A DNA stretch of 64,000 bases from Caldilineaceae bacterium. GTDB taxonomy: Bacteria; Chloroflexota; Anaerolineae; Caldilineales; Caldilineaceae. The position numbers and the translations under genes were made by a program. The number at the start of each line of letters is the position of its first letter. Positions within the stretch are counted from its first letter, which is position 1. Under the pieces are notes generated by a model. It made no database searches. It was not told where the DNA came from and saw nothing but the letters and a program-made list of their open reading frames with translations. Positions 1 through 64,000 of the stretch are shown one piece after another. The stretch spans positions 7,875 through 71,874 of the forward strand of contig JAHBVF010000015.1 of NCBI GenBank assembly GCA_019637685.1, in the 5' to 3' direction.

Positions 1-294
1 ATTCTTCGTCGCTGAAACCCAAGGGACGGAACGCGCCGAAGCCCTGAAATTCATATACATCCCTGCCCCGATCGTAGCGGGGCCGATTTGCCGACAGCCC
101 CTTGTGTACAAATCCCAGGTCCTCTTCAAAGCGGCGCCGACCCGCATCTTTGGTGTCACTGTCATAGGGACCACCACCCACATCCACAAAGACCAGGTCG
201 AGGAGTAGCTCTCTGTTGGCAGGTGCTCGTTGCAGATGACGAAATATGCTCAGTGCGCGTGTAATGCGTTCGTCTATTGTAGCCATATATGCCT
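1..294 (-). CDS. hypothetical protein (5' part; ORF runs off window start)
   Basis: Open frame on minus strand starting with ATG at ~292-294 (MATIDERITRALSIFRHLQRAPANRELLLDLVFVDVGGGPYDSD...) with no stop before position 1. AT-richer promoter-like region upstream (300-430). No recognisable family. Confidence 0.3.
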
Positions 295-467
295 TATTTA
301 CATGTGGAATGAACTGCCAGTATGAATGCCATGTGGAGGGGTGTTAGATGAATACAGGATAAGCGATTTCGGGAGTTTACGCAATCAGACAGCAAACAGG
401 CTATGCGTCGGCTATCAGTTCTTCCATGCGGCCATATCACGCTGGTAGCGTGACCTACGACGCGTCA

Positions 468-491
468 GGTAGGGGCACGATATATCGTGCC
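468..491. promoter_or_regulatory. 24-bp perfect palindrome AGGGGCACGATATATCGTGCCCCT
   Basis: Exact reverse-complement symmetry read directly. Lies upstream of the minus-strand partial ORF. Could be a protein-binding site or hairpin. Confidence 0.4.
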
Positions 492-519
492 CCTAGGGTT
501 GTAACGCGCCTCGTCGTCA

Positions 520-760
520 GGTTGACGGGGTGGGTATTGGGTACACAGGGGTTGGTTGTAAGGCTGATGCGGTGGGTACTGGGGGTCGAAGGGGTTGGTT
601 GTCAGGTTGATGGGGTAGGGGATGGGGGGCGATTGGGTTGGTGGTAAAGTTGATGGGGTACTGTGTCCCCGCGATGGAGCAATGGAAGGGGGTCGAAGCG
701 GTTGGTTGTAAGGGATACATGGCTGATCAGGGGGACGATGGGGTAAATCGTAAAGTTCAT
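520..760. repeat. G-rich degenerate tandem repeat (~40-bp units, GGTTGGTTGTAAGG / GGGGT motifs), G-quadruplex-prone on plus strand
   Basis: Repeated units GGGTTGGTTGT(A/C)AGG(C/T)TGATG(C/G)GGTGGGTA... seen 5-6 times. All frames open (ORFs 465..767, 517..720, 602..913 on minus encode Pro/Gln-rich low-complexity peptide). Confidence 0.5.
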
Positions 761-940
761 GGGCCAAAGCAGCCGGTCGACGTGCCAGGTCAGCCGGCTG
801 ACCTGGCGCTGGTGGCGGCTCTGGGGTCTGTCCGTTCCCAGCAGGGGGGTGGGCAGCGGCATTTCAGGCTTTAGGTGCGACGCACTCGCCAGGAGAATAT
901 TCCTGTGCAACAATTGTGTGGCGAGTGCGTCACACCTGAA

Positions 941-1085
941 CAGACGTATTCTGCGCCGCTGGTTTCGACAAGCTCAACCGACGCTTTCTGGGTAGGTTGG
1001 GTCGCTGGTTTCGACCCTTCGACAGGCTCAGGCGATGTCCTGAGTTTATCCAAGGTACACCGCAAGCTCAACCGACGCTTTCAAA
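941..1085. repeat. copies/fragments of dispersed repeat family containing GGTTTCGAC and AAGCTCAACCGACGCTTTC motifs
   Basis: GCTGGTTTCGACAAGCTCAACCGACGCTTTC occurs near 963-993 and again as CGCAAGCTCAACCGACGCTTTC near 1057-1078. Same motifs at 31281-31345 and inside the MITE-like element at 45601-45762. Confidence 0.45.
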
Positions 1086-1149
1086 ATGGGTTGAAGAGTA
1101 GAGACGCACTTCCCAATCCCCAGTCTCCAATCCCCAACCCCCAACCCCT

Positions 1150-2253
1150 TCACGCCTCCATAGAACGCCAAATTTCCAGCTTGCGCTGGGTGCGGCTGAT
1201 GATCTCATCGGTAAATTCCGTGGTGGTGGCGCTGCCCATCAGGTCCGGCGTGCGGCAGCCGTCCAGCACGGCCTCCATCATCGACTCCCGGATGGCCCGG
1301 GCCGCCAGGTCAGATTCCACGCTTTCAATCTGTTTGAGCAGCGCGGCCGCGGCCAGAAACATGGCCATGGGGTTGGCAATATTCTTGCCCTGGAGCGAAG
1401 GGGCTGTGCCGTGGGGGGCCTCGGCCATAATCGTCCGCACATGGAAATCAGCGTCAAAGGCGAGCAGCAGGGATTCGGCCCCGGCAATCGAGCCGAACAT
1501 TTGCAGCACCAGATCGCTCATACAGTCCCCGTCCCGGTTCAGGGTGGGGATGACCAGGGGTTCGCCGGCTTTGGTCAGCAGCAGGGCATAGGTGGCGTCG
1601 ATGAGCTGGGGTTCGTAGGGCACGGTAGGATAGCGTCGGGCCGCGGCGTCCATCTCTTCCTTCAACATTCCTTCATAGACCGGGGAGACCGTATACTTGG
1701 GTCCGCCAAAGACCTTGGACTGGGAACGCAGGGCACGGTAGAAAGCATACTCGGCCACCGCATGGCAGGTGCTGCGGCTGATCTTCTCCACCCGATAGGC
1801 CCACTCGTCGCCGTCCGGCCCGATCTCCCGTCGCTCCTCCGCGCCATAGGCATCGTCCACAGCCATGCGTACCACTGTAATAGGGGCATAGACACCGCCC
1901 ACCGGAACCACGCCGGGGATACGTCGACCCGTGCGCACAATCACCTTCCCGTCCACCTCTTTGCGCAAGATCGCGTTGGGGCTGCCCACATCTCCCGGCG
2001 TCTCCGGGGTGATGGTGGCTGCTTTCAACCCAAAGCCGGTTCTTCGCATAGCCGTGGCCGCTTCCAGCACTACCTGGTTGTTGGTGGCCCGTCGGTTCGC
2101 CAGGCTCAGGTCAAAAGTCTCGAAAGCCAGGGGGGTGGCAATCACGTCCGGGTCCAGCAGGCGCAGGGTTTCATCCATCAGTTCCTGGCCGGTCTGGTCG
2201 CCCTGCATCACCACAATGGTGGGCACTGCGGGGGCGTGGGTGGTCTGGGTCAT
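1150..2253 (-). CDS. isocitrate/isopropylmalate dehydrogenase family protein (NAD(P)-dependent beta-decarboxylating dehydrogenase)
   Basis: 367 aa. C-terminal HGTAPSLQGKNIANPMAMFLAAAALL motif typical of IDH/IMDH/tartrate dehydrogenase family, plus NRDGDCMSDL and GSIAGAESLL blocks. Confidence 0.85.
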   Translation of the reverse strand: MTQTTHAPAVPTIVVMQGDQTGQELMDETLRLLDPDVIATPLAFETFDLSLANRRATNNQVVLEAATAMRRTGFGLKAATITPETPGDVGSPNAILRKEVDGKVIVRTGRRIPGVVPVGGVYAPITVVRMAVDDAYGAEERREIGPDGDEWAYRVEKISRSTCHAVAEYAFYRALRSQSKVFGGPKYTVSPVYEGMLKEEMDAAARRYPTVPYEPQLIDATYALLLTKAGEPLVIPTLNRDGDCMSDLVLQMFGSIAGAESLLLAFDADFHVRTIMAEAPHGTAPSLQGKNIANPMAMFLAAAALLKQIESVESDLAARAIRESMMEAVLDGCRTPDLMGSATTTEFTDEIISRTQRKLEIWRSMEA

Positions 2254-2397
2254 AGGGCTTCTTTCTCCTTCAAAATTACGGTTGATTGGATTCCCTGGCG
2301 CGCCTGGCTACCAGATGTGTGCAGTGGACCGCCGACCACGCTGCGTCTCTATCCGTTGCCGTCTGCCGTCCGCGGTCAGTGGTCAGTGGTCAGTGGT

Positions 2398-3444
2398 CTA
2401 CGAATACTTGCCCGGCACAAAATCAGCGTCACCCAGCAGGGCCTGGGCCGCGGCCTGACCCGAAAGCCAGGCCCCTTCGACCAGCGGGCCGTGGAAGGCA
2501 TCCCCGGCAAAATAGAGTGGGTGTGTGCCCGACGTGCGCAGGGTGCGCTGGCTGTGGGTGTGGCGGGGAAAAGCATACCGCCAGTGCTTCACCTGGCTCT
2601 CTACCACCCGGCTGCCCGGCGTGAGATAGGGGAGGAGCACGGCTTTCATAGTTTCCACAATCTCCACCTGGGGGGCATCCCAATAGCGCTGGGCATAGGT
2701 GGCGTTGCTGTTGATGGTGACAATCGTCTCGTTCTCTGGGCCGCCTTCTGTAACGCCCTTTTGCCGGTTGTCCGCGATCCAGGGCAGGGATTCCGCGGGG
2801 CGGTGGACAGCCCCTGGCGCGGGAATGGTGGTTCCCCCTTCAATACGAAAGATGCCGGTCAGGGTAGACGAATAGTCCAGCGCCTCCAGAATGCCCCGAT
2901 CCATAGCGGACAACCCCACCGCGCCCGCGTCCAACAGGGCCAGGGATTGGGGCGGCGGGGGGGTCAGGATCAGCCCGGCTGCCCGATAGCTATCGCCGTT
3001 CTCGGCTTCGGCCTGCCAGCCTCCTTCTGTCTGGCGCACAGCCACCAGGCGCGTGTCCGTGTCCACCGCAGAATCCCCGGTCAAATCTTCCGCCAAATAT
3101 TCCATCAGCCGGTCCATGCCCCCGCGCACGGCATAGCGGGTGTGGCCTTCGCCTTCGTTGCCGGCAAAGCTGCCCAGGCTCCAGCCGATGTCCCACAAGA
3201 AAGCCAGGCCCGCGGCCTCCCAGCCATCCACTTCCTGCCGGAATTCGGGCGAATCCACAGTGAAGAACTGGACGCCGTGATCGGCCGCGGCCTGGCCCAG
3301 GCGCAGGGTGGCCATGCGCCCGCCCACCCTGCGCCCTTTGTCCACCACTTGCACATCCACACCGGCCGCGTGCAACAGACGGCCCGCGGCCAGACCAGCC
3401 AGGCCCGCGCCCACAATCAATACATCGCTTTGTTTCTCAGTCAT
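2398..3444 (-). CDS. NAD(P)/FAD-dependent oxidoreductase (amine-oxidase/renalase-like)
   Basis: N-terminal Rossmann dinucleotide motif VLIVGAGLAGLAAGRLL...VVDKGRRVGGRMAT. 348 aa. Confidence 0.8.
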   Translation of the reverse strand: MTEKQSDVLIVGAGLAGLAAGRLLHAAGVDVQVVDKGRRVGGRMATLRLGQAAADHGVQFFTVDSPEFRQEVDGWEAAGLAFLWDIGWSLGSFAGNEGEGHTRYAVRGGMDRLMEYLAEDLTGDSAVDTDTRLVAVRQTEGGWQAEAENGDSYRAAGLILTPPPPQSLALLDAGAVGLSAMDRGILEALDYSSTLTGIFRIEGGTTIPAPGAVHRPAESLPWIADNRQKGVTEGGPENETIVTINSNATYAQRYWDAPQVEIVETMKAVLLPYLTPGSRVVESQVKHWRYAFPRHTHSQRTLRTSGTHPLYFAGDAFHGPLVEGAWLSGQAAAQALLGDADFVPGKYS

Positions 3445-3537
3445 TTCGTTTGTCAGCCATTGGTACGGCTCCTCTTGGAGACACGGGCATGGGTATCGAG
3501 GCGCAGATATTACAAATACGGGTCTGGATGTCCTGTC

Positions 3538-4338
3538 TCAGATTGTCTCTACATCTGTTTTGAACTCGTTCCAGACCTGTTGGTTGGCCGCGGCCAGGGT
3601 GGGCCGGGAGATGGCCGCATAGTCCTGGGCCTGGGCGGGCAAGGGAAAGAGGGCCGAGCCGTCCAGCCCGGTCACGTGCGCGCCGGCCTCCTGGGCCACC
3701 AGCACCGCGCCGGCCAGGTCCCACACTTTGGGCGTGCTCTCCACCGCCACCAGCGAGACGCCCCGGGCCAGGGCCAGCAGGTGATAGGCCGCGCTGCCCA
3801 ACATCCGCGCCTTCAGCGGCGAGCGGATGCGCAGTCTGCGCCGGGTGCGGGTGCATTGGGTAAACAGGTGCTGGTTGTCAATGGTGGCGGTCTGGTCGGT
3901 CAGCAGGGGTTCGTCGTTGCAGAATGCGCCCCCGCCGAGCCAGGCCGCATAGACTTCGCCCAGCAGGGGAAAGTCCACCACCGCGGCCACGGGCGCGCCG
4001 GCCCGCAGCAGGGCGATGCTTACCCCCCAGATGGGCAGCCCCCGGGCAAAGTTGGTGGTCCCGTCCAGGGGATCGATCACCCACGTGTATTCGGCCGCGG
4101 GATCGTAGCGGGTGCTGCCCTCTTCGCTGAGGACGGCGTGCCGGGGCCAGGTGGCCTGGATGGCCTGCACGATCAGGTCGTTGGCCTTTTCGTCGGCCTC
4201 TGTCACCAGCGTGCCATCGCTTTTGCGTCGGGCATGGGAGCGGCGGAAGTAGCCGGCCGCGGCCCGGCCCGCGCGGCCGGCCAGGTCCCGGGCGAAGTCC
4301 ACGTAGGCTATCAGGTCGCTGGATATTAACTCACTCAT
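3538..4338 (-). CDS. inositol monophosphatase family protein (SuhB/IMPase-like)
   Basis: Metal-binding block WVIDPLDGTTNFARGLP and LSEEGS. Start moved to MSELISS (AAGGA RBS 8 nt upstream) instead of the upstream in-frame Met of the track ORF. Confidence 0.8.
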   Translation of the reverse strand: MSELISSDLIAYVDFARDLAGRAGRAAAGYFRRSHARRKSDGTLVTEADEKANDLIVQAIQATWPRHAVLSEEGSTRYDPAAEYTWVIDPLDGTTNFARGLPIWGVSIALLRAGAPVAAVVDFPLLGEVYAAWLGGGAFCNDEPLLTDQTATIDNQHLFTQCTRTRRRLRIRSPLKARMLGSAAYHLLALARGVSLVAVESTPKVWDLAGAVLVAQEAGAHVTGLDGSALFPLPAQAQDYAAISRPTLAAANQQVWNEFKTDVETI

Positions 4339-5264
4339 TGTCCATTCCTTAGCAGGGGGAGAAGGGCCTGCACCCATTGATACAAGCGTGCGCGCACGGC
4401 CTGGATGCGGGCCTGGTTGGGGGGCTGAATGGGGGTGCGGGTGTGCTGATCCCCCACAAAGAGGCCCCGGTTGATCTCCACCATCAGCCCCCAATAGCTG
4501 CCACCGATGGCCTGCTGATAGGCCGGGTCGCAATAGTGGCGCAGGATGTAGCCGCCCGCAAATGGCTGGTTCAGGGCCACCACCGGCGCGGGCCGTCGGC
4601 TGTCCGGCTCCAGCAGGTCCAAGTCCGCGAAAATTTCCCCGGCAATCTCCCCGGCCTGGCGCACAAAGGCCCCGGGCGCGGTCAGCCGACGACCGGCGGT
4701 CAGTGGATCAGCGGCAGCCACGGCTTCTCCATCTGGCCCACCGAAGTTGCCAATGCAGATCAGCGGGCGCGCCTGGCCGGGATCGCCGTAGGCGCTGGGG
4801 CCGTGCTGGGCCATATTGTGGCAGTCCAGAAAGAGACGCACATCCCCCGCGTGTTGGCGCAGTGCCCCGTCCAGGGCCTGGTGAAAGGGACGCCAGGCCG
4901 TGTCCAGCAGGTCCTGCTGCTCGGCCCGGCCCAGGTGCGCAGTGTAGATAGGGTCGCCGTAGCTGGTCTGGCTTTTGACCGCGCCGTCGGGGTTGTCCAG
5001 GGAGTCGGGGGCGCGGTTGGCGTCGATGAGCACCCGGGCGGTGGGCATTGTCACCGCGGCCAGTGTCCCCTGTCTCCCGCCCAGCGTGGGATGGCTGAAG
5101 TCGAAAATCTGGTCGTTCCAGAGGTCGCACTCGTTATAGATGGTCACCTCGTCGATGGCGAGGCGCGCGGCCACGGATGGGGGCACAGACAGTCCCCCGT
5201 GGGGGATACTCTGGATAATGGGCAGGGCAGATGGCATGGGGTTTGTCTTCTGGATAATCGCCAT
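4335..5264 (-). CDS. N-formylglutamate amidohydrolase family protein
   Basis: PHGG.. block (IPHGGLSVPP) near N-terminus and overall FGase-like size. Start placed at MAIIQ, whose ATG overlaps the TrkH stop by 1 nt (TGATG). Confidence 0.55.
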   Translation of the reverse strand: MAIIQKTNPMPSALPIIQSIPHGGLSVPPSVAARLAIDEVTIYNECDLWNDQIFDFSHPTLGGRQGTLAAVTMPTARVLIDANRAPDSLDNPDGAVKSQTSYGDPIYTAHLGRAEQQDLLDTAWRPFHQALDGALRQHAGDVRLFLDCHNMAQHGPSAYGDPGQARPLICIGNFGGPDGEAVAAADPLTAGRRLTAPGAFVRQAGEIAGEIFADLDLLEPDSRRPAPVVALNQPFAGGYILRHYCDPAYQQAIGGSYWGLMVEINRGLFVGDQHTRTPIQPPNQARIQAVRARLYQWVQALLPLLRNGQ

Positions 5265-6757
5265 CAGCCCAGGATTACCGGCTCTTCGGGGTGATGGATC
5301 AGCGAGGGCTGTTCGCTCTGGGCCAGGGCCACCACAATTGTCAGTGGGCCAAGCCGCCCCCAGAACATTGTAAACGCAATCAGAAAGCGTCCCCAATTAT
5401 CCAGACTGGTAGTAAAGTTGAGGGAATAGCCCGCGTTGGCAAAGGCGCTGATCACCTCGAAGCCTTCGGTGAAAATCGTGCCCTGGCCCAGCAGAGAGAG
5501 GCTGAGGGTGACAATAGCGACCAGCAGAGTGCTGACGGTCATAATGGCCACGGCCTTGAAAATTGTCTCCGTGGGGACTGCGCGGTCAAAGGCCACGGCC
5601 GCGGTCCGGCCCTTGGCCGTGGCGATCACAGAGACGAGCAGCACACCGACCACACTGGTGGTGACACCGCCCGCCATACTGGCCGGCGCGCCCCCGATGA
5701 ACATCCAGATCATAATGATGGCCTGGGTTGCCTCGCTTAGCTGATCCAGGGGCAGGATTGTCAGGCCAGCCGTGCGCGCGCTGACAATTGTGAAGAGACT
5801 GACCCACAGTTTCTCCAGAAAGGGCAGGTGGCTGAGCACATCCGAATAGATGGCGCTGTCCAGCATCATCAGGATTGTGCCGGTCACAGTCAGCACCAGC
5901 GTCAGCACCAGCGTAATCCGGGTGTTGAGGGCCAGCATACGGTCCCGGCGAAAGGAGGCCAGATCATAGAGGACTGTGACGCCAAAGCCGCCCAGCAGGA
6001 TGAGTGTGCCCATGGTAGCCAGGGTGGCGAAATCTGATCCAAAGCCGAAGAGAATGCCCCGGTCTGTGCCGGAAAAGAGATCGAAGCCCGCGTTGCAATA
6101 GCTGCTGATGGCGTGGAAAATCGCCAGCCAGAGCGCTTCGCCGTCCGGGATGGTTGTGCGCCAGCGCAGCCAGAGCAGCAGCGCGCCCACGCCCTCCACT
6201 GAGAGGGTGACGCCCAGAACATAGAGGGCCAACCGTCCCACCCCAGAGGCTTTCTCCGCGCCCAGGGATTGCTGGATAATCATACGCTCGTTGAGCGTCA
6301 CCCGGCGGCCCACCAGACGCAGGAGCAGCACGCTAAAGGCAATAAAGCCCACGCCGCCCACCTGCAGGAGGACGAGGATAATCACCTGGCCGAAGCGGGT
6401 GAAATCTGTGGCCGTCGTCAGCACGGCCAGCCCGGTCACCGTAATGGCACTGGTCGCGGTAAAAAATGCATCCATCCAGCCGATAGAGTGGTTCGTGGCC
6501 GAGGCCGCGGGCAATTTCAGCAGAAGCGTGCCCACAAGAACCAACAGGCCAAACCCAATGATCAGCACCTGGGGTGTCTGTAGACGCTGGCCAGAACGCC
6601 TGTTCGGGGGCTGGGCCGGTGTCCAGTCTGCCACGTCCGAAGGCGGTATGGGGGGCGGAGGGGCCTCCAGGCGAATGCGGGTCAGATAGTCTGGCTGCCC
6701 AGGCTGGGACGCAGAGGCTGGGTCGGAAGATGGGTTGGTGGTTCCGGTACGTGACAT
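5264..6757 (-). CDS. trkH: TrkH/KtrB family potassium uptake transporter
   Basis: 497 aa polytopic membrane protein with repeated pore-loop-like segments (GFxxxG... SAxTxTGL). Typical TrkH length and architecture. Confidence 0.8.
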   Translation of the reverse strand: MSRTGTTNPSSDPASASQPGQPDYLTRIRLEAPPPPIPPSDVADWTPAQPPNRRSGQRLQTPQVLIIGFGLLVLVGTLLLKLPAASATNHSIGWMDAFFTATSAITVTGLAVLTTATDFTRFGQVIILVLLQVGGVGFIAFSVLLLRLVGRRVTLNERMIIQQSLGAEKASGVGRLALYVLGVTLSVEGVGALLLWLRWRTTIPDGEALWLAIFHAISSYCNAGFDLFSGTDRGILFGFGSDFATLATMGTLILLGGFGVTVLYDLASFRRDRMLALNTRITLVLTLVLTVTGTILMMLDSAIYSDVLSHLPFLEKLWVSLFTIVSARTAGLTILPLDQLSEATQAIIMIWMFIGGAPASMAGGVTTSVVGVLLVSVIATAKGRTAAVAFDRAVPTETIFKAVAIMTVSTLLVAIVTLSLSLLGQGTIFTEGFEVISAFANAGYSLNFTTSLDNWGRFLIAFTMFWGRLGPLTIVVALAQSEQPSLIHHPEEPVILG

Positions 6758-6971
6758 AGGCAGATGTTGGCGAATGAAAGGAAGCTCAGGAAAGAAGCGC
6801 GGAGCGAATAAGGAAATATCTGCCAGTGATTATGCTATGGGCTGACGCGCAGGTCAAACTGCCGGGGGAGCAGGGAGGGAAATGGCCCGTTTGCCGCAGG
6901 CTGTCGGTGTGGTGAAGGTGCTGTTTGAGACGGAATCTGGCAGCACGCGGGGTACGTTGTATATCTTCGCG

Positions 6972-7301
6972 CTATCCCAGATTCGGATTGGGTCTTCTTC
7001 TGAGCGGTCGGGTACTCACGACACTGTTGCACGAACCCAATCTGTTGGGCTGGAAGCCGTCGGCGTGACGGTCGGTGGACCACTGGCCGTCGATAAGGTA
7101 ACGGAACTCGTAGCGTTGGTACAGGGGCAGATCGACAACTGCTCGCCAAACGCCATCCCGGTCCTGGCGCAGAGGGGTTGCCGAGGGATCCCAATCATTG
7201 AAATCAGCGACCACTGAAATGTTTTCTGCCCACAGGGAGGCGGGGAGTTCGAAGGTAATGCGAATCTTGCCCGGTATAGGGGAGACACTTTTGCAGATCA
7301 C
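6972..7301 (-). CDS. CBM48/AMPK-beta glycogen-binding-module-like small protein
   Basis: 109 aa. Motif VVADFNDWDPSATPLRQDRDGVWRAVVDLPLYQRYEFRYLIDGQW resembles the CBM48 / isoamylase N-terminal domain. Confidence 0.55.
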   Translation of the reverse strand: MICKSVSPIPGKIRITFELPASLWAENISVVADFNDWDPSATPLRQDRDGVWRAVVDLPLYQRYEFRYLIDGQWSTDRHADGFQPNRLGSCNSVVSTRPLRRRPNPNLG

Positions 7302-7352
7302 CTTATCCTCCCTGTGGGTTCAGGTATAGACACAATTCTCGAAAGCCGTACC

Positions 7353-7775
7353 TTACATCCCTTTCAGGATACGGCGCAGCTCACGGGCGTGGCCCGCTTC
7401 ATCAGCGGCCATCTCCTCCAGTTTCAGCTTCAACTCAACAAAACCCAATTTGTCGGCCAACTCGGCGTGGGCTACATAGTTTTTTACGTCTTGCAACTCC
7501 ATCTGCTCGTCACGGACGAGCATTTCGCGCAAGCTCTCTGGTTTGTCGAAGGTGGCGGGTGTGGTTACTGGTTCGCCGCCCAGGTCAACGATCACATCGT
7601 TGAGGAAGGCCGCGTGTCCCAGCTCATCGGCGATTTCCCTGGCGAGCAGTGCGCGCAGTTCGCTGCCCATCAGCCCAAATGCTTTGCCGGATTGATAGGA
7701 ATAGCGGATGATCGTACCGTACTCGGCTGCCAGGTCTTCGTTCAGATATTGAATGAGCGTTTCTTTCGTTGACAT
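7353..7775 (-). CDS. ferritin-like domain protein
   Basis: 140 aa. Paired E..H segments (EYGTIIRY... ELGHAAFL ... EQMELQDV... EAGHAREL) as in the ferritin-like diiron four-helix bundle. Confidence 0.6.
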   Translation of the reverse strand: MSTKETLIQYLNEDLAAEYGTIIRYSYQSGKAFGLMGSELRALLAREIADELGHAAFLNDVIVDLGGEPVTTPATFDKPESLREMLVRDEQMELQDVKNYVAHAELADKLGFVELKLKLEEMAADEAGHARELRRILKGM

Positions 7776-7850
7776 TTTCTTCTCCTTTGCAAAAAATGAT
7801 CGTCACTGGTCTCCAGTGTACCAAGAGACATCTTGCCCGTCATCGGCGGG

Positions 7851-7913
7851 GTGTTGATTTTCGACTCAGCAAAAAAGACCACCCTGGGGTGGTCTTCTCA
7901 ACATTTGATGAGG
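7851..7913 (-). terminator. intrinsic terminator inside conserved ~80-nt dispersed element (copy A)
   Basis: Hairpin GACCACCC-TGG-GGTGGTC followed on minus strand by TTTTTTGCTGAG. Lies 25 nt downstream of the SDR gene stop. Flanks conserved with copies at 13782-13847 and 17856-17920. Confidence 0.6.
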
Positions 7914-7935
7914 AAACGTTTGGTGAGGATCGGTC

Positions 7936-8733
7936 TCAGGCAGACAAGAAGCCGCCATCCACCGGAATCACCGCGCCGTGGACATAGCTGGCCAGCTCGC
8001 TGGCCAAGACCAATACAATCCGCGCCACCTCATCTGGCTGACCAAAACGGCCGATTGGCAATCTTTGCTTAAAGTCATAGCCTGTTTTTAACAACCCCAG
8101 GCGCATGGGGAAAATATCCTTCGCCGCGCTCAACGTTCCCGGCGTCACAATCCCCCCTGGAAGCACCACATTGACACGGAAGCCGTGCCTGGCGTGTTCC
8201 TTGGCCAATGCCCGGGTGAGGGCAATTACCCCTGCCTTGCTCACACTGTAAAACGCCAAATCTTCCTTAAAAGGCAGGATCGCCTCAATGGAGGCGATAT
8301 TGATAATGGCCCCGCCTAGTTTGAACCGGCGTCGGATCATTTCCTGGCACAGCCAGATGACGGAATTCAAATTTGTATCAAAGATACGGGCAGCCAACGC
8401 CTCATCGACGTCCAAAAAATCCTTGAAGGGGTATATCCCCGCGTTGTTCACCAAAACATCCGGCTTGTCGCCCGCTATCTGTTGCCACATCTCTTGTCGG
8501 GCTTCGTGTTGGGAAATATCCACCTGATGAATTGTGATCTGTGTCCGGAAGGTTGCCAGTTCATCCCGTACAATTTCCAAGTTCTGCCGATGAATATCGA
8601 CCAAAATCAGGTCCGCGCCCGCTTCAGCCAGGCGGTAAGCAATGGCGCGACCAATGCCTGTGCCGGCCCCGGTGACCAGGGCTTGTTTGCCGTGCAGGGA
8701 GATGAGCTTGTCTAAGGGTGTGGTTGGTTCCAT
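7936..8733 (-). CDS. SDR family oxidoreductase
   Basis: GKQALVTGAGTGIGRAIAYRL Rossmann motif and YSVSKAG catalytic Tyr-x3-Lys. Start at MEPTT (GGAG RBS) rather than the track's upstream Met. Confidence 0.85.
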   Translation of the reverse strand: MEPTTPLDKLISLHGKQALVTGAGTGIGRAIAYRLAEAGADLILVDIHRQNLEIVRDELATFRTQITIHQVDISQHEARQEMWQQIAGDKPDVLVNNAGIYPFKDFLDVDEALAARIFDTNLNSVIWLCQEMIRRRFKLGGAIINIASIEAILPFKEDLAFYSVSKAGVIALTRALAKEHARHGFRVNVVLPGGIVTPGTLSAAKDIFPMRLGLLKTGYDFKQRLPIGRFGQPDEVARIVLVLASELASYVHGAVIPVDGGFLSA

Positions 8734-8746
8734 TGTACAGAGTCTC

Positions 8747-10045
8747 CTACGCCGTGTCGGCATCCAAAGACAACACAGCGCTGTCATCATCATAGGCCAA
8801 TAGCTCGGCGTACCGTCCCCAGTTGACAATCGTTTCCAACTGTCGTGCTGCTTCTGGCGGCGGGAACTCCGATGCCAGGGCTGCCTGAATGACATCCCAG
8901 TCAAGCGCTTGCGCGCGCGCCGCCTGGATCAGCCCCAGTGCCCATTGGAAGACAGGCAGGCGCTGGATGCGGCTGGCAAATATCTCCTTGCGGGCCAGAA
9001 TAGAGGCTTCGGCAAAGGTCTCCCCCAGCGCGGTCAACGTGATATCGCCCGCTTGCACCGTGGCAAAACCCAAAAGCTCGGCCGCTTCCACCAGATTCAG
9101 CAGATCGTCGGAGTCCGGCCCCAGCTCCTCTGCCAGCCGGTAGATGTCTGCCTGCATCCGCGGCGCTGTGGTCAACCGTTCCAGCAGCGCGGCCAGATCG
9201 CTGATGACCACACGGGGCAGGCGGCGGGTTGGTCCTGGCTCGCCAGGGGCCGTGCCGATTTCCACAGCTTCCGGCTGGGTCTGGCCGGCCAGGATGGCGT
9301 ACACCTGATCCACCAGGGCCTGAAATTCGGCTGCCTTGCGCTGGCGCGGGTGGGCCAGGGGAACGGGCAGATCGGCAATGATGCGCCCCGGATTCTTATC
9401 CATAATCACAATACGGTCGGCCATAAAGACCGCCTCTTCGATATTGTGGCTGACCATTAGGATCGCTTTGGTGGGGATAAGTTTACCCGTCCACAGTTCC
9501 AGCAGTTCACCGCGCAGGGCCTCGGCGCTGAGAATGTCCAGTGCAGAGAACGGTTCGTCCAGGCAGAGCAGCTCTGGCTCATTGACGATGGCGCGGGCAA
9601 AGCCCACCTTTTGCCGCATACCGCCCGACAGTTCCCGGGGGTATGCGCTTTCAAAGCCATCCAGCCCCACGCGATCGATCGCTTCTTCGGCACGGACGGC
9701 GCGCTCAGCGGCAGGGATGCCTTTGGCTTTTAAGGCCAGGGCGACGTTTTCCAGCACTGTGAACCAGGGAAAGAGGGCGAAAGTTTGGAAGACAATGGTG
9801 GCGTGGGGATTGACACCGCGCAACGGCTGTCCCCGGTACAGGACTTCGCCCGCGGTGGCTGTTTGCAGGCCGGCAATAATGCGCAACAGCGTGCTTTTGC
9901 CGCAGCCAGACGGCCCCAGCAATGCCATAAACTCCCCTTCCTGCAGGGAAAGAGTTACATCCTCAATAGCCACAAAGCGCCGCGCGCCGCTTCCGTAGGC
10001 CATGGACACTTGGTTCACGTGCAAAAGCATCTGCGCTTCACCCAT
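8747..10045 (-). CDS. ABC transporter ATP-binding protein (NitT/TauT-type) with C-terminal extra domain
   Basis: Walker A GPSGCGKST, signature LSGGMRQKV, Walker B LLCLDEPFSALD. 432 aa. Confidence 0.85.
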   Translation of the reverse strand: MGEAQMLLHVNQVSMAYGSGARRFVAIEDVTLSLQEGEFMALLGPSGCGKSTLLRIIAGLQTATAGEVLYRGQPLRGVNPHATIVFQTFALFPWFTVLENVALALKAKGIPAAERAVRAEEAIDRVGLDGFESAYPRELSGGMRQKVGFARAIVNEPELLCLDEPFSALDILSAEALRGELLELWTGKLIPTKAILMVSHNIEEAVFMADRIVIMDKNPGRIIADLPVPLAHPRQRKAAEFQALVDQVYAILAGQTQPEAVEIGTAPGEPGPTRRLPRVVISDLAALLERLTTAPRMQADIYRLAEELGPDSDDLLNLVEAAELLGFATVQAGDITLTALGETFAEASILARKEIFASRIQRLPVFQWALGLIQAARAQALDWDVIQAALASEFPPPEAARQLETIVNWGRYAELLAYDDDSAVLSLDADTA

Positions 10046-10049
10046 TCGC

Positions 10050-11765
10050 TTACTCCATACGGTATTTTTCTTCGGCCAGATCGTACAGCGGTCGCCACAG
10101 CAGCCGGTTAATCAGGACCACGGCCAGCACCATAGCCAGGGTTGCCGCCAGCAGCAGGGCAAAGTTTCCCTGGGCTGTCGCCTGGGCAATGATAGCACCC
10201 AGGCCAGTCACCTGGAGCGTCTCGTCGTTGAACTCCACGTATTCAGCCACGATGCTGGCATTCCAGGCACCGCCGCTGGCTGTGATGGCGCCCGTCACCA
10301 AATAGGGAAACAGCGCCGGCAGCACCAACGTGCGCCAGCGGTCATAGCGGCTCAATTGCAGCAGAGCAGCCGTATGTTTCAGATCTTCGGGGATGGTGCT
10401 GGCCCCGGCAATGACGTTAAACAAGATATACCATTGGGTGCCCATCAGCATCAGCAGCACGGCTGCCAGCTCCAGCCCCGAAGGCAGGGCCAGCATAAAC
10501 AGCAGCAACACCGGAAACAGCGCCGTTGCCGGAATTGAGGCGGCGATCTGGCTCGTCGGCTGCAGGATGGCTGCCAGCCGACGGTTGGTGCCAATGGCAA
10601 CACCCACGGGAATCGTCCAGGCCAAGGCAAGCAGCAGCACCGCCAGAACACGCAGCAGCGTCGCGCCCACGCCCCAGGCAATTGTCCCCCACTGCGCCAG
10701 CGACAGGGTGAGCAGCATCTCCCCGGCGCGAAAAGCACCGACGAGCAGACCGCCGCCCAATAACAGCCACAGAACGATTTGCCACCAGGGCAGCGCTTTG
10801 GACAGGGGCGCGGTCGTTTTCATGGGGAAGCGCCGCGCCCAATAGCTGTCTACCCGCTCCATCACCGGCGCGACCAGGCGCGTGCGCAGCCAATGCGCCA
10901 GACGGGCACCGCGCCACACATCGTAAAACCAGGAAGTGGGCGGCGTGCTATCTTCGATCATCTCCACTTTGAAACGGTCGGCCCAGGCCAGCAGTGGCCG
11001 CCAGACAAGCTGGTCCAGCAGCACGATGACCAGAATGAGGGTGCCCAGTCCCCAGAAAACAGCCCGGAAATCGCTCTGGATGGCTGCTTCCTGCAGATAG
11101 GAACCCAGCCCCGGCAGGCGGAAGTCACGCTGGCCCACGGTGAACATCTCCGCTGCCATCAGAAAAAACCAGCCGCCCGCCCAGCTCATAATGCTGTTCC
11201 ACACCAGGCTGATGGTAGCAAAGGGCAGTTCCAACGTCTTAAAGCGCAGCCAGCTATTTAAGCGAAAGATTCTGCCGACCTCATGCAGCTCCCGGGGAAT
11301 GGTGGTCAGAGATTGGAACCAGGCAAATGTGAGATTCCACACTTGGCTGGTGAAGATGAGCACGACGGCAGCCAGTTCGGCGGCGATGGTTTCCGGCAGA
11401 ATAGCGCTGAGGCTCAGCAGCACCACGGGCAAAAAGGAGAGGATGGGCACGCTTTGCAGCACATCCAGCAGGGGCATCATCACCTGTCCGGCGCGGGGGT
11501 TGTAGACGGCAATGCGGCCATAGATCAGCGTGAACAGCAGCGAGAGGATGTAGGCGGCCGTCATGCGTCCCAGGGACAGGGCCGCGTACCAGGGCAGAGC
11601 CTGGGTTGCCAGGCTAATGGTTGGCCCGGTAACCACATCCGGCGCATTAAACGCCAGCCGCGCGCCCACGTAAAGAATAACCAGCACAACCAGCAAGGCC
11701 AATAGATCGCCAAGCCCAAAAGCTCGGCGTGCGGGAGGCGTGGAACCAAAGATCGTTTGCCGCAT
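10050..11765 (-). CDS. ABC transporter permease, duplicated permease domains (NitT/TauT family)
   Basis: 571 aa polytopic protein directly upstream of the ATPase on the same strand. Two repeated transmembrane blocks. Confidence 0.75.
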   Translation of the reverse strand: MRQTIFGSTPPARRAFGLGDLLALLVVLVILYVGARLAFNAPDVVTGPTISLATQALPWYAALSLGRMTAAYILSLLFTLIYGRIAVYNPRAGQVMMPLLDVLQSVPILSFLPVVLLSLSAILPETIAAELAAVVLIFTSQVWNLTFAWFQSLTTIPRELHEVGRIFRLNSWLRFKTLELPFATISLVWNSIMSWAGGWFFLMAAEMFTVGQRDFRLPGLGSYLQEAAIQSDFRAVFWGLGTLILVIVLLDQLVWRPLLAWADRFKVEMIEDSTPPTSWFYDVWRGARLAHWLRTRLVAPVMERVDSYWARRFPMKTTAPLSKALPWWQIVLWLLLGGGLLVGAFRAGEMLLTLSLAQWGTIAWGVGATLLRVLAVLLLALAWTIPVGVAIGTNRRLAAILQPTSQIAASIPATALFPVLLLFMLALPSGLELAAVLLMLMGTQWYILFNVIAGASTIPEDLKHTAALLQLSRYDRWRTLVLPALFPYLVTGAITASGGAWNASIVAEYVEFNDETLQVTGLGAIIAQATAQGNFALLLAATLAMVLAVVLINRLLWRPLYDLAEEKYRME

Positions 11766-11843
11766 AGAAATCTCGAATAGAAGCGCCAGGCACAGGGCGA
11801 ACAGACTTGGTTGCTCTACCGTCTGCGCTCTGTGCCGGACACT

Positions 11844-12305
11844 TTAGGTGTCTTGGCGTACCAGCAGTACAGGGATAGACGCCCGCTGCACCATATAATC
11901 GGCGGTGCTGCCCAGCACCCAACGTACAGGCTGTTTCCGGTCACGGGTAGCCATCACCAGCACGTCAAACGAGTCCCGCTGAATCAACGCCAGCAGCGAC
12001 TCACCCACATCGCCAGCTATCACCAGGCGTCGGGGCTGCGCTGCCGCCACTTCTGGCCGGGCCGCCACCTCCGCCAGATACACTTGGGCATCCTCTTGCA
12101 TTTGGCCCTGGATGATAGACCATGTCTCGACATCGGTCATGCTGTACATGGCAGGCGGCACAATGGCTGACGGCGCGACACGGACCAGCGTGAGCGTACC
12201 ACCGGAGAGGCGGCACAGTTCCAGCGCGTAGGGAATGGCTTCCTCGGCCACCGACGATCCGTCTAAAGGAACGAGGATTCTTTGATACATACTTTCCTCT
12301 CCCAT
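11844..12305 (-). CDS. universal stress protein (UspA family)
   Basis: ILVPLDGS...A...YA N-terminus and C-terminal GSTADYMVQRASIPVLLV nucleotide-binding-like motif. Confidence 0.8.
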   Translation of the reverse strand: MGEESMYQRILVPLDGSSVAEEAIPYALELCRLSGGTLTLVRVAPSAIVPPAMYSMTDVETWSIIQGQMQEDAQVYLAEVAARPEVAAAQPRRLVIAGDVGESLLALIQRDSFDVLVMATRDRKQPVRWVLGSTADYMVQRASIPVLLVRQDT

Positions 12306-12330
12306 CTGGTGTCTTCTCGATAATCGGTGA

Positions 12331-12403
12331 TGAACACGAAACCTGTCAGGTGCGCCTGCCAGCTTCTCTGCTGGGTAATCTTCCCGACTGGCGCACCTGA
12401 CAG
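12331..12403. promoter_or_regulatory. long-range hairpin (15-bp stem CCTGTCAGGTGCGCC / GGCGCACCTGACAGG, ~37-nt loop) in USP leader / downstream of small membrane ORF
   Basis: Inverted repeat read directly. Confidence 0.4.
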
Positions 12404-12451
12404 GTCTTTCTTCCTGATATTGCGGAGATACTCTGTCTGTTCAAGACAATC

Positions 12452-12637
12452 CTAACTACGGAATTCTGGTCCGTTCGGCTTTATTTTAACCGGAACGGGT
12501 TGTAGTTTGGTCTTGGCCTGTTCTTCCTGATGCCGCTTCCACAGGATGGGGGCCAGGCACATTACCAAAAACAAGCTGCTGTTCAAGACAAGAGATACCC
12601 ATACCCAAAATGGCGCTTCAGCGATTGTCATTATCAA
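12452..12637 (-). CDS. small hydrophobic membrane protein
   Basis: 61 aa with two predicted TM segments (FWVWVSLVL..LFLVMCLAPIL). No homolog recognised. Confidence 0.35.
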   Translation of the reverse strand: MIMTIAEAPFWVWVSLVLNSSLFLVMCLAPILWKRHQEEQAKTKLQPVPVKIKPNGPEFRS

Positions 12638-12671
12638 ACTCCTTCTATAACTGCTTGCGTTTCAGGGCTGG

Positions 12672-12950
12672 TCAGCCCAATTCTAAGGAGCCGCTCGTTC
12701 CGTCATCACCATCAAACCACTTAAGCTCAATCTCAAGGCTGTGTTGTACACCCTTGGCCCGTTTATCTTCATCCTCCACCTGAACTTCAAGGACGAGATT
12801 GGCTGGAATAGTCAGTGTAAGCTCTTCCTGGCCCTGGCGCAAAATAACCTGCCCGTTTCCGATCTTATCGGCGATTTGATGCAAAAACTGGCTCACCTCG
12901 GAACGACTCCGCCGTTCTTCGCTTTTGAACAATCTGGTCTCTCTACTCAT
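12672..12950 (-). CDS. amphi-Trp-like domain protein
   Basis: Start at MSRETRLFKSEERRSRSEVSQFLHQIADKIGNG (AAAGGAG RBS 7 nt upstream). Pattern matches amphi-Trp family small proteins. Confidence 0.5.
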   Translation of the reverse strand: MSRETRLFKSEERRSRSEVSQFLHQIADKIGNGQVILRQGQEELTLTIPANLVLEVQVEDEDKRAKGVQHSLEIELKWFDGDDGTSGSLELG

Positions 12951-13002
12951 TTTATTGCTCCTTTCATACGCACCATTCCATCCAACGTGACGCGCCTTGG
13001 GC

Positions 13003-13347
13003 CTAGCCCGCGGCTTCAAACTGTTCCAATGCTTCCAGGGCCTGGCTGCCGTACACAACAGAAGGTCCGCCGCCCATCAGTATGGCTACGCCGATGGTTT
13101 CCACAATTTCTGCATGGCTGGCACCAGCGCCTATGGCGTCATGGACGTGGAAAGCGATACAGCCGTCACAGCGCACAGTAATGGCAATGCCCAATGCGAT
13201 CAACTCCTTTACCTTGGCGCTCAGGACGCCGTCGGCCACCGCGTTTTGGTGTAGCTGGCCGAATCCACCCATCGTGCCAGGAATCTCGCCGCCCAATTTG
13301 CCCATGGATTGTTTCAAATGTTCGTAATACTCAGGATACTGTTTCAT
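13003..13347 (-). CDS. carboxymuconolactone decarboxylase (AhpD-like) family protein
   Basis: ELIALGIAITVRCDGCIAFHVHDAIGAGAS: CxxC..H motif characteristic of the CMD/AhpD family. Confidence 0.8.
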   Translation of the reverse strand: MKQYPEYYEHLKQSMGKLGGEIPGTMGGFGQLHQNAVADGVLSAKVKELIALGIAITVRCDGCIAFHVHDAIGAGASHAEIVETIGVAILMGGGPSVVYGSQALEALEQFEAAG

Positions 13348-13739
13348 CTTTCCTGCTCCTTTGCCTGGGTTTGAAGAATAGTATTCGGCAACGACTCGGT
13401 TGTGCCGCCTTTCAACAGAAATGCATCTGCCCCGGCCGCCAATGCCTGTTGACGGTATTGGGGATGGATGGTCAGGATAATGACTTTGACTTCCGGCAGT
13501 TGGCTTTTGATACGCCGTGTGCCTTCCAGTCCATCCATTTTTGGCATCTGTATGTCCATCAAAACCACATCGGGAAGGTGAGTGGTCGCTAAATCCACTG
13601 CTTCTTGTCCATCGGCTGCCTCGCCCATGACTTCGATTCCGGGAATACGCGCCAGCAGTGCTTTGAGACCCTGCCGCGCTGCCCGCTTATCGTCTGCGAC
13701 CAGGACACGCACCTTGTGGTTACCAGTGTTGTTCATCAT
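13344..13739 (-). CDS. single-domain response regulator (CheY-like receiver)
   Basis: VLVADD...D...DVVLMDIQMPKMDG...K conserved receiver residues. 131 aa. 4-nt overlap with downstream gene. Confidence 0.85.
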   Translation of the reverse strand: MMNNTGNHKVRVLVADDKRAARQGLKALLARIPGIEVMGEAADGQEAVDLATTHLPDVVLMDIQMPKMDGLEGTRRIKSQLPEVKVIILTIHPQYRQQALAAGADAFLLKGGTTESLPNTILQTQAKEQER

Positions 13740-13781
13740 ACTTCAAGCATACTCGTATATGTAGTATCTGTCGTCGGCCAG

Positions 13782-13847
13782 GTGTTGATCTTGACCTCAA
13801 CAAAAAAGACCGCCGGCGGCGGTCTTTCTCCACAAGTGTTGATGAGG
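13782..13847 (-). terminator. intrinsic terminator inside conserved dispersed element (copy B)
   Basis: GACCGCCG-GCG-GCGGTC hairpin followed on minus strand by TTTTTTGTTGAGG. ~75 nt downstream of the LuxR-type response regulator stop. Confidence 0.6.
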
Positions 13848-13921
13848 CTCTTGTTGTGACAAGAATGTGCTCGCTCCAGCAGCGGGCGCTTTTGTTCGCA
13901 TAGCCAAATTATTGGAAGATA

Positions 13922-14605
13922 TCATCCGTCATGGGATTCAGCATCATCTTCCAGTGTAGTCAGCCCTGCGCGCAGGGCGTATAACGTGGCCTGCACCCGG
14001 TTGGCGAGGTGCAGTTTGCTCAAGATATTGCTGACGTGCGTGCGGATGGTCACTTCAGCCACGGTGAGCTGTTGGGCCATCTGTTGGTTGGTTAGCCCTT
14101 TGGCGACCAGCTGCAGTACCTCCAATTCGCGCTCAGTCAGTGGATCGGGGCCGGCTGCCGGGGGCGTGGCAGGGGGGCGGCTCAATTCTTGCAGAACTTT
14201 GCGGGCAATGCTGGGGTGCAGCGATGGCTCGCCCCGATATACCTGGCGAATGGCCCGGATCAGATCTTCCGGGTCCGCGTCCTTCAGCATATAACCCAAC
14301 GCACCCGCTTTAATCGCCGGGAACACTTTGTCATCGGCGGCAAAGCTGGTCAGGGCCAGGATGCGGCTGTCGGGCTGGCTGGCGGTGATCAGGCCGATGG
14401 CTTCAATGCCATCCATCTCCGGCATCATCAAATCCATCAAAATCACATCCGGCTGCAGGGCTGCCGCCTGCACGACCGCTTCTTTGCCATTGCTGGCCTC
14501 GCCCACAACTGCAAAATCGGGGATTCGCTCCAACAAAGCACGGGTTCCTTTGCGGACTATACCGTGGTCGTCTACGATCAAAACACGAATAGGGGTTTGT
14601 GTCAT
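13922..14605 (-). CDS. LuxR/NarL-family DNA-binding response regulator
   Basis: Receiver domain (VLIVDDH..D..DVILMDLMMPEMDG) plus C-terminal LuxR HTH (LTERELEVLQLVAKGLTNQQMAQQLTVAEVTIRTHVSNIL). Confidence 0.9.
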   Translation of the reverse strand: MTQTPIRVLIVDDHGIVRKGTRALLERIPDFAVVGEASNGKEAVVQAAALQPDVILMDLMMPEMDGIEAIGLITASQPDSRILALTSFAADDKVFPAIKAGALGYMLKDADPEDLIRAIRQVYRGEPSLHPSIARKVLQELSRPPATPPAAGPDPLTERELEVLQLVAKGLTNQQMAQQLTVAEVTIRTHVSNILSKLHLANRVQATLYALRAGLTTLEDDAESHDG

Positions 14606-14663
14606 TCAATCACCTGTTATACGGCTCTCTGAACGCTGCTCATTTTTAGAACACTGCTCATTT

Positions 14664-16472
14664 TTAACTGTCTATTGTGACACGCAGTCTTGTACCCTGC
14701 CCGGGCGTGCTTTGGACAAGCAGATGGCCGCGGATTTTCTCGACCCGTTCCTGGATACCGCGCAGGCCCATACCGCCGCTGTGGACAATGCCTGTGCTGA
14801 GCGAATCCGATGGGGCCATATCGAAGCCCACGCCATCATCCTCTATTTCCAGACAGACCTGGGCTTCATCAAAACGCAGGGAGACATTGACCTGTCTGGC
14901 GCGGGCGTGTTTGACCACATTCGTGAGAGCCTCCTGGGCAATGCGGTACAGTTCATTCTCCAGCGCCAGGGGCAAGCGTCTTTCGCCTGTTACCCGAAGC
15001 GTCGCACCAACCCCCGAACGTTCCTCAACAGCATCCAGGCGCGTTTGCAGGGCAGTCACCAACCCCTCTTCCTCCAAGACAGGCGGACGCAGCTCGAAAA
15101 TGAGCAGCCGCATATCGAGCATCGCTTCACGGGCCATCGCCCGCAGTTCACTCAGATTCTCGGCCACGATGTCTAATTCCCCGTCATTTAAGGCCAGGCG
15201 GGTGGCGTCGGCGTAGAGAGTGACGCTATAGATGGCCTGGGTGACGGAGTCGTGTAATTCACGGGCAATGCGGCTGCGCTCGTCGGCCACGGCTGTTATC
15301 TGCGCCTGTTGGTAAAGTTCAGCATTGTGCATGGCAATGGCAGCCTGGTCGGCAAAGGCTTGGGCCAATTGGGCGTCCTTTTTTGTATAATGTCCAATCT
15401 CGCTATGCGCCAGGCTCAACATGCCCACCACCCGGCCACGGACGACAAGGGGCACGCCCATCCAAGAGCAAATGTAGTCAAAAGCCATCTCTAAGGGAAC
15501 GCCGCTGGCTGATTCATAGGCTTCGACCAATGCTTTGTCTTGGCGCACATCTGACAAAAAAACCGGCTGTTGCGTCTCAAGCATATCTTGAATCGTGGCA
15601 ATACGTGCCGGTTGATAGTTGACCTTCATCTGTGCTGTCAGCGGGTCTGGGCGGCGGCTGGCTTGCATGACCAAAACATCCTTCTGCAACACCTGGATGG
15701 CCGCGCCGCTGTAATCGATCACTTTCTTTAATTGATCCAAAATCAACAGCAGGAGGGGTTCCAGATCGAGCGTGGAGATGATGCTGTGGGACACTTCGCG
15801 CAGGGCTGTCAGTTCATGGGTGCGCTCGGCCACACGTTGTTCCAGCGTGTGCTGCGCCATCACGCGATCCGTGATGTCTATGATGAATCCCTCGACCGCT
15901 TGTGCAGCCCCGTCTGCTGCATAGACACCTTGTCCCTGTTCCCAGACCCATTTTTCCTGGCCAACCGCCGTGATAATCCGATAGGTCAGGCGGAAAGAAT
16001 CGCCCATTTGCAAAGCGCGCTGTGTCTGTGTCCATATTTCATCCCGTTCGGCAGGATGGATTAGCTGCGTCCAGGCGATGGTTCTGTTGTCAAGCAGGTC
16101 TTCCGGCTGATAGCCGGTCAAGGCAGCACAGCCTTCGCTGACAAAAGTCATCGTCCAGTCGCGGTCGTTTCGGCTGCGGTAGGCCATACCGGGCAAATTA
16201 GCCATGAGCATGGACAAGCGTCGCTGGCTTTCCGCTAAGGCAGCTTCTATCTGTCGGTGGCGCAGCAGTTCCTGGCGTAGTAGATAATAGATGAGCAGCG
16301 TAGTAACGACGACAAAACTCAACCCTTTGAGCGTTTGCCAGGTCGTCAATAGAGCCAGTTTGGGGATGAGGGCTTCCAACACGCGATCAGAAAAAAAAAT
16401 CCAGAGGGCGGCAACAGCCGTATAGATCAGGCTTATCCGCAAAGCCGCTCTGTGTACTGTTGAATTTCTCAT
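14664..16472 (-). CDS. sensor histidine kinase with PAS and GAF domains (HisKA_3/NarX-type)
   Basis: N-terminal TM segments; PAS- and GAF-like segments; H-box ERSRIARELHDSVTQ; HATPase_c motifs (NVVKHA... DDGVGF... GMGLRGIQERV). Confidence 0.85.
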   Translation of the reverse strand: MRNSTVHRAALRISLIYTAVAALWIFFSDRVLEALIPKLALLTTWQTLKGLSFVVVTTLLIYYLLRQELLRHRQIEAALAESQRRLSMLMANLPGMAYRSRNDRDWTMTFVSEGCAALTGYQPEDLLDNRTIAWTQLIHPAERDEIWTQTQRALQMGDSFRLTYRIITAVGQEKWVWEQGQGVYAADGAAQAVEGFIIDITDRVMAQHTLEQRVAERTHELTALREVSHSIISTLDLEPLLLLILDQLKKVIDYSGAAIQVLQKDVLVMQASRRPDPLTAQMKVNYQPARIATIQDMLETQQPVFLSDVRQDKALVEAYESASGVPLEMAFDYICSWMGVPLVVRGRVVGMLSLAHSEIGHYTKKDAQLAQAFADQAAIAMHNAELYQQAQITAVADERSRIARELHDSVTQAIYSVTLYADATRLALNDGELDIVAENLSELRAMAREAMLDMRLLIFELRPPVLEEEGLVTALQTRLDAVEERSGVGATLRVTGERRLPLALENELYRIAQEALTNVVKHARARQVNVSLRFDEAQVCLEIEDDGVGFDMAPSDSLSTGIVHSGGMGLRGIQERVEKIRGHLLVQSTPGQGTRLRVTIDS

Positions 16473-16547
16473 GCTGATTAGCCGCGCATGGGTTGGTGGT
16501 GGCCAGGATTGTGGGGGCGGCTAATTGTGCCGCCCGCCAAAAATATG

Positions 16548-16589
16548 CAGACAGGGGGGCATAGCAATGCGGCTATGCCCCCCTGTCTG
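16548..16589 (-). terminator. intrinsic terminator: 18-bp perfect stem CAGACAGGGGGGCATAGC / GCTATGCCCCCCTGTCTG
   Basis: Perfect inverted repeat with 6-nt loop. On minus strand followed by ATATTTTT. Immediately downstream of the 16603..16833 minus-strand ORF. Confidence 0.6.
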
Positions 16590-16602
16590 TCATCTGTCAT
16601 TC

Positions 16603-16833
16603 TCAAGATCGCCAATAATTGTTTGCTGCAGCGATTGTTTGGAAGTTGATGGCCACGACTTGGGATGCGGCTGTCAGCGAATCTGCGGATTCAGCATAAT
16701 CGGGGCGCAGTTTCTTCAACACCTCAACATCTGGCTGCGTGTACTTGACACCACGGCGGCTGAGGGTGATGGCCAGCTCAAAACCTTCCTGTGGCGTTTC
16801 TGTCTGGAGGGTGGTTAACCATAGGTCACTCAT
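16603..16833 (-). CDS. hypothetical protein
   Basis: 76-aa ORF followed by a strong terminator. No recognisable family. Confidence 0.4.
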   Translation of the reverse strand: MSDLWLTTLQTETPQEGFELAITLSRRGVKYTQPDVEVLKKLRPDYAESADSLTAASQVVAINFQTIAAANNYWRS

Positions 16834-17001
16834 AAGAAATGCTCCTTTTGTAGACCATTAGATTCTGACTGCATTATTACCACCTGTTTATCCTACTTTA
16901 AGTGGCCTCAATTTGGCAACCCCATGCGCTCTCTGGATGCAGCAACACGCGGCCTGGGGTTTGCTGCCGATCAATACCGGTGGACCCATCCAAGGATATT
17001 C

Positions 17002-17109
17002 CTATCTTTTCAACCGTTTCCGCCATGTCATGGCAACGACCAGAAAGACGGCCATTGCGAACACAATGCCCAGAACAATCAATATCTCTAACACAGTGAA
17101 AACAGCCAT
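17002..17109 (-). CDS. small membrane protein (35 aa), not in ORF track
   Basis: MAVFTVLEILIVLGIVFAMAVFLVVAMTWRKRLKR. ATG preceded by AAGGAGGA 6 nt upstream. Single TM plus basic C-tail. Lies just downstream of the DUF2179 gene on the same strand. Confidence 0.45.
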   Translation of the reverse strand: MAVFTVLEILIVLGIVFAMAVFLVVAMTWRKRLKR

Positions 17110-17159
17110 TGCTATCCTCCTTGGCTTCCCAACTTCGTCAGTCATGTGATGTGTATAGG

Positions 17160-17699
17160 CTATTTAGCCAATCGGCCATAGCCCCGGTCCACCCGCCGCA
17201 TATCATCAACCGTCACAAATGCGTCCGGATCAACTTCAGTGATCAAGGTCAGGACCGCGGGCTTTTGCTTGCGTGTCACAACAATACCGATCAGCGATAC
17301 CGGACCGGATTGACCGAGCGCCGGCAGTTCAGTCGCGCCATAGCCCGCTTTGCGCACTTGTGACACAATCTCTGCCCCTTTCTGCAGCGAAACGACCCGT
17401 ATATCCACGCTGCCCATCGCCAGCCCATTCTCCAGATACATGCCAATATATGTGCCGGTGGCAAAGCCGCCACTGTAGGCCAGGATATTCCACAGGTTGT
17501 TCAGATTGGACATAACCTGGCTAATGGCAACGACCCAGATTGTCACCTCGACAAAACCGATGAGCACGGCCCATTTACGCATTCCACGCATGATCATTAG
17601 CATGCGTATTGTGCCCATAGAAACATCGACAATGCGTAGACAAAAGATGAGCAGCATGACTGCTAATACTTGCAGGTCGAGTGAAGGTATTTCAAACAT
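17160..17699 (-). CDS. DUF2179 / UPF0316 (YitT-like) membrane protein
   Basis: 179 aa: N-terminal TM helices and C-terminal DUF2179-like region (LIGIVVTRKQKPAVLTLITEVDPDAFVTVDDMRRV). Confidence 0.65.
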   Translation of the reverse strand: MFEIPSLDLQVLAVMLLIFCLRIVDVSMGTIRMLMIMRGMRKWAVLIGFVEVTIWVVAISQVMSNLNNLWNILAYSGGFATGTYIGMYLENGLAMGSVDIRVVSLQKGAEIVSQVRKAGYGATELPALGQSGPVSLIGIVVTRKQKPAVLTLITEVDPDAFVTVDDMRRVDRGYGRLAK

Positions 17700-17855
17700 A
17701 TTTATCGGTACATACCCCTGTGAGAGCCAATACCAACAGAGCAGCCCTGCTGGTTACAGGCACCTTAATTGGTTCATATTTGCCATCTTTTTATCTCCGT
17801 AACCTCTGGAGCAGCATCTTTACTGTACGAGAAATCATCTTACTTGTCGTCGGCA

Positions 17856-17920
17856 GGCTGATGATTTCTGTCTCAACAAAGGCGACCATCCAAAGGCGGC
17901 CTCCTCAACAATTGATGAGA
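17856..17920. repeat. degenerate copy C of the terminator-containing dispersed element
   Basis: Shares TGTCGTCGGCAGG...TGATGATTTCTGTCTCAACAAA...CTCCTCAACAATTGATGAG flanks with copies A and B, but the central hairpin is degraded. Confidence 0.45.
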
Positions 17921-18156
17921 GCCGTTATCAGACTGGCAAAAGCCGTCATCACCAATCGCAAACGGGGGAGGGGGCGAAGAGCTACAGGTTGGAAGGGTCT
18001 GGTGATTTGTTGAGGCTACTGAGAACAGAGAATGATCCACGAAGCCACACGAAGTTGCACGAAGAATTTCGCGGAGTGTCACGCATTCAGCGCCAGTATG
18101 TGTGTCCACCTACGGCAGGGCGGACTTCTCGCCATATCAAAGTTGTGGCTCCCTCT

Positions 18157-18210
18157 GGGGCATTATTTCACTCTGTATAATGTAAATTATACAGAGTGAA
18201 ATAATGCCCC
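18157..18210. other. 23-bp perfect-stem palindrome GGGGCATTATTTCACTCTGTATA-loop-TATACAGAGTGAAATAATGCCCC
   Basis: Read directly. Sits in an ~800-bp AT-richer intergenic region ~300 nt upstream of the histidine phosphatase gene. No flanking T-tract. Confidence 0.5.
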
Positions 18211-18506
18211 AGACCCCGGTCCTGGGAATGCAGCCCCAATCCCTGCCCCCTGCTGCGCGCTGACCGATTTTTCGGCTGTAACCGAAGCGTGCAGATCATT
18301 GGCGACCAGCACAAGGATTGTGTGGCGAAAATCCAAGCTGCACCGGCTGTGCCACGAAGAATCTGCTGCCCAGTCGCAGCCCCAGCACCAATCTCCCGGC
18401 TTTTCCAGGCAACTTACCACCTGTCCCATTTGGCCCTCTCCCCTGCTTTCGGGTAGTCTATACTCCGGTTGAATCATCCATCCACCAACCGCAAGGAGCC
18501 AATGAA

Positions 18507-19316
18507 ATGATCCTGTATCTCATACGCCACGGCCAATCGTTTAACAACCAGCTGGGCGAAACCGTTCTGACTACCAATGGCGAGCTTGATCAGGACGCCT
18601 ACACCCGCTATATGAACAGCCGTGTAGCTGACCCAGAACTTACGGATAATGGCAAGAAACAGGCCGAGAAACTGGCCGAGTTTCTGCGTGAGGCCCGCCC
18701 CAAGCACAGGGCCACCCACGACGATCCCCCGGAAAGTGAACTGCGGGGAACCGATGTGCCCAATCGGCTGGGCATCAGCCGTATCTATTCCAGCCCTATG
18801 CTGCGTACATTGCAGACCAGCCAGCCCACAGCCACTGCATTGGGCGTGCAGCCGGAAGTCTGGACGGATATCCACGAGCACGGCGGGGTCTTCGACAACA
18901 GCGGTCCCGATGGTGTGGTTGTCGGCAAGCCCGGCCTGAGCCGCTCGGAAATCAACACCCTCTTCCCCGGCTATACTATCCCGGAAGCGCGCATCGGCGA
19001 GAATGGCTGGTGGTCCGGCGGCGAAGAGGATCGCCCGGACTGCGACGCCAGGGCCATACGGGTGGCCGCCCGCCTGCGGGCGATGGCCCTGGAATTCGGC
19101 AATGAGCGCATCGCGGCGGTGATGCACGGCACATTTATGGACAGTCTGATCAAAGCGATTCTGGGCCGCCTGCCCGGCAGCGATCTCCACTTCAGCCACT
19201 ACAATACGGGCATCACCCGCATTGACTATACCGAATCCTGGCAGGACAAAACACCGCTGGTGCTCGTTCGCTATACGAACCGTGTCGATCATTTGACACC
19301 CGATCTCATCACCTAA
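18507..19316 (+). CDS. histidine phosphatase family protein (phosphoglycerate mutase-like)
   Basis: Start MILYLIRHGQSFNNQ (RHG catalytic motif) with AAGGAG RBS 8 nt upstream. Track ORF start at 18318 rejected. Confidence 0.8.
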   Translation: MILYLIRHGQSFNNQLGETVLTTNGELDQDAYTRYMNSRVADPELTDNGKKQAEKLAEFLREARPKHRATHDDPPESELRGTDVPNRLGISRIYSSPMLRTLQTSQPTATALGVQPEVWTDIHEHGGVFDNSGPDGVVVGKPGLSRSEINTLFPGYTIPEARIGENGWWSGGEEDRPDCDARAIRVAARLRAMALEFGNERIAAVMHGTFMDSLIKAILGRLPGSDLHFSHYNTGITRIDYTESWQDKTPLVLVRYTNRVDHLTPDLIT

Positions 19317-19338
19317 TTCAATGTTTACAGGAGAACCG

Positions 19339-19995
19339 ATGACCCACCCCAAACCACTGATTATTGCCAGCGATCTGGAAGGCGTGCTTGTGCCCGAAAT
19401 CTGGATTGCCTTTGCCGAGGCAACGGGCATCGAAGAGTTGCGCCTGACCACCCGGGAAATCTCGGACTACGACAAACTGATGAAGATGCGCATGGATATC
19501 CTGCGCCAGCACAAACTGGGCATTGTCGATATCCAAAAGGTAATCGCCACCCTGCGCCCCCTGCCCGGCGCGGCAGACTTTGTTGCTTGGGTGCGCTCGC
19601 ACAGCCAGTTCATTATCATCTCCGACACTTTCTACGAATTTGCCGCGCCGCTGATGGCCCAGATGGATTTTCCGACGATCTTCTGCCATTCGCTGGTCAT
19701 CGACGGCGACAGAATGATCGAGGGCTATCGCATGCGGCTGGAACATCCCAAACGGCGCACAGTGGCCGCGCTGCACGATATCGGCTTCCGGGTTTTTGCT
19801 ATGGGCGATTCCTACAACGACATCGCAATGTTGCAGCTCGCCGACTATTCCATGCTCTTTGCACCGCCGGAGAATGTGGTGGCCGACTATCCCGACTTCC
19901 CCATTGCCCGCGCCTACGCGGATGTGCGGGCTTTTCTGGAAGCAAATGTGCTCACCCCCCTGCCCGCGGCCACGGGCGAACTCAATCCCGCCTAA
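19339..19995 (+). CDS. thrH: ThrH-like HAD phosphatase (phosphoserine phosphatase / homoserine phosphotransferase family)
   Basis: Close collinear similarity, as I recall it, to Pseudomonas ThrH (DLEGVLVPEIWIAFAE...ISDTFYEF...GDSYND). AGGAGA RBS before the ATG at 19339. Confidence 0.75.
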   Translation: MTHPKPLIIASDLEGVLVPEIWIAFAEATGIEELRLTTREISDYDKLMKMRMDILRQHKLGIVDIQKVIATLRPLPGAADFVAWVRSHSQFIIISDTFYEFAAPLMAQMDFPTIFCHSLVIDGDRMIEGYRMRLEHPKRRTVAALHDIGFRVFAMGDSYNDIAMLQLADYSMLFAPPENVVADYPDFPIARAYADVRAFLEANVLTPLPAATGELNPA

Positions 19996-20008
19996 ACGAA
20001 TGTCAAGC

Positions 20009-20067
20009 ACTGGAATATAACGGACACAGCGAAGGAAAAGGTGGCGACGCTTCACCTTTTCCTTCGC
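20009..20067. terminator. 25-bp perfect-stem hairpin (AACGGACACAGCGAAGGAAAAGGTG / CACCTTTTCCTTCGCTGTGTCCGTT) after thrH
   Basis: Read directly. 9-nt loop. Begins 14 nt after the thrH stop. Confidence 0.55.
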
Positions 20068-20241
20068 TGTGTCCGTTGGAATGGCTATTTGCGCTAAAGC
20101 TGCTGTGCCAATTGTGTGCCGCCTATCTTGAAAGAAACCCTCCTTCTGTGCTACGGTATTGGAAGCTATTATGTTGGGGCTGGGAAGTTAAGCTGATTTT
20201 TATTTTGTAGAATACTCTTGCCTAAGGTGCAGTAAGGTGCA

Positions 20242-20700
20242 GTGATGTCTTCGTCCACAGAAAGAGTTGAGGAGGGCAAAGGGAATGCCTATCGTCAGGT
20301 TGTACTCATCTCCGGCACAATCCTGGCCATCTCATACCCCTTGCTTGCCCTGTCCACCGGCGTGCGCGCGCTCTACCAGAGCTTTTCCATCGGCGGCATC
20401 GGCCCCGCCCTGAGTGGCGTGGCCGCGCTGTGCTACCTGACGGCTACTGTCGGCTTTGCCAAGCGCCAGCGCTGGGCCTGGCGGCTCTCCCTGGCCGTGC
20501 TGATCTTTGAGACAGCCATGACACTGCTCATCGGAACCCTCAGCTATCTCTACCCGGAGCTGGTTGGCCGCACAGTCTGGCGTCATTTCGGCGCGGACTA
20601 CGGCTACTTTCCCCTCTTTCAACCGCTAATCGGCCTGGTCTGGCTGATCTGGCCCGAAACCCGCCGAGCCTACGGGCTGCTGGGTGACAAGGCCGGATAA
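20242..20700 (+). CDS. hypothetical membrane protein
   Basis: 152 aa, 4 predicted TM segments. No family recognised. Confidence 0.45.
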
Positions 20701-20720
20701 AGGTCAGCCGGGATTCGATT

Positions 20721-22277
20721 ATGCGCATTCCCCTTAAAGTATTCAGTATCAGTGTGGCCCTGGCAATGTTGCTGCCCTTGGGCTATCTGATCCTGCGCGC
20801 AGGCAATGTGGGCACAGAAAAGGCCCTGGCCCTGGTGCTGCGCGCCAGCACGCTCCAGGTGATGGGCAACAGCGCCCTCCTCGCCGTCTCAGTGACGGCT
20901 ATCTCCCTGGCCCTCTCCTTGCCCCTGGCCTGGCTGACTGTGCGCACTGACCTGCCCTGGCGTCGGGGTTGGACAGTGCTGGCCACAATGCCCCTGGTCA
21001 TCCCCTCCTATGTGGGCGGCTTTGCCCTGGTGGCGATGATGGGGCCACGGGGCATGGTGCAGGAGCTGCTCGCCCCCCTGGGCGTGGAACGGCTGCCCTC
21101 TATCTATGGCTTCCCCGGCGCGCTCTGGGCACTGACCCTCTTCACCTATCCCTATCTCTATCTGAGCATCCGCACCGGCCTGCACAACCTGGACCCCGCG
21201 CTGGAAGAGGCAGCCCGCTCGCTGGGCTACAGCGGATTGCGCACCTTTTGGCAGGTCACAATCCCCAACCTGCGCCCGGCCATCACCGCGGGCGCTCTGC
21301 TGGTGCTGCTCTACACCCTCAGCGATTTTGGCGCGGTCTCCCTCCTGCGCTTCAACAGCTTTACCCGGGCCATTTATATCCAATACCTGAGCAGCTTTGA
21401 CCGCAGCCTGGCTTCGATGCTCTCGTTGATTCTGGTGCTGATGACCGTGCTGATTCTCATCGCCGAGCGGCGTTCCCGGGGGCGCATCCGCTACTACCGC
21501 AGCAGCGCAGGGGTCATGCGGCGCAGACGCCCCATAACCCTGGGCCGCTGGCGTTGGCCCGCGCTGATCTTCTGCGGGCTGGTGGTGATCGCAGCCCTCC
21601 TGTCACCCACTGGGGTCATTGTCTTCTGGCTGTTGCGGGGGCTGGCCGCGGGCGACTCGCTGCAACCCGTGTGGGAGGCCGCCCGCAACAGTCTCTACGC
21701 CGCGGGGCTGGCCGCGGGGGCCGCGATTGTGCTGGCCGTGCCCGTGGCCTATTCCAGTGGCCGCTACCCGTCCCGCTGGACCAGTCTGATCACCCAGTCG
21801 GTCTATGTGGGCTATGGCCTGCCGGGGATTGTCATCGCCCTGAGTTTGGTCTTTTTCGGGGCCAATTACGCGCCCTGGATTTATCAGACCCTGGCCATGC
21901 TTGTCTTTGCCTATGTGGTGCGCTTTTTGCCCCAGGCCGTGGGCAGCGTGCAGAGCTGTCTGGAGCAGATCAGCCCCCGGCTGGAGGAGGCGGCACGCAG
22001 TTTAGGGCTGAACCGTCCGCGGGTTTTCCTGCGGGTCACCGCGCCCCTGCTCCGCCCCGGCATTCTGACAGGCACGGCACTGGTCTTTCTGACCACAATC
22101 AAAGAGCTGCCCGCCACGCTTCTGTTGGGGCCAACTGGCTTTTCCACCCTGGCCACCCAAATCTGGTCGGCCACCGACGAGGCCTTCTTTGCCCGCGCGG
22201 CCATGCCCGCGCTGCTGCTGTTGCTGATTTCCGCGCTGAGTATCTTTCTGATTCTCAGCCAGGATAGTATTGATTGA
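20721..22277 (+). CDS. iron(III)/thiamine-type ABC transporter permease (two fused permease domains, FbpB-like)
   Basis: 518 aa with two EAA-like permease repeats (EEAARSLGYSGLRTFWQVT.. and EEAARSLGLNRPRVFLRVT..). Confidence 0.8.
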   Translation: MRIPLKVFSISVALAMLLPLGYLILRAGNVGTEKALALVLRASTLQVMGNSALLAVSVTAISLALSLPLAWLTVRTDLPWRRGWTVLATMPLVIPSYVGGFALVAMMGPRGMVQELLAPLGVERLPSIYGFPGALWALTLFTYPYLYLSIRTGLHNLDPALEEAARSLGYSGLRTFWQVTIPNLRPAITAGALLVLLYTLSDFGAVSLLRFNSFTRAIYIQYLSSFDRSLASMLSLILVLMTVLILIAERRSRGRIRYYRSSAGVMRRRRPITLGRWRWPALIFCGLVVIAALLSPTGVIVFWLLRGLAAGDSLQPVWEAARNSLYAAGLAAGAAIVLAVPVAYSSGRYPSRWTSLITQSVYVGYGLPGIVIALSLVFFGANYAPWIYQTLAMLVFAYVVRFLPQAVGSVQSCLEQISPRLEEAARSLGLNRPRVFLRVTAPLLRPGILTGTALVFLTTIKELPATLLLGPTGFSTLATQIWSATDEAFFARAAMPALLLLLISALSIFLILSQDSID

Positions 22278-23344
22278 AAGAGGAATTGATGAACCAACAA
22301 CCCCGCGTCCCCAACGAAATCGGCGTCAAACTGGACAATGTAACCAAACGCTTTGGCGCGGTGGGTGCGGCCAACGGCGTCTCTTTTGGCCTGGAGCAAG
22401 GCCATCTGCTCGCCCTGCTCGGCCCCAGCGGCTGCGGCAAGACCACCACCCTGCGCCTGATCGCGGGGTTCGAGCGTGCGGACGAAGGCCGGATCGAAAT
22501 CGGGGGTCAACTGGTGGCCGGTCCCCGCCAGCACCGCCCGCCGGAGAAACGCCGGGTGGGAATGGTTTTCCAGGAATACGCGCTTTTCCCCCACGTCAAT
22601 GTGTGGCAAAATGTAGACTTCGGGCTGGAAAAATTTGAGAAAAGTCGCCGACGGCAGCGGGTGGGCGAAGTGCTGGACCTGGTGGGGCTGGCTGGCCTGG
22701 GTGAACGCATGCCCCACGAGCTGAGCGGCGGCCAACAGCAGCGGGTGGCTCTGGCCCGTGCCCTGGCCCCAGAGCCAGACCTGATTCTGCTGGATGAACC
22801 CTTCAGCAATCTGGACGCGGGGCTGCGGGTGCGGGTGCGGGCCGAGGTCCGCGCAATTTTGAAGCAGGCCGGTGCTACGGCCATCTTTGTCACCCACGAT
22901 CAGGAAGAGGCCCTGAGTCTGGTAGACGAAGTGGCTGTGATGCTCAATGGCCGGGTCTGCCAGATGGCCTCGCCCCAGAAGCTCTATCGCCAGCCAGTGA
23001 GCCGGGACGTGGCCACTTTTATCGGTGACGCCAACTTCCTTCCCGGCGAGAGCCGTGGCCGACAGATCGAAACGCTGCTGGGCACGCTGGAGAGCCAGGT
23101 CCCCGTGGATGGGCCGGTGGATGTGTTGGTGCGCCCGGAAAATATAGAGATCAGCCCGGCCCCGTCCGCCACCCACGTCCACCGGGTACGGCAGCAACTG
23201 TTCTTTGGTCACGATCAATTGATCACCGTCCAACTGGCGAGCGGTGAAGCCATCGATGTCCGTCTTGGACCCGCCTACACATTTGCCATCAATCAACCCG
23301 TCACCGTGCGCGTGCGCGGCCCCGTGATGGCCTATCCCAGATAG
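22274..23344 (+). CDS. ABC transporter ATP-binding protein (FbpC/PotA-like)
   Basis: GPSGCGKTT Walker [16 protein letters not shown] signature, [12 protein letters not shown] Walker B, C-terminal TOBE-like domain. Overlaps permease stop by 4 nt. Confidence 0.85.
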
Positions 23345-23361
23345 CGAGGAAACCAAACCTT

Positions 23362-24930
23362 ATGCTCAATTCTCCTGTTGTCGAAGCCGCGCCGGAAGAT
23401 CGCCCCCGCCCCCGCATATCGGACCCGGCCCTGATGGTCATCTTTGGGGCATCGGGCGATCTGGCCCAGCGCAAGTTGTTGCCCGCGCTCTACAATCTGG
23501 TGCAAAAGGGGCTGCTGCCCAAGGATTTCACGATTGTTGGGTATTCCCGCACTGGCTACAGCGACGAAGAATATCGGGAGTTTGCCAAAGTCGGCGTGAA
23601 AGAACACGCGGATGTGGAGTTCCGGGAAGATGACTGGCAGCAATTTTCCCAGGGCATCTTCTATGTCTCCGGCAACTACGACGATCCCGCGGGGTTTGCC
23701 CGGTTGAAGGAGTGTATTGCCGAACGGGAGCAAGGCCGCCACACGGGTCACAACCGGCTGTTCTACCTGGCCACCCCCCCGTCTGTCTACGAGCCGGTCT
23801 CCACCCAACTGGGCCAGGCCAATCTGGTGCATCCGGCGGACGAGGAATGCTGGACCCGACTGGTGGTGGAGAAGCCCTTTGGCCGGGATCGGGCCAGCGC
23901 CCACGCCCTCAACGAGCATCTGCTCAGCATCTTTGACGAAGAACAGGTCTACCGCATCGACCACTACCTGGGCAAGGAGACGGTGCAGAACATTCTCGTT
24001 TTTCGCTTTGCCAACGGCATTCTGGAGCCGATCTGGAACCGGAACTACGTGGATCACGTGCAGATTACCGTCGCCGAAAGTATCGGTCTGGAGCGACGGG
24101 GCGGATATTACGACAAATCCGGTGCGCTGCGGGATATGGTGCAGAACCACATGCTCCAGCTGGTCTCTCTGGTGGGGATGGAGCCGCCTGTGGCCTTCGA
24201 CGCCAAGGCCGTGCGCGACCAGAAGGTGAATCTGCTGCGCAGCATTCGCCCCCTGGCCCCGGAAGAGGTGGGCCAATATGTGGTGCGCGCTCAGTATGGC
24301 CCGGGGGAGGTGAACGGCGAACACCTGCCCTCCTACCGGGATGAGGAGGGGGTCGCGCCGGAATCGACGACCGAGACATTTGTGGCCTGGAAGTTGGAGA
24401 TCGACAACTGGCGCTGGAATGGGGTTCCCTTCTATCTGCGCACGGGCAAGGCCCTGCCCCAGAAGGTGTCGGAGATCGCCATCTATTTCCGCCGCGCCCC
24501 CCACCTGCTCTTTGCCTCTGCCGAAGACAGCAAGCAGATCAGCCGCAACGTCCTGCTCATTCGCATCCAGCCCGACGAAGGCATCAGCCTGAAGATCAGC
24601 GCCAAACTGCCGGGGCCATCGGTCAAATTGCAGCCGGTCAATATGGCCTTCCACTACGGCAGCAGCTTTGGATCCACCCCGCCCGACGCCTACCAGCGCC
24701 TGCTGCTGGATGTGGTGCTGGGGGACGGCACGCTCTTTACCCGCCGGGATGAGGTGGAAGTGGCCTGGGATCGGGTGACCCGGGTGTTGGAGGGCTGGCA
24801 GATGCAGGAGGAGCAAGCCCAGGCCCAGGGCGTTCCCCTTCGCCTGCCCACCTACGAAGCCGGCACGTGGGGGCCAGCCGCGGCCGAGGAACTGTTGGGG
24901 CAAGAAGATCAGAACTGGCGGAAACCGTAA
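23362..24930 (+). CDS. zwf: glucose-6-phosphate 1-dehydrogenase
   Basis: [15 protein letters not shown] motif, RIDHYLGKE active-site motif, 522 aa. Confidence 0.9.
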
Positions 24931-24944
24931 AAATACAGGTCCTT

Positions 24945-25090
24945 TGGGAATTCAGGGGGTCTGGTATCAACCGTCTAGATCAGCGCTGATTGAGTAGACT
25001 GGAGCCGTTACCAGCCATATCGAAATCAAGCGGGTTACCCCTGAATTCCTGTTGAGCCAAAACACAGAAATGTGAGTGGAAACTTCCGCA
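24945..25090. terminator. convergent-gene terminator region with long-range inverted repeat GGGAATTCAGGGGGT / ACCCCTGAATTCC
   Basis: Inverted repeat enclosing ~80 nt between zwf (+) and the 916-aa membrane protein gene (-). Confidence 0.35.
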
Positions 25091-25093
25091 CGC

Positions 25094-27844
25094 CTACGGC
25101 GCTGGCACGACAAAGGGGATAACCAGCGCATCGGGTGTAAACGCTGCCTCGACTCCCGGCGCGGGTGCAAAGGCCAACCGCGCGCCGCTGGCCGGGTCGT
25201 AGAGGCCGATTTGGATTGTATACGGCCCAGGCAGCAAGTCCTGGGGCAGGGTCAGCGTACGCCGATCGATATAGCGTTTGCCCGCCTGCCAGGTGGGGAT
25301 GGGCGCAATCCCGGCCAGCGGCGCACCGTCCCACTGGGCCAGCCGATTGCCTGCTGCGTCCAGCAAATGGATAAAGAACGAATAGTCTGTTCCGGCTGCG
25401 CCCGTTGTCGTCCAACCTGTGCTCGTCCAATAGGTGCGCAGGATGGGTCCCCCCGGCGCGGGCAGCAGATCGTATCCCTGCAAAGCCAGTCCATCGCCCA
25501 CAGTCGCCGGGGCTACAAATTGGGGCTGCGGCTGGCCGCGGCCCACCGGCAAGGGGGCAATTCCCACCTGCCCTATCGCCACCAGTCCGTCTGCCGCATT
25601 TTCGATGGGCAGCCGCGCCCCCGCCTCTGTCACCAGCCCCACAGCCAGCGAAAAATTGCCCGGCGGCTGATCCACTGGCACAGCCAGGCGCAGATCGTCC
25701 ACATAATAGAGCGCGGGCAGCCAGGCCGTGGTTGGGATATGCCCTGGGTTCTGGTTTTGCGTAATCGCCCAGGAAGTCTTGCGATCCACCGAGTAGAGGT
25801 GGAGGAAGCTGTGCAGGGGCTGGTCCAGCGGCGCTACCGGCTGCCAGTAGAGCCGCACGCCCACACTGTCCCCCGGCTGGGGCGTGCCCCGATAGAGCGG
25901 GTCCCAGCCCAGCAGACGCACCTGGCCGCTCCCCGCGCTGCCCACCAGCACAGCCAGGGAATGGACCGCCTCTCTCACCTGATCCGGCGGCGACAGGGGC
26001 TGAAACCAGCCGACGCCGCTCGTTGCAATCCCCCCGCGCGCCAGCCAGAACAGACAGAGCAGGACAGTCACAGCCCACCCCCCCGGGGGCACAGTGGTTT
26101 CCGGCAACGAGGATAGTTGACCCGCATCAGCCGCGGCCCCGCGACCGCGGCCCCCGGCCACGGCCAGCAGCAGCCAGATCACCAGCCCCAGCACAGACCC
26201 CATCTCCCCCCGGCGTTGCCAGGGGGTTCCCACCCATTGCAGCCGCAACGGGCCGTCCAGTTCTCCGACGTCCACCGCCAGCAGCCCCTGGGCTGTAGGC
26301 TCGGTCGGCAAAGGGCCGTTCTTGGCTGTGACCTGCCAGGCGGGGAAGTAATGCAGGGGCAGTATCAAGCGGGTTCTGGCCGGTTGGGAATTGGCAATCC
26401 CCTGGGGAAGGGCAATCTCGGCCCGATGGGGCGTCTGCCAGACAATAGCCACCGGGGAAGTGTGGGGCGGGGTTGCGCGGGTGGCCGTGGCCAGATCGGC
26501 CCAGCGGGGCAGGAATTCATTGCCGCTGGTCATCCCCCACAGATTGTTCTCTGCTTCCGCGGCCTGTGTGTCCGCGGGGGTCAGGACAGAAAAGGGCACA
26601 AAGGGGTGGCGGGGGAACAGCATAGGGCTGGTGGCCAATACAGTGACAGCCACAAACAACAGCCCGGCCCCACCCCGCCATCCAACAGGAAGCCCGGCCA
26701 CGGCGGCTGCACCGGCCAGGGCCGCGGCCAGACCAGCCAGGGGCAAGAGCCGGGAAGGAAACTGGAGTAGCTTCAGACCGGGCAGCCAGACCCACAGAGG
26801 ATCGGCGCTGGGCACGGTCAGGAACAGCAACCCCACGAAGAGAGACGCGCCCGTCAGCGCCCAAAAGCCCGCCCCATCCTTGCCCCTGCGGCGCGCGCGC
26901 ATTCGGCGAAAGCTGACAACCAATCCCACAATTGTGCCTGCCCCAACCGCGAGCCAGGCGGGCCAGCCCGGCGCGTGGGGAAAGGGGGGATTGGCCGCCC
27001 GCTGATCAAAGGCGCGGATGGGGGCCAGGAGTTCGGGCCAACTGAGAAAGTATTGGCTGTAGTGGAAGAAGTCCTGCTGCAAATTCTGCACCTGCACCAG
27101 CCCCACATCCCCCAGCGCGGGCAGCCAGAAGAGAGCGCTGAGCAGCGCGGCCACCACCGCGGCCAGCGCGCCGCGCACAAAGCCCCACCCATTGCCCGTG
27201 TGGAGCCAGAACAGCAGCCAGTAGACGAGCAGAAAAGCCGCGCCGATCATTGCCGTCAGGTTGTGGGCCAGGACGAGCAGGGCCAGGCAGAGAGGGGCCA
27301 ACAGCCAGTAGCCAGGCCGGTTCTCTTGGGCCAGCGCGGTGAAGGCCCACAGGGAAAGGGGCAGGATCAGAATGGCCAGGAGTTGGGGATAATCTCCCTG
27401 GAAGTAGAATTCCCGAAAAATGTGGGGCTGGGTGAGGAAGAGCAGCGCGCCGATCAGACCGGCCAGGGGGTGCAAGAGCCGACGCAGCCAGCCATAGACT
27501 GCCAGCCCGGAGAGCGCAAAGGCGGCGGTGATCACCAGCTTGGCGGCCACGTCCAGGGCCAGCCCCAGGCAGTGCAGACCGGCGCTGAGCAAGTAGAAGA
27601 GCGGGCTGTAATAGTGGAAGGTGGGTGCGCCCAGCCCCCCGTAGAGTTCGGGAAACCAACGGGGCCAGAACAGGCCAGCGCGCCAAGAACGGGTCACCGC
27701 GGCCACCCGGTGCATGTGCAGTGCCCCGTCCGCGCTGTTGGGCAGCCCCGGCGCTCCCCACAGCGGGGCGACGAGCAGGCCAGCCAGAAGGGCAATGGTG
27801 AGAGTGGGCCAGAATGGGCCAAGGCGTTTGGCCGCGCTACGCAT
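25094..27844 (-). CDS. large polytopic membrane protein, possible GT-C fold glycosyltransferase (PMT/ArnT-like)
   Basis: 916 aa. >12 predicted TM helices in the N-terminal two-thirds, with FxYYSPLFY motif after the first helix. C-terminal ~350-aa soluble domain. Family assignment tentative. Confidence 0.55.
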   Translation of the reverse strand: MRSAAKRLGPFWPTLTIALLAGLLVAPLWGAPGLPNSADGALHMHRVAAVTRSWRAGLFWPRWFPELYGGLGAPTFHYYSPLFYLLSAGLHCLGLALDVAAKLVITAAFALSGLAVYGWLRRLLHPLAGLIGALLFLTQPHIFREFYFQGDYPQLLAILILPLSLWAFTALAQENRPGYWLLAPLCLALLVLAHNLTAMIGAAFLLVYWLLFWLHTGNGWGFVRGALAAVVAALLSALFWLPALGDVGLVQVQNLQQDFFHYSQYFLSWPELLAPIRAFDQRAANPPFPHAPGWPAWLAVGAGTIVGLVVSFRRMRARRRGKDGAGFWALTGASLFVGLLFLTVPSADPLWVWLPGLKLLQFPSRLLPLAGLAAALAGAAAVAGLPVGWRGGAGLLFVAVTVLATSPMLFPRHPFVPFSVLTPADTQAAEAENNLWGMTSGNEFLPRWADLATATRATPPHTSPVAIVWQTPHRAEIALPQGIANSQPARTRLILPLHYFPAWQVTAKNGPLPTEPTAQGLLAVDVGELDGPLRLQWVGTPWQRRGEMGSVLGLVIWLLLAVAGGRGRGAAADAGQLSSLPETTVPPGGWAVTVLLCLFWLARGGIATSGVGWFQPLSPPDQVREAVHSLAVLVGSAGSGQVRLLGWDPLYRGTPQPGDSVGVRLYWQPVAPLDQPLHSFLHLYSVDRKTSWAITQNQNPGHIPTTAWLPALYYVDDLRLAVPVDQPPGNFSLAVGLVTEAGARLPIENAADGLVAIGQVGIAPLPVGRGQPQPQFVAPATVGDGLALQGYDLLPAPGGPILRTYWTSTGWTTTGAAGTDYSFFIHLLDAAGNRLAQWDGAPLAGIAPIPTWQAGKRYIDRRTLTLPQDLLPGPYTIQIGLYDPASGARLAFAPAPGVEAAFTPDALVIPFVVPAP

Positions 27845-28003
27845 GGGGTGCTCCGCATTCGGTGGTCAAATCGGTTGTGTCAAGTTGGTTGTGCCAAGTC
27901 GTATAGCTTACGTTAGCACAGCTACTGGTGGCTTCCAAACGGGCATTTGCGCGTGTTCACCCCGCCGTTTGCACCACAGTTTACATCGCCATTTACACCA
28001 CAG

Positions 28004-28116
28004 GCGACACGACCGGCTGACACCGATAGCAGTGAAAATCATCCACAGATAGCACAGATTTTCACAGGTTGAATCCGTGTTCCCTTTTATCCGTGTATAC
28101 AACCCTATTTTCAGAA
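28004..28116. repeat. ~105-nt conserved 5'-leader element, copy 1 (upstream of glgP)
   Basis: CGACACGACCGGCTGACACCGATAGCAGTGAAAATCATCCACAGAT...GAATCCGTGTTCCCTTTTATCCGTGTATACAACCCTATTTTCAGAACAG. >90% identical to 45803-45904. Confidence 0.65.
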
Positions 28117-28231
28117 CAGTTCACACCATCCAATACGGGAAAAGTTGGCGTGATCGTGCCTTGTCGAGTACAATCGACAAGAGATTGCCATGCAACCGGT
28201 TGCCCGAATGCGCCTACAGGGAGAAAACTTT

Positions 28232-30784
28232 ATGAATATTCTGGGACACATTGCTGTCTTTCCCAAATTGCCGGCCGCCATCGCCCGGCTGCACGATCTG
28301 GCCTTCAATCTTTGGTGGAGTTGGAACCCCGCGGCCCAGAGTCTCTTCTCGTCCCTGGACGAAGAACTGTGGCGGGCGGTCAACCAAAACCCGGTCAAAT
28401 TTCTGCGCAGCGCGTCCCAGGAACTGTTGGACCAGGCGGCTGAAGATCAGGCGTGGCTGACCCGCTTTGCCGCGGTGATGGATGATTTTGACGCGTATAT
28501 GCACCCCCAGGCCAACACCTGGTATCGACGCACCCACGGCGAAAGCGAGCCAGCCACCATCGCCTATTTCAGCGCGGAGTTTGGCCTGCACGAAGCCCTG
28601 CCCATCTACAGCGGTGGCCTGGGCATTCTGAGCGGCGATCACTGCAAAGAGGCCAGCGATTTGGGGCTGCCCTTTGTCGGCGTGGGCTTTCTCTATCCCC
28701 AGGGCTACTTCACCCAGCGCATTCCTGCCAACGGCCAGCAGGAAGCCATCTACGAAAAGATCGACTTTTCCGAAGTCCCTGCCACCCCGGCCCTGGACCC
28801 CAGTGGCAAACCGGTGTTGATCCACGTGGACCTGCCTGGGCGCACGGTCTATGCGAAAGTGTGGCGGATTCAGGTGGGGCGCGTTCCCCTCTATCTGATG
28901 GACACGGATGTGGAGCGCAACGCGCCCCAGGACCGGGAGCTGAGTGCCCGGCTCTATGGCGGCGACAACGAAATGCGCATCAGCCAGGAATTTATGCTGG
29001 GCATCGGCGGCGTGCGTCTCCTGCGCGCCCTGGGGCTGAACCCGTCGGTCTGGCATATGAACGAAGGCCACTCGGCCTTTCTCAACCTGGAGCGTATTCG
29101 GGAGCTGGTTGAACAGGGCATCCCCTTTGACACGGGCGTAGAAACCGTGCGCGCGGGCAGCATCTTCACCACCCACACACCTGTCCCCGCGGGCCACGAC
29201 GCTTTTGCCTTTGAGCTGATGGAGAAATTCTTCTGGCAATTCTGGGGGCGATTGGGCATCGACCGGGAGCGTTTTCTCGACTTGGCCCGGCACGAACAGA
29301 GCTGGGGTCCCCAGTTCAGTATGACAGTGCTGGCCTTCCGCCTGAGTGCCTATCACAACGGGGTGAGCGAACTCCACGGCCACGTGAGCCGGGAGATGTG
29401 GAAAGAGATGTGGCCGGGCACACCTGTGGAGCAGGTCCCCATCACCCACATCACCAACGGCGTACACACGGGCACGTGGCTGGCTGACGAACTGCGGGAC
29501 CTCTACAATCGCTATTTGCAGAGCGACTGGCTGGAAGAGGTGGACGACCCCGCCACCTGGGAGGGGTTGGCTTCGGTGCCGGATGCAGAACTGTGGGCTG
29601 TACACAACCAGCGCAAGGCCAAAATGGTGGACTTTGTGCGGGATCGGGTGTCCCGACAATTTGTGCGCCACGGCGAAGGCCCTCGACGGCTGGCCCAGGC
29701 CCACAGATTGCTGGACCCCAACGCGCTCACCCTGGGCTTTGCCCGGCGCTTTGCCACCTACAAACGGGCCACCCTCATCTTTCGGGATATGGAACGGCTC
29801 AAGCGTCTTCTCACCGACCCGGAACGGCCTGTGCAGATCGTCTTTGCCGGCAAGGCCCATCCCAAAGATGAGCCAGGCAAGGCCCTGATCCAGCGCATCT
29901 ATGAAGTGAGCCAGGACCCGGAACTGATCGGGAAGATCGTTTTCGTGGAAAATTACGATATGAATGTGGCCCGCCACCTGATCGCGGGGGTGGATGTCTG
30001 GCTCAACACGCCCCGCCGCCCCTACGAGGCCAGCGGAACCAGTGGGCAGAAGGCGGCCCTGAGCGGTGCGCCCAATTTCAGCATTCTGGACGGCTGGTGG
30101 CGGGAAGGCTACGACGGCACAAACGGCTGGGCCATTGGCGAGGAGCGGGAGTATAAGGACACGGAGACCCAGGACGAAGCCGACGCGCTGAGTTTCTATG
30201 CCACAATGGAGGATGTGATCGTTCCCCTCTTCTATGACAGGGGAGCGGATGGGATTCCCGGCGGCTGGCTCACGCCCATGCGCCGCTCGATTGTCACCTG
30301 CGGCCCCGGGTTTTCCATGCGCCGTATGGTGAAGGAATACACCGAGCGTCTCTATTTGCCCGCCCTGGGCACGGGCCGCGCGGCCTCTGCCAATGAATAC
30401 GCCGAGGCCCGCGCCCTGGCCGAATGGAAGCGCCACGTGCGGGACAGCTGGTTCAGCGTCAATTTGCAATCCGTGGAGGGTGTGCCATCCCAGGCCCAGG
30501 TGGGCGACGCGCTCACCCTCAGCGCCCGGCTCTGGCCGGGGCGTCTTTCCGCCGACGATCTGGCTGTAGAAATTGTGGTGGGGAGTGATGGGGGCAGCGA
30601 CTTTACGGATGCACCGACCGTTATCCCCATGCAGGCGGGCGAGCGCCACGGGGATGGCAGCCTTGACTTCGTGGGCGATCTTTCGCCCCGCGAAAGCGGA
30701 CGGCTGGCCGTGGGCATTCGCGTGCGCCCCCAGCACCCGGGAATGGTACACCCCCACGAGACGGGGCTGGCGCGCTGGGTGTAG
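28232..30784 (+). CDS. glgP: alpha-glucan (glycogen/maltodextrin) phosphorylase, GT35
   Basis: Start MNILGHIAVFPKLP with AGGGAG RBS. Motifs FSAEFGLHEALPIYSGGLG, MNEGHSAF, and a PLP-binding region. 850 aa. Opposite-strand 847-aa ORF is a shadow. Confidence 0.9.
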   Translation: MNILGHIAVFPKLPAAIARLHDLAFNLWWSWNPAAQSLFSSLDEELWRAVNQNPVKFLRSASQELLDQAAEDQAWLTRFAAVMDDFDAYMHPQANTWYRRTHGESEPATIAYFSAEFGLHEALPIYSGGLGILSGDHCKEASDLGLPFVGVGFLYPQGYFTQRIPANGQQEAIYEKIDFSEVPATPALDPSGKPVLIHVDLPGRTVYAKVWRIQVGRVPLYLMDTDVERNAPQDRELSARLYGGDNEMRISQEFMLGIGGVRLLRALGLNPSVWHMNEGHSAFLNLERIRELVEQGIPFDTGVETVRAGSIFTTHTPVPAGHDAFAFELMEKFFWQFWGRLGIDRERFLDLARHEQSWGPQFSMTVLAFRLSAYHNGVSELHGHVSREMWKEMWPGTPVEQVPITHITNGVHTGTWLADELRDLYNRYLQSDWLEEVDDPATWEGLASVPDAELWAVHNQRKAKMVDFVRDRVSRQFVRHGEGPRRLAQAHRLLDPNALTLGFARRFATYKRATLIFRDMERLKRLLTDPERPVQIVFAGKAHPKDEPGKALIQRIYEVSQDPELIGKIVFVENYDMNVARHLIAGVDVWLNTPRRPYEASGTSGQKAALSGAPNFSILDGWWREGYDGTNGWAIGEEREYKDTETQDEADALSFYATMEDVIVPLFYDRGADGIPGGWLTPMRRSIVTCGPGFSMRRMVKEYTERLYLPALGTGRAASANEYAEARALAEWKRHVRDSWFSVNLQSVEGVPSQAQVGDALTLSARLWPGRLSADDLAVEIVVGSDGGSDFTDAPTVIPMQAGERHGDGSLDFVGDLSPRESGRLAVGIRVRPQHPGMVHPHETGLARWV

Positions 30785-30944
30785 GGCGTCAGCACGCAGC
30801 GCGGGAATGGTTCCCGACGGTCCGTTGCTACCTGCCTGTTTCCGTCAGGTTATCTAGGAAAATTGAGCAATTGCGGCAAGGGCGAATTTGTGCTAGACTG
30901 GGAACAAATGTTCTTGCTTATTCAGCCGCCAGCAGTTCGACTAA

Positions 30945-31253
30945 TTGGAACGGTCGAACTGCTGGGTATTTATTTTGATGTGGGAGAAAACAATGACAAC
31001 CGACGTGCGCTCTGAACTGATTTCCAGGAATGATTTGGGCCAGATGCTTCTGAGCACCTGGCAGGTGAACGAAAATCTTGCTGCCCAACTCCCCCTGGAT
31101 GTTATCGACATCTATCGTTCCGGCTTTCGTTCCGCCATCAGTGCCATTGCCACGGCCTATCAGTTAGAATTGCCTAATCTGGAAAACACAGCGATCTCCC
31201 AGGCTCAGCCCTCGCGGGAACTCAACCGTACCCGCCACGATATGCGTCTGTAG
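30945..31253 (+). CDS. hypothetical protein
   Basis: 102-aa ORF. No family recognised. Start may be the internal MTTDV. Confidence 0.3.
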   Translation: MERSNCWVFILMWEKTMTTDVRSELISRNDLGQMLLSTWQVNENLAAQLPLDVIDIYRSGFRSAISAIATAYQLELPNLENTAISQAQPSRELNRTRHDMRL

Positions 31254-31280
31254 ACGGATTTCTTGGGAGGCTGGGTACGC

Positions 31281-31345
31281 CCTTTTCGGAACCAAAGAGC
31301 CGGTAGACCCACTTGGTTTCGACAAGCTCAACCGGCGCTGATCAG
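31281..31345. repeat. fragment of dispersed repeat family (GGTAGACCC...GGTTTCGACAAGCTCAACCGGCGCT)
   Basis: Matches the internal segment of the MITE-like element at 45601-45762 and the repeats at 941-1085. Confidence 0.45.
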
Positions 31346-31381
31346 GTGTCGGTTCGCAATCTTTCACTGGCGTGGCTGGCT

Positions 31382-32581
31382 TTAGGTAATGCCCACGGCC
31401 CGACGCAGATAATCGATCTCGCCGGCAATGTGTGAGCCGACCAGCGCGTTGAGACCCGGCTCCGAGGCAATCTTCTCCAGCGTTCGGCGCACAATCTCCC
31501 GCTGGATTGCGTCCTGGGGCATATTGTTTTCCTTGGCCACCCGATACCCCTCGGCCATAATCCGCACCGCGTCGGACCAGGCATAGGCACGGCTACGCTC
31601 GGCCTCGGCAAAGGATTGGCGGCGCAAACTTTCCACCCATTTTTCCTCCATACGGGCGGCCACTTCCGGGCGGGGTTGTATGGACTCCACAATTGCCCGG
31701 TCCACCCGCACACCCCATTTGTTGACCCGTTTGTTGCTGTTGCGAATCACATCCCTGGCCATGGCATCGTAATGGCCGGGGTCCAATATCGCGTCCAGCG
31801 TGCGGGCCGACACATAGCGGCGCACGTGGGAGATCACCTCCTGCTTGGCCGCTTCCACCCAATCCTGATGATAGCTGTAGATGTGTTGCAGTTTGCGCTG
31901 TTCGGATTCACTGATGGATTCGCTGCCCTGGCGCACAGCCGCGCGGATGTCGATGCGCAGCAGGAGGGAGACCTGTACGGTGACCTGCAGATGGTCTTTG
32001 GTGCGCACTTCAGCCACGCGCAGTCTCTCTGTCTTTGGCCGCAGATCGAAAACCTCTTTGATGTACTCGAAGGGGCGGCTCATGCAAATGCCCGGGCCCA
32101 GGGTTTGGGTGTGACGGGGGCCACTTTCCAAAATAGCGCCCGTGTTGGGCTTGACGATAATCAGTCGGGGGCCGAAGACGGAATCGCTGCCCGCGGGGAC
32201 AACGCTCTTGCCCTCACTCACAATGTGAAAGCCCCGATTGAGTCCGGTCAGAATCTTCAGATGGTGGACAAAAGCCTCCATCTCGCTGCCCGCGTAGAGA
32301 TCGCGCAGGACGGCAGCAGACAAGAAAAGGGTGATGCCCGTACATATCAGCGCAATGGCGAGACCGGAGAGGCCGGTCAGCTCCCAGGCCGCCAGGTAGC
32401 AGAGCAAGAGGGCCGCAATCGCCCACCAGCGCCGTTTGCGGGTTTGGATTGCCTGGCCCACAGACCAGCCGAGCAGCACACCACTCACCCCGCCCAGCAG
32501 CGCTTCATTCCACAGCGCGCCCACCCCAGCCCCCAGAACAGCGGCGAAAAGTATCCAGATCAACATTCGAAAATAGTTCAT
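31382..32581 (-). CDS. SPFH/band-7 (stomatin/flotillin-like) domain membrane protein
   Basis: N-terminal ~100 aa with 3-4 TM helices, then an SPFH-like core (LQVTVQVSLLLRIDIRAAV...) and a coiled-coil tail. Start chosen at MNYFRM. Confidence 0.65.
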   Translation of the reverse strand: MNYFRMLIWILFAAVLGAGVGALWNEALLGGVSGVLLGWSVGQAIQTRKRRWWAIAALLLCYLAAWELTGLSGLAIALICTGITLFLSAAVLRDLYAGSEMEAFVHHLKILTGLNRGFHIVSEGKSVVPAGSDSVFGPRLIIVKPNTGAILESGPRHTQTLGPGICMSRPFEYIKEVFDLRPKTERLRVAEVRTKDHLQVTVQVSLLLRIDIRAAVRQGSESISESEQRKLQHIYSYHQDWVEAAKQEVISHVRRYVSARTLDAILDPGHYDAMARDVIRNSNKRVNKWGVRVDRAIVESIQPRPEVAARMEEKWVESLRRQSFAEAERSRAYAWSDAVRIMAEGYRVAKENNMPQDAIQREIVRRTLEKIASEPGLNALVGSHIAGEIDYLRRAVGIT

Positions 32582-32924
32582 GCGGTGGACCCCTTTGAGA
32601 CTTGCGTAGGACAGGGCCATTGGTCGATGGGAGGAGAGCGATGGAGGCGGTGGCTGCCCGTAGGACGATATTCAATTCGCCACCACTTTACTATGGGAAG
32701 AAGGGAAAGTCAACGTGGAATGTAAGGAAGCAGAGAAGAAGCCTGCCGCATTGCTGGTACAGGCTGTAGAGGCGCGGTTCCACAACCGGCAATCCCCGCT
32801 ATACTCTTATCTGTGCGCCAAAACACTCAGTTGTCATATTGGCCCACACTGCCACCACTGGCGATTGCATGGATACTGAAGTCAAGTCCGGACAACGTGT
32901 CAACACAACCCAAGGAGGAACACA

Positions 32925-33197
32925 ATGCGATTCGTCAAACTCTCTCACTTCGTGATTCTGGCCGTGATGGTGGCTGCCATGTTCCTGATGCCTGCCAACA
33001 CCTCCGTCTCCCAGGCTTCCTCGGAACCAGGGAAAGTCTATCTGAAGCACTACAACCAGTTCGGCTCTTGGGCCGGGTTGCACCAGATAGATGAAGAACT
33101 TAAATGGGAACTCACCAAAGCAATCCTTGACAAAGGTGGGCTGCCTACGGAAGAAAACATTGACTGCCTTCTTCACTATCCACGACCGTGTCCGTAG
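32925..33197 (+). CDS. small secreted hypothetical protein
   Basis: 90 aa with N-terminal signal-peptide-like segment MRFVKLSHFVILAVMVAAMFLMPANTSVSQA. Confidence 0.4.
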   Translation: MRFVKLSHFVILAVMVAAMFLMPANTSVSQASSEPGKVYLKHYNQFGSWAGLHQIDEELKWELTKAILDKGGLPTEENIDCLLHYPRPCP

Positions 33198-33279
33198 ACG
33201 GACAGCAGGCACAACCTGCAGACAAACAAACACCCGGCACTCATTGGCCGGGTGTTTGTTTTTGTGAGGACAAAGAAAA

Positions 33280-33522
33280 TCACTCGCCCCGCCGGGCCTC
33301 CCGAAAGCTCAACTCGCCGCTGCCCGTGAATCCATTGACCTTCCAATCCGCTACGCGTTTCCGACTACACCGTGTGCATTGGTATGTAGCAGCTTCGCTT
33401 TCTGAGAAGGCATTCGTACTGCGCACTTTAAGGCAGACCATGCGCAGCGCTCCCCCGTGTGAATCCAGACAGGTTTCATTGTCGCAATAGAGATCCAAGG
33501 CATCCATTTTAGGCTTGTCCAT
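33280..33522 (-). CDS. small zinc-ribbon protein (CxxC...CxxC)
   Basis: 80 aa with CDNETC and CTRCSRK cysteine pairs. Sits immediately downstream of mod on the same strand. Confidence 0.4.
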   Translation of the reverse strand: MDKPKMDALDLYCDNETCLDSHGGALRMVCLKVRSTNAFSESEAATYQCTRCSRKRVADWKVNGFTGSGELSFREARRGE

Positions 33523-33594
33523 GAGCGAAACTTCTCCTTTTCTGAGTTACCGGATTTTATCATCCACCAATTACACACGTCCGAGCGACCCGTA

Positions 33595-33960
33595 TATACG
33601 GTTGAAACCGCACAATCACCCGGAAACCGGAGGCTGACGGCGTGCCCACCAATCGTGCGGCTGCAAGCCGCACCTACGCATTCCCCCTACCGCACCCCAA
33701 AGACCTTCATCACCTCATCCCCCAAATGATTGATCACCTTCACCGCGATGCGCCTAAAGGCAGGCATCTGTAGGTGCGGTTTCCAACCGCACAATCACCC
33801 GGAAACCGGAGGCTGACGGCGTGCCCACCAATCGTGCGGCTTGCAGCCGCACCTACGCATTCCCCCTACCGCACCCCAAAGACCTTCATCACCTCATCCC
33901 CCAGATGATTGATCACCTTCACCGCAATGCGCCCGGAAGTGGGCTTGTCGAAGGGCCGGG
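33595..33960. repeat. tandem ~180-bp duplication comprising a REP doublet plus the last ~25 codons of mod
   Basis: Unit TTCCAACCGCACAATCACCCGGAAACCGGAGGCTGACGGCGTGCCCACCAATCGTGCGGCTGCAAGCCGCACCTACGCATTCCCCCTACCGCACCCCAAAGACCTTCATCACCTCATCCCCCA(A/G)ATGATTGATCACCTTCACCGC present twice (33602-33770 and 33782-33950). The second copy is the real mod 3' end. Confidence 0.75.
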
Positions 33961-36586
33961 AAATCTCGCTGTGCAGACTCTCCCAGGCTTCCTCGTCGAT
34001 CTCCGCCTTCAGCGTCGTCTTGAGCGAGCTGTAGGGGTCATTCGCCCCCAGAAAATAGGCGTGGCGCACAAAGAAGCTCTCCTCGTTGTAGTCCGTGTCG
34101 ATGAACCAGACCGCGATGTCATCCGGACCGCCCGACTGCACCTGGCCCGACTGGGGATGAAAGACATCCACCCCGTGAATCTGCACCCGGATTTGCCCGT
34201 CGCCCGTCGCCTGAATCTCGATGTCCGGCTCGCCGAAGATGACGAAGAGATTGCCCGCACCCGTGTTCTTGAGCGCATCGGCCATGTGCAGGTCCGCGTT
34301 CATGCGCGCTTTCAGCACAGGAATGCGCCCCAGCTTCTCGAACTCGGCGGAGTGGGCGTCGTAGTTGAAGGCGCAGGCGATCAGCACATCGAAGCCCGCA
34401 TCCCCCGCCTCCCTCGCCGCGGCCACCAGATCGGCCCTGGGCACAGTGCCAAACTCCGGGCCGATGAAGATGCCCGCCCGCCGCTCTTTGCCGTTCTCCC
34501 CCTCCTGATAGCGCCCCTCGGCGCACAGGTAATGGCCCGGCCAGCCGGTGAGGGTGGTGAAGCTGATGCGGTCCTCCTTGTGCGCCTGCTGTACCCCAGC
34601 CGTGCGCAGATTCTCCAAAATCACCTGGGTAAAGTCGATTTCGCTGGCGTACTTCTCCTTCTCCTCGTCGATAAAGTTGCCTGCGATCGGCTGCAACTCG
34701 TCGTTCTCGTCCACGGCCAGCACCCGGTGGGGCGAGAGCGACTCCACAGTGAAAGGCCCCGCCACCCGCACGGTATTGCGCTCCTCATAGGGTTTGTCGT
34801 AGAGGAACTCCTGATCCGAGTTGGCCGCAATCGAGGCGTCCATCTCCTGCTGGCGGGCGATGCGCTCGGTCCACCACGCCCCGTGCAGCTCTTTGGCCTG
34901 GGCCGACCACCCCTTCTCCGCCTCGCGGGGAATCTCCCACTCCTCCCAGGACTGGCCCAGAGCGGCGTTGAGCTGGCCGCGCAGGGGTTCCATCACCGCC
35001 TGAAACTGCTCCCAGATCACATCGATCTCGGCGTTGTTGGCGATGTCTTTGAGCATAATGTGGGGAACCCGCTCGTAGACAAAGCCGTGGCGGATGTTGC
35101 CGAAGGTGGGCGCAGTGGAGGGGGCGCTGCGGCTGACCTCCGCCTCTTTCAATTGCCCCGCCGGGGAATCGGCCAGCAGATAGTAGGGGTAGCGCGCCCC
35201 CATAATGCGGGCACGGGCCAGGGCCAGGGCCACCCGGCTGGTGTCGATGGTGATCCAGCGCCGCCCCCACTGCTCGGCGATATAGGCTGTGGTGCCAGAG
35301 CCACAAGTTGCGTCCAGCACAAGATCGCCCGGATCAGTGGTCATGAGAATGCAGCGTTGAATAACCCGCGTTGAGGTCTGTACTACGTAAATTTTGTCTT
35401 TGGCAAATGCACCAAACTGAGTATCCAGCCACCTATTATTCAAATTGGATACCGATCTTTCCGAGTAAAATTTCTTCACGCGAATTTGGGTTTCACTGAC
35501 CCTGACAATTCGATCTGCCTTTGCTATTCGATACATACCAACTGTATGTTCGTTACTCCAATGGCGAGCGGCTGATGGACGAAATTCCTGTCCTTGAAAT
35601 ACAAATACTTGCTCTTGGCTCGCTGCTCCCTGAGAGGTCAAATCTCCTAACTCGAAGCCGTCTTCATCCTGATTTTCTTTCGGCAAGAAGAGTGATCGAT
35701 ACTTCGTCTTGTCAGTTGCTTTTGCATACCATAAAACATAGTCGTTAACATTAGGAACGAAGTTCGATGTCCGGCCAGTGGAAGTGGCAAAACTAATGAG
35801 GGAAATGCAATTCTCCTCCCCAAAGACCTCATCCATCAGCGCCCGCACCCGATGCACATTCTCATCCCCGATCTGCACAAAGATCGACCCGCTCTCGGTC
35901 AGCAAATCTCGCGCCACGGTCAGCCGGTCGCGCAGATAGGTCAGATAGGAGTGAATGCCGTCCCGCCAGGTGTCCCGGAAAGCCTTCACCTGCTCCGGTT
36001 CCCGGGTGATGTGGTCGGCCTTGCCGTCCCGCACATCCCGGCTGGTGGTGGACCACTGGAAGTTGGAATTGAATTTGATGCCGTAGGGCGGGTCAATGTA
36101 GATGCACTGCACTTTGCCTCGCAGCCCCTCCCGCTCGGCCAGGCTGGCCATCACCTGCAAGCTGTCCCCCAGAATCATCCGGTTGGTCCAGTTGGCGTCG
36201 TGTTGATAAAAGTCCGTGGCCGTCGCCCCCTTCGGGATGCCGTTGAAGTCGGCGAAGAGGTCCAACTGCGCGGCCAACTCTTCCTGCCCGGCCGCGGCCC
36301 GTTCTGCACTCTGGCGCAGCAGGTCGTCGATCAGCACCTTCGGGTGTACCTTCTCCTGGATGTACAAGGGCGGCGCGGCCACCACCAGGTCGGACCAATC
36401 CTGCTCATCCTTGCCCCGCCAGACCAATTGGGGGTCCAAATCCCGGTTGCGCCGTGCATAGGCGATGCGGATGGGGCTTTTCTCCTCCTCCGCCATCACC
36501 GACTCGTATTCCGCGGTGGGGATGTTCGTGCGCCGGGCCTCGTCGTGTTTCAGGGTTTCTACGGTTTTGGGGGTGCGTGTCGCCAT
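33866..36586 (-). CDS. mod: Type III-like restriction-modification methyltransferase (Mod), N6-adenine/N4-cytosine DPPY class, long form
   Basis: 906 aa. DPPY catalytic motif (VQCIYIDPPYGIKFNSNFQ), C-terminal SAM-binding block LVLDATCGSGTTAYIAEQWGRRWITID, conserved N-terminal RRTNIPTAEY / PLYIQEKVHP blocks seen in Mod-type methylases, and a ~300-aa C-terminal extension. Confidence 0.85.
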   Translation of the reverse strand: MATRTPKTVETLKHDEARRTNIPTAEYESVMAEEEKSPIRIAYARRNRDLDPQLVWRGKDEQDWSDLVVAAPPLYIQEKVHPKVLIDDLLRQSAERAAAGQEELAAQLDLFADFNGIPKGATATDFYQHDANWTNRMILGDSLQVMASLAEREGLRGKVQCIYIDPPYGIKFNSNFQWSTTSRDVRDGKADHITREPEQVKAFRDTWRDGIHSYLTYLRDRLTVARDLLTESGSIFVQIGDENVHRVRALMDEVFGEENCISLISFATSTGRTSNFVPNVNDYVLWYAKATDKTKYRSLFLPKENQDEDGFELGDLTSQGAASQEQVFVFQGQEFRPSAARHWSNEHTVGMYRIAKADRIVRVSETQIRVKKFYSERSVSNLNNRWLDTQFGAFAKDKIYVVQTSTRVIQRCILMTTDPGDLVLDATCGSGTTAYIAEQWGRRWITIDTSRVALALARARIMGARYPYYLLADSPAGQLKEAEVSRSAPSTAPTFGNIRHGFVYERVPHIMLKDIANNAEIDVIWEQFQAVMEPLRGQLNAALGQSWEEWEIPREAEKGWSAQAKELHGAWWTERIARQQEMDASIAANSDQEFLYDKPYEERNTVRVAGPFTVESLSPHRVLAVDENDELQPIAGNFIDEEKEKYASEIDFTQVILENLRTAGVQQAHKEDRISFTTLTGWPGHYLCAEGRYQEGENGKERRAGIFIGPEFGTVPRADLVAAAREAGDAGFDVLIACAFNYDAHSAEFEKLGRIPVLKARMNADLHMADALKNTGAGNLFVIFGEPDIEIQATGDGQIRVQIHGVDVFHPQSGQVQSGGPDDIAVWFIDTDYNEESFFVRHAYFLGANDPYSSLKTTLKAEIDEEAWESLHSEISRPFDKPTSGRIAVKVINHLGDEVMKVFGVR

Positions 36587-36597
36587 TTGGATTGCCT

Positions 36598-37236
36598 TTG
36601 GTAGGTGCGGTTTTCAACCGCACATTTTCGATTGCCCCGTCAATATACGGGAATCGATTATCGTAGGTGCGGTTTGCAACCGCACGTTTTCGGAATGTCC
36701 CACATTGTGCGGGTTACGGATGGTGTGTGTGCGATTTGTAACCACAGATTCTTCGTCGTTCCCGCATTGTGCGGCTGCAAGCCGCACCTACGAATTGGAC
36801 GGTTGCCTTTTGTAGGTGCGGTTTGCAAAACCGCACATTTTCGGAATGTCCCACATCGTGCGGGTTACGAATGTTGTGTGTGCGATTTGTAACCGCACAT
36901 TCTTCGTCGTCCCCGCATCGTGCGGCTGCAAGCCGCACCTACGGGTTGGACGGTTGCCTTTGGTAGGTGCGGTTTGCAACCGCACATTTTCGGAATGTCC
37001 CACATCGGGCGGGTTACGGATGGTGTGTGTGCGATTTGTAACCGCACATTCTTCGCCATCCCCACATTGTGCGGCTGCAAGCCGCACCTACGGATTGGAC
37101 GGTTGCCTTTGGTAGGTGCGGTTTGCAACCGCACATTTTCGGAATGCCCCACATCGTGCGGGTTACGGATGATGTGTGTGCGATTTGTAACCGCACATTC
37201 TTCGTCATCCCCACATTGTGCGGCTGCAAGCCGCGC
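36598..37236. repeat. REP array L: ~4 tandem copies of a ~153-bp composite unit containing GTAG-type REP palindromes
   Basis: Unit GGTTGCCTTTGGTAGGTGCGGTTTGCAACCGCACATTTTCGGAATGTCCCACATCGTGCGGGTTACGGATGGTGTGTGTGCGATTTGTAACCGCACATTCTTCGTCGTCCCCGCATTGTGCGGCTGCAAGCCGCACCTACGGGTTGGAC repeated with few substitutions. Each unit has three hairpins. Ends at the RAYT stop. Confidence 0.85.
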
Positions 37237-37770
37237 CTACGGGTTGTCATCTTCGCTTTCTTGCCAATCGTATTCTGTGATGGATTCCGGCAATGCCCAT
37301 CCCCAGCCGTCGGGGTAGGCATTACGTTCCCGCCAGTGGTGGTAGCTGGAATGGGGCCAATCTTCCGGTCTGGCAACCAACCCGTGGTGCACCGGATTGT
37401 AATGGATGTAGTCCAGGTGGCGCTGAAAGTCGATTTCGTCCCGGATGATGTGGTCCCAGAATCCCTTTTGCCAGAAGTGCATTGGCCCAGAAGTTCCGAT
37501 TCGTTTTTTATACTCTTTGGTGAAATTCGGCTTGAGCGAATGCATAATATCGCTAAAATTGCTATCACCGGTGGGACGGATTAGCAGATGAAAGTGTTCG
37601 TGCAGAAAGACGTATCCCTGGGTGACAAAGGGGTGAAGCTCCTTCACATTGCCCAATATCTCACGCAAGAGGTCAAGATGCGTCTCTTCCCGAAAGACCG
37701 GGACACGGCGATCGACCACCTGCGTGATGAAGATGATTGCGTTGGGTACGTAATAACGTCGGATGTTCAT
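37237..37770 (-). CDS. REP-associated tyrosine transposase (RAYT; IS200/IS605-like Y1 HUH transposase)
   Basis: 177 aa. HUH motif HEHFHLLI and catalytic Tyr region FQRHLDYIHYNPVHHGLV. Flanked on both sides by REP arrays. Confidence 0.85.
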   Translation of the reverse strand: MNIRRYYVPNAIIFITQVVDRRVPVFREETHLDLLREILGNVKELHPFVTQGYVFLHEHFHLLIRPTGDSNFSDIMHSLKPNFTKEYKKRIGTSGPMHFWQKGFWDHIIRDEIDFQRHLDYIHYNPVHHGLVARPEDWPHSSYHHWRERNAYPDGWGWALPESITEYDWQESEDDNP

Positions 37771-37774
37771 ATTT

Positions 37775-38188
37775 TCCCGTGGGTGCGGTTTTCAACCGCA
37801 TAATTGTTGGCGTATCCATCATTTCCCAGGATTCGATACCTGTGCGGCTGCAAACCGCATCTACAATTTGAGATGTTGTGGGTACGGTTTTCAACCGCAC
37901 AATCGTCGGCGTTTCCTTCATTTGCCAGGACTCGGTACCGTTTTGTAGGTGCGGTTTTCAACCGCACAATCGTCGGCGTTTCCTTCATTTGCCGGGATTC
38001 GATACCTGTGCGGCTGCAAGCCGCACCTACAATTTGAGATGTTGTGGGTGCGGTTTTCAACCGCACAATCGTCGGCGTTTCCTTCATTTTCCGGGATTCG
38101 ATGCCTGTGCGGCTTGCAGCCGCACAATTGTCGGCCTTCCCGCCACCTACCGGAATTCGATACCTGTGCGGCTGCAAGCCGCACCTAC
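37775..38188. repeat. REP array R: ~3.5 tandem copies of a ~117-bp unit with REP doublets; last REP overlaps the res stop codon
   Basis: Unit TGTGGGTGCGGTTTTCAACCGCACAATCGTCGGCGTTTCCTTCATTTGCCGGGATTCGATACCTGTGCGGCTGCAAGCCGCACCTACAATTTGAGATGT. The final GCACCTAC provides the TAG stop of res. Confidence 0.85.
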
Positions 38189-41100
38189 AAAATGGCCGCT
38201 TCAATCAACTTGTTGAAATCCGCCTCAATCTCAAAGACGGCTTTGAACTCGGCAAACTGCCAGCGGCCCAGTGTGCCCAAATTGTTCACCCCCGGTACCC
38301 AATAGCTCTTCATCGTGTTGGACTTGTCCTTCACATCCTCGCCCCGAAAGCCCTTGATTTCCACCACCAGATTGAGCAGGTCAGCCCGCCCGTCGTCGAT
38401 CTGCACGATAAAGTCCGGGATATATGTGCGTTTGGTCGAGCCGTAGAGGTAGGGCACTTCCAGCCCCAAGCCCTGGTTCTTCACATAGGCCCGCACACGG
38501 GGATGGGCCTCGGCCACCCGGCAGAACTCGGATTCCCAGTCGCTGTCACAGACCACCCAGTTGATGTGGCAGTGCTGGGGAGATGTCTTCCAGCGGGTCT
38601 CTTTGGAGGTGTTGAAGTTGACGTGGATGGTGGAGCCGGTGGGGTTATAGGCGTCCAGAATCGCTTTGATGGGCCGGTCGTCGGCCATGGATTCGGTGAT
38701 GGCGGCGGCGATACGCTCACAGGCCATATCCCCTATCTCTCGGTAGATCAGTTGGGCCGGATACGTGCCACCGGTACAGCGCAGATAGCCCCCTTCCAAC
38801 CACTGCTGGGCAATGCGCTTCAACTGGCCGAAGAGATGCAGCTTGGGTTCTTCGCCCGGATCACGGAATTTGCTGTAGAGCAGATGCTTGGCCAGATGGT
38901 AGAGCAGCGTGGACTGGCGCATCCCTTCCAGATGCTTCACATTCAGGTCGATCCCTTCGCCGATAATGCCCTCGTTGCGGGTCACCGAAGGGCCGACCAG
39001 CAGCGGCGTCAACTCCAGCACAGAATCTGGGCCAAAGGTGGCCGTGAGCTTCTCTGCCGGCAGCTCCACCCGATAGCCCTCCACCCGGGGAAATTGAATC
39101 TCCAAAGCGTCCCGCTCTGGTCGCACAGCCATCACCTGCACGGTCTGTTTGGGTGGTTTGGGGGCCACCACCACTGGCTTGGCCGTGAAGTCAAAGGGGA
39201 TGCCGAAGACATCCGCATACTCCACATTGAACAGCCCCTCCTCGTTCAATTCGTAGGATTGGCGGCGCAGGGCGCGGCCCACCACCTGCTCGCACAGCAG
39301 TTGTGTACCAAAGGCCCGCACCCCCAGCACGTGGGTCACGGTGTTGCAGTCCCAGCCCTCGGTCAGCATGGAAACCGAGACCACACAGCGCACAGATTCG
39401 CCCAGCCGCCCTTCCTTGCCTACGGTATTCATCACCTCCCGCAGCAACTCCTGGTCGCTAATGTTCTGGCCGTCGGCCTGGTTGCCGCTGCGCTCCACAA
39501 TCTCCCGGCGAAAGCGTTCGATTTCGTCCGCCGCCATCTCCCGAAAATCGTTGTCCAGAGCGTCGCCGGACTCAAGCTGTTCGCTGTCGATGAGCAGGGT
39601 ATTGGGCCGGGCCAGCCGGTTGCCCCCTTCGTCGTAGTTGCGGAAGAGGGGCAGCCGTCCTGCATTGTAGGCTTCCGTCTCCCCATCTTCCCCCAGCCGT
39701 TGAAAGCCGGAGATATAGTCGTAGACCAGCTTGGAGGTGGAGGTGTTGTTGCAGACCACAATAAAGACCGGCGGCGTCCCAATCCCAGCCCCCTGCCAGA
39801 GATCGAATATCTTCTCGTAGTGGCCGTAGAGGGCATCCAGCGCGGTCTGAAGCTCGGCGGGCAAAGCCAGCGGGTCCAGATTCTTGCTGGCCTTGCCCCG
39901 CCCCTTCTTGGGCATCTTCTTGCCGATATGCTCCCATAGGTTGCGGAATTTGGGCATATCCCCGCCGGGGATATTGTCGGCCACAGGCACACGGGGCAGC
40001 TTGACAATCCCACACTCGATGGCGTCCATCAGGGAGAAGTCGCTGGCTGCCCAGGGAAAGAGGGTGCCTTCGGCATAGCCGGAGCCGCGCAGGAAGAAAG
40101 GCGTGGCCGAGAGGTCATAGACCTTCTGCACCCCCAGCTTGCGCTTGACCACTTCCAGCCCGGAAATCCACAACCGGGCGGCCTCGTTGGCCTTCTGGGC
40201 CTCCTTGCGGTCGTCCCCCTTCAAATCCTCAAAATCTTCGTTGTCCGGTTTCTCCCGGTAGCAGTGGTGGGCTTCGTCGTTGAGCACCAGCACATTCTTC
40301 ATGCCCATCAGTTCCGGCATCACCCGCTGGATCATTTGGCCTTCGCTCTCCAATGTCTGCAACTCCGGCCCTCGCCCTTGCAGAAATTCCCGGCTGGTCT
40401 TGGAGAGGCTCAGACGTTCGCGCAGTTTGAAGGAATGGTAGTTGGTGATGACGATTTTGGCCCGGTCCAGATCGCCCAGCATATCGCCGGGCACCAGCTC
40501 CCGGCTGCGGTAGTAGCTGTCCGGGTCGTTGGGGTGCAGCACCCGCAGGCGGTCCCGAATGGTGATACCCGGCGTCACAATCAGAAAGCCCCGGGTAAAG
40601 GCGCGGCTGCGGGGATGGCGCACCGCGTTGATGGTCTGCCAGGCAATCAGCATGGCCATCACTGTCGTCTTGCCTGCACCCGTAGCCAGCTTCAGCGCAA
40701 TCCGCAACAACTCCGGGTTGGCCTGTTCGCTGGCCCCCTGGAGCAGGTCCAGAGTTTCCTTGCCCTGGGCCGAATTGGGTGCGACCTCCGCCAGCCAGAT
40801 GGCCGTCTCCACCGCCTCCACCTGGCAGAAGAAGGGGCGAATGCCCTGAAAGGGATAGCTGCGCCAGTGTTGCAGCAGTCGCTGGGTCTCCGGCGTCACC
40901 CCCCACTTGCCGGGGTCGGGAATCTGCCGCCAGCGGTCCACCTGGGCGCGGATGGCGTTGATGTTGCCGGTGGTGTCGTATTGCTGCTCGTCCGTGGAGA
41001 TGCCCTCTTCTTCCCCCAGCACCAGGGCCAACTGTTGATCCTTCGACTTGCGCCGCTTCTTGGGCTTGGGCACAGGGGTCACAAACTTGGCCGTGCGCCG

Positions 41101-41238
41101 AAAGTCGAGAATCTGATTGGTGGGTTGGCCGTCTGCGTCCAGTTCCCAATGGCGGGCTGGGTAGGTGTAAGGGGAGTTAAGGATGGGTTTCTCGAAGAAT
41201 TGTTCTGTCATCGTGTTCCTATATTTACGCGGTTGCAC
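38185..41238 (-). CDS. res: Type III restriction enzyme Res subunit (SF2 helicase + endonuclease)
   Basis: 1017 aa. N-terminal FFEKPILNSPYTYP...TPETQRLLQHWRS block; Walker A LATGAGKT; DEAH box LVLNDEAHHCY; helicase motif VI region QVVGRALRR; C-terminal endonuclease-like domain. Confidence 0.85.
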   Translation of the reverse strand: MQPRKYRNTMTEQFFEKPILNSPYTYPARHWELDADGQPTNQILDFRRTAKFVTPVPKPKKRRKSKDQQLALVLGEEEGISTDEQQYDTTGNINAIRAQVDRWRQIPDPGKWGVTPETQRLLQHWRSYPFQGIRPFFCQVEAVETAIWLAEVAPNSAQGKETLDLLQGASEQANPELLRIALKLATGAGKTTVMAMLIAWQTINAVRHPRSRAFTRGFLIVTPGITIRDRLRVLHPNDPDSYYRSRELVPGDMLGDLDRAKIVITNYHSFKLRERLSLSKTSREFLQGRGPELQTLESEGQMIQRVMPELMGMKNVLVLNDEAHHCYREKPDNEDFEDLKGDDRKEAQKANEAARLWISGLEVVKRKLGVQKVYDLSATPFFLRGSGYAEGTLFPWAASDFSLMDAIECGIVKLPRVPVADNIPGGDMPKFRNLWEHIGKKMPKKGRGKASKNLDPLALPAELQTALDALYGHYEKIFDLWQGAGIGTPPVFIVVCNNTSTSKLVYDYISGFQRLGEDGETEAYNAGRLPLFRNYDEGGNRLARPNTLLIDSEQLESGDALDNDFREMAADEIERFRREIVERSGNQADGQNISDQELLREVMNTVGKEGRLGESVRCVVSVSMLTEGWDCNTVTHVLGVRAFGTQLLCEQVVGRALRRQSYELNEEGLFNVEYADVFGIPFDFTAKPVVVAPKPPKQTVQVMAVRPERDALEIQFPRVEGYRVELPAEKLTATFGPDSVLELTPLLVGPSVTRNEGIIGEGIDLNVKHLEGMRQSTLLYHLAKHLLYSKFRDPGEEPKLHLFGQLKRIAQQWLEGGYLRCTGGTYPAQLIYREIGDMACERIAAAITESMADDRPIKAILDAYNPTGSTIHVNFNTSKETRWKTSPQHCHINWVVCDSDWESEFCRVAEAHPRVRAYVKNQGLGLEVPYLYGSTKRTYIPDFIVQIDDGRADLLNLVVEIKGFRGEDVKDKSNTMKSYWVPGVNNLGTLGRWQFAEFKAVFEIEADFNKLIEAAIL

Positions 41239-41464
41239 CGATTTGGGCAGCCAGCGAACTGGTGATTATGTGTTCCTATCCTCGTCTTTGACTTCTAAGG
41301 TATCGATCCAACTCGGTTCTGTTTCCATTTCGTTATGTCACTTGGGGGGGCTCAAGCGCTGATTGCAGACCGAGCAGCGTTAGCCACGCTTTCGATTTAT
41401 CCCTGCGTAAGTCTAGCATAGAGTACTTGCCTGGACAATTGATTGCATGCAGCGTCGGAACCCC

Positions 41465-41762
41465 TGCACAAGCACCAGTCATCGCTGCACAACTACTCGT
41501 CATCATTGCACAAGCACCGGTCATCGCTGCACAAACACTCATCACCCCTGCACAGCCATCCACCATCACCGCGCAACTACTCGTCATCACTGCACAGCCA
41601 CCCATCATCGCCGCGCAAGCACTCATCATTGCCGCGCAAGCAGCAGTCACCAGCGCACAAACACTCGTCATCACTGCACAGCCACCCATCATCGCCGCGC
41701 AAGCACTCATCATTGCCGCGCAAGCAGCAGTCACCAGCGCACAAACACTCGTCATCACCACA
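41465..41762. repeat. 14-copy tandem repeat with 21-nt period (GCACAAnCACTCGTCATCnnn); all frames open
   Basis: Minus-strand frame gives heptads xxMxxCA (VMTSVCA LVTAACA AMMSACA AMMGGCA ...). Plus-strand frames give His/Cys-rich (CTSTSHR CTTTRHH ...) or xxIxAQx heptads. Units are not identical (substitutions between copies). Confidence 0.8.
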
Positions 41763-41821
41763 CAGACCCCGATTCCTAACCAGCCCTTTTCTTGGAGATT
41801 AAAGAATTGATCGGGCAATAG

Positions 41822-41891
41822 CGTAGGTGTGGCTTGTAGCCACACGTCTCTGGGCATCCCTTATCTGTGCGGCTTCAAGCCGCGCCTACCC
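41822..41891. repeat. REP doublet (GTAGGTGTGGCTTGTAGCCACAC ... GTGCGGCTTCAAGCCGCGCCTAC)
   Basis: Same GTAG-type palindromes as the RAYT-flanking arrays, ~580 nt upstream of res. Confidence 0.7.
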
Positions 41892-42129
41892 GTCCCCAAT
41901 TTTTTCTTGATCCACAACCAAAGGTGGTCACTGAGGCATTTCTGCAAATACCAAGTTAATATTTTGCAACATTACGCAAAATCTACTATAGTCCGCTCTC
42001 TTTTCGTGTGATAATTTGTGGCCAATCGTAATTGCAATTGCCGATTCCTAACGTTGTTCGATTTGATTTCATGCGGGCCAGGGCTGAATGCCACAGCAGG
42101 GCCTGCCACTATCCAGAAAGGAAATTCAT

Positions 42130-42777
42130 ATGTCTTCCCGTTCGATTGCCAACCGCCTGGAGTCTGTGCGTCTGGCCGTGACCAACGCCTTGGCCGAAAG
42201 TGAACTCCTGGCCGCGCTGGCACCCTTTGGCTATGACGAGGCCCGCCTGCAAGAGGGCAAAGGGTTGTATGAGAATGCACTGGCTGTCTGGCAGAGCCAA
42301 CAGCAAAAACAGAGCCGGCGGCGGGCTGCCACCGCGGCCTATTATCAAGCCGATGGCGTGGCCACCCGTGCCTATATGCGGACCGTCAAGCTCTGCCGCA
42401 CCCTCTACCGGGACGATCCCGTCACCTATCAGGCCCTGGGCCTGGTTGGAACCCGACGTAAAACATTCGCGGCCAAAGTAGCCCAGATGCGCCACTTCTA
42501 CACCACCGCCCTGGGCAGCCCACAGATTCTGTCCACCCTGGCCAGTTACGGCTTTCCAGAGAGCCAGTTGCAGGCCGACTTTGCCCTGGTGGCCGCGCTG
42601 CAAACAGCCCGCTCCCAACGGGAGGTGGAAAACGGCGCGGTGCAGGACGCCACCCAAAGCCGGTCACAGGCTTTCGCGGTGCTGGAAGGCTGGATGCGGG
42701 AATTTATCACTGTTTCCCGCCTGGCCCTGGAAGAGACCCCCCAACGGCTGGAGATGCTGGGACTGGCCGACAGTTGA
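42130..42777 (+). CDS. hypothetical protein
   Basis: Start MSSRSIANR with AGAAAGGAAA RBS. 215 aa, alpha-helical. No family recognised. Terminator-like hairpin AGTAGGAGGGG...CCCCTCCTACT follows at ~42800-42855. Confidence 0.5.
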   Translation: MSSRSIANRLESVRLAVTNALAESELLAALAPFGYDEARLQEGKGLYENALAVWQSQQQKQSRRRAATAAYYQADGVATRAYMRTVKLCRTLYRDDPVTYQALGLVGTRRKTFAAKVAQMRHFYTTALGSPQILSTLASYGFPESQLQADFALVAALQTARSQREVENGAVQDATQSRSQAFAVLEGWMREFITVSRLALEETPQRLEMLGLADS

Positions 42778-42961
42778 GCCAATGCCCAATGGATTTGAGT
42801 GCAGTAGGAGGGGTGTGCGTGCCAACCGGCCGCAGACCCCTCCTACTGTATCTGCCACCTGCTGTATCTGCCTCTGGCGCTATTGGCGCCGCCCCGTCTC
42901 GCCCCCACTGCCTGTTCTCCCCCTTCATTTGCATTTACCATTGAATTATCTGTACAAAAAT

Positions 42962-42990
42962 TTGACAATCGTGCATGTGTGCGCTATTCT
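42962..42990 (+). promoter_or_regulatory. sigma70-like promoter TTGACA-17-TATTCT upstream of 43078 gene
   Basis: TTGACAATCGTGCATGTGTGCGCTATTCT: consensus -35, 17-nt spacer, TAttcT -10. Confidence 0.45.
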
Positions 42991-43077
42991 ATGGACAATA
43001 GGTTGGACAAGACATCGATACCAGCCGTGTCGATATATGCTCGCCAAGACGAGCGATAGCCAAGGAGAACAGCACCC

Positions 43078-43998
43078 ATGCACACCCTCATCACCGGCGG
43101 AACCGGCCTCATCGGCCGTGCCCTCATCGACAGTCTGGTGGCCGACGGCCACACAGCCACTGTGCTCACCCGCTCGCCCCAGAAACACCAGAGCAGCCTG
43201 CCCGCGGGCGTAACAGCCGTCAAGTGGGATGGCAAGACCACCACAGGCTGGGGGCATCTGATCCAGGGCGTGGACGCGGTTGTCAATCTGGCCGGGGAAG
43301 GGATCGCCGACGGGCGCTGGAGCGAAGAGCGCAAACAGCGCATTTTGCAGAGCCGGGTGGACGCGGGCCAGGCGCTGGTGGCTGCCATCGCCCAGGCCGA
43401 GACCAAACCCAACGTGCTGGTGCAGGCCTCGGCAGTTGGCTATTACGGCGTGGGCGACGACAACCCTCTGCCCGAAAGCAGCCCGCCCGGCCACGACTTT
43501 TTGGGCCGGGTCTGCGCTGAATGGGAGGCATCCAGCGCGGGGGTGGAGGAGATGGGCGTGCGTCGGGTCGTCATCCGCACAGGGGTTGTGCTGAGCACCA
43601 AAGGGGGCGCGTTCCCCAAACTGGTGCTGCCCTTCCGCCTCTTTGCCGGTGGGCCTATCGGCAATGGCCGCCAATACTTCCCCTGGATTCACATTGACGA
43701 TCAGGTGCGGGCCATCCGGTTTTTGATGGCCAACGAAGAGGCCAGGGGAGCCTATAACCTGGCCGCGCCCCAGCCCCCCACCAACAAAGAATTTGCGCAA
43801 AAGCTGGGCAAAGCAATGGGGCGGCCCGCGCTGCTGCCCGTCCCCGCCTTTGTCTTCAAAATACTCTTCGGCGAAATGTCCACTGTTCTGCTGGACGGGC
43901 AGCGGGCTGTGCCCCAGGCTTTGGACGCGGCCGGCTTTGGCTTCTCCTATCCCGAAGCCACCGCAGCCACCCGCGACATCCTCCAACACAAGAAGTAG
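43078..43998 (+). CDS. TIGR01777-family NAD-dependent epimerase/dehydratase-like protein (YfcH-like)
   Basis: [12 protein letters not shown] Rossmann motif, 306 aa, and a C-terminal DUF1731-like tail. Confidence 0.75.
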
Positions 43999-44053
43999 GG
44001 TCTTTCGCTCCATTCACTCGCATCTTTGCGTGGGGGAGTTGCAGGGGATTGCT

Positions 44054-45535
44054 ATGACAGCCATCTGGTGGATTCGCCGGGACTTGCGCCTGGCTGATAA
44101 CAGGGCGCTGACCGAAGCTGTGCGGCAGGCGGACGCGGCAAAGGCCGGGGTGATTCCTCTCTTTGTCCTCGATCCGGTCCTGTTGGACTCGGTTTATGTG
44201 GGCCAAAAGCGGATCGATTTTCTGGTGGGTGGTCTGGCTTCACTACACGAAAGTTTGTTGCAGCGAGGCAGCCGCCTGGTTGTGCGCCGGGGCGACCCCT
44301 TGGCCGTGCTCCAGCAGGTGATGGCCGAGAGCGGCGCCACCGCCATCTATGCCCAGGCCGACCACTCGCCCTATGCCGTCCAGCGCGACGCCCGGATCAG
44401 CGCGGCTTTGCCCCTGCACCTGGTGGCCGGTGTGACCGCGCTGCTGCCGGGCACGGTTGCAAAAGCGGATGGCACGCCCTATACAGTCTTCACCCCATTC
44501 AAAAAGCGCTGGCTGCCCCTGTCCCCGGCAAGCCGGGAGCCGCTCTTGCCCAGCCCGGCGCGCCTCTCCACACCCGAATCCATTGCCAGCGAAGTTCTGC
44601 CTTCGCTGGCTGACACCCCGTCCTTCCCCCCTGGCGAAGAGGCGGCCTGGGCGCGCTTGACGGCTTTTACCCAGGGGGCGGACGTGTCTATCTTTGACTA
44701 CGCGAATACCAGGAATCGGCCCGATTGGGACGACACCTCCCGGCTCTCTCCCTATCTGCGCCTGGGGATGCTCTCCCCCCGCCAGGCATTGGTGGCCGCG
44801 CAGGCAGCCGGACAGCGGGCCGAGACACCGGCCCAGCGCGCCGGGGTGGAGATGTGGATTTCCGAGCTGATCTGGCGGGAGTTTTTTGTCTCGATTCTGC
44901 ATCATTTTCCCGGTGTGCGGCGGGCCAGCTTTCGCCCGGACTATGCGGAGATTGACTGGCGCAACGACCGGGACGAATTTGCGGCCTGGTGTACGGGGCG
45001 CACGGGCTATCCTTTTGTGGACGCGGCCCTGCGCCAGTTGACCACCACCGGCTGGATGCACAATCGGGCGCGGATGGTGGTAGCCTCCTTTCTGGTCAAG
45101 CACCTGCTCATCGACTGGCGCTGGGGCGAGCGCTTCTTTATGCAGCATCTGCTGGACGGGGACCCCGCGGCCAATAACGGGGGCTGGCAGTGGGTGGCGG
45201 GCACTGGCACCGACGCCGCTCCATATTTTCGGGTCTTCAACCCAATCACCCAGAGCCGCAAGTTCGATCCCGACGGCGTCTACATCCGGCGCTGGGTTCC
45301 CGAACTGGCGGACGTGCCCACACCCGCCATCCACACGCCCTGGAAGATGTCGGCCAGCGAGCAGGCACGGGCGGACTGTCATACCGGCACAGATTATCCC
45401 AACCCGCTTGTGGAGCACGCCTTCGCCCGCCAGCGGGCCTTGGAAACGTATAAGGCCGCACTGAACAGAACCAGAGCAACGCAGAGTCACAGGGGCGCGG
45501 ATTTACGCAGAGAAACGCAGATGAAATCCGTGTGA
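44054..45535 (+). CDS. phrB: deoxyribodipyrimidine photolyase (cryptochrome/photolyase family)
   Basis: N-terminal [20 protein letters not shown]-terminal FAD-binding region [33 protein letters not shown]...[16 protein letters not shown]. Confidence 0.9.
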
Positions 45536-45600
45536 ATCCGTCCCATCCGCGTTTATCCGTGTTCATCAGTGGCTTAAAAGGCTTTTTGTAGTAAAGTCAT

Positions 45601-45762
45601 CGTGACTATTCAGGCCAGCGCCGGTTGAGTAGGCCACGGTAGTATGTGGCCGTATCGAAACCAAAGCGGGTAGACCCGCAAACTGGTTTCGTTACGCCTG
45701 GAAACAGCCCCAGGCTACTCAACCGACGTTTGCTAACCGGCTGGCTTATGGCTGAATAGTCA
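45601..45762. mobile_element. MITE-like element: ~162 bp, imperfect ~40-bp terminal inverted repeats (GTGACTATTCAGG... / ...CTGAATAGTCAC) flanked by direct AAGTCATC
   Basis: Left end TAAAGTCATC|GTGACTATTCAGGCCAGCGCCGGTTGAGTAGGCC. Right end GGCTACTCAACCG...CCGGCTGGCTTATGGCTGAATAGTCAC|AAGTCATCC. Internal nested hairpins CGAAACCAAAGCGGGTAGACCCGCAAACTGGTTTCG and GCCTGGAAACAGCCCCAGGC. Confidence 0.6.
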
Positions 45763-45802
45763 CAAGTCATCCATGCATATCAGTATCTATTTATACATCA
45801 GT

Positions 45803-45904
45803 CGACACGACCGACTGACACCGATAGCAGTGAAAATCATCCACAGATTCTCACAGATTGAATCCGTGTTCCCTTTTATCCGTGTATACAACCCTATTTT
45901 CAGA
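45803..45904. repeat. ~105-nt conserved 5'-leader element, copy 2 (ends 15 nt before membrane-protein start codon)
   Basis: >90% identical to 28004-28116. A degenerate third relative (GAAATCCGTGTGAATCCGTCCCATCCGCGTTTATCCGTGTT) overlaps the photolyase stop at 45505-45560. Confidence 0.65.
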
Positions 45905-45919
45905 GCAGGAGTCCATTCC

Positions 45920-46969
45920 ATGAGCGTCACAAGTGCAAGTGAGTCCAGCCTGCCCAGCACCCGCGCAGAGGGCAAACTGCCGCGCAAAGATGTGCTGGCC
46001 CTGTGGGGTGGCATTATCTTCAGCACCCTTTTTACCGGCCTGATCTGGCTGGTGGGTGGACGGCTGGACGCGGTTCAACTGTTGCCCGATGCAGGGGCCA
46101 GTTGGTATTTGTGGAAGTTGCCCGAACCCACCTTCTGGAGTCGGGCCACAGCCTGGGGCTTCTATCTGGCCCATCAGGTTACCCTCTGGGGGCTTATTTA
46201 CTACGCGCAGAAGAACAAGACAAAATACACCACCGGTCTGCACCGGGTGAACCTGTGGGCGCTGGCCGCCAACGCCTCCTTCATCACCCTCCGTCTGGTC
46301 CAAACCCACGTCTGGTACGACGGTCTGGCCCAGGATGTCTCCATTTGGAGCAGCCAGGTGTCGGTGATTATTCTGCTGGTCTGGGTGCTGGTGATGGAGA
46401 ATCAGCGCCGCGGGCTTTTCTTTGGCAAGCCAGCCCCCTTCTCCAAAGAAGTGGTGCGCTTTGCCCGCACCTATCACGGCTACTATTTCGCCTGGGCGAC
46501 TATCTACACCTTTTGGTATCACCCCACCATCGCCACAAGCGGGCATCTCATCGGCTTCTTTTATATGTTCCTGCTGATGTTACAGGGCAGCCTCTTCTTC
46601 ACTCGCATCCACACCAACCGCTGGTGGACACTGGTGCAGGAATTCACTGTGCTGATCCACGGCACACTGGTGGCGGTGATGCAGGGCAACGGCATCTGGC
46701 CGATGTTTGCGTTTGGCTTTGCCGGTCTCTTTATCATCACCCAAATGCACGGGATCGGGCTTTCCCTGCGCAGCCGCATCGGATTGATCGGGGTCTTTGC
46801 GGCCAGTGTGATTTGGGTATACAGCGAGCGGGGCTGGGCACAGATCAATGAGATTATCCGTATTCCCGCCATCGATTACCTGGCCGTCTTTGCCCTGGCG
46901 GGTATCTTCTGGCTGGGGCTGGCCGTGGCCCGGCGTTTTCAGCCCGCCCCGGTGAGCGGGTCTCAGTGA
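45920..46969 (+). CDS. hypothetical polytopic membrane protein
   Basis: Start MSVTSASE after AGGAG RBS. ~8 TM helices; Trp/Tyr-rich. The track ORF start at 45773 lies inside the repeat and is rejected. Confidence 0.55.
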   Translation: MSVTSASESSLPSTRAEGKLPRKDVLALWGGIIFSTLFTGLIWLVGGRLDAVQLLPDAGASWYLWKLPEPTFWSRATAWGFYLAHQVTLWGLIYYAQKNKTKYTTGLHRVNLWALAANASFITLRLVQTHVWYDGLAQDVSIWSSQVSVIILLVWVLVMENQRRGLFFGKPAPFSKEVVRFARTYHGYYFAWATIYTFWYHPTIATSGHLIGFFYMFLLMLQGSLFFTRIHTNRWWTLVQEFTVLIHGTLVAVMQGNGIWPMFAFGFAGLFIITQMHGIGLSLRSRIGLIGVFAASVIWVYSERGWAQINEIIRIPAIDYLAVFALAGIFWLGLAVARRFQPAPVSGSQ

Positions 46970-47199
46970 GCAAGCCCGGTAAGTAACTGCCAAGAAATAC
47001 GTCGCGGGTTGGATTCCGGGAATCTCGTCTGCGAAACCCCTGCATCAATCCTCAACGCTCACTAAACACACGTCGATAAGCAGGCATCAGCCAGCAGGCA
47101 ATCCATCGCAGTTGGTCACTGGCCGCGTTATGGGTATACTGTCACAATCGATCCACCCTGCAACCGAACCAATTTTCAATCGACTGGAAACGACCCCTC

Positions 47200-48117
47200 A
47201 TGTCATCTCATCCTGGCCGGGGGAACCCGCCCGCCATTTCACCTGCCCGCGCCTGGCTGCTGGCCGCCCGCCCCAAGACCCTCCCCGCCGCGGTAGCGCC
47301 CGTGCTGGTGGGGACTGCCCTGGCCTTCCACGACAGCGCCTTCGTTCTGTGGCCCGCCCTGGCCGCGCTGTTGGGTGCGCTGTTGCTGCAAATCGGCTCG
47401 AACTTTGCCAACGACTATTTCGACTTTTTCAAGGGGGCAGACACCCACGAGCGGCTCGGCCCGGTGCGGGTGACGGCCAGCGGCCTGATCACGCCCGGCC
47501 AACTGCGCTGGGGAATGGTGGTGGTTTTTGGGCTGGCCGCGCTGGACGGTCTGTATCTGATTCAGGTGGCTGGCTGGCCGATTCTGGCCGTGGGCGTGGC
47601 TTCGATTCTGGCCGCCCTGCTCTACACCGGCGGCCCCTTTCCCTTCGGCTACTACGGCCTGGGCGATCTCTTTGTCTTCGTCTTCTTTGGGCTGGTGGCT
47701 GTCTGCGGGACCTATTACGTGCAAGCGCTGATGTTGACCTGGCCGGTTGTGGTGGCGGCCGCGCCCCCCGGTCTGCTGATTACCGCGATTCTAGTTGTGA
47801 ACAATCTGCGCGACATCGAGACCGACGCCCGGGCCGGCAAGCGCACCCTGGCGGTGATGCTGGGCAGAGCGGGCACACGCAACGAATACCGGCTTCTGCT
47901 CACCCTGGCCTATATCCTGCCCGTGGCCCTCTGGCTCCGCCATGACTATTCCATACTTGTGCTGTTGCCCTGGCTGACAATGCCTTTGGTCTTGGAATTG
48001 CTACGCGAAATTACCCAAAAAGTAGATGGACCCGCGCTCAATACAGCCCTCGCGGGCACGGCCCGCCTGAGTCTGCTCTTTTCGCTTCTGCTCGCGATCG
48101 GTCTCGCTTTGCCATAA
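47200..48117 (+). CDS. menA: 1,4-dihydroxy-2-naphthoate octaprenyltransferase (UbiA superfamily)
   Basis: [31 protein letters not shown] Asp-rich motif, second motif around [15 protein letters not shown]. 305 aa. Confidence 0.8.
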
Positions 48118-48355
48118 ATCCAGGACAAACTGTAGTGATCAGGCTGATAGTGAAAGAAGCTGGACGCTGATTCACACGGAAGGACGCAGATTTTTTCTCC
48201 GGATCAGCGTCTATCTGCGTGAATCAGCGTCCCATTTTTTGTTCCACAGCCTTCGCGCAGGCCGATCGACCAATCCATTGGCTGGCCGGGCAACGTTACT
48301 TTGGATATACCCTGCTGCCGTGCACACCGTTCAGCCCAGCCCCCCTCAAAAGGAG

Positions 48356-49306
48356 ATGGTTATGGATCGAGTCTATGTGATGAATTTGGTGGCCAGTTTC
48401 CAGTTGGGCCATATCAGCCGTCGTCAATTTTTCAAGCGCTCCACCGCTGCCCTGGGCAGTGTGGCACTGGCCAACAGTCTGCTGGCAGCCTGCGCGGCCG
48501 TACCGCCCAACGCGCCCGCGCCCGCGGCGATCGTGCCCACAGCAGCGTCGGCAACCGCAGCGCCGACGCTGCCCGCTGCCTTGCCCACCCCAGAAGCAGC
48601 CCCAGAGAGCGACGCCGAAGTGATGGGCGAGGATGTGATCTATCCAGACAGGGATGGGGAGGAGTTGACCGGCTATATGGCCTGGCCTGCCTCCGCGGCA
48701 GCCAGCCCGGTGCCCGGCCTGATCGTCATTCAGGAATGGTGGGGGCTGAACGAACACATCAAAGATGTCACCCGCCGCTTTGCCGCCCAGGGCTATGTGG
48801 CCTTGTCCCCGGACCTCTATCACGGCGCGGTTGCCACCGAGCCGGATGAAGCACGCAAGCTGGTGATGGCCCTGGACATGCCCGAAGCTGTGGCGGAGAT
48901 CGGCCAGGCCATCGACTTTCTGCTTTCCCAGGAAAATGTGACAGGGGAGAAGGCCGGAATCGTCGGCTTTTGCATGGGCGGGCGGCTGGTGTTGGCCAGC
49001 GCCACGACGCTGGAGACGATTGCCGCGGCAGTTCCCTTCTATGGCTCCCCCCTCACCCCGGAGGAATCGGCCACAGTCAAAGCGCCGGTGCAGGGCCACT
49101 ACGGCGCGGCGGATGGGGGCATTTCGGTGGAGAGCGTGAAGGCCATGCAGGACGCAATGGAAGCCGCGGGCATTGTCAACGAGTTCTACATCTACGACGC
49201 CGCGCCCCACGCCTTCTTCAACGACACCGCGGCCAGCTATCGCCCGGAAGCCGCCGCCGCCGCCTGGACGCGCACGCTGGCCTGGTTCGCGGCCCATCTA
49301 AGCTGA
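48356..49306 (+). CDS. dienelactone hydrolase family protein with Tat signal
   Basis: SRRQFFKRSTAALGSVALA twin-arginine signal; GFCMGG nucleophile elbow; start ATG 5 nt after AAAGGAG. Confidence 0.8.
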   Translation: MVMDRVYVMNLVASFQLGHISRRQFFKRSTAALGSVALANSLLAACAAVPPNAPAPAAIVPTAASATAAPTLPAALPTPEAAPESDAEVMGEDVIYPDRDGEELTGYMAWPASAAASPVPGLIVIQEWWGLNEHIKDVTRRFAAQGYVALSPDLYHGAVATEPDEARKLVMALDMPEAVAEIGQAIDFLLSQENVTGEKAGIVGFCMGGRLVLASATTLETIAAAVPFYGSPLTPEESATVKAPVQGHYGAADGGISVESVKAMQDAMEAAGIVNEFYIYDAAPHAFFNDTAASYRPEAAAAAWTRTLAWFAAHLS

Positions 49307-49346
49307 ACACAGAGCGCAGGCGAATGATTGAGGAATAGTTCAATCC

Positions 49347-49392
49347 GAATCACCGGCCATTGTTCTCCGTGGGGAAGAATGGCCGGTGATTC
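49347..49392. terminator. ~20-bp stem hairpin GAATCACCGGCCATTGTTCTCC / GGGGAAGAATGGCCGGTGATTC
   Basis: Near-perfect inverted repeat 40 nt after the dienelactone hydrolase stop. Confidence 0.5.
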
Positions 49393-49487
49393 GTTATGCC
49401 TGCCCTTGGCTGTGAAGTGACGCCTACATATCTTTTGCCCGTTCACTTCTATCATTGCATCTACCCAACAGCTACGGATTGCACATA

Positions 49488-49563
49488 TATTGCACAAAAA
49501 ATGATTTCAAAAATTTGACAGGTAGAACAAAACACCGCACAATATATGTGCAACCGAAGCGAA
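49488..49563 (+). promoter_or_regulatory. fol-operon leader: 14-bp inverted repeat TTGCACATATATTG ... CAATATATGTGCAA bracketing a TTGACA -35
   Basis: Half-sites at 49489-49506 and 49548-49563. TTGACA at 49525-49530. TGTGCAA repeated again at the folB GTG start. Confidence 0.45.
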
Positions 49564-49581
49564 GAGCAAGGAAAAGAGATT

Positions 49582-49971
49582 GTGCAACAGCCCCATTTGG
49601 ACAAAATCAGAATCAAAGACCTGCTGGTGCGGGGTATTCTGGGCATCAACCCGGATGAACGCAAGAATCGCCAGGACATTCTCATCAATGTGACAATCTG
49701 GGCGGACACCCGGGCCGCGGCCGCCAGCGACGCCATTGAGGACGCGGTCAATTACAAAACCATCACCAAAGCCATTCTGGCCCACACCGAAAACGGCGCG
49801 CCCATGCTGGTGGAACGGCTGGTGGCCGAAGTGGCCCGAATCGCTGTTCTGGGCGATGAACGGGTGCAAGCCGTGGAAGTGAGCGTGGAAAAGCCCACCG
49901 CTTTGCGTTTTGCCGGTTCCGTGGGCATCACCATTTATCGGACGCGGGCGGAGCTGTTGGGGACAGAGTAA
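49582..49971 (+). CDS. folB: dihydroneopterin aldolase
   Basis: GTG start after AAGGAAAAGAG. IRIKDLLVRGILGINPDERKNRQDILINVTI... typical FolB beta-alpha fold sequence, ~129 aa. Confidence 0.7.
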   Translation: MQQPHLDKIRIKDLLVRGILGINPDERKNRQDILINVTIWADTRAAAASDAIEDAVNYKTITKAILAHTENGAPMLVERLVAEVARIAVLGDERVQAVEVSVEKPTALRFAGSVGITIYRTRAELLGTE

Positions 49972-50483
49972 TGGCACAGAAACCCTACCGGGCGCTGATT
50001 CTGCTGGGCAGCAACATCCAGAGGGAGCGCAATATACCCCAGGCGGTGCAGATGTTGTCCAAGCACCCGGAACTGCGAGTGGTGGCAATCAGCGCTGTCT
50101 ATGAATCCGCGGCGGTGGGGGGCAGCCGGCCTCAGCCCACATTCTCCAACGCGGCAGCTCTGGTGGAAACATCCCTCCAGCCGTCGGGCTTGCGGGCTTT
50201 GTTGCGGCAGATGGAGACGGAGATGGGGCGTGTGCGCAGCAGCGACAAGTTCGCGGCCCGGCCCATAGACCTGGACATTGTGCTCTACGACGATTTTGTG
50301 GGAGACGTGGACGGCAGCCGTGTGCCCGACCCGGACCTCCTTCGCTACGCCCACGTAGCTGTTCCCTGCGGGGAAATTGCCCCGGACTGGGTACACCCCA
50401 GCACCGGGCAGACACTGAAACAGATCAGCGAAGGCGTGGATCAGCGCGCACTTCGCTGCATTCCAGAGCCGCCACTGAAATAG
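49971..50483 (+). CDS. folK: 2-amino-4-hydroxy-6-hydroxymethyldihydropteridine diphosphokinase (HPPK)
   Basis: ALILLGSN...[12 protein letters not shown]...HPEL. 170 aa. Start overlaps the folB stop. Confidence 0.8.
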
Positions 50484-50533
50484 AAGAGAAAGTGTGGCCC
50501 TGCCCTTATTATGACTACACGCAATCACCAGAA

Positions 50534-51259
50534 ATGGAGACAAAAATGGGTTCGAAAACACCAATTACAACAATCAACGCCCACCGCGCCGCCGGTTTGA
50601 ACAAAAGTGGTCCGCAGGCCAACGGGCATCACATAAATGGACACAAATCCATGGACACGGAAGTGGATAACCCCTATGCCACCCCGCCAGAAGAATCCTA
50701 CGACCCGGAATTTGAATCCTTGGTGGCGCAGATACTTCGCCGCCTGGGGGAGGACCCGGAACGGACTGGCCTGAAACGCACACCTCTGCGGGTGGCAAAA
50801 GCAATGGATTTCTTGACCAGCGGCTACACCCAGTCCTTGACCGAGGTGGTCAACGGCGCGCTCTTTGAAGCTGAAGGCCAGGAAATGGTGATTGTGCGGG
50901 ATATTGAATTCTATTCCCAGTGCGAACACCACATGCTGCCTTTCTTTGGCAAGGCCCACATCGGCTATATTCCCAACGCCAGCATTATTGGCCTGAGCAA
51001 AATTGCCCGCATCGTCGATGTCTTTGCCCGGCGTTTGCAGGTGCAGGAACGGTTGACCAGCCAGGTGGCCGACGCGCTGATAGAAATTTTGCAGCCCCAG
51101 GGCGTGGCTGTCGTCACCGAGGCCAGCCACTTCTGCATGATGATGCGCGGGGTGCAGAAGCAGAACAGCTTCACCATTTCCAGCGCCATGCGCGGCAGTT
51201 TTAAGGAAAATGCCCAGACCCGCGCCGAATTTATGGAATTGGTGACACAAAAACGATAG
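50534..51259 (+). CDS. folE: GTP cyclohydrolase I
   Basis: Core [20 protein letters not shown]...[33 protein letters not shown]-terminal ~50-aa extension; start uncertain. Confidence 0.85.
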
Positions 51260-51261
51260 CA

Positions 51262-51368
51262 GGGGCCAATGGCCCCGTGCGGCCGGTCATTCGCGGACAA
51301 AAGTGAAGCGTGAATCGCAAAGGGCGGAACATCCCCATGCGGTTCGCGCTTCACTTTTCGATCTGTGG
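51262..51368. other. structured intergenic element: terminator-like GGGGCCAATGGCCCC plus 12-bp inverted repeat AAAAGTGAAGCG...CGCTTCACTTTT enclosing ~40 nt
   Basis: Read directly. Lies between folE and the next plus-strand gene. Confidence 0.4.
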
Positions 51369-51380
51369 TAAAATAGGCCT

Positions 51381-51797
51381 ATGACAACAGACACTGAACG
51401 CACAGAAATTTACCGGCGACGCAACAGCGGCGATGAGAAAGTTGGATTTATCGATAGCGCGGGTGTCATCCAGCGCTTGCGTTGGGATGAGGGCATCCCC
51501 ATCGGTCGTGTTGAGCTGCGCAATGGCCTGCACTACATCTGGCGCAAAACCCGCCATGACGAAAAAGAGGTGGGCACAGCCACCGCCGACGGAGCCATCC
51601 GCAGCCACGGCCTCTTTGAAGGGGGCGAGCTGGGCTGGCTGGAGCCAGACGGCGTTGTGATGCAGGGCGGCCTGATCCTGGCAGAGGAAGAAGTGGGCCG
51701 GGTGGAAGGTCCTCAATCGGCCGCGGCCGCGGCCGCGCTGCTCCTCATCTTTCTGCCCGAGGAAGAAGAAGCAGGGCGGGAGATGAAGCGAAGGTAA
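51381..51797 (+). CDS. hypothetical protein
   Basis: 138 aa. Acidic C-terminus. No family recognised. Confidence 0.4.
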
Positions 51798-51946
51798 GGC
51801 GAAAACAAAACGAAAGTGACCGGATGACCGGATGATAGAACATCAAAACGCGTCATTGATACGTTTTCGCATTTCACGGCTCACAACAGCTATCCCCCGC
51901 CAAACAATCAACACCCGATACCCAATACCCAGCGCCGAACAGCAAA

Positions 51947-52813
51947 ATGCCTACAATCACCACCCCCCGACTACGTTTTCACTACCGCACCCACGGCGAC
52001 CCGGATGGGCTGCCTATGCTGCTGCTGCACGGGAGCTTTGCCAGCAGCCGTTGGTGGGAACCCTTCTTCGCCATCCTGCCCGACGAAATCTATGCCATTG
52101 CCCCGGACCTGCGCGGGTGCGGGGGCAGCGGTCACAGCGCGGATGGCTACGAAATTCAAGAGCAGGCCGCGGATGTGGCCGCTTTTGCCGACGCGTTGGG
52201 CCTGGAGGATTTCGATCTGGTGGGCCATTCCAGCGGCGGGGCCATTGCTATCGAATATGCCCTGGCCCACCCGGCGCGTTTACACAGCCTGATTCTGGTG
52301 GACAGCGCGCCCATCGAGGGCGTCTTTACGCCCCTGGAAGGCTATCAACTGTTGGAGCAGATGCGGACAGACCGCGGCCTGCTCGGCCAGGCCCTGGCCA
52401 GCCTGATGCCGGCTACACCGCCGCCCACAATGACCCCTGGCGACTTCCAGGCATTTTTTGAAGGATTGGTGGATGACGCGGCGGGCATGGCTCCCCCTGC
52501 TTTCACCGCGGTGGCCCGGGCGCTGGATCACTGGAACCGCTTTGAGGAGGCCCGCCACCTCTCCCTGCCCACGCTTCTGCTTTGGGGCGAAAAGGATACA
52601 CTGGTGGACCGGGACAGCACAACCCGCATGCTGATCGCCATCCCCGGCGCGGCCAATCTGGAGGTATTGCGCGGGGTAGGCCACAGTTCGATGATCGAAT
52701 CACCTGTCCAACTGGCCGAGCGGATCATCGACTTTATCACCGACGACTTCGCCAGCTTTGAAGAGGCCAGAGAGTTTGCCGCAGGAGAATCAGCCACTGA
52801 TGAACAGAAATGA
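51947..52813 (+). CDS. alpha/beta hydrolase
   Basis: HG-xF oxyanion (LLLHGSFAS), GHSSGG nucleophile elbow, C-terminal GHSSMIE His region. Confidence 0.8.
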   Translation: MPTITTPRLRFHYRTHGDPDGLPMLLLHGSFASSRWWEPFFAILPDEIYAIAPDLRGCGGSGHSADGYEIQEQAADVAAFADALGLEDFDLVGHSSGGAIAIEYALAHPARLHSLILVDSAPIEGVFTPLEGYQLLEQMRTDRGLLGQALASLMPATPPPTMTPGDFQAFFEGLVDDAAGMAPPAFTAVARALDHWNRFEEARHLSLPTLLLWGEKDTLVDRDSTTRMLIAIPGAANLEVLRGVGHSSMIESPVQLAERIIDFITDDFASFEEAREFAAGESATDEQK

Positions 52814-53408
52814 ACGTCGGGCCGAGTGGGAAGCCCGCTATCGCGATGGCCCCCGCCCCTGGGATACGGGCATCACCCCCCCGGAGGTCGTGGCCTTTTG
52901 GCAGGAACAGCCGCCGCGGCCCCAGGGACTTTGCATCGACATTGGCTGCGGCACGGGCACAAACGCGGCCTATCTGGCCGGGCTGGGGCTGACCGCGGTG
53001 GGCGTGGACCTTTCTCTCAATGCCCTGGCTTTGAGCCAACAGCGGCGGGAAACCCTGCCCCCTGCTGTTCGACAACGGCTGAATTTTGCCCAGGCCGATG
53101 TGAGCCGCCTGCCCTTTCAGAAGGCCAACGCGGTATATATGCTGGACATCGGCTGCTTTCACGCAATCCCCGGCGACGCTCGTCGTGACTATGCGAATGG
53201 TGTTGTTCAAAATCTGGCCGCGGGCGGCCACTTCCATCTCTACGCCTTTGACAAACTGCCCGAAGAAAAGGCCGACCCGGACGCGCGCGGGCTGGGCGAG
53301 ACGGAAGTGATCGACCTTTTTACCCCAGCCCTGTCTGTGGTGGATATCGTGCGCGCCCGCCCGGATCGCCGGCCCTGCCGCTGGTATCTGCTGCGCAAGG
53401 ATGGATGA
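52800..53408 (+). CDS. class I SAM-dependent methyltransferase
   Basis: LCIDIGCGTGTNAAYLAGLG motif I. Overlaps the upstream hydrolase by 14 nt. Confidence 0.75.
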   Translation: MNRNERRAEWEARYRDGPRPWDTGITPPEVVAFWQEQPPRPQGLCIDIGCGTGTNAAYLAGLGLTAVGVDLSLNALALSQQRRETLPPAVRQRLNFAQADVSRLPFQKANAVYMLDIGCFHAIPGDARRDYANGVVQNLAAGGHFHLYAFDKLPEEKADPDARGLGETEVIDLFTPALSVVDIVRARPDRRPCRWYLLRKDG

Positions 53409-53456
53409 GGCAAGGACTGGCGCGGCAACGGCCCATCGGCCACACCCCAAGGAGAA

Positions 53457-54689
53457 ATGACAATGCAAAGCGAAAAAATCACCTTCCCCAGTGCCGCTGG
53501 AGACAAATTGGCCGCGCGTCTCGACCTGCCCGTAGATGGCAAGCCCATTGCCTATGCCCTCTTTGCCCATTGCTTTACGTGCAGCAAAAATCTGCACGCC
53601 GTGAGCAATATCAGCCGGGCGCTGACCGGCCAACGCATTGGGGTGCTGCGTTTCGATTTCACCGGACTGGGGGAGAGCGAAGGCGATTTTGCCGACACCA
53701 ACTTTTCATCGAGTGTGGCGGATCTGGTGGCGGCAGCCCACTTTTTGGAGACCGAGCACAGCGCGCCGGCCATTCTGATCGGCCACTCTCTGGGCGGCGC
53801 GGCTGTGCTGCAGGCCGCGGGCAATCTGCCCAGTGTGAAGGCGGTGGTGACGATCAACGCGCCTGCCGATCCCCGGCACGTGGCCCATCTGCTGGTGGAT
53901 GCGAAAGAAGAGATTGCTGCCCAGGGCAAAGCCCAGGTGAAGTTGGCCGGACGGACTTTCACTGTAAAGCAGCAGTTTCTGGACGATCTGGAAAAGACGA
54001 AGATGGAGAAGAGCATCCGCAACCTGCAAAAAGCCCTGCTCGTCTGCCACGCGCCCCTGGACAACTCAGTCAGTGTGGACAATGCCGCGATCATCTTCCA
54101 GGCGGCCCGCCACCCCAAAAGCTATCTCAGCCTGGACAAAGCCGATCACCTGCTCAGCAACGAAGAGGATTCCCTGTATGTGGGCACAGTGGCCGCGGCC
54201 TGGGCGCGCAAATATGTGGGGGGGCTGCTGCCCGACGCGGACAAACCCGCGCTGTCGGCGGATGCCCAGGTGGTGGTGCGCACGGACCGGGCGCATTACC
54301 AGACAGCTATTCTCGCCAACGGCCACAGCCTGACCGCGGACGAGCCTGTCTCGGTGGGGGGCACAGACACAGGACCGACTCCCTACGATCTGCTCCTAGC
54401 CGGACTGGGGGCTTGCACATCCATCACCCTACGAATGTACGCGGATCGCAAAAACTGGCCGGTGGAGTCGATTGTCGTCTATTTGGACCACAGCAAAATC
54501 CACGCGGAGGACTGCGAAGAGTGCGAAAGCACCGGGGGCAGGATTGACCGCATCGAGCGGGAAGTGGAGCTGATCGGCGATTTGGACGAAGAGCAGCGGC
54601 AACGGATGTTGGAAATCGCAGACAGATGCCCCGTCCACCGCACCCTCCACTCGGAAATTTCCGTGAAAACCCGGCTGCGGGAAAGCTAG
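53457..54689 (+). CDS. bifunctional alpha/beta hydrolase / OsmC-family protein
   Basis: N-terminal hydrolase (FAHCFTCSK, GHSLGG) and C-terminal OsmC/Ohr-like domain (GPTPYDLLLAGLGACTSITLRMYA). Confidence 0.8.
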   Translation: MTMQSEKITFPSAAGDKLAARLDLPVDGKPIAYALFAHCFTCSKNLHAVSNISRALTGQRIGVLRFDFTGLGESEGDFADTNFSSSVADLVAAAHFLETEHSAPAILIGHSLGGAAVLQAAGNLPSVKAVVTINAPADPRHVAHLLVDAKEEIAAQGKAQVKLAGRTFTVKQQFLDDLEKTKMEKSIRNLQKALLVCHAPLDNSVSVDNAAIIFQAARHPKSYLSLDKADHLLSNEEDSLYVGTVAAAWARKYVGGLLPDADKPALSADAQVVVRTDRAHYQTAILANGHSLTADEPVSVGGTDTGPTPYDLLLAGLGACTSITLRMYADRKNWPVESIVVYLDHSKIHAEDCEECESTGGRIDRIEREVELIGDLDEEQRQRMLEIADRCPVHRTLHSEISVKTRLRES

Positions 54690-54715
54690 TCCACCAGATA
54701 CCGAGGCTCAACAGA

Positions 54716-55453
54716 ATGGGTGATCCCCTGCGCCAGGTGGCGCTGATTTCGGATATTCACGGCAATTTTATCAGCTTGCAGGCAGTGTTGGCGGATATCG
54801 CCCGGCACAGTATTGACGAAATCGTCTGCCTGGGCGACACAGCCGCCAACGGTCCCCAGCCCGCGGAATGTCTCGCTCTGCTGGAAGAGATCGGGCCACG
54901 GGTGGTGATGGGCAATGCGGACGAATGGCTGCTGCACCCAACCCTCGCCCCGGACCTGGACGACTTTCACCGCAAAGTGGAGGAGAGCGATCTGTGGACC
55001 ATCGACCAGCTCTCCCCGGCCAACCTGCGCTATCTCCGCACGTTCCAGCCCTCCCACCTGCTCGATACCCCCACGCCTCTCCTGGCCTTTCACGCCACGC
55101 CCCGCAACAACCGGGAGATCGTTCTGCCGACCACGCCGGTGGAGGAAGCAGCCGCAATTTTTGCTGATTTTCCTGCCCCCCTCCTCGCGGGCAGTCACAC
55201 CCACCAGCCCTTTGTGCGCCGCATCCACCACCAGACATTTATCAATCCCGGCAGCGTGGGACTCCCCTATTTCATCGACAGGGAAGACACGGCCCACAAT
55301 CCGCCCTGGGCTGAATATGCCCTGCTGCGTTGGGGAGATGACGACAGCGTGGGGATAGAACTGCGCCGGGTTCCTGTGGACACGCGGGCAATCCGCCGGG
55401 CCTATGCCCAGAGCGGAATGCCCCACGCCGACTTCTGGGCTGCCGGCTGGTGA
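54716..55453 (+). CDS. metallophosphoesterase
   Basis: ISDIHGN...GD...GNAD (MGNADEW) signature motifs. Confidence 0.8.
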   Translation: MGDPLRQVALISDIHGNFISLQAVLADIARHSIDEIVCLGDTAANGPQPAECLALLEEIGPRVVMGNADEWLLHPTLAPDLDDFHRKVEESDLWTIDQLSPANLRYLRTFQPSHLLDTPTPLLAFHATPRNNREIVLPTTPVEEAAAIFADFPAPLLAGSHTHQPFVRRIHHQTFINPGSVGLPYFIDREDTAHNPPWAEYALLRWGDDDSVGIELRRVPVDTRAIRRAYAQSGMPHADFWAAGW

Positions 55454-55591
55454 TATCCCCGTTGAATCGCTGCTGAACTGCCGCTGAATCGGCTGGTTGT
55501 GACTTTTCCCCTTCTGCTATAAATTCTGCTATAAAGTAGTGTATAACCGGAACAGTTCGCCGGATTCCATTGCCACGGTACAGGCTTAATT

Positions 55592-56521
55592 TTGACTACA
55601 CGAATAAATTATTCCCAGGCGAAGACCAGCCAGGGCGTCGCGCTGCTGGTCTCGCTTTTGCTCATAGACAGCCTGCACTTTGTCTTTGCCAGGCTGATGC
55701 TCCCCCACGCCAACCCCTTTCTCTCCGCCCTCTTTGTCATGTTCATCGGCACTATCGAAGTGGGCATCTTTGGGGTAGTCACAGGCCGCCTGGGCGTCTC
55801 TATCCTGAAGCGCCACTGGCCCTTCTTCGTAGCCATTGGCTTCTGCATTGGCGTCAGCACGGCCATCAGCTATTCGGCCATCGCGCTCATCGATCCGGGC
55901 ACAGCCGCCATCCTGGGCAAAACATCCATTGTCTATGGCCTGGCCTTTGGCATCTTCTGGCTGGGCGACCGGTTTTCGCCGGTGCAGGCCGGGGGCGCGC
56001 TGGTGGCTATTATCGGAATGGTCATCGTCACCTTTCAGCCCGGCGATTATCTGCGCGCGGGCAGTCTGCTCATCATCTTTTCCACGCTGCTCTATTCCAC
56101 CCACACCGCGCTGACCAAACGCTACGGCGACGGGATGGATATGCTCAACTTTTTCTTCTATCGGCTGCTGTTCACCAGCGCGTTCCTCTTTGCCATTGCC
56201 GGGATACAGGGCCAGTTGGCTCTGCCGGCAACACCCGCGGCCTGGGGACTGCTGGTGCTGGCCGGCACTGTGGATGTGGTCATCAGCCGCACCCTCTACT
56301 ACACCGCCCTGCGCCGTCTGGATATGAGTATTTTTTCGATTGTACTCACAGCCGGTCCCGTCGCGGCGATTCTTTGGTCATTCCTGCTCTTTGGTGTCTT
56401 CCCCAATCCGCGCCAACTGCTGGGCGGCGCGGTGGTTCTGGTTGGCGTGTTGGTGGTCACAGCCGCGCCTATTCTGGCGCGCAAACGCAGGCAACGCAAG
56501 ACACCCGTGTCGGCCAACTGA
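55592..56521 (+). CDS. DMT-superfamily (EamA-like) transporter
   Basis: 10 TM helices in two 5-helix repeats. 309 aa. Confidence 0.7.
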   Translation: MTTRINYSQAKTSQGVALLVSLLLIDSLHFVFARLMLPHANPFLSALFVMFIGTIEVGIFGVVTGRLGVSILKRHWPFFVAIGFCIGVSTAISYSAIALIDPGTAAILGKTSIVYGLAFGIFWLGDRFSPVQAGGALVAIIGMVIVTFQPGDYLRAGSLLIIFSTLLYSTHTALTKRYGDGMDMLNFFFYRLLFTSAFLFAIAGIQGQLALPATPAAWGLLVLAGTVDVVISRTLYYTALRRLDMSIFSIVLTAGPVAAILWSFLLFGVFPNPRQLLGGAVVLVGVLVVTAAPILARKRRQRKTPVSAN

Positions 56522-56713
56522 GCGAGCAACTGGAATCATTTGCTTGACAGACTTACACCCAATGGGATAGAGTCAGGCCATAGGGCGCAACACCCTCTGC
56601 CGCCCAGCGGCCCTGCGCCAGAGGGTCGGTTCGACAACCAAAGTGGAGCGCAGATGTGTCCACATTCGTCAATGGCTACTTCGGGATTCGTCGCAGGATT
56701 TTAGGAACCGTCA

Positions 56714-57799
56714 ATGAGTCAAAAAAAACTTGGTTTGGTGGAATTAGAATGGGTATGCCCCAACTGTGGCAGCCGCAATCCTGGCCCGGAAAAAAAGTGC
56801 AGCGGGTGCGGCAAGCCTCAGCCGGAAGACGTGGCTTTTGTTCAGCCGGTGGACCGGGCGATTCTGACCGACGCCCAGGCAATCAGCGACGCGACCCGCG
56901 CTCCGGACATCCATTGCCCCTATTGCAATGCCCGCAACCGCGCGGACGCAAAAAATTGTCGGAACTGTGGCGCGCCCCTGGCCGGGGGCGTCCAGCGCAA
57001 AGCGGGCGCGGTGGTCGGGGCCTATGGGGATACGCCGCTGACACCCATCAAATGCCCGGCCTGTGGCACAGAGAATCCCGGCGACGCGGTGCGTTGTGTG
57101 CGCTGCGGCGCGGGGCTAGTCCCCGGAGCGCAGCTCGAAGAACGGGCGCGTACAGCCCCCGCGGCCGCGGCCAAGCCGGGGTGCAGCCGCACAATACTGC
57201 TCATCGGTGCTGGCCTCTTCCTGCTCATCCTGTTTTTCTTCTACCTGTCAACCCGCACCACCGCCACCATAGGGGTCGTCAAGGACATTGCCTGGGAGCG
57301 CTCGGTGGTCGTGGAGGCGCTGGTCCCTGTGCGCCGGGAAGCCTGGCTGACAGAGATACCCGCGGGTGTGCCTGTGGGCCAGTGCCGCAGCGAAGTCGTG
57401 CGCACCCAGGACGAACCCACAGACAATTCGGTGGAGGTCTGTGGCACGCCCTATACCGTCGATCAGGGCACGGGCTTTGGAGAAGTGGTGCAGGACTGCC
57501 AGTATCAGGTCTATGCGGATTTTTGCCAATACACAGTGGAAGAGTGGAAGGCCACAGATACACTGGTGACCAGTGGCGAAGGGATCGCGGCGGGGGCCTG
57601 GCCCAGCCTGGCCACAACCGGGCAGCAGCGGCCGGGCGGGCGCAGCGAGCGGTATGTAATTCAGTTTGAAACGGACGGAGCTGTATATGAGTATGTGGTC
57701 AAACAACCGGAAGAGGCTGCCGCGTTCAGCATTGGCAGCCGCTGGTCACTGGAAATCAACACATTTGGTGTTTTGACGGACGTGGAGCCGCCCCGTTGA
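56714..57799 (+). CDS. multi-zinc-ribbon membrane-anchored protein
   Basis: Four CxxC-x(n)-CxxC ribbons in first 140 aa (CPNCG..CSGCG; CPYCN..CRNCG; CPACG..CVRCG), one TM helix (ILLIGAGLFLLILFFFYL), then a ~190-aa Cys-containing domain. Confidence 0.6.
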   Translation: MSQKKLGLVELEWVCPNCGSRNPGPEKKCSGCGKPQPEDVAFVQPVDRAILTDAQAISDATRAPDIHCPYCNARNRADAKNCRNCGAPLAGGVQRKAGAVVGAYGDTPLTPIKCPACGTENPGDAVRCVRCGAGLVPGAQLEERARTAPAAAAKPGCSRTILLIGAGLFLLILFFFYLSTRTTATIGVVKDIAWERSVVVEALVPVRREAWLTEIPAGVPVGQCRSEVVRTQDEPTDNSVEVCGTPYTVDQGTGFGEVVQDCQYQVYADFCQYTVEEWKATDTLVTSGEGIAAGAWPSLATTGQQRPGGRSERYVIQFETDGAVYEYVVKQPEEAAAFSIGSRWSLEINTFGVLTDVEPPR

Positions 57800-57938
57800 C
57801 CCCCATACCGGGCAGCAAAGCACTCCATTCTCATTGTATTGTTATCTGCGTCTATTGGTTGGGTATTGTACTGGTTGGGTATTGTGCAGCAACAGTCTGA
57901 TAATCGGCCCCACAGAAGCGGCCAGGAAAGGTGGATGG

Positions 57939-58610
57939 ATGATCCCATTAAGCGATGGCATTCGTACACACCGAACACCTTGGGTAACTTATGCCATTCT
58001 GGTAATCAATGTCGGCGTCTTCTCCTATACCAGTTTTCTCAGCCCAGAGAATTACAACATCTTTCTGCGCACCTATGGGCTGATTCCCTTCCGGGTCATG
58101 CGCAGCTTTGATGCCGAGGCGATCTCCGACCTTTTCACCAGTATGTTTCTGCACGGCTCCCTGCTCCACCTGGGGAGCAATATGCTCTATTTGTGGATAT
58201 TTGGCGACAATGTGGAAGACGCGTTGGGGCCAATAGGGTATGCGGTATTCTATCTAATCGGCGGGCTGCTGGCATCCTTCAGCCATATCTTCACCAATGC
58301 CACCTCGACCATACCGACGGTAGGGGCCAGCGGCGCGATTGCGGCTATTTTAGGGGCCTATCTGGTCCTCTATCCTGGCAGCCGTGTGCGCACACTCATA
58401 CCGCTTGGCTTTTACATGCGCATTGCCCTGCTCCCGGCCTCTCTGGTGTTAGGTCTGTGGTTTGTGATTCAGGTTATCCAGGGATTTCTGGCAGTGGGGA
58501 CAACGACCGACGCTGGCGGAGTGGCGGTGTGGGCACATGTGGGCGGCTTTGTGGTTGGGGCGATTCTGGGGCGCATCTTTATGCAACGCGACGCCAAAAA
58601 AAGCTGGTAG
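57939..58610 (+). CDS. rhomboid family intramembrane serine protease
   Basis: HxxxN motif (HLGSNMLYLWIFG) and catalytic GASGAIAAILGAY. Start at MIPLSDG after AGGAAAGGTGG. Confidence 0.85.
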   Translation: MIPLSDGIRTHRTPWVTYAILVINVGVFSYTSFLSPENYNIFLRTYGLIPFRVMRSFDAEAISDLFTSMFLHGSLLHLGSNMLYLWIFGDNVEDALGPIGYAVFYLIGGLLASFSHIFTNATSTIPTVGASGAIAAILGAYLVLYPGSRVRTLIPLGFYMRIALLPASLVLGLWFVIQVIQGFLAVGTTTDAGGVAVWAHVGGFVVGAILGRIFMQRDAKKSW

Positions 58611-58647
58611 CACTTTCGATTCAATCCAAACAAAAGGCGGTACACCA

Positions 58648-59250
58648 ATGAGCAGCAAACTGAGTACAACTGTAGCAGCCACCCCCGCGGAGGACATGGC
58701 CGTCGTGCGCGAGATGGCCAATGAGATGCAGGATTACCTGATGGGGGAGGAAGTCTACCGCACACTGATTGTGGTCACAGCCCAGGGCGAAGAACGCATC
58801 CAGAGCAGTTGCGGCGATCTGCTGGCCCGGCTGCACAAACTGGAGGGGCTGAACAAACTCCTGACCGCTGCCCAGCGGGATGAACTGGTATCCATTCGTC
58901 GTCGGCTGGACGCCACCACCCAGAGTTTGCAGGCACGCTATCAGGGGCTGATCGTGCGCGAGATTCGCGCCCGGCTCAACAGCCTGCAATGGTATCTGGA
59001 CGATTGCGACGAGGACCCAAAGGCGTGTCGGGTCCAATACCCCTTTGAAATACGCAACCGGCAACGCATTGCCGAAATGCTCAAAGCACTGGGCGATCGG
59101 AAACCGGCTGATCTTCAGGGCGAAGTGGATGCCATCGACCGCCGCCTGCGGGATATGACCACAGGGGCAGACTTTGTGTGGGACAAACGGGTGCAGACTG
59201 TCTATCCCCAGGACGAGTACTGGTATCTCTACGCCTTGCCCAATGGCTGA
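58648..59250 (+). CDS. hypothetical protein
   Basis: 200 aa, helical. No family recognised. Confidence 0.45.
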   Translation: MSSKLSTTVAATPAEDMAVVREMANEMQDYLMGEEVYRTLIVVTAQGEERIQSSCGDLLARLHKLEGLNKLLTAAQRDELVSIRRRLDATTQSLQARYQGLIVREIRARLNSLQWYLDDCDEDPKACRVQYPFEIRNRQRIAEMLKALGDRKPADLQGEVDAIDRRLRDMTTGADFVWDKRVQTVYPQDEYWYLYALPNG

Positions 59251-60296
59251 TTGGGCAGTGGCTGATCTGATTGTTCAGCCTCAAACCGATGGCTGCCCGC
59301 GGTAGCCAGCCGGATCAGCAATTGGCGGGCTGGTCCGGTCTGCACCTGCCAGGGGTGAATGTACGCTTGTAGATGGGGGTGCTCGTCCATGGCCGCGGCA
59401 TAGCGGGCGTGCCAGGCGTCAAAAACCCCGTGCAAGCTCTCCGCCACAGATGGCAACTGCTCGTATTGGGCCGCGCCGCGCAAAAGGGTTTCCAGCATTT
59501 GCGCTTTTGTCCCAAAGCCCCTGGGCAACCGGTGGGCGCGGCCCACCCGCCCGATCGCCCCCCGACTCAAATAGATTCCACTCAGCGGCGGCGCGGTCAG
59601 ATAGGCAGCAATCTCCCGCAGGCCGGCCGCCTCGTCGTTCAGCAGATCGGGCGCTTCGGGCAGGGCGACGGGGGGCTGTCCTCTTCCCGCGGGATGGATG
59701 GCTGTTGCCTGCTCGGCCACCATTTCCACCAGCAGCCCGGCCAGGGCCGCATAAAAAGGCGACTCTTCGGCCTGGACTGCCAGGGCAAAAGGATGGAGCC
59801 AGGCCAGCAGATGTTCGGCCAGGAACTCCCCTTGCAGATCAGCCATACGCTGTGCCACCCCGGCCTTGCCATCCTCCCACGCATCGGCCTCTGCCCCGGA
59901 CAGAAAGGCCAGCAGCCCCAGCTCTTCGCTAATCGCATCCGCGCCAGACGCATTGGGGTCTGGCCGAAAACCGCAGCGGCGGTAGTCCGCCAACACCCGC
60001 TCGGCCACGGGGCCGCCGAGCAGCCCGTCCGCATCCAGAAACAAACTCTCGTGGGGGGGGATTTCCCGGCCCAGGAGACGGAAATGCTCAGCAGCGCTCT
60101 CGTCTTCGTCATAGGGATCGGGGAGATGTTCCGCCAAACCGGGCAAACTGGCGACCAGCCGCGCCAGCTCAGGCGTGGGGCCGTGGCGGAAGAGACGGGC
60201 AAACAGGCCATAGAGACGGTGGCGGGCCACAGCCAGTTGGGAGGGGGATAGGGATTTCTCTGGGATCATTCGACTCTCCGGGGCAAGGGTTCTCAT
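59229..60296 (-). CDS. TorD/DmsD-like redox-enzyme maturation chaperone (putative)
   Basis: Acidic helical protein with RLYGLFARLF and EFLAEHLLAWL blocks resembling TorD family. Confidence moderate; true start may be internal. Confidence 0.45.
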   Translation of the reverse strand: MRTLAPESRMIPEKSLSPSQLAVARHRLYGLFARLFRHGPTPELARLVASLPGLAEHLPDPYDEDESAAEHFRLLGREIPPHESLFLDADGLLGGPVAERVLADYRRCGFRPDPNASGADAISEELGLLAFLSGAEADAWEDGKAGVAQRMADLQGEFLAEHLLAWLHPFALAVQAEESPFYAALAGLLVEMVAEQATAIHPAGRGQPPVALPEAPDLLNDEAAGLREIAAYLTAPPLSGIYLSRGAIGRVGRAHRLPRGFGTKAQMLETLLRGAAQYEQLPSVAESLHGVFDAWHARYAAAMDEHPHLQAYIHPWQVQTGPARQLLIRLATAGSHRFEAEQSDQPLPNQPLGKA

Positions 60297-60447
60297 TCAG
60301 CCTACCCCAAGCCGTTGCTTTGCGCAACAAATCGGGCGGCTTTGGGTCGACTGCTGGATCGTACAATCGTTCGCCTTTCAGGTATCCTTTCACCTTTAGT
60401 ATAATTGGAAAATCCACCTACACACTCTGCTGCGTAAGGAGATAACC

Positions 60448-62292
60448 GTGAAAGGCTTCAAAGTGTTATTTATCAGTGGAATACTGGCCTTGTGTCTTGC
60501 CGGTCTGCCGCTGTGGACAATTGGCAGGCTGGCAGCAGCCCCGCCAGCTATTGCCCAGCCGTCCAGCACACAAGCGCGTGTGCGCAATGGCGATTTTGAG
60601 CAGGGGGAGACAGCCTGGGCGAAGGTCGGCTCCCACGGCGGTGTGGTGGCCGCGGGCAATCCCGGCAACGGAATGCGCATTTGGCCCTCTGTGCTGGACA
60701 CCAACAATCTGGCCTACATCGCGCAGCAGATTCATCTGCCTTCCACAACCAACGGAGCCACCTTCCGCTACGACTATCGCTTTACAACCGAAGGGGGATC
60801 GCTCGTCTTTGCCACCTTTGGGGCGGCCATCTACACCGACCTGAACCAAAACCCCCTTGTGACTCTCCACGAAATTACCGACAGCAGCCAGCTTTCCAGC
60901 GAATGGCAGACAACCCCCAAGACCCTTTCCACGGCAGAGGTGGCGGCCCTGCAGGATGCACACAGCGCGGGGCTGCCGCTGCTGCTGGTCGTCCTTCTCC
61001 AGGCCGCGGACCTATCTGTCACAGTGGACAACATCAGTCTGACCGTGGATGGCGCGATGAGCTATCCCGTTGTGGCTGGTGAGATCGTCTTTTTGGGGCA
61101 GAACGCGAGCAATTACAATACGACCGTCAACCGTATCAAGATTGATGGCAGCGGGCGGCAAACCCTGTGGAGTCACCCCGACGACACCAGCCCCAATATA
61201 TACGATGTGGCCTGGAAACCAGACGCCAGCGAAATCGCCTTTAGCAGCGATCACGAATTTGCCTATTCGGCCTATCACGCGGACATCTATGGGATGGATG
61301 CGGCTGGGGGGCATCTGCGCCGCATCACCAATCCACCGGCCAAGACGAGCTGGCCCAACGGTCACGCCACAGGGACCGTCACCGGCAGGATACACAACAG
61401 CGGCATCAGTTTTCCCGCGCCCTTTCTGATCTACATTCAGGGAGCCAAGGAGCCAGTCAGCGTTTCCATGCCCGCGTTTGACGAGGAGGTCTCTTTCACT
61501 GTGCCCGATGTGGAGGACCTGGGCACGGGGATCAACCAGTTTGCCGTCTTTTCCTGGAGCGGCGGCCAGTGTGCCAACGGCAGAGAGTATAAGCCAGCCG
61601 TGGGTGATGTACAGGCCGGGACAACCGTCGACGTGGGCACACTCAGTTTTAATGGCCTGTGCAATCACTACAACGCCAACCACATCAGTTGGAAAAAGGA
61701 CGGCAGCCAGGTTGGCTTTCTTGTGGGTGGGGTCCCCCAACGGGTGAAAAGCAGCGGTGAAACTGGGGGCACGGAACTCTTCGCGGGCGCGGACTTTTCC
61801 AATCTGGACCTGGCCTGGTCACCCCTGGATGACCGCATTCTGTACACCCGGCGGCGTGACCCCGGCACAGGCAACACAATTTTTCTGACCAGCGCGGGCG
61901 GCGCAACCGGCACACAGCTTGCCCTGGACAATCAGAACGACCACGAGAATCCGGTCTGGTTGCCCGACGGCACGGGTTTTCTCTTCACCTACAACGGCGG
62001 CCAGGCCATTGGCCGCTATACGTTCCAGAGCGGGCAAAGCCAGGTACTCGTCACCTTCTATGGCGAACGGGTGGAGAATCTGAGTATTGCGCCGGATGGG
62101 CAGTATTTGGCCTTCGAAAGGCAAAATGTGGACAATAGCCGTCGGGACCTGTGGGTTTTGGCGGTGGACAAGCCCAACCAGCAGTGGCAGGTGACGGACG
62201 ACGGTCGCAGCGGCAACCCGGACTGGAGTCGGCAAGCCCCCGGCAGTCCCAGCCAGCCCAAAAGCATTTTTCTGCCCACACTGATGCGATAG
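60448..62292 (+). CDS. secreted beta-propeller (TolB/PD40-like) repeat protein
   Basis: Signal peptide MKGFKVLFISGILALCLAGLPLW. C-terminal repeats of DxSPDG/WSPDG type (WKPDASEIAF, WSPLDDRILY, WLPDGTGFLF, IAPDGQYLAF). Confidence 0.6.
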   Translation: MKGFKVLFISGILALCLAGLPLWTIGRLAAAPPAIAQPSSTQARVRNGDFEQGETAWAKVGSHGGVVAAGNPGNGMRIWPSVLDTNNLAYIAQQIHLPSTTNGATFRYDYRFTTEGGSLVFATFGAAIYTDLNQNPLVTLHEITDSSQLSSEWQTTPKTLSTAEVAALQDAHSAGLPLLLVVLLQAADLSVTVDNISLTVDGAMSYPVVAGEIVFLGQNASNYNTTVNRIKIDGSGRQTLWSHPDDTSPNIYDVAWKPDASEIAFSSDHEFAYSAYHADIYGMDAAGGHLRRITNPPAKTSWPNGHATGTVTGRIHNSGISFPAPFLIYIQGAKEPVSVSMPAFDEEVSFTVPDVEDLGTGINQFAVFSWSGGQCANGREYKPAVGDVQAGTTVDVGTLSFNGLCNHYNANHISWKKDGSQVGFLVGGVPQRVKSSGETGGTELFAGADFSNLDLAWSPLDDRILYTRRRDPGTGNTIFLTSAGGATGTQLALDNQNDHENPVWLPDGTGFLFTYNGGQAIGRYTFQSGQSQVLVTFYGERVENLSIAPDGQYLAFERQNVDNSRRDLWVLAVDKPNQQWQVTDDGRSGNPDWSRQAPGSPSQPKSIFLPTLMR

Positions 62293-62539
62293 ATGATCAG
62301 CCCAAAAGCGGGAGCCAGCGCCTGCCCGATGGACAAAACTGACGGCCAGCCGCGACCGGGTGAAAACCCTCACCATCTGGTCAGGAGGGAAACCGACCTA
62401 TCGTCCAGTTCCGCTTTTTTGGCAAACGTAGTAATCTGCAATAGACTGTCCACCGATGGGCAATCGGCGTGCTGATTGAGGAGTCGGCGCGTATTTCAGT
62501 CTGTGAAAACATATCACTTAGTGCGAGGAGAAAGCTGTA

Positions 62540-63682
62540 ATGAATCGTTCCCCAGTTTCCCGGCGAAACTTTCTAAAAGCTGCCGGTGTTGCAGGCGCGG
62601 GCCTGACGGTCGGTGCCTGTCGCAATGCCAGCGCGCTGCCCGCCGAGGCCACCCGCGCGGCTATGCCACCCACCCCCACGCCGGAACCCACACCGGAACC
62701 CACCCTGGAACCCACCCCCACATTGGAACCCACGGCCGAGCCGGTGGCCATGGCCGAGAGCGAGGCCGTGCCCACGGCGACACCCGCGCCCGCGCCCCAG
62801 GGCAATGCCTGGGAGGAGATGGATCGGATGCACGAGGAGGGTGTAAATATCTTCCTGGATGGCATCGATCCCACCAATGGCTTTTGGGGCACACCTCTGG
62901 AATACAGAGAAGAAGATGGCGTCAAAATCTTTGAAGTGACCTGCCAGGAGGTGGATTGGGAAGTGGAGCCGGGCAACACAGTGGCAGCCATGGCCTATAA
63001 CGGCATTGTCCCTGGCCCGGAGATCCGTGTGACCGAAGGCGATACAGTACGAATTCTTGTCCACAACGAAATGAGCCAGAGCACCGGTGTCCATTGGCAC
63101 GGCGTGATTGTGCCCAACAATATGGACGGCGTGCCCTATTTCACCCAGCCGCCCATCCGCCCCGGCGAGACATTTGTGTACGAGTTTACTACGCGCAATG
63201 CTGGCTCCCACATGTATCACTCCCACCACAACGCGCTGGAGCAGGTGTCCAGAGGACTGCTTGGGGCCTTTATCATTGAGCCAGCAGACAAGACCAACGA
63301 GCCGGTGGTTGACGCTGACTACGTACTCATTATGAACGATGTGGGCATCGGTCTGACCCTCAATGGCAAGTCATTCCCCTACACCCAGCCGATTATGGCA
63401 AAGTTGGGGGAAAAGTTCCGCATCCGCTATATGAACGAGGGTGTGATGATCCACCCTATGCATCTGCACGGCCTGGAACAATTGGTGATTACCAAAGACG
63501 GCTGGCCTTTGCCCCAGCCCTACTACTGCGACACAGTGAATGTGGCCCCTGGCGAGCGCTTCGATGTAATTGTTGAGGCCCATACGCCCGGCGCCTGGGC
63601 CTTCCACTGCCACATCCTCTCCCATGCCGAGTCGGCCCACGGGATGTTTGGAATGGTGACCGCGGTGATAGTGGAGGAGTAG
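62540..63682 (+). CDS. two-domain multicopper oxidase with Tat signal and Pro/Thr/Glu-rich linker
   Basis: SRRNFLKAAGVAGAG Tat motif; copper ligand motifs HWHG, HSHH, HCHILSHAESAHGM; PTPTPEPTPEPTLEPTPTLEPTAEP linker. Confidence 0.85.
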   Translation: MNRSPVSRRNFLKAAGVAGAGLTVGACRNASALPAEATRAAMPPTPTPEPTPEPTLEPTPTLEPTAEPVAMAESEAVPTATPAPAPQGNAWEEMDRMHEEGVNIFLDGIDPTNGFWGTPLEYREEDGVKIFEVTCQEVDWEVEPGNTVAAMAYNGIVPGPEIRVTEGDTVRILVHNEMSQSTGVHWHGVIVPNNMDGVPYFTQPPIRPGETFVYEFTTRNAGSHMYHSHHNALEQVSRGLLGAFIIEPADKTNEPVVDADYVLIMNDVGIGLTLNGKSFPYTQPIMAKLGEKFRIRYMNEGVMIHPMHLHGLEQLVITKDGWPLPQPYYCDTVNVAPGERFDVIVEAHTPGAWAFHCHILSHAESAHGMFGMVTAVIVEE

Positions 63683-63920
63683 GCGACCGCTGGCCGCGGG
63701 GTGCAGACCGTAAAAGGAGCGTGCCAGTTAAAGAGGAGGCTGGCAAGTGGGCAGGGATTTGTTCACTTGTCAGCCTCCTCTGGTGGAAGAGCCATCTGCC
63801 GTTCGGGGCAGGCTGTCGAGACCTGCGGCACGCGGTCTTCTCCCCGGTTTGCACGGAAATCTCCATTCAGCGACAATGGGAACAGGGCGCATCTGGCCCC
63901 GCCAATCCACCGGACCTGTC

Positions 63921-64000
63921 TATGCAATCCAGCGCACCCGCACCAGCCGCACCCACTACTCTGTCGCCCACCCCATCACCCGCCAGGGCCATCTGGCTCT
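63921..64000 (+). CDS. hypothetical protein (5' fragment, runs off window)
   Basis: ATG at 63921 followed by open Pro/Ala-rich frame to window end. Terminator-like hairpin of the multicopper oxidase gene lies upstream at ~63745-63800. Confidence 0.2.

Follow-up and report, generated by a model that had tools for sequence, protein, structure and literature searches.

The window analysed here, a 64,000-nucleotide stretch of Caldilineaceae DNA, contains two near-identical non-coding segments, one upstream of glgP (copy A) and one upstream of a membrane-protein gene (copy B). Both lie on the + strand as direct repeats. Over positions 28004–28119 and 45803–45908, they align with 102 matches, 4 mismatches, and one indel, corresponding to 96% identity without gaps and 88% if the 10 gap columns are counted. 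This bears out the first-pass annotation, which had described two copies with more than 90% identity. The homology within the spans it gave is real, although the borders were short by about 15 nt at the 5' side of each copy. The full units comprise residues 27989–28119 (copy A, 131 nt) and 45787–45908 (copy B, 122 nt) and are 93% identical without gaps. In this longer alignment, the indel measures 9 nt, exactly one CACAGATAG-type unit of a short tandem array. The 5' extension of both copies is a degenerate version of the 15-mer at their 3' end. The two copies share an identical 34-mer (TTGAATCCGTGTTCCCTTTTATCCGTGTATACAA), for which shuffled sequences predict 0 matches. For the shorter motif ATCCGTGT, the window has 8 occurrences versus 1.4 by expectation. 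With a GC content of 43–46%, as compared to 60% for the window, the copies are AT-rich.

Copy A begins with a degenerate terminal direct repeat (CCATTTACACCACAG, 27989–28003, + strand), at which the homology to copy B sets in and which is similar to the variant terminal module CTATTTACACATCAG. In other genomes, too, long-form copies have this 15-mer ahead of the L module. Further along the + strand follow this L module (GCGACACGACCGGCTGACACCGATAGCAGTGAAAAT, 28004–28039), which looks like a diverged reverse complement of core and tail and contains two GACAC motifs; three tandem 9-nt units (CCACAGATA, GCACAGATT, and TTCACAGGT, 28040–28068), of which copy B has one fewer; the 34-nt core (28069–28102); and the 3' terminal T module (CTATTTTCAGAACAG, 28105–28119). 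The core, the module that is invariant across the family, consists of ATCCGTGT-N8-ATCCGTGT followed by the palindrome GTATAC. The 12-nt spacer that had been assigned to this direct repeat is incorrect: the two motifs are 8 nt apart, or 16 nt from start to start. In copy B, alignment with copy A places the degenerate 5' repeat (CTATTTATACATCAG) at 45787–45801 and the L module at 45802–45837, also on the + strand. Two tandem 9–10-nt units of type CACAGATT (45838–45857, +), a core identical to that of copy A (45858–45891, +), and the 3' T module (CTATTTTCAGAGCAG, 45894–45908, +) complete this copy. The last bases of the T module form, together with the flank, a CAGGAG that spans the junction and stands 8 nt before the ATG of the membrane-protein gene. 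An extended −10-like element (TGTATACAA) that had been pointed out is indeed present in both copies, although a scan for sigma-70 consensus promoters identified no site inside either of them. A terminator scan at both copies was equally negative.

The claim that both copies lie directly upstream of start codons holds for copy B, which ends at 45908, 11 nt before the ATG at 45920. It does not hold for copy A, which ends 112 nt upstream of the glgP ATG at 28232. Both starts derive from a codon-usage gene model and belong to Pfam-supported genes. The promoter scan located a predicted glgP promoter (TTGGCG-N18-TACAAT, 28145–28174, + strand) downstream of copy A and outside of the repeat. It is followed by the block ATGCAACCGGTTGCC (28190–28204, +), also outside of the repeat, which includes the 12-nt palindrome GCAACCGGTTGC. 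Only these two elements are conserved ahead of glgP in L029 (Co_bin.203, 85% amino acid identity) and L031 (Litorilinea ZH MAG, 83%), and the repeat is absent upstream of glgP in L029 and L031/L033. By sequence comparison, this putative promoter is conserved in three lineages. With such a promoter between copy A and glgP, and with the repeat missing in relatives, copy A is not part of the glgP leader. The gene upstream of glgP encodes G6PD in Co_bin.203 and Litorilinea ZH, and a divergent PTPS-related membrane protein in the window. Copy A is thus placed at a synteny breakpoint, upstream of what appears to be glgP's own promoter. The true conserved control region of glgP is this promoter together with the GCAACCGGTTGC palindrome. 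A lone Rfam match in this region (Mu-gpT-DE, 18.5 bits, 28159–28192) lies outside of the element and is a chance match.

At the second locus, the spacer between the photolyase gene and the membrane-protein gene measures 384 nt and contains three different repeats: a unit array (45515–45562), a TIR element (45592–45763), and copy B. In the syntenic ortholog L035 (80% amino acid identity; photolyase, membrane protein, UbiA, DLH), the spacer measures 65 nt and is free of the element, though it contains a weak 10/15 match to the T-like 15-mer; the element is also absent at the orthologs of the membrane-protein gene in L034 and L036. Because related genomes have neither copy A nor copy B at the orthologous sites, we read both as lineage-specific insertions. 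Two further regions had been listed as degenerate relatives of the element. What they have in common with it is an 8–10-nt unit only; the array at 45515–45562 gives a weak nhmmer match (E = 0.009). In the region after menA (48150–48235), residues 48162–48232 form an inverted repeat with 30-nt arms followed by a T-run, that is, a terminator-like hairpin.

The window also encodes a RAYT-like Y1 transposase (37237–37770; PF01797, E = 3.5e-8). Its gene is flanked by arrays of GTAGGTGCGGTTTGCAACCGCAC, a GTAG-tagged palindrome, and the ATCCGTGT core is absent there. By its sequence features, this is the classical REP-RAYT arrangement. A motif screen of 806 predicted proteins from loci around the repeats found no other Y1 transposase.

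Distribution and anatomy of the repeat family

An exact scan for GAATCCGTGT-N8-ATCCGTGTA, with one genome per species, matched 27 loci. Five Chloroflexota MAGs account for 24 of these loci (25 matches): Caldilineaceae CHL15 (11 loci), Anaerolineae Co_bin.203 (6), Litorilinea aerophila TH-08apr19-264 (5), Litorilinea aerophila ZH-03apr19-129 (1), and Chloroflexi NC_groundwater_1080 (1). The other 3 are unrelated and reflect chance or simple repeats. A second pattern, in which the first half of the core was left free, retrieved at least 120 loci with at least 166 core occurrences from metagenome contigs. Part of the conservation of the family is imposed by these search patterns. As the family extends to five MAGs of Chloroflexota and to at least 120 contigs from metagenomes, the option that only two copies exist and arose by local duplication is excluded. 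The scanned set excludes the window's own genome, to which the sole match is a 5.2-kb contig (L028; GCA_049663425.1, Caldilineaceae MAG). This contig, found by homologue search, matches the window letter for letter over positions 27845–28250, including copy A. Exact look-ups of the GlgP protein of the window, with two candidate starts, and of the membrane protein gave no match.

The core pattern had 0 matches in viral contigs and 0 in plasmids, and the element matched no Rfam family at the gathering threshold or at E ≤ 1. We found no description of a Caldilinea intergenic repeat or of the core motif in the literature. Many contigs terminate within the element, as is typical for repeats in assemblies. 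Among the matches listed, 2 of 150 unique elements fall inside a called gene, and the element is therefore near-exclusively intergenic. In sum, the repeat family is clade-restricted, multi-copy, modular, and intergenic.

The long-form singlet contains, in this order, a T module, an L module, one to five tandem 9-nt units, the 34-nt core, and a second T module. The T module is a 15-mer with the sequence CTATTTTCAG(A/G)(A/G)CAG, or the variant CTATTTACACATCAG, and recognisably follows 57 of 194 cores among the matches listed. The L module (consensus GCGACACGACCGGCTGACACCGATAnnGATGAAAAT) is kept in the 19 long-form copies among these matches. The 9-nt units read (A/T)CGCAGATT in Litorilinea and CHL15, and CACAGAT in the subfamily of the window, which also occurs in L002, L076, L089, and L144. 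The core is defined by two ATCCGTGT motifs 16 nt apart and ends in TGTATACAA. Several loci carry tandem arrays and nested mosaics (L006, L054, L129, L138, L056, L146, and L061); in the arrays of the first four, neighbouring units have a T module in common.

Little in the singlet points to a folded RNA. In both window copies and on both strands, predicted folds were no better than those of shuffled sequences (z = −0.4 to −1.4). The covariation-aware folding across copies that had been suggested gave, for the 19 long-form singlets among the matches listed, a weak pairing of the L module with the core (15 pairs, −6.4 kcal/mol consensus) with 0 compensatory pairs. The core itself is strongly conserved even in singlets without a pairing partner, in part forced by the search patterns, and the TATACA that follows CGTGTA hardly varies, also where the pattern left it free. 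This conservation of the singlet core hints at a constraint beyond hairpin formation, for example protein binding or promoter activity.

The inverted-doublet hairpin form

The commonest arrangement among the metagenome matches listed is a doublet in which two cores stand head to head within 65–70 nt and make a near-perfect hairpin, be it in single-stranded DNA or in RNA. The outer ends read TTGTATAC...GTATACAA, and the loop measures 3–20 nt; the form thus approximates two 30-nt inverted arms. After de-duplication, the matches listed comprise 54 doublets and 96 singlets, with some "singlets" being truncated or having a diverged partner. Four doublets that were folded gave −36 to −59 kcal/mol (z = −9 to −16), and 43 distinct doublets among the matches listed share a consensus helix of 29 bp.

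The only variable stem positions are the 6–7 nt between the two ATCCGTGT motifs, and there the arms covary (for example, AAAATGG/CCATTTT and TTGAAG/CTTCAA). For the doublets among the matches listed, we counted 50 double-change cells versus 27 ± 5 after shuffling, a number that was reached in 0 of 500 shuffles. Paired cells amount to 95%, versus 28–56% with the partner slid. G-U pairs also occur at the variable positions. The invariance of the remaining stem positions was partly set by the search patterns and was given no weight.

The hairpin is flanked by conserved tails. One of them is T-rich and contains the T-run GCCTTTTTTCAGGG, 3 nt from the stem and on one side only. The orientation of the doublets relative to transcription is inconsistent. 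Among the matches listed, the doublets with two called neighbours lie between tandem (23), convergent (7), or divergent genes (1), and 30 of 31 adjoin the 3' end of a gene. The background of gaps of at least 100 nt comprises 287 tandem, 48 convergent, and 59 divergent spacers, so that doublets are depleted from divergent spacers with a rough binomial p of about 0.04. This depletion fits either selection against insertions into divergent promoters or a role as terminator or stabiliser at the RNA level.

In our reading of the sequences, singlet and doublet have the same layout. The L module appears to align with the reverse complement of the doublet's second tail plus arm, and its two GACAC motifs face the two GTGT motifs. 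In the 9-nt units we see a likeness to GGAACACGGATT, the left arm's inner half.

Gene context and rival readings

The first-pass annotation had offered two options, a shared cis-regulatory unit (a promoter with operator, or a leader RNA) or a small mobile repeat that carries a promoter, and had itself named random orientation of the copies as one observation that would speak against it. Among the matches listed, singlet cores point toward the start of a same-strand gene in 49 cases and into a convergent gene, from its 3' end, in 38. For the window-type subfamily the counts are 17 toward a start and 13 toward an end, and between co-directional genes the two orientations occur 30 and 21 times, again among the matches listed. 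These counts rest on our own codon-usage gene calls rather than on a validated gene finder; the calls reproduce the Pfam-supported genes of the window, and the counts include the near-duplicate loci L025/L044 and L010/L037. An orientation bias of 17:8, obtained with gene calls based on GC3 only, vanished once the codon model was applied to six times as many copies. The end of the core is typically 7–60 nt from the nearest gene boundary, be it a start or a stop. Since orientation is near-random, the readings as a dedicated promoter and as a leader fail, and the lack of a sigma-70 consensus, of an Rfam match, and of a significant fold speaks in the same direction.

In one rival reading, the core would serve as the outward promoter of a mobile cassette, with either the extended −10-like TGTATACA or an ECF-like TGAATC-N16-CGTGTA driving the genes downstream. 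The element would owe its spread to this activity, and copy B would be the promoter of the membrane-protein gene. We take the spacing of the latter motif to resemble that of ECF-type promoters, and the near invariance of TATACA after CGTGTA would suit such a function. The core ends 14–60 nt from the start codon in about half of the same-strand cases, and copy B, which abuts the RBS, has replaced or expanded a native spacer of 65 nt. Several copies at this distance from a start, including copy B, would part the gene from any promoter further upstream. We consider this reading quite unlikely since the ratios of 49:38 and 17:13 (among the matches listed) are no different from random, with 38 copies facing the 3' end of a convergent gene, and since the sigma-70 scan was empty within both window copies. 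In addition, the base at −7 is unconserved, many variants lack TGAATC (AAAATCT, TGATCC), and glgP retains its own conserved promoter 3' of copy A. Only about 7 of 57 T modules (among the matches listed) stand directly before an RBS or a start codon, which is thus not a family property; a combined promoter-plus-RBS cassette was rejected on the same count. The hairpin model does not explain why the core is conserved in singlets without a partner, so that a protein-binding or promoter function stays alive, at low probability. A transcribed RNA element, acting as a terminator or as a 3'-end or intercistronic mRNA stabiliser like REP/BIME hairpins, with weakened copies in the window, is a decidedly improbable reading. 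The very stable doublet hairpin with its covarying arms and G-U pairs, the location of 30 of 31 doublets (among the matches listed) beside a gene 3' end, and the T-run GCCTTTTTTCAGGG on one tail would all agree with it. However, this T-run is set apart from the stem on one side, the orientation of the doublets is inconsistent, and the window copies show neither a significant fold nor a terminator. Covariation of the arms could be explained equally well by a hairpin of single-stranded DNA or by arm-to-arm copying.

The direct repeats are evenly spaced and highly conserved in sequence, and the window has a copy ahead of each of two + strand genes. This might also suggest that a transcription factor binds ATCCGTGT-N8-ATCCGTGT and controls glgP and the membrane-protein gene jointly with other members of a regulon. 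We regard such a shared operator as very doubtful. The genes downstream of the copies have no common theme (response-regulator-like, ABC-transporter-like, MFS-like, and others, from ORFs read by eye), the copies occur in both orientations and many follow gene 3' ends, and the element is missing upstream of orthologous genes. Perfect palindromes of 60–70 nt and tandem arrays are also unlike operators. The chance that the element is a riboswitch-like leader RNA or a small RNA gene appears close to negligible, even though near-identity across more than 100 nt of non-coding DNA and the position of copy B in the 5' region of a gene would be compatible with it. Against this idea stand the absence of an Rfam match, the insignificant fold scores, the 19-copy consensus without compensatory changes, the random orientation, and a number of 9-nt units that varies within the element. 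What the evidence does support is the alternative that had been offered alongside regulation, namely a small mobile repeat: the element is multi-copy, present in multiple genomes, and missing at the orthologous sites of both genes.

A few more specific candidates were tried and rejected. A DnaA box (TCATCCACA in the window copies, TTATCCACA in L002) was discarded as other copies have AGGAACGCA at this position. A candidate CsrA site on the opposite strand (ACACGGAU) was dropped as a lead; in the hairpin, its bases are paired.

Relation to known repeats and proposed origin

We think it likely that both stretches are copies of the singlet subfamily of a lineage-restricted, modular, non-coding repeat that is interspersed in Caldilineaceae and resembles REPINs, BIMEs, and MITEs. 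The arrangement with two inverted cores is probably the replicating form. In the singlets, the left arm would have decayed into the L module and would have been partly replaced by the slippage-prone tandem 9-nt units, which may be why the window copies no longer fold. We infer the direction from hairpin form to singlet, by analogy to the relation between REP singlets and REPINs (PMC3116915). The element probably entered both intergenic regions independently of the regulation of the neighbouring genes; copy B and the two other repeats would have expanded the spacer between the photolyase and membrane-protein genes from 65 to 384 nt. Like REPINs and MITEs, the hairpin form could spread by means of a trans-acting enzyme that recognises the hairpin, in single- or double-stranded DNA, or the arms. 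The element may also spread as the 15-nt terminal repeats recombine or as units are duplicated in tandem, and arrays could expand and shrink by T-module recombination and by slippage of the 9-nt units. Singlets such as copies A and B would be largely immobile and mostly passive, and would affect adjacent genes only incidentally, if at all.

A more far-reaching proposal, which we hold to be unlikely, is that the ATCCGTGT core family represents an unrecognised class of hairpin mobile elements in Chloroflexota, separate from the REPs with a GTAG or CGTC tag and with a mobilising or binding protein of its own that reads the phased ATCCGTGT motifs. In that case, the window singlets would be derivatives of a second generation, able to amplify without the hairpin and to donate transcription signals, for example to the membrane-protein gene.

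REPs and REPINs are short, extragenic, and multi-copy, and they form inverted-doublet hairpins, in ssDNA or mRNA, with compensatory changes in the arms (PMC3116915, PMC3733652). The same can be said of the Caldilineaceae repeat as a short, extragenic, multi-copy element with inverted-doublet hairpins and compensatory changes (54 doublets among the matches listed). REP singlets have been read as decayed REPIN doublets (PMC3116915), and the Caldilineaceae singlets resemble decayed doublets as well; the repeat also shares the tandem clusters that include flanks and the copy number that varies widely between related genomes. On the other hand, the window copies themselves are singlets, and the doublet feature holds for their relatives only. 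A conserved GTAG or CGTC tag at one end is a defining feature of REPs (PMC3733652), and neither tag occurs in the Caldilineaceae core or in the conserved tails. Furthermore, this core is not an imperfect palindrome of 20–40 bp but a direct repeat with GTATAC as its sole palindrome, and the stem of the doublet measures 29 bp as compared to 5–13 bp for REP stems. The RAYT gene of the window (37237–37770) is flanked by the GTAG-tagged repeat and not by the ATCCGTGT core. Finally, the singlet form of the Caldilineaceae repeat has a conserved architecture of its own, which contains additional modules and amplifies in tandem. The repeat is therefore not a REP, though it works like REPINs, BIMEs, and MITEs.

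Enterobacterial BIMEs are intergenic mosaics in which a palindromic unit and other short motifs occur in variable order and number and in either orientation. The Caldilineaceae repeat is similarly a mosaic that occupies intergenic or intercistronic positions in both orientations. In contrast to BIMEs, it occurs in another phylum, its sequence is unrelated, and its building blocks are the 8–10-nt ACRCNGAT/ATCYGTGT rather than REP Y or Z units. MITEs are non-coding, intergenic, multi-copy elements with terminal inverted repeats, and some of them carry promoters, such as the Correia elements of Neisseria. A length of 100–150 nt, the absence of coding sequence, the inverted arms of the doublet, and some copies that abut start codons, at which they could alter expression, make the Caldilineaceae repeat MITE-like. 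It differs in that the outermost modules of its full-length units are 15-nt direct rather than inverted repeats, with a degenerate arm in the L module, and in that it shows no orientation bias that would point to promoter function. No consistent target-site duplication was apparent at the doublet ends, and the empty sites compared with the two window copies are at 80–85% amino acid identity, a divergence at which the borders of an insertion blur. A parent IS with matching ends was not noticed in about 0.8 Mb of loci around the repeats.

The repeat family is new for Caldilineaceae, while its general kind is already known. For annotation, this means that conservation upstream of glgP and of the membrane-protein gene is not to be taken as a shared regulatory signal. 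The family fragments MAG assemblies, and it marks lineage-specific intergenic expansion and synteny breakpoints. As a second hairpin-repeat system beside REP-RAYT in the same genome, it offers a case for studying the coexistence of repeat families and mobilisation without a GTAG tag. The genes with a core on either side in L106, L114, and L149 were looked at and set aside; that of L106 encodes a PD-(D/E)XK protein and not a transposase. An IS256-family transposase is present in L061.

A RAYT locus with its own palindromes

A minus-strand gene of the window (37237-37770) encodes a Y1 transposase of 177 aa that is RAYT-like (PF01797, E = 3.5e-8) and carries the motifs HFHLL and YIHYNPV. Both flanks of this gene are occupied by arrays in which a palindrome with a GTAG tag, (T)GTAGGTGCGGTTTGCAACCGCAC, forms inverted doublets. 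The region 36600-38195, with which 33606-33933 and 41827-41889 are grouped, is a classical REP/REPIN-RAYT locus within a Caldilineaceae genome. The locus has no sequence relationship to the dispersed intergenic core element (ATCCGTGT).

The glgP control region

The control region of glgP (28145-28204) is kept across three lineages. Its conserved promoter block reads TTGGC(G/A)-N17/18-(AG)TACAAT, followed by ATGCAACCGGTTGCC, which includes a perfect 12-nt palindrome, GCAACCGGTTGC. A role as an operator or as a 5'-end stem-loop is possible for this palindrome. Among the three lineages, only the window has the -10 element bracketed by an 8-bp inverted repeat (CTTGTCGA/TCGACAAG, 28160-28181).

Photolyase/membrane-gene spacer and unit-built hairpins

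The spacer between the photolyase and membrane-protein genes, which contains copy B of the core element, also holds a separate insertion of about 170 nt (45592-45763) with terminal inverted repeats GTGACTATTCAG...CTGAATAGTCAC, the 50-nt arms of which are approximately 70% complementary. This element is absent from L035, the syntenic ortholog of the membrane-protein gene. The "empty" spacer of L035 (1448-1513) contains CCATTTACCTGTCAT, which matches the T2 variant of the 15-nt terminal module of the core element at 10 of 15 positions. This match is a weak hint (p of about 0.04 by our own estimate) that unoccupied sites already carry a T-like sequence or retain one.

Hairpins and arrays built from 9-10-nt units (GGACGCWGAT, ACGCAGAT and ATCCGTGT) occur at 45515-45562 and 48162-48232. 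The latter lies 45 nt past the menA stop, combines 30-nt arms with a T-run, and is probably the menA terminator. In other genomes, such hairpins are nested in the core or adjoin it (L061 480-700, L016 and L005).

Cores in other genomes and further repeats

At locus L106, two outward-facing cores flank a gene (5082-5972) for a 253-aa PD-(D/E)XK protein (PF13366, E = 7e-34). Since its neighbours are an ABC-transporter permease-like gene on one side and an ATPase-like gene on the other, it looks as if this gene was inserted into an operon. Many contigs from metagenomes and MAGs start or end inside the doublet, the hairpin of two inverted cores (L038-L156; for example, L043, L053, L064, L067 and L103), so the core family fragments the assemblies of its host organisms.

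A repeat scan of the window returned further repeats: a tandem array of about 16 units of 21 nt (41424-41773), G-rich tandem repeats of 43 nt (505-713), and a pair of inverted repeats that are both perfect, one with 28-nt arms and a 4-nt loop (18154-18213) and the other with 25-nt arms and a 9-nt loop (20019-20077).

Follow-up and report, generated by a model that had tools for sequence, protein, structure and literature searches.

In a Caldilineaceae genome (Chloroflexota), the res and mod genes of a predicted restriction-modification (R-M) operon are separated by a gene for a REP-associated transposase (RAYT) and by arrays of the REP hairpins that accompany it. We regard this gene with its repeats as a resident REPtron that occupies a permissive cargo slot of an intact res-mod operon, settled there long ago and has been inherited together with the operon. 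We estimate the probability of this reading at about 60%. The analysis covers a 64-kb stretch of DNA, called the window below, and related loci, which are designated with the letter L.

Organization of the locus

The genes res, RAYT and mod all lie on the minus strand and follow in this order in the direction of transcription. The spacer between res and mod (36587-38184, 1,598 bp) contains nothing except one RAYT gene and 19 GTAG-tagged REP hairpins. The original prediction had described both R-M genes as intact and co-oriented, with only REP arrays and a RAYT gene in the 1.6 kb between them. Both descriptions are correct: the res and mod ORFs correspond to 1017 and 906 aa and have conserved catalytic motifs, and the spacer holds a single real gene (37237-37770, minus strand). 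As far as can be judged from the sequence, the locus is an intact Type III-like R-M operon that belongs to the BPTD_3080 family and in which res precedes mod, and we expect the system to work in spite of the split. All three genes are under purifying selection: dN/dS is 0.07-0.18 for res and about 0.06 for the RAYT gene in comparisons with orthologues, and 0.16-0.25 for mod.

R-M proteins

The res ORF (38185-41238, minus strand) comprises 1017 aa if counted from the first GTG. The conserved start of Res, MTEQFFEK, corresponds to the ATG at 41211, which gives a gene at 38185-41211 and a protein of 1008 aa with an N-terminal SF2 ATPase/helicase and a C-terminal PD-(D/E)XK nuclease. Res matches the NCBIfam model NF046055 (BPTD_3080 family restriction endonuclease) with 1366.7 bits at an equivalog cut-off of 800, and the match is full-length (Res residues 15-1011, model positions 1-969 of 970). 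The motifs GAGKT, DEAH, SAT and QxxGRxxR, followed by the nuclease motif PD933...E951-I-K953, occur in this order and are invariant in 27-77 homologues. Res does not score as a member of the curated Type III Res families: the score against PRK15483 is 19 bits, far below the cut-off of 564, and the PADLOC REase_III models give partial matches only (E 4e-5 to 7e-4). Profile comparison with EcoP1I Res by hhalign aligned helicase motifs V-VI alone, with 59% probability, and a PDB search with Res returned no match.

Mod (33866-36586, minus strand, 906 aa) is a beta-class N6/N4 DNA methyltransferase. Its recognition domain is internal and it is related to known Type III Mods, as expected for a Type III Mod, which is a beta-class N6-adenine methyltransferase (DPPY ... 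FxGxG). It matches the PADLOC model MTase_III PDLC03632 with 1339 bits, its closest solved structures in the PDB are the Type III Mods 6K0W and 4ZCF, and its DPPY and CGSGTT motifs are conserved. The Pfam families anticipated in the original prediction were found in both products, N6_N4_Mtase in Mod (E 3e-32) and ResIII in Res (E 9.4e-8); a match of Res to RE_endonuc was weak. The target-recognition region of mod (35389-35805, minus strand, about aa 265-400) is hypervariable. It is unalignable at the DNA level with any related locus, its identity in sliding windows is 21-26%, and its column conservation is very low.

Type III R-M systems cleave DNA in an ATP-dependent reaction that needs two inversely oriented unmethylated sites, and their Mod hemimethylates DNA. 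The locus shares with EcoP1I and EcoP15I the two-gene composition, a beta-class DPPY methyltransferase whose variable recognition region is central and which is related to EcoP15I Mod, and the arrangement of the SF2 ATPase and the nuclease in Res. The label "Type III-like" given to the locus earlier is adequate for Mod and for the domain order of Res. It does not extend to the family of Res, which is the separate BPTD_3080 family without significant full-length similarity to EcoP1I Res, or to the gene order, which is res-mod instead of the canonical mod-res. The locus also differs from Type III systems in the conserved C-terminal extension of Mod (about 400 aa) and in the variable cargo slot between the genes.

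RAYT gene

The gene between res and mod is a domesticated REP-associated transposase gene. Its product, a HUH-Y1 transposase of the TnpA_REP type (177 aa), matches NCBIfam REP_Tyr_transpos (NF047646) with 139.8 bits (cut-off 80) and E. coli TnpA_REP (PDB 4ER8) with E 4.7e-24; the HUH motif (HFH) and the Tyr motif YIHYNP are conserved in the alignment with 4ER8. By analogy with E. coli TnpA_REP, the protein would bind single-stranded REP hairpins and cleave them at GTAG; RAYTs characteristically both cleave and rejoin single-stranded REP DNA at this tag. The window contains one RAYT gene, and an identical protein (100%) is encoded on a Caldilineaceae MAG contig. RAYT/REP systems had been characterized in the original prediction as mainly proteobacterial. 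They are in fact common in Chloroflexota: those of the 528 close homologues that have a named source come from Caldilineaceae, Anaerolineales/Anaerolineae, Litorilinea or unclassified Chloroflexota, and GTAG REPs had been reported from Chloroflexi before this analysis (PMC3733652).

REP elements

REP cores were searched for throughout the window with the pattern GTGCGGYTNNMRAMCGCAC, allowing up to two mismatches. We found 23 cores against 0.23 expected by chance; as the sequence is a metagenome-assembled genome (MAG), REP copy numbers may be compressed. Fifteen of the 23 have a perfect 5' GTAG tag, and the cores alternate in orientation, forming inverted pairs (REPINs). Eight cores lie between res and the RAYT gene (37783-38184, within an array at 37779-38190 with units of 166/99 bp), and 11 lie between the RAYT gene and mod (36605-37236, within an array at 36592-37246 that also has degenerate copies and a 149-bp unit repeated 3.9 times). 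Three more are located just past mod (33655, 33774 and 33834), in REP doublets of family D8 within a 179-bp tandem duplication (x1.8, 33606-33933). In correction to the first reading, this duplication takes in the last 67 nt of mod. The remaining core (41867) lies upstream of res. The locus had been described as bracketed by REPs, and REPs are indeed present on both sides, but the upstream one is a single REPIN (41823-41891, minus strand, family D4, degenerate partner at 41827), which folds into a long hairpin (-35.8 kcal/mol, z -5.5).

All 23 cores are within 4.2 kb of the RAYT gene. No REP cores were found in the remaining 55 kb or so of the window, and no REPs in the outer flanks (about 10 kb) of the relatives. 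The distribution of REPs is local only, within the 64 kb and these flanks. Genomes with a RAYT gene typically have just one, and tens to hundreds of its cognate REPs are scattered over the chromosome.

The element resembles the REPtron of E. coli K-12 (yafM; Ton-Hoang 2012, Messing 2012, Quentin 2018) in three respects: a single HUH-Y1 gene bears the RAYT signature, inverted pairs of GTAG-tagged hairpins flank this gene on either side, and the gene is under strong purifying selection. It differs in its host phylum, in its long tandem REP arrays, in the confinement of REPs, in the sequence available, to about 4 kb around the RAYT gene instead of dispersal, and in being nested co-directionally within an operon of two interacting defense genes.

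Cargo slot between res and mod

We compared 80 related genome loci, of which 68 have both res and mod. The two genes are adjacent and in the order res-mod in all 68. The spacer between them is 29-230 bp long in 18 loci and 0.35-4.1 kb long in the other 50. About a quarter of the loci thus have an empty slot and tightly coupled genes, and about 50 of the 68 carry unrelated cargo, including toxin-antitoxin genes. Among 65 ORFs found in spacers, Pfam identified Bro-N (seven), NYN (five), GmrSD, DUF4062 and PIN (four each), with further matches to Fic, BrnT and HepT/MNT. In about 20 of the cargo ORFs the start codon, ATG or GTG, overlaps the stop codon of res. The spacer is a general, permissive cargo slot in this R-M family, and the split, which had been singled out as something special, is a common condition of BPTD_3080-type loci, most of which have other genes in the same place.

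Genes embedded in R-M operons are known from Type I systems, where accessory or defense genes such as prrC and rloC lie between hsd genes. As there, a conserved pair of interacting R-M genes is split by variable, often toxin- or defense-like cargo and is retained; the R-M class is different here, and the slot is occupied in our case by a gene of transposase origin together with its repeats. A toxin-antitoxin operon takes the place of the REPtron locus in some E. coli strains (PMC6006769), just as REPtron and toxin-antitoxin cargo alternate in the res-mod spacer.

Age and history of the insert

The comparison of related loci does not agree with a recent insertion; it gave the result that the original prediction had named as speaking for an old, fixed layout. 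The order res-RAYT-mod is also found in at least six other lineages (L001, L002, L081-83, L084, L094 and L140), and the insert is not recent because these relatives have the same RAYT arrangement and differ only in REP copy number (in the spacer, six in L001, 18 in L002 and 19 in the window). We suggest that the REPtron settled in the slot long ago in one Chloroflexota sub-lineage and was then passed down with the operon. The arrays would grow and shrink through local duplication, and REPINs would have spread no further than the adjoining intergenic spaces on the far sides of res and mod.

Simple co-descent does not describe the whole history. In neighbor-joining trees of res and mod the REPtron-bearing loci are not monophyletic; for example, L084 groups with the Oscillochloris locus L004. 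The RAYT of the window is 88% identical to that of L081 and 78% to that of L001, and res has the opposite rank order (81% and 94%). The lack of monophyly and the disagreement of ranks therefore indicate recombination or repeated acquisition. An explanation compatible with the main one is that the REPtron spreads horizontally on an often-transferred R-M operon. Across many phyla res retains 70-76% identity, a sign of frequent transfer; REPtron-bearing R-M loci occupy different genomic sites with different flanks and are polyphyletic in the res and mod trees; and the patchy distribution of tnpA_REP has been ascribed to horizontal transfer (PMC6006769). Members of the RAYT clade with 64-75% identity are also found in or beside other defense loci: between cas10 and csm2 (L088), beside RT-Cas1 (L085), between NACHT genes (L096) and after a helicase/SNF2 cluster (L108). 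However, the window and L001 are syntenic upstream of res and therefore share one chromosomal site, which points to vertical descent. Neighbors in the wider RAYT family are mostly housekeeping genes. All REPtron-bearing loci with a taxonomic label belong to Chloroflexota, and among the 80 loci we saw no transfer between phyla of the nested form. We consider such spread unlikely as the principal explanation.

The RAYT gene with its repeats is not known to have a role in phage defense. Rather doubtful, in our opinion, is the idea that this RAYT lineage now stably accompanies a horizontally mobile R-M operon, as its passenger or partner. If it were true, the operon would serve the REPtron as a vehicle and provide it with a promoter by read-through, and the operon would benefit from REP hairpins exactly on the res stop that hold down the toxic Res in the res-first order. 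RAYT/REP systems would then have a concrete function for the host as well as a way to spread horizontally.

Expression signals and possible regulation

The operon promoter is probably located at 41396-41419 (minus strand), as suggested by consensus and conservation. This 24-mer contains an extended -10-like motif, aTGcTAGACT, and is followed by a conserved leader. With up to three mismatches it also occurs upstream of res in L001 (9442), and in L081-83 it precedes a Mrr_cat gene that is followed by res. On the gene strand of the spacer, neither an intrinsic terminator nor a sigma-70-like promoter was predicted by E. coli-type consensus, which may miss Chloroflexota signals. The RAYT gene and mod may be transcribed by read-through from the promoter about 190 nt upstream of res.

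Each of the three ORFs has a REP within 15 nt of its stop codon. The TAG that ends res (38187-38185) belongs to the GTAG of a REP, the stop TAG of the RAYT gene also lies inside a REP's GTAG, and the first GTAG past mod follows 13 nt after its stop. The first hairpin after res (-14.4 kcal/mol) begins directly 3' of its UAG. Predicted folding energies are -56 kcal/mol for the first REPIN of the res-RAYT array, -305 kcal/mol (z -14.8) for the RNA of the RAYT-mod array and -47.5 kcal/mol for the REPIN past mod. In E. coli, a REP that lies less than 16 nt away from a stop codon reduces translation of the gene before it (Liang et al. 2015, as summarized in PMC12306157). The hairpins at the three stops could both stabilize the mRNA upstream of them and lower the output of the ORF before them. 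Res output is probably damped relative to a REP-free operon, because REP hairpins abutting stop codons would have this lowering effect.

The original prediction had suggested that the layout could set the Res:Mod ratio. On this view the REPtron would be a working component of the R-M system, an adaptive device whose arrays are kept for setting this ratio or for delaying Res, the toxic gene being first. The proximity of REPs to all three stops, the strength of the hairpins and the E. coli precedent for translational damping speak for this, as does the junction at the res stop, which is common to five of the six lineages (res 76-94% identical). The sixth, L140, has a different junction and a distant position in the trees; its RAYT gene is frameshifted, yet its res and mod are intact. 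Moreover, loci of the same family do without REPs, tight junctions and unrelated cargo being the majority, and REP copy number varies among loci. RAYTs of the same clade also occur with REP arrays in unrelated intergenic contexts, and some with the same arrays adjoin housekeeping genes. An adaptive device is improbable in our judgment.

Mobility of the locus and assembly

Mobilization or rearrangement by the RAYT of the whole REP-res-RAYT-mod-REP unit as a composite element bounded by REPINs is very unlikely. The window and L002 have outer REPINs on both sides, L001, L084 and L140 have them on one side, and the synteny between the window and L001 breaks exactly at the REP doublet past mod. Upstream, however, this synteny continues beyond the outer REPIN. 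There is only one copy per locus, neither an empty site nor a second copy was found, and the unit of about 8 kb far exceeds the known substrates of Y1 transposases. REPtrons have been reported not to transpose as units (PMC6006769).

The chance that res and mod were artificially joined via collapsed REP repeats in the MAG is negligible: REP arrays do break assemblies, and contigs L081-L083 end within them, but the same order is present in at least seven independent assemblies, in addition to the res-mod adjacency in every locus with both genes.

R-M locus and its protein families

The minus strand of the window carries three co-oriented genes: res, the gene of a REP-associated tyrosine transposase (RAYT), and mod. 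The res ORF occupies positions 41238-38185, and a conserved ATG start at 41211 gives a protein of 1008 aa. The RAYT gene lies at 37770-37237 (177 aa) and mod at 36586-33866 (906 aa). Res is a full-length match to the NCBIfam equivalog "BPTD_3080 family restriction endonuclease" (1366.7 bits versus a cut-off of 800), a family for which no paper was found in a literature search. Mod matches the PADLOC MTase_III model PDLC03632 at 1339 bits as well as Pfam N6_N4_Mtase, and its closest solved structures are the Type III Mods 6K0W and 4ZCF. In alignments with 51-77 homologues, the catalytic motifs of Res are kept: GAGKT, DEAH, SAT, and QxxGRxxR come first, and the C-terminal nuclease motif PD...EIK comes after them. 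The same alignments give the order of Mod as DPPY, a hypervariable region at approximately aa 265-400, CGSGTT, and a conserved C-terminal extension of about 400 aa. Seven res homologues contain in-frame stops, which were considered as signs of pseudogenes; they are probably due to alignment run-on 5' of the true start.

The original prediction called the locus a Type III-like R-M system and expected domain searches to bear this out. For Mod they did, and the domain order of Res is also of the Type III kind. However, Res belongs to the BPTD_3080 family, gives only weak partial matches to Type III Res models, and has no significant match among solved structures; an attempt to link it to EcoP1I Res by profile comparison failed, as helicase motifs V-VI alone align. 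The gene order, res before mod, is also non-canonical. Thus the label "Type III-like" is fair on the sequence evidence, but "Type III" is not established.

RAYT gene and REP arrays

The RAYT protein scores 139.8 bits against NF047646 and aligns with E. coli TnpA_REP (4ER8) with an E-value of 4.7e-24; the HUH motif and the catalytic tyrosine are kept. The GTAG-tagged palindromic hairpins (REPs) share a 19-nt palindromic core, GTGCGGYTNNMRAMCGCAC, found in 23 copies in the window versus 0.23 expected by chance (the copy number comes from a metagenome-assembled genome, MAG, and is possibly compressed). Eight cores occupy the gap from res to the RAYT gene and 11 the gap from there to mod; three lie just past mod, and one, with a degenerate partner, lies upstream of res. 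None was found in the remaining ~55 kb of the window. A perfect 5' GTAG tag is present on 15 of the 23 cores. Adjacent cores alternate in orientation and therefore form inverted pairs (REPINs). The arrays are built by tandem duplication of units of 99-179 bp, and the 179-bp unit past mod takes in the final 67 nt of mod. The structure of the array between the RAYT gene and mod has a z-score of -14.8; the fold energy is -14.4 kcal/mol for a single REP and -56 kcal/mol for a REPIN. For both res and the RAYT gene, the stop codon is supplied by the TAG of a REP's GTAG, which puts the start of the hairpin directly after it; 13 nt separate the mod stop from the next GTAG. The anatomy of the locus is real and statistically solid.

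The res-mod spacer across the R-M family

A scan that took one genome from each species yielded more than 540 relatives of res, which are 70-76% identical across Chloroflexota, Cyanobacteria, Proteobacteria, Verrucomicrobiota, Acidobacteriota, Actinomycetota, and other phyla. Wherever both genes were found in related loci, res precedes mod; the content of the spacer between them (36587-38184 in the window) varies. Among 68 scorable loci, 18 have a tight spacer of 29-230 bp, with mod starting 2-6 nt past res in some of them, and 50 have a spacer of 0.35-4.1 kb holding other, mostly co-oriented, genes (for example, L011:13054-16116, L016:13051-14231, and L020:12553-14802, all loci found through res). 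A split between res and mod is therefore the normal state of this R-M family and not the special layout that it had been taken for.

Pfam searches on 65 spacer ORFs gave Bro-N (seven matches), NYN (five), GmrSD, HATPase_c_4, DUF4062, and PIN (four each), with further matches to Fic, BrnT, HepT with its nucleotidyltransferase (MNT), YhcG/DUF1016, and others. One of these, DUF4062, was described recently as an anti-phage family (bioRxiv 10.64898/2026.06.25.731849). Approximately 20 cargo ORFs begin at an ATG or GTG that overlaps the stop codon of res. In the very widespread and highly conserved BPTD_3080 R-M family, the spacer behaves as a cargo slot rich in toxin-antitoxin and known defense genes such as GmrSD and DUF4062, which makes it a cheap hunting ground for new accessory defense genes.

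Structured repeats were also seen in three spacers free of RAYT: a GTAG-tagged inverted repeat in Oscillochloris (L004:13803-13876), long CGTAAT-type hexanucleotide runs forming inverted arrays (L008:13026-13724), and a 35-nt inverted repeat with 97% complementarity (L076:13118-13218).

Age and history of the nested RAYT

The layout in the window is old and particular to one lineage, and the R-M family in which it occurs routinely carries spacer cargo. The two nearest genomes also have RAYT at this position, and their REPs are of the same family but differ in copy number: the spacer has 6 REPs in L001 (Anaerolineae MAG, res 94% identical to that of the window), 18 in L002 (Caldilineaceae MAG, res 89% identical), and 19 in the window. 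Searches based on RAYT added further res-RAYT-mod loci, namely L081-83 (RAYT 88% identical), L084 and L094 (75% each), and L140, where RAYT is frameshifted. The L140 gene was considered as an independently acquired distant type; its identity of 52% is due to frameshifts, the gene being a copy from the same clade in decay (nucleotide identity 69%). The res stop is the TAG of a REP's GTAG in the window, L001, L002, L081-83, L084, and L094; the L140 junction differs, having TAA and then 24 nt. Synteny between the window and L001 extends over 9 kb upstream of res and is absent downstream of mod. The recent insertion proposed in the original prediction is ruled out because relatives with RAYT 75-88% identical share the arrangement, an outcome that the prediction itself had named as refuting it. 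The dN/dS ratio is 0.06 for RAYT, 0.07-0.18 for res, and 0.16-0.25 for mod, and all three genes are maintained by selection.

Simple co-descent of the locus is contradicted by several comparisons. In neighbor-joining trees of Res and Mod, the loci bearing a REPtron (a RAYT gene with its flanking REPs) fall in three places, interleaved with L003, which has a tight junction, and with L004 and L008, which have other cargo. The RAYT gene of the window (37237-37770) is 88% identical to that of L081 (10001-10531) and 78% identical to that of L001 (13124-13651), whereas Res identity ranks in reverse (94% with L001, 81% with L081). Synonymous divergence between the window and L001 is 0.45-0.47 in res and mod versus 0.71-0.83 in five flanking genes, the short RAYT gene being saturated. 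A recent exchange of the cassette by homologous recombination through the 3' arm of res and the 5' arm of mod was rejected, since identity does not rise toward the spacer in L084 or L140. Together with the GTAG-tagged repeat of L004, these observations point to a mosaic history in which recombination, loss, or re-acquisition took part.

Other contexts of the RAYT clade

GTAG REP arrays flank every copy of the RAYT clade at 64-75% identity. In Litorilinea aerophila (VIGC02000035.1, L088:7089-11521), a 65%-identical RAYT with REP arrays occupies the gap between cas10/csm1 and csm2, co-oriented with this type III-A CRISPR-Cas operon. Other copies lie beside RT-Cas1/Cas2 (L085), between two NACHT-FGE genes (L096), and after a helicase/MZB-NADAR-SNF2 cluster (L108); in L086, L087, L089, L095, and L101, RAYT adjoins housekeeping genes. 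A general enrichment of defense genes around this RAYT family was rejected: in the wider family (40-88% identity), Pfam annotation of 103 neighboring ORFs at 66 loci gave mostly housekeeping neighbors. Nesting in defense loci therefore appears to be a trait of the 64-88% sub-clade, one that RAYT genes do not share as a whole.

Chloroflexota have many RAYT homologues, and GTAG REPs had been reported from this phylum before (PMC3733652). The phylum itself is no novelty, and the statement that RAYT/REP systems are described mainly in Proteobacteria is not supported. The parts of the locus are of known kinds; what is new is that a REPtron sits stably nested in a defense operon with a REP fixed on the res stop, a variant that merits modest follow-up. 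The case bears on why RAYT genes, present in single copy, persist along with their REPs and how they spread to new lineages.

Possible effects on expression

The best promoter candidate, judged by its consensus and conservation, is an extended -10-like motif (aTGcTAGACT...) at 41419-41396; L001 has it upstream of res as well. In L081-83 the same motif precedes an Mrr-like gene followed by res. The Mrr_cat/NA-iREase1 gene immediately upstream of res encodes 177 aa in L081 (6335-6868) and 616 aa in L083 (2696-4546); its position between the promoter-like motif and res suggests a stacked restriction operon. No promoter-like or intrinsic-terminator-like sites were predicted on the gene strand of the spacer with E. 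coli-type consensus, which may miss Chloroflexota signals.

A single transcript would span res, the RAYT gene, and mod. REPs are known to stabilize upstream mRNA, and by analogy the arrays would shape the decay of mRNA segments. Read-through expression of RAYT has been proposed for REPtrons (PMC3733652). For E. coli, PMC12306157 cites Liang et al. 2015 for reduced translation of a gene when a REP follows less than 16 nt from its stop codon; REPs abutting the res and RAYT stops would, if they act alike, damp both proteins. RAYT presumably cuts single-stranded REPs at GTAG, seeding nearby copies; the sole trace of seeding is REPINs that occupy the nearest outer intergenic spaces, on the far side of res and of mod (window, L001, L002, L084, and L140).

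It is plausible that the layout affects the regulation of Res as a side-effect. The data do not support a selected regulatory role or mobilization of the locus by RAYT, both raised in the original prediction. If the REPtron is merely a tolerated passenger, the locus is an ordinary mobile-element relic in a permissive intergenic site. A RAYT under purifying selection in a two-gene defense operon, with a REP on the stop of the toxic gene, makes a small testable system.

Surroundings of the locus

Housekeeping genes neighbor the locus in the window, among them a glycogen-phosphorylase-like gene, a Band 7 gene, and a photolyase; tRNA and Rfam scans of the window found no tRNA genes and no Rfam matches. 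Directly past the post-mod REP doublets lies an 80-aa ORF (33283-33522, minus strand). It has a good Shine-Dalgarno sequence and encodes two CxxC-like pairs, and a bidirectional terminator-like hairpin comes after it at 33236-33256. Neither this ORF, nor a 144-aa ORF (32799-33233), nor a 174-aa repeat ORF upstream of res has homologues in any related locus. A 21-bp tandem repeat of about 14 copies (or 42- or 84-bp units) at 41460-41765 separates the upstream REPIN from the putative res promoter. Several frames of this repeat are open, and the gene strand would encode a Cys/Ala/Met heptad repeat within the 174-aa ORF; the equivalent position in L001 (9057-9319) holds an unrelated 43-bp repeat in six copies.

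An AT-rich element of ~130 nt occurs in two direct copies (27991-28119 and 45789-45908), 92-96% identical and 17.8 kb apart, which bracket the region holding the R-M locus and have no Rfam match. Both copies coincide with, or immediately precede, the start of a plus-strand ORF: the phosphorylase-like gene for one and, for the other, a 398-aa ORF whose called start (45773) precedes the copy. The copy at 45789-45908 is within sequence conserved in L001 and is therefore not a recent attachment site.

Follow-up and report, generated by a model that had tools for sequence, protein, structure and literature searches.

What kind of element is formed by a 177-aa reading frame and the inverted repeats on both sides of it in a Caldilineaceae bacterium, and what should be made of its place between two genes of a restriction–modification (RM) operon? 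RAYTs (REP-associated tyrosine transposases) are considered immobile single-copy genes with vertical inheritance, and to our knowledge REP/RAYT biology has hardly been described in the Chloroflexota. The stretch of DNA analysed here (the window) is 64 kb long, and an earlier note on it had read positions 36598–38188 as a GTAG-type REP/RAYT system.

Our analysis makes it very probable that the locus is a REP/RAYT system (‘REPtron’) of this Caldilineaceae bacterium, with BIME-like arrays, lying as a cassette in the res–mod junction. The GTAG-type reading was borne out by family models, alignment to the structure 4ER8, hairpin folding, stem covariation and purifying selection. The content of the interval is as the note described it, but its extent was drawn too narrowly, with further REP sites lying on either side (Table 1). 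The REP/RAYT system itself is ordinary, and its sole oddity is its place between two RM operon genes.

Table 1. Features of the REP/RAYT locus and of the operon around it, in window coordinates
Feature	Position	Strand	Basis
Third REP cluster, just 3' of mod	33601..33856		TRF
mod, N6/N4 DNA methyltransferase, 906 aa, partner of res	33866..36586	minus	Pfam N6_N4_Mtase, 112.8 bits
Left REP array, 3' of RAYT, 5' of mod	36601..37240		TRF, unit alignment
RAYT gene (REP-associated tyrosine transposase), 177 aa	37237..37770	minus	NCBIfam, Pfam, 4ER8 match, dN/dS
Right REP array, from res stop codon to RAYT start	37779..38188		TRF, REP scan, folding
res, BPTD_3080-family (type III-like) restriction endonuclease/helicase, 1017 aa	38185..41238	minus	NCBIfam
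Lone diverged head-to-head REP doublet, ~590 bp 5' of res	41823..41889		REP scan, folding

Results

The RAYT gene and its product

Judged by its sequence, the 177-aa protein belongs to the TnpAREP/RAYT family of HUH/Y1 nucleases, as a domesticated enzyme with a single domain. The NCBIfam equivalog model REP_Tyr_transpos scored 139.8 bits against a cut-off of 80, whereas the equivalog transpos_IS200 reached just 20.3 bits (cut-off 55); the Pfam family Y1_Tnp (‘Transposase IS200 like’) gave 34 bits. E. coli TnpAREP (4ER8) was matched by phmmer at E=4.7e-24, with an identity of ~40 % by eye over ~150 aa. The intact HUH motif and catalytic tyrosine that the earlier note had reported were recovered when the protein was aligned to the solved TnpAREP structure: H59-F60-H61 (HUH), Tyr121, N125 and H129 align with H59-M60-H61, Y115, N119 and H123 of 4ER8, and the C-terminal ligand E161 falls outside the aligned stretch. 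These 4ER8 positions are named active-site residues (PMC3479197). Two motifs distinguish RAYTs from IS200 transposases, an N-terminal Thr and NP(L/V)(R/K)xG beside the Tyr (Nunvar 2010, PMC2817692). The former is T16, within FITQ, and the latter appears at residues 125–130 as NPVHHG, with H where R or K is expected (NPVRHG in close homologues).

A single RAYT copy was found in the 64-kb window. Its dN/dS was 0.065–0.07 (versus two homologues), and the gene is under strong purifying selection. The earlier note had called the module complete and probably active; we claim no more on activity than that the gene is intact and under purifying selection. Inverted GTAG REPs directly flank the gene, 5' at 37779–37801 and 3' at 37218–37240, with arrays on both sides, and its TAG stop codon (37237–37239) is the TAG within the GTAG of the adjoining REP. 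A promoter scan of the arrays found no sigma-70-like site and none above shuffle expectation, although its consensus is of the E. coli type and says little on the Chloroflexota. The RAYT is therefore probably transcribed by read-through from res.

REP hairpins in the window

The REP is 23 nt long and consists of GTAG and an 8-3-8 hairpin with the core GTAGGTGCGG-N7-CCGCAC, the 7 nt of N7 being loop and inner stem. GTGCGG-N4-10-CCGCAC occurs 16 times exactly in the window against 0.11 expected from shuffles, and GTAGGTGCGG with at most one mismatch occurs 27 times against 3.8 expected. A fuzzy scan of the window returned ~22 REPs tagged GTAG or GTGG, and 4–5 degenerate ones. They occupy four sites spanning 8.3 kb, each in or beside the RM/RAYT module, and the same scan found none in the other ~55 kb. 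All copies are intergenic, overlapping stop codons at most.

The REPs form inverted, head-to-head doublets with GTAG at the outer ends. Nearly all ‘+’ copies (TT-type) read GTGCGGTT...AACCGCAC, and nearly all ‘-’ copies (CT-type) read GTGCGGCT...AGCCGCAC. The two types alternate in tandem with conserved linkers, which is the arrangement of a BIME and upholds the earlier description of BIME-like inverted doublets within higher-order units. When 33 distinct REP variants, drawn from 14 loci, were compared, compensatory pair changes were seen at stem positions 2, 4, 6, 7 and 8. Predicted folds of single REPs and doublets are far more stable than those of shuffles (z = -5 to -6.6). Of four doublets tested, three form one hairpin along their whole length (z -5.9 to -6.6), and the one at 33770–33856 forms separate hairpins (z = -3.7). 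No Rfam family matched anywhere in the window at gathering score, and no intrinsic-terminator-like sites were found on the coding (minus) strand within the arrays.

Structure and growth of the arrays

Tandem units had been described on each side of the RAYT; arrays do flank the gene, but neither of the unit lengths given for them (153 and 117 bp) was correct. The left array comprises a partial unit (36601–36662) and then four units from 36663 onwards, which measure 149–151 bp rather than 153 bp; TRF reported a period of 149 with 3.9 copies and 93 % matches (36663–37246). The units are mutually 92–96 % identical, and each is made of a ~129-nt head-to-head doublet (REPIN-like) and a ~20-nt linker. 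This doublet, with 50-nt imperfect inverted arms and a degenerate REP inside, forms one long hairpin (-37.6 kcal/mol, z = -6.1). No 117-bp unit exists on the right, where the array is a mosaic of 99, 67, 99, 59 and 93 bp pieces, resolved by TRF as a period of 166 in 2.5 copies (86 %) or of 99 in 1.8 copies (94 %). The full 99-bp pieces consist of an 86-nt head-to-head doublet and a 13-nt linker, and the doublet at 37945–38030 folds at -26 kcal/mol (z = -6.6). The terminal REP of this array (38166–38188) provides the TAG stop codon of res. As the contig is metagenome-assembled, exact array copy numbers could be mis-assembled; the copies are argued to be real because the units differ by 4–8 %.

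The third cluster, in ~179-bp units (TRF, 1.8 copies, 97 % matches), joins an 87-nt head-to-head doublet to a copy of the 3'-terminal ~80 coding nt of mod. The duplicated mod 3' end lies at 33678–33760, and a similar duplication is present in the related locus L175. The lone doublet 5' of res, the sole REP copy off the gene junctions, is diverged and carries a compensatory stem change in one arm (GTGTGG...CCACAC), and it folds at -18.5 kcal/mol (z = -5.9).

Whole units would have multiplied in tandem by a secondary process, in which neighbouring REPs undergo unequal recombination or replication slippage, and not by transposition. This is suggested because the repeat unit carries linker DNA, because the unit at the third site carries the end of mod (~80 nt of coding sequence), and because close relatives differ in copy number. 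The sequence evidence thus points to arrays that grow by duplicating whole units with flanking DNA.

The operon around the RAYT

The RAYT lies 3' of res and 5' of mod, and all three genes are co-oriented. The NCBIfam model restr_BPTD_3080 scored 1366.7 bits on res against a cut-off of 800. The res protein is 65–71 % identical to plasmid-borne proteobacterial homologues and 75–78 % identical to homologues across phyla, which indicates that the RM system is horizontally mobile. Canonical operons of the BPTD_3080 family have mod directly after res, with a gap of 1 bp or 31 bp and no hairpins. What is new here is the position of a RAYT between a res of this family and its mod, and the nesting is conserved, being found in at least six related lineages.

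In Ardenticatenaceae-type loci a second, unrelated RAYT stands in the same operon family, between mod and a UvrD-like helicase gene, and each of the two RAYT lineages has its own REP. In their histories res and RAYT are discordant, the breakpoint falling within a REP array, and there are signs that one RAYT allele can replace another without a matching change in res. Across the module, the window, L121/L123, L126, L175 and L211 are 75–91 % identical in nucleotide sequence, and their flanking DNA is non-homologous; tblastx of the module flanks against L121, L123, L126, L175 and L129 returned noise alone. The RAYT of L175 (52 % identical) was considered as an independent insertion and rejected, as its N-terminal half looks frameshifted and it falls in the same clade.

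Dispersal and copy number in relatives

The exact REP core was present at no fewer than 120 loci in a species-representative genome set. Among the matches listed, at least ~30 of these loci belong to Chloroflexota, from at least ~21 assemblies, and a RAYT is present at only 2 of the ~30 and absent from 28. One Caldilineaceae MAG carries the core on at least six contigs. Around its own RAYT, the long-read Caldilineaceae locus L058 has 111–112 bp units in 4, 2.9 and 3.9 copies, and L123 has at least three units of 99 bp. The right array also varies in size: L211 has two units and L212 at least 3.5, and L121 and L126 each have a single doublet. REPs occupy the same operon junctions in L121, L126, L129, L175 and L211, and stop codons inside GTAG recur among related loci.

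Discussion

If the RAYT acts in the manner of E. coli TnpAREP, its substrate would be single-stranded DNA in which the REP has folded into its 8-3-8 hairpin. It would bind this hairpin, recognize the individual bases of the 5' GTAG, and cut and rejoin the DNA beside that tag. Head-to-head doublets (REPINs, ~67–129 nt) would thereby be mobilised as non-autonomous elements, and whole units may then have been amplified by the unequal recombination or slippage proposed above. The cassette sits in the res–mod junction in the orientation of res and mod, with GTAG supplying the TAG stops of both res and the RAYT, and expression of the RAYT would probably come from transcripts entering from res.

Among the closest known systems is the yafM (TnpAREP) REPtron of E. 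coli K-12. In both loci the nuclease is a Y1 HUH enzyme of one domain whose catalytic residues are the same, the REPs have GTAG at the 5' end, and arrays lie on both sides of the gene, in which REPs of two types take opposite orientations in turn and the linkers are fixed. It differs from yafM in its host (Chloroflexota, Caldilineaceae), in its larger units (99–151 bp), in the place of the gene inside an RM operon, and in a REP stem that is perfect and shorter (8-3-8), without the bulge that E. coli TnpAREP binding needs. The REPIN clusters of P. fluorescens SBW25 also contain head-to-head doublets, each folding into one hairpin, although their REPs have another sequence and their RAYTs are of another lineage. 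The GTAG superfamily (Di Nocera 2013, PMC3733652), including the Stenotrophomonas SMAG-type, likewise has GTAG at one end of a short stem-loop, head-to-head dimers, tandem clusters with flanking DNA and TAG stops given to flanking ORFs.

The earlier note had considered unit-level amplification unusual, a view that the literature does not support. Tandem REPIN clusters that include flanking sequence lie beside each of three RAYT genes in SBW25 (Bertels & Rainey 2011, PMC3116915), E. coli yafM has BIME-2 on either side and one-third of RAYTs are directly BIME-associated (Nunvar 2010, PMC2817692), and clusters of REP dimers reiterated in tandem with flanking DNA have been described (Di Nocera 2013, PMC3733652). 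The last of these studies had also already reported that Chloroflexi carry REPs with a GTAG tag and that GTAG can provide a TAG stop codon, and its survey text makes no mention of Caldilinea or of an association with RM operons. As a REP/RAYT system the locus therefore adds little, beyond being a clean Caldilineaceae example with clear stem covariation.

Other explanations of the locus were weighed against a REP/RAYT system. An autonomous IS200/IS605 element, with the ORF as its transposase and the palindromes as its left and right ends, is barely credible. IS200/IS605 TnpA does have the same Y1 HUH fold and chemistry and the same recognition of a hairpin and a guide tetranucleotide, and the Pfam placement agrees, but the gene fails the IS200 model, it is single in the window without IS ends or tnpB, and the multi-copy GTAG hairpins that flank it are also found without the gene at many loci. 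It is very improbable that the tandem arrays are artefacts of short-read metagenome assembly or CRISPR-like arrays. The MAG origin of the contig and the frequent termination of related short-read contigs within arrays would fit an artefact; however, the divergent units keep a consistent register and the same architecture is seen on a long-read 4-Mb contig. A CRISPR array was rejected, since successive repeats point in opposite directions and the stretches between them, unlike CRISPR spacers, recur at ~90–96 % identity.

Two further explanations concern the operon. The REP hairpins may be chiefly RNA or DNA regulators of the RM operon, acting as attenuators or mRNA stabilizers that set the res:mod ratio, or as terminators, with the arrays selected for that and the RAYT either incidental or serving as a maintenance factor. 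In E. coli, REPs have established roles in mRNA stability and termination. Such roles are mentioned in the GTAG survey as well (PMC3733652). Apart from the lone doublet 5' of res, the REP sites do lie at junctions of the co-oriented res–RAYT–mod operon, abutting or overlapping stop codons, and the related loci have REPs at the same junctions. We nevertheless consider this unlikely as the main explanation, given that canonical operons without hairpins show that the operon does not need REPs, that neither terminator-like sites on the minus strand of the arrays nor an Rfam match was found, and that the same REP is dispersed over many unrelated loci in related genomes. Regulation of this kind and the REP/RAYT explanation are compatible. 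More doubtful still is a composite mobile element made up of res, RAYT and mod with REPs as its borders, in which the RAYT or recombination at REPs moves the RM genes, or a mobile RM system carries the RAYT and REPs between genomes. The similar modules in non-homologous flanks, the horizontal mobility of the RM system, the REPs at the mod-distal end and 590 bp 5' of res, and the discordant histories of res and RAYT with a breakpoint inside the array would all be expected of such an element. Against this, there is no consistent outer pair of REPs, because L126 and L175 have no REP 5' of res and L121 has an Mrr-like gene directly 5' of res; the GC content of the module follows that of each host's flanks, which suggests long residence; and defence islands have variable flanks anyway. 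We also know of no movement of 8-kb segments by the Y1 enzymes of RAYT systems.

A REP/RAYT cassette resident in an RM operon is thus the reading we retain, and its context may matter. The RAYT lies inside a widely transferred operon (65–78 % protein identity, across phyla and plasmids), cassettes appear to have been exchanged at the REP arrays, and a second RAYT lineage occurs in the operon family, which we regard as a lead and not as a result. That RAYT/REP cassettes are recurrent exchangeable passengers, or functional partners, of BPTD_3080-family RM operons in Chloroflexota is a tentative proposal to which we assign a low probability. If the association is non-random, a mobile RM operon could carry otherwise immobile RAYT/REP systems into new lineages or, alternatively, an addictive RM system could stabilize the RAYT.

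The REP/RAYT module

Our analysis supports the description of this locus as a classical GTAG REP/RAYT module. The earlier note had placed GTAG REPs and a REP-associated tyrosine transposase (RAYT) gene at 36598-38188, and this was confirmed with a wider extent, as REPs were also present at two further sites. The minus-strand order is res, REP array, 177-aa ORF, second REP array and mod, where res and mod are the restriction endonuclease and methyltransferase genes of a restriction-modification (RM) operon.

Coordinates of the module, of the four REP sites found by fuzzy scan and of the second RAYT in other loci
Feature	Coordinates	Strand	Remark
res	38185-41238	minus	BPTD_3080-family restriction endonuclease, 1366.7 bits vs cut-off 800
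REP array, right	37779-38188		REP site; between res and 177-aa ORF
177-aa ORF (RAYT)	37237-37770	minus	
REP array, left	36601-37240		REP site; between 177-aa ORF and mod
mod	33866-36586	minus	N6_N4 methyltransferase
REP site downstream of mod	33601-33856		179-bp unit, 1.8 copies, 97 % matches
Further REP site	41823-41889		
Second RAYT, L214	12613-13143		
Second RAYT, L220	13607-14137		
Second RAYT, L221	12175-12705		

Each REP is a 23 nt unit in which GTAG is followed by an 8-3-8 hairpin (GTGCGGTT-NNN-AACCGCAC or GTGCGGCT-NNN-AGCCGCAC). The window contains 16 occurrences of the motif GTGCGG-N4-10-CCGCAC (0.11 expected) and 27 of GTAGGTGCGG with ≤1 mismatch (3.8 expected); the fuzzy scan placed every copy at the four sites and found no REPs in the remaining ~55 kb. 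The folding energy of a single REP is about -9 kcal/mol (z about -5). A comparison of 33 distinct variants of the REP, drawn from 14 loci, showed compensatory pair changes at stem positions 2, 4, 6, 7 and 8 (such as T-A to C-G or G-C to A-T), and hence selection on the hairpin.

The REPs lie head to head with their GTAG tags facing outward, the ‘+’ copies being of TT type and the ‘-’ copies of CT type, and the two REP types therefore alternate, one in each orientation, in the manner of E. coli BIMEs. The inverted, BIME-like doublets reported in the earlier note were borne out, three of the four doublets tested forming one long hairpin (z -5.9 to -6.6), but the unit lengths of 153 and 117 bp were not. 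The left array comprises one partial and four 149-151 bp units (TRF: period 149, 3.9 copies, 93 % matches) with pairwise identities of 92-96 %, each unit being a ~129 nt doublet with 50 nt imperfect inverted arms and a ~20 nt linker, and the right array combines pieces of 99, 67, 99, 59 and 93 bp into a mosaic. Both res and the 177-aa ORF end in a TAG stop codon that belongs to a GTAG tag, as is also seen in L121 and L126, two loci from related genomes.

The 177-aa protein scored 139.8 bits against the NCBIfam equivalog ‘REP-associated tyrosine transposase’ (REP_Tyr_transpos; cut-off 80), 34 bits against Pfam Y1_Tnp and only 20.3 bits against the IS200 model (cut-off 55). A phmmer search of the PDB matched it to E. 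coli TnpAREP (4ER8, E=4.7e-24), and its H59-F60-H61, Y121, N125 and H129 align with H59, M60, H61, Y115, N119 and H123 of the TnpAREP active site (Messing et al., PMC3479197), in agreement with the intact HUH motif and catalytic tyrosine previously noticed. The RAYT-specific Thr and NPVxxG motif (Nunvar et al., PMC2817692) was also found. The gene, present once in the window, has a dN/dS of 0.065-0.07 against two homologues and is therefore under strong purifying selection. Its GC content is 7-13 points below that of adjoining sequence (0.46-0.535 vs 0.53-0.64) at every locus examined, namely the window and the RAYT genes of L126, L175, L121, L058 and L127.

Dispersal and amplification of REPs

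A protein identical to the RAYT is annotated on a 131,891-bp contig of a Caldilineaceae MAG. Named RAYT homologues among 120 listed (532 in total) were all from Chloroflexota. A search for the exact REP core in species-representative genomes returned at least 120 loci, of which at least ~30 came from Chloroflexota (at least ~21 assemblies), with six contigs of a single Caldilineaceae MAG among them. Only two of these ~30 loci contained a RAYT among the matches listed, and the REP is therefore dispersed among related genomes. Among the matches listed (many loci of L003-L120), an identical core (GTAGGTGCGG-N7-CCGCAC) extended across phyla, being abundant in Poribacteria and present in Terriglobia/Acidobacteriota MAGs; none of these loci showed a close RAYT homologue.

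The arrays were probably amplified by unequal recombination or slippage between adjacent REPs, rather than by RAYT-mediated insertion, because non-REP DNA was duplicated with them and copy number varies among relatives. Downstream of mod, the repeated unit joins a REP doublet to a copy of the 3' end (~80 nt) of the mod coding sequence (33678-33760 vs 33857-33940), a leftover non-coding gene-end fragment; L175 carries an older duplication of this kind, and linkers were amplified with the REPs in both RAYT-flanking arrays. Copy number also varies at the RAYT locus: between res and RAYT there is a single doublet in L121 and in L126, L211 has two 99 bp units there, L212 has at least 3.5, and the window has its mosaic. 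In L123, at least three 99 bp units lie downstream of RAYT. In the long-read Caldilineaceae contig L058 (RAYT 69 % identical), the RAYT is surrounded by 111-112 bp units, in arrays of 4, 2.9 and 3.9 copies.

The suggestion that unit-level tandem amplification is unusual was not supported, since such arrays have been described for other RAYT systems. Inverted REPs always flank RAYT genes, one RAYT in three has a direct association with BIMEs, and BIME-2 lies on either side of E. coli yafM (Nunvar et al. 2010, PMC2817692). GTAG REPs occur in Chloroflexi, with head-to-head dimers, clusters reiterated in tandem together with flanking DNA and TAG stop codons supplied by GTAG termini (Di Nocera et al. 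2013, PMC3733652). All the features named in the earlier note are thus already in the literature.

Nesting within a restriction-modification operon

The RAYT is nested between res and mod, which in canonical BPTD_3080-family operons abut and are followed by a UvrD-like helicase gene (labelled ‘3'-5' exonuclease’ in plasmid records), as in a P. avellanae plasmid (1 bp gap) and the Herpetosiphonaceae locus L218. The res-RAYT-mod order, or its visible part, recurs in L121-L125 (RAYT 88 % identical), L211 (82 %), the Litorilinea aerophila MAG locus L049 (78 %), L129 and L126 (75 %) and L175. In L175 (4321-4842) an apparent frameshift affects the N-terminal half of the RAYT together with its HUH region, and the flanking REPs are intact; either this copy is decaying or the sequence is in error. 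Neighbour-joining placed the nested RAYTs in one subclade with three non-nested RAYTs. No homology was found beyond the module between the loci compared, and res identity is 75-78 % across phyla and 65-71 % to plasmid copies.

Between the window (37943-41220 and 37114-37862) and L211, res has a dS of 0.27 and 91 % nucleotide identity, compared to 1.8 and 79 % for the adjacent RAYT; the two histories are discordant. Identity falls within the right REP array, which suggests that RAYT cassettes may have been exchanged through recombination at REPs. Only this apparent exchange and the conserved position of the RAYT within a mobile RM operon deserve systematic follow-up.

Other cargo at res-mod junctions of this RM family in Chloroflexota included an HNH nuclease (138 aa) accompanied by an oppositely oriented 102-aa ORF (L211:5448-6176), an AbiEi/AbiEii pair (L213:3637-5107) and a four-helix-bundle (23S_rRNA_IVP) protein, found in L214 (9172-9531), L220 and L221.

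These last three Ardenticatenaceae/Chloroflexi loci carry a second RAYT in the interval that separates mod from the UvrD-like helicase gene. It belongs to an unrelated lineage, only 25 % identical to the window RAYT, scored 102 bits on REP_Tyr_transpos and has a palindrome of its own, ATTCCACGCAGAGCGTGGAA, flanking it. Two independent RAYT lineages within one RM operon family are suggestive, but the loci concerned are only a handful and the junctions take many kinds of insert.

Two other tandem repeats were observed in the window. A 43 bp G-rich repeat at 519-660 (3.3 copies, 79 % matches) bears no relation to the REPs. Directly upstream of res, at 41466-41764, lies a 21 bp repeat (~14 copies, 67 % matches) with higher-order periodicity of 42/84 bp, one frame of which could encode a heptad-like AQxxVIA repeat peptide.

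Follow-up and report, generated by a model that had tools for sequence, protein, structure and literature searches.

The window, i.e., the whole 64-kb stretch of Caldilineaceae DNA that was analyzed, harbors a tandem array in an intergenic gap of 890 nt between the type III restriction gene res and a gene encoding a 215-aa protein of the PQLLE family. The initial annotation, made from the sequence alone, had described a 14-copy tandem repeat of 21 nt at this position, with REP elements around it and a res gene beside it. The repeat was found to be real by Tandem Repeats Finder, REP elements are indeed present (18 copies in the window, two of which make up a doublet close to the array), and the neighboring gene was confirmed as a type III res. 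The features of the region are given below in window coordinates.

33866–36586: mod, the partner gene of res.
38185–41238, minus strand: type III restriction gene res (PF04851), transcribed away from the array and occupying the variable "defense slot" on the array side.
41333–41857, minus strand: "Cys" open reading frame of 174 aa, with Cys at every seventh residue.
41391–41441, plus strand: conserved block of ~51 nt containing TTTATCCCTGCGTAAGTCTAGCATAGAGT, which abuts the array upstream and forms the left edge of the module.
41427–41810, plus strand: open reading frame of 127 aa with AQxxVIx heptads.
41447–41779, plus strand: open reading frame of 110 aa with CT.T.HH heptads.
41466–41759, plus strand: 21-nt array of 14 head-to-tail units, very probably non-coding and apparently variable in copy number.
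41823–41889 (41823–41845 and 41867–41889), no strand assigned: REP doublet (REPIN-like) between the array and the PQLLE promoter.
41964–41992, plus strand: predicted sigma-70-type PQLLE promoter, TTGCAA-17-TATAGT, with 9 of 12 matches, lying within ATTACGCAnAATCTACTATAGT.
42024–42107, plus strand: conserved 5′ leader of the PQLLE mRNA, delimited by conservation across the clade A loci.
42024–42042, plus strand: AATCGTAATTGCAATTGCC element in the PQLLE leader.
~42075–42107, plus strand: predicted leader hairpin, with the loop ATTGCAA in relatives.
42130–42777, plus strand: PQLLE-family gene (215 aa; NCBIfam NF052641.1).

Tandem Repeats Finder reported a period of 21 nt with 14.2 copies and 67% matches at 41466–41764. 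The consensus of the unit was GCRCAR-N6-RTCAYC-N3, and comparison of the 14 units showed that positions 1, 2, 4, 5, 9, 15, and 16 are invariant and that the variable positions are of low diversity. Higher-order periods of 42 and 84 nt were also detected by the same program, and units 7–10 were identical to units 11–14 at 83 of 84 positions. The plus strand of the array is C/A-rich (42% C and 16% G), and its RNA was predicted to be essentially unstructured (−46 kcal/mol over 294 nt, z = +0.5). Antisense pairing of either strand of the array with the 5′ region and leader of the PQLLE gene was at the level of chance (z ~0). A search of Rfam over the region returned nothing significant; archaeal C/D-box matches were sub-threshold only (20 bits against a threshold of 45) and arose because each minus-strand unit contains GUGAUGA, the D box being absent. 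The array was the only one of the ~21-nt kind within the window, and a degenerate three-unit pattern matched a single locus in the window, the array itself, with none expected from shuffled sequences. The matches of this pattern in other genomes, among them coding AQ repeats and hairpin-linked 21-nt arrays, were rejected as homologues of the array because the pattern itself had imposed most of the shared bases; none of these repeats and arrays from the genome scan was located near a PQLLE gene.

The 215-aa protein matched the NCBIfam model NF052641.1 ("PQLLE family protein") over its full length with an E-value of 1.4e-62 and a score of 211 bits (cutoff 80), and five distant homologues scored 226–260 bits against the same model. 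It is 100% identical to a hypothetical protein from a Caldilineaceae (Chloroflexota) metagenome-assembled genome and has many homologues. An exhaustive profile search yielded 3179 clusters of the family at 50% identity with E ≤ 1e-3 and 634 clusters at E ≤ 1e-30, and almost all members are 211–220 aa in length. Tertiary structure prediction using AlphaFold2 (pLDDT 93.7) showed an all-helical protein that is internally duplicated and contains two helices of ~56 residues. No match to the protein was found in Pfam, PADLOC, or the PDB. Structure searches with the predicted model returned generic coiled-coil matches only, without a recognizable nucleic-acid-binding or nuclease fold, and no HTH, RHH, or other known DNA-binding domain was found in the protein. 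The family had no match in the viral-contig, plasmid, and phage collections searched, and the literature searched held nothing relevant under the PQLLE name or for "VIPAKAGIQ"-type motifs. The proteins of the window's clade are basic (pI ~9) and those of clade B are acidic (pI 4.5–5.1); the idea of a basic PQLLE protein coating nucleic acid is weakened by the acidic clade B members.

When homologous loci were compared, 13 of the 15 independent lineages had a tandem array just upstream of the PQLLE homologue, even where protein identity was as low as 28%. The array-bearing hosts range from AT-rich to GC-rich, and the distant homologues among them share 28–36% identity with the window protein. 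The period was 21–22 nt in 12 of the 13 lineages and 61 nt in one, and the unit sequences are unrelated. The loci that are referred to individually are listed here with the identity of their PQLLE protein to that of the window, their array, and their neighboring genes of interest.

Window: defense neighbor type III res.
L045: 78% identity; period 21, ~11 copies; neighbors a WYL-WCX regulator and Csc2.
L048: 78% identity; TGCA/CTCCCC-type units with 84-nt higher order, ~12 copies.
L068: 77% identity; period 21, at least 9.7 copies.
L057: 76% identity; period 21, ~12 copies; defense neighbor Cmr/type III-B.
L061: 75% identity to the window protein; unit TCCGAAGCACTGGTCATCACG, 11 copies; syntenic with the window, an epimerase and a photolyase gene lying downstream; same chromosomal slot as in the window, with a type IIG R-M system as the defense neighbor.
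L067 (clade A): 75% identity; period 43 (22 + 21), 3.9 copies.
L077: 37% identity; unit GATAGAACGGCGGGTAGGAAC, at least 7.4 copies; OLD nuclease and R-M system, both downstream.
L053: 35–36% identity; unit AAGGAACGGTAATGCAGCATT, 5.7 copies; NERD, downstream.
L069: 35% identity; period 61, 4.1 copies.
L074: 34% identity; unit AGCAACGGCTCAGGAGCAAGT, 8.2 copies; defense neighbor MmeI-type R-M.
L073: 33% identity; unit TAGGAACGACTCAACGAGCCA, ~10 copies; defense neighbor TIR.
L070 (AT-rich host): 28% identity; unit TTTTTATAATACCACGAAAGC, at least 12.2 copies.
L047: defense neighbors GmrSD and ResIII.
L054: defense neighbor type I-C cas.

In the 15 non-redundant loci, 12 arrays with a period of 19–23 nt were found within 650 nt 5′ of the gene (9.1 kb in total) and none in the remaining 156 kb. 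A ~21-nt array is thus shown to be tightly coupled to PQLLE genes despite the lack of conservation of the unit sequence. The initial annotation had considered an association of the array with REP elements; its conserved partner is instead the downstream PQLLE gene, which had been missed. The length of the unit is held at ~20.3–22 nt while its sequence changes, and this constant size matches either two B-DNA turns or an unchanging footprint of a protein. Proteins that are 75–79% identical adjoin very different unit sequences, and a core AGGAACG/RAACGR is common to the clade B units when read on the gene strand. The upstream array was absent in two lineages, L054–56 and L071/72; in the former, the PQLLE gene directly follows a type I-C cas2 gene and a CRISPR repeat.

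The array had been read in the initial annotation as a possible coding minisatellite, specifying a variable surface protein or a metal-binding heptad protein. The open reading frames listed there, i.e., the 174-aa frame on the minus strand and the CT.T.HH frame on the plus strand, are present as described. Every frame had been said to be open across the repeat; only four of the six are, the other two, both on the minus strand, holding 2 and 21 stops. Codon statistics trained on 20 long genes from the window gave log-odds of −0.03 to −1.5 for the six frames of the array, whereas real genes read in frame averaged 0.44, with their 5th percentile at 0.14. The best score was that of the AQxxVIx plus frame (−0.03), followed by the Cys frame (−0.25) and the His/Cys/Thr frame (−0.46), and GC3 did not exceed 0.68 in any frame as against ~0.75 in the neighboring genes, so that by codon usage and GC3 no frame of the array is typical of the genome. 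No Shine–Dalgarno sequence was found at the start of any candidate open reading frame of the array; by contrast, the PQLLE gene carries AAAGGA eight bases 5′ of its ATG. Searches of Pfam and PADLOC with the four open frames returned no match. The ATG of the 174-aa frame (41857) sits between the two REP hairpins, and the N-terminus of this frame (MPRDVWLQATPT...) is the reverse translation of a REP. The possible N-terminal transmembrane segment that had been noted in it therefore derives from the REP doublet, which the orthologous loci do not possess.

The homologous loci likewise retain no common open reading frame across the related arrays. All plus frames are closed in the clade B arrays L053, L073, L074, and L077, all minus frames in L067, and six of six frames in L069 are closed by stops. 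The periods of L067 (43 nt) and L069 (61 nt) are not divisible by three, and an internal 20-nt unit shifts the frame in the middle of the L074 array. Neither Cys nor His is conserved in the syntenic orthologue L061, where the "Cys" frame reads SDVMTSA. The proposal of a surface or metal-binding heptad protein is contradicted by the atypical codons, the lack of a shared frame, and this loss of Cys. Atypical codon usage and GC3 in every frame and the want of a conserved open reading frame in homologous loci are what the initial annotation had named as refuting a coding array. From these comparisons of stops, periods, and Cys loss, it follows that the heptad "peptides" simply reflect a unit length of 21 (3 × 7) in a C/A-rich sequence with few stops. 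Genes have been annotated over such arrays, on the plus strand in L044 (92 aa) and L045 (130 aa) and on the minus strand in L057, L061, and L047 (104–118 aa), and their existence, together with the four open frames of the window array, would speak for coding; the strand and frame chosen by the annotators differ from assembly to assembly, which speaks against it. Two further observations could be taken in favor of coding: the A/G changes at unit positions 3 and 6 would be synonymous in the AQ frame and in the antisense Cys frame, and an array is joined in frame to the PQLLE gene in eight gene models, of which six begin with M[QHT]RNGK. A 7-residue periodicity was found in 8 of 10 PQLLE gene models with a long N-terminal extension, and it results from the gene caller having read through the upstream 21-nt array. 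These models lend independent support to the coupling of arrays to PQLLE genes. Gene callers repeatedly make spurious heptad "proteins" or N-terminal extensions from arrays of this kind. Taken together, it is very improbable that the array encodes protein, whether as a Cys-rich minus frame, an AQxxVIx or His/Cys/Thr-rich plus frame, or an N-terminal extension of PQLLE, and we regard the window array as non-coding with high confidence.

A REP-associated non-coding minisatellite had been the other suggestion of the initial annotation. Its non-coding nature and the variation of its copy number were borne out, and the link to REPs was not, as orthologous loci have arrays without REPs. The array as a by-product of REP/RAYT activity would be in keeping with the REP doublet 64 nt downstream, with the mod–res spacer being filled by REP arrays, and with the occurrence in other phyla of 21-nt arrays made from the left arm of a REP-like hairpin. 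Against this, the array unit is not similar to the REP of the window, and L061, L067, and L068, which are syntenic and have arrays, contain no REP at the corresponding place. The array was accordingly rejected as a REP derivative; an origin by REP/RAYT activity is hardly credible, and the proximity of the REPs is incidental.

The number of units was compared between related assemblies, as the initial annotation had suggested, and was found to differ. A 1.7-kb contig of another assembly (L044) carries 9 units against 14 in the window with flanks that are ~100% identical; 84 nt and 21 nt are missing from its array, which otherwise shows a few base differences. Similarly, L057 has ~12 units and L065 has 10. 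The copy number of the array therefore appears to vary between strains, the alternative being collapse in short-read assembly. Arrays of this kind appear to break short-read assemblies.

Such variation, along with the fast turnover of units and the higher-order duplications of 42, 63, and 84 nt, would also be expected of a neutral minisatellite, in which the array is a hotspot of slippage or unequal recombination, the ~21-bp size reflects a general mutational preference, and no function is served. Non-coding 20–21-nt arrays exist away from PQLLE genes as well, so that the period is not specific to PQLLE, and these unrelated contexts and the two PQLLE lineages without an array (represented by L054 and L071) count both for neutrality and against coupling. 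However, the same position relative to the gene has been kept from 28 to 100% protein identity in hosts of diverse GC content, 12–13 arrays in 9.1 kb stand against none in 156 kb, the unit core of clade B is conserved, and a conserved block of ~50 nt abuts the arrays. On this evidence a neutral origin is unlikely, and the array is probably coupled to PQLLE functionally or mechanistically. Our main reading, that a non-coding array is functionally coupled to the PQLLE gene, is given a probability of roughly 0.55; it does not include an RNA mechanism.

The neighbor on the array side was a defense gene in nearly all loci. One assembled genome contains two PQLLE copies, each beside a different system. 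Beyond the PQLLE gene, on the side away from the array, lie housekeeping genes that differ between loci. The module of array and PQLLE gene is recurrent at the borders of defense islands, and PQLLE genes sit at the edges of restriction, CRISPR, TIR, and OLD islands.

The limits of the module could be traced from its flanks. The block at 41391–41441 is 84% identical to positions 3735–3785 of L048, where the outer neighbor is unlike that of the window (GmrSD vs. res), and the corresponding ~50-nt blocks of L061 and L045 are 82% identical. As this block is common to loci with unrelated outer neighbors, the module consists of, in order, the ~50-nt block, the array, the promoter with the leader, and the PQLLE gene. 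The block aligns to, and resembles, the PQLLE promoter region; it fails the promoter scan, and its sequence makes it a candidate for a binding site or a weak promoter. All clade A loci and L069 retain the motif of the PQLLE promoter, and ATTACGCAnAATCTACTATAGT forms an inverted repeat in relatives, suggesting that it may serve as an operator. The leader hairpin was also predicted, with altered stem bases, in L061, L068, L057, and L045. Downstream of the PQLLE stop codon, a terminator or palindromic element was found and nothing else.

Two kinds of function can be considered for an array in this position. In the first, the array would act as DNA, providing phased protein-binding sites, one per two helical turns, with an operator or architectural role for the PQLLE promoter and the divergent defense operon. 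The retention of a 20.3–22-bp unit, i.e., about two helical turns, through changes of sequence fits such a role, and so does the location of the array in clade A and L069, where it precedes the conserved promoter between divergent genes. This promoter is overlapped by a palindromic, operator-like motif, to which a second motif in the block 5′ of the array is related. Subirana and Messeguer have proposed a protein that polymerizes on constant-size repeats (PMC8161180). On the opposite side, PQLLE contains neither an HTH nor an RHH domain, and the proteins of clade B are acidic. The array of clade B apparently lies downstream of the sole promoter-like element, so that the order of array and promoter is not conserved. 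Iterons and centromeres have their usual home in plasmids and phages, and PQLLE was not found in the plasmid and phage collections searched. On balance, we regard an action at the DNA level as possible but doubtful.

In the second, the array would be transcribed on the gene strand as a repeat RNA, either as a leader or as a separate transcript. Its units would constitute reiterated binding sites for the PQLLE protein, and the repeat RNA would titrate or auto-regulate PQLLE by a logic similar to that of type III toxin–antitoxin and abortive infection systems. The unit length would then be fixed by the footprint of a conserved protein, and the unit sequence would drift together with that protein. 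In L073 and L077, a loose scan detected a TATAAT box with a TTG-type −35 element ending 3–8 nt before the first unit, and a similar TATAAT box precedes the first unit of the clade A locus L067 in the same kind of scan. The clade B loci showed no promoter in the interval from array to gene, and in L074 this interval contains an intrinsic terminator. The common unit core of clade B on the gene strand and the unstructured plus-strand RNA of the window array also point to an RNA. On the other hand, the array-abutting promoters of clade B were not called by a stricter scan, their −35 boxes having 3 of 6 matches. In the window and throughout clade A, the best promoter follows the array and precedes the gene, so that transcription of the array would call for a separate promoter, and the block preceding the array is only weakly promoter-like. 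The lack of a recognized nucleic-acid-binding or nuclease fold in PQLLE and the acidity of the clade B proteins also count against an RNA function, and the unlike units beside proteins that are 75–79% identical are awkward for sequence-specific recognition. An array acting as RNA with repeated PQLLE sites is thus put forward tentatively, by analogy with type III toxin–antitoxin systems; as a best guess, the RNA model is favored, with a phased binding array at the DNA level nearly as likely.

Several known systems share features with this module. Similar to the type III toxin–antitoxin and Abi systems (ToxIN, AbiQ, CptIN, TenpIN, and AbiF-RCd22), it has short direct repeats directly 5′ of a co-oriented gene for a protein of ~200 aa, a repeat sequence that diverges while the architecture is kept, and a context of phage defense. 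In the window and 12 further lineages, the repeats immediately precede a single protein gene and share its orientation. Type III loci are arranged as promoter, repeats, terminator, and gene, with repeat units of 34–50 nt in 2–5.5 copies (PMC12373285), and the repeat–terminator–gene order was seen in one locus here, L074. The module differs in its 21-nt units in 6–14 copies and in the strong promoter between array and gene in the window's clade. PQLLE is an all-helical coiled-coil protein with no ToxN, AbiQ, or HEPN signature, and it was not identifiable as an endoribonuclease of the ToxN/AbiQ/CptN/TenpN type. The module may thus be likened to type III systems by its architecture, and it departs from them in toxin fold and in the size and number of units. 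It is rather unlikely, though conceivable by this comparison, that array and PQLLE form an unrecognized and widespread repeat-RNA/protein module of defense or addiction, type III-like, whose effector is all-helical and whose unit is very short.

Plasmid and phage arrays such as the 22-bp iterons of R6K and the centromere-like parC and sopC are likewise ~20-bp helix-phased direct repeats situated by a promoter and variable in number. The array resembles these iterons and centromere-like arrays in being a tandem set of direct repeats of ~20 bp that is helix-phased, promoter-adjacent, and variable in number; it differs from them in that there is no protein of the Rep, ParB, or ParR type and no NTPase, and in its chromosomal location. 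An iteron or centromere system was rejected on the absence of a Rep/Par protein and on the absence of PQLLE from the plasmid and phage collections searched. TIGR-Tas arrays are built of 36-nt units. VIPR arrays are built of 5-nt GGY/NN units (doi 10.64898/2026.04.26.720920). Like both of these, the module is a tandem-repeat locus with one small protein in a context of conflict with phages, and within a unit the conserved positions alternate with variable ones. The fold of PQLLE is, in contrast, neither Nop nor RAMP, the variable positions are of low diversity, and three array units had no exact match in viral contigs; a guide array of the CRISPR, TIGR-Tas, or VIPR kind was rejected on these grounds.

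The closest counterparts in size are the repeats of Subirana and Messeguer, which have a constant length of 20–21 nt, are non-coding, have a species-specific sequence and an "enigmatic" function, and have had no associated protein reported (PMC8161180). The arrays described here are similar in that the unit spans about two turns of DNA, is non-coding, and combines constant size with variable sequence, and in that the copy number is not conserved between strains. They differ in their genomic arrangement: those repeats were described as many dispersed families per genome with no protein attached (PMC8161180), whereas here a single array occupies a fixed position upstream of one gene family, PQLLE. 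The fixed association of array and PQLLE gene at the borders of defense islands appears to be new, as no report of it was found. Non-coding repeats of 20–21 nt have been catalogued without a function or a protein partner, and one set of them is now tied to a family of ~3200 clusters. The array and a single 215-aa protein hence offer a concrete and testable pair for asking what such satellites do, and they may reveal a new repeat-based mechanism of regulation or defense. If the repeat-RNA module proves true, it would provide the first protein partner and function for a part of the constant-size 20–21-nt repeats.

One chromosomal slot was compared between the window (region 38185-42777) and L061 (region 1280-5645), a locus of a relative carrying a PQLLE-family gene, and was found to hold two contents, namely, a type III R-M system in the former and a type IIG R-M gene in the latter. 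The downstream side, consisting of PQLLE, epimerase, photolyase, and UbiA, is common to both. The slot looks like an exchange hotspot for defence genes with the array as its boundary. A single MAG (GCA_023384455.1) contains two copies of PQLLE, each beside a different defence system (L047 and L057). The REP family GTAGGTGCGGCTTGCAGCCGCAC is represented by 18 copies within the window, mostly arranged as inverted pairs, and the mod-res spacer of the type III R-M system is filled by long composite REP arrays with periods of 149-179 nt. Short tandem heptanucleotide repeats are also present in the window.

1112-1148, tandem heptanucleotide repeat, CCCAATC x5.3
2374-2398, tandem heptanucleotide repeat, GGTCAGT x3.6
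33606-33933, REP copies
36663-37246, REP copies
37782-38190, REP copies
41823-41889, REP copies

The promoter and leader of PQLLE showed very high conservation at the DNA level (window 41964-42107, with counterparts at the relatives' loci L045, L048, L057, L061, L067, and L068). The -10 box is overlapped by an inverted repeat, extending up to ATATAGTAGATT-ACGCAC-AATCTACTATAT in L045, and the leader beyond it carries a AATTGCAATTGC element and a hairpin with the loop ATTGCAA, the stem bases of which differ among loci. Together, these features point to a candidate repressor operator and a candidate cis-regulatory RNA. In several relatives, the PQLLE stop codon is followed by long palindromes of GGACGCGGATAnACGC...GCGTnTATCCGCGTCC-type motifs. 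These probably represent a further dispersed palindromic element family, doubling as a terminator.

L061 5660-5760, palindrome 3' of the PQLLE stop codon
L054 4990-5090, palindrome 3' of the PQLLE stop codon
L067, palindrome 3' of the PQLLE stop codon
L068, palindrome 3' of the PQLLE stop codon

Eight PQLLE gene models (P0215, P0212, P0196, P0264, P0258, P0259, P0189, and P0143) are extended at the N-terminus by 50-120 aa showing a 7-residue periodicity, and six of them start with M[QHT]RNGK. In the window, ATGCAGCGTCGGAAC is located at 41447-41461, directly before the array. This may reflect real translation in one clade, which was compared at the protein level, a boundary element that has been conserved, or a gene-calling artefact. 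Many PQLLE genes lie on ∼1 kb contigs ending at or near the array, and the L047 array contains a run of N at about 4460-4560. The PQLLE-linked arrays apparently interrupt short-read assemblies or leave gaps in them, and copy numbers derived from MAGs are therefore minimum or uncertain values.

The genome-wide scan with the three-unit degenerate pattern of the window array also revealed 21-nt arrays in unrelated phyla, of the form [GCGCAG-N6-GTCATTCCC]n and with a terminal hairpin, GTCATTCCCGCGCAGGCGGGAATCCAG (L001, L004, L005, L010, L012, L018, L020, L025, L030-L032, L036, L040, and L043). Among their hosts are Gammaproteobacteria, a Neisseriaceae MAG, Planctomycetes, Dehalococcoidia, and Poribacteria. 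Each unit comprises the left arm of the REP-like hairpin GTCATTCCCGCGCAGGCGGGAATCCAG and a further 6 nt, and an inverted copy or array is present downstream in L012 and L032. No PQLLE gene was found within 8 kb of these hairpin-ended arrays. They form a class apart from the PQLLE-linked arrays, having the 21-nt period in common.
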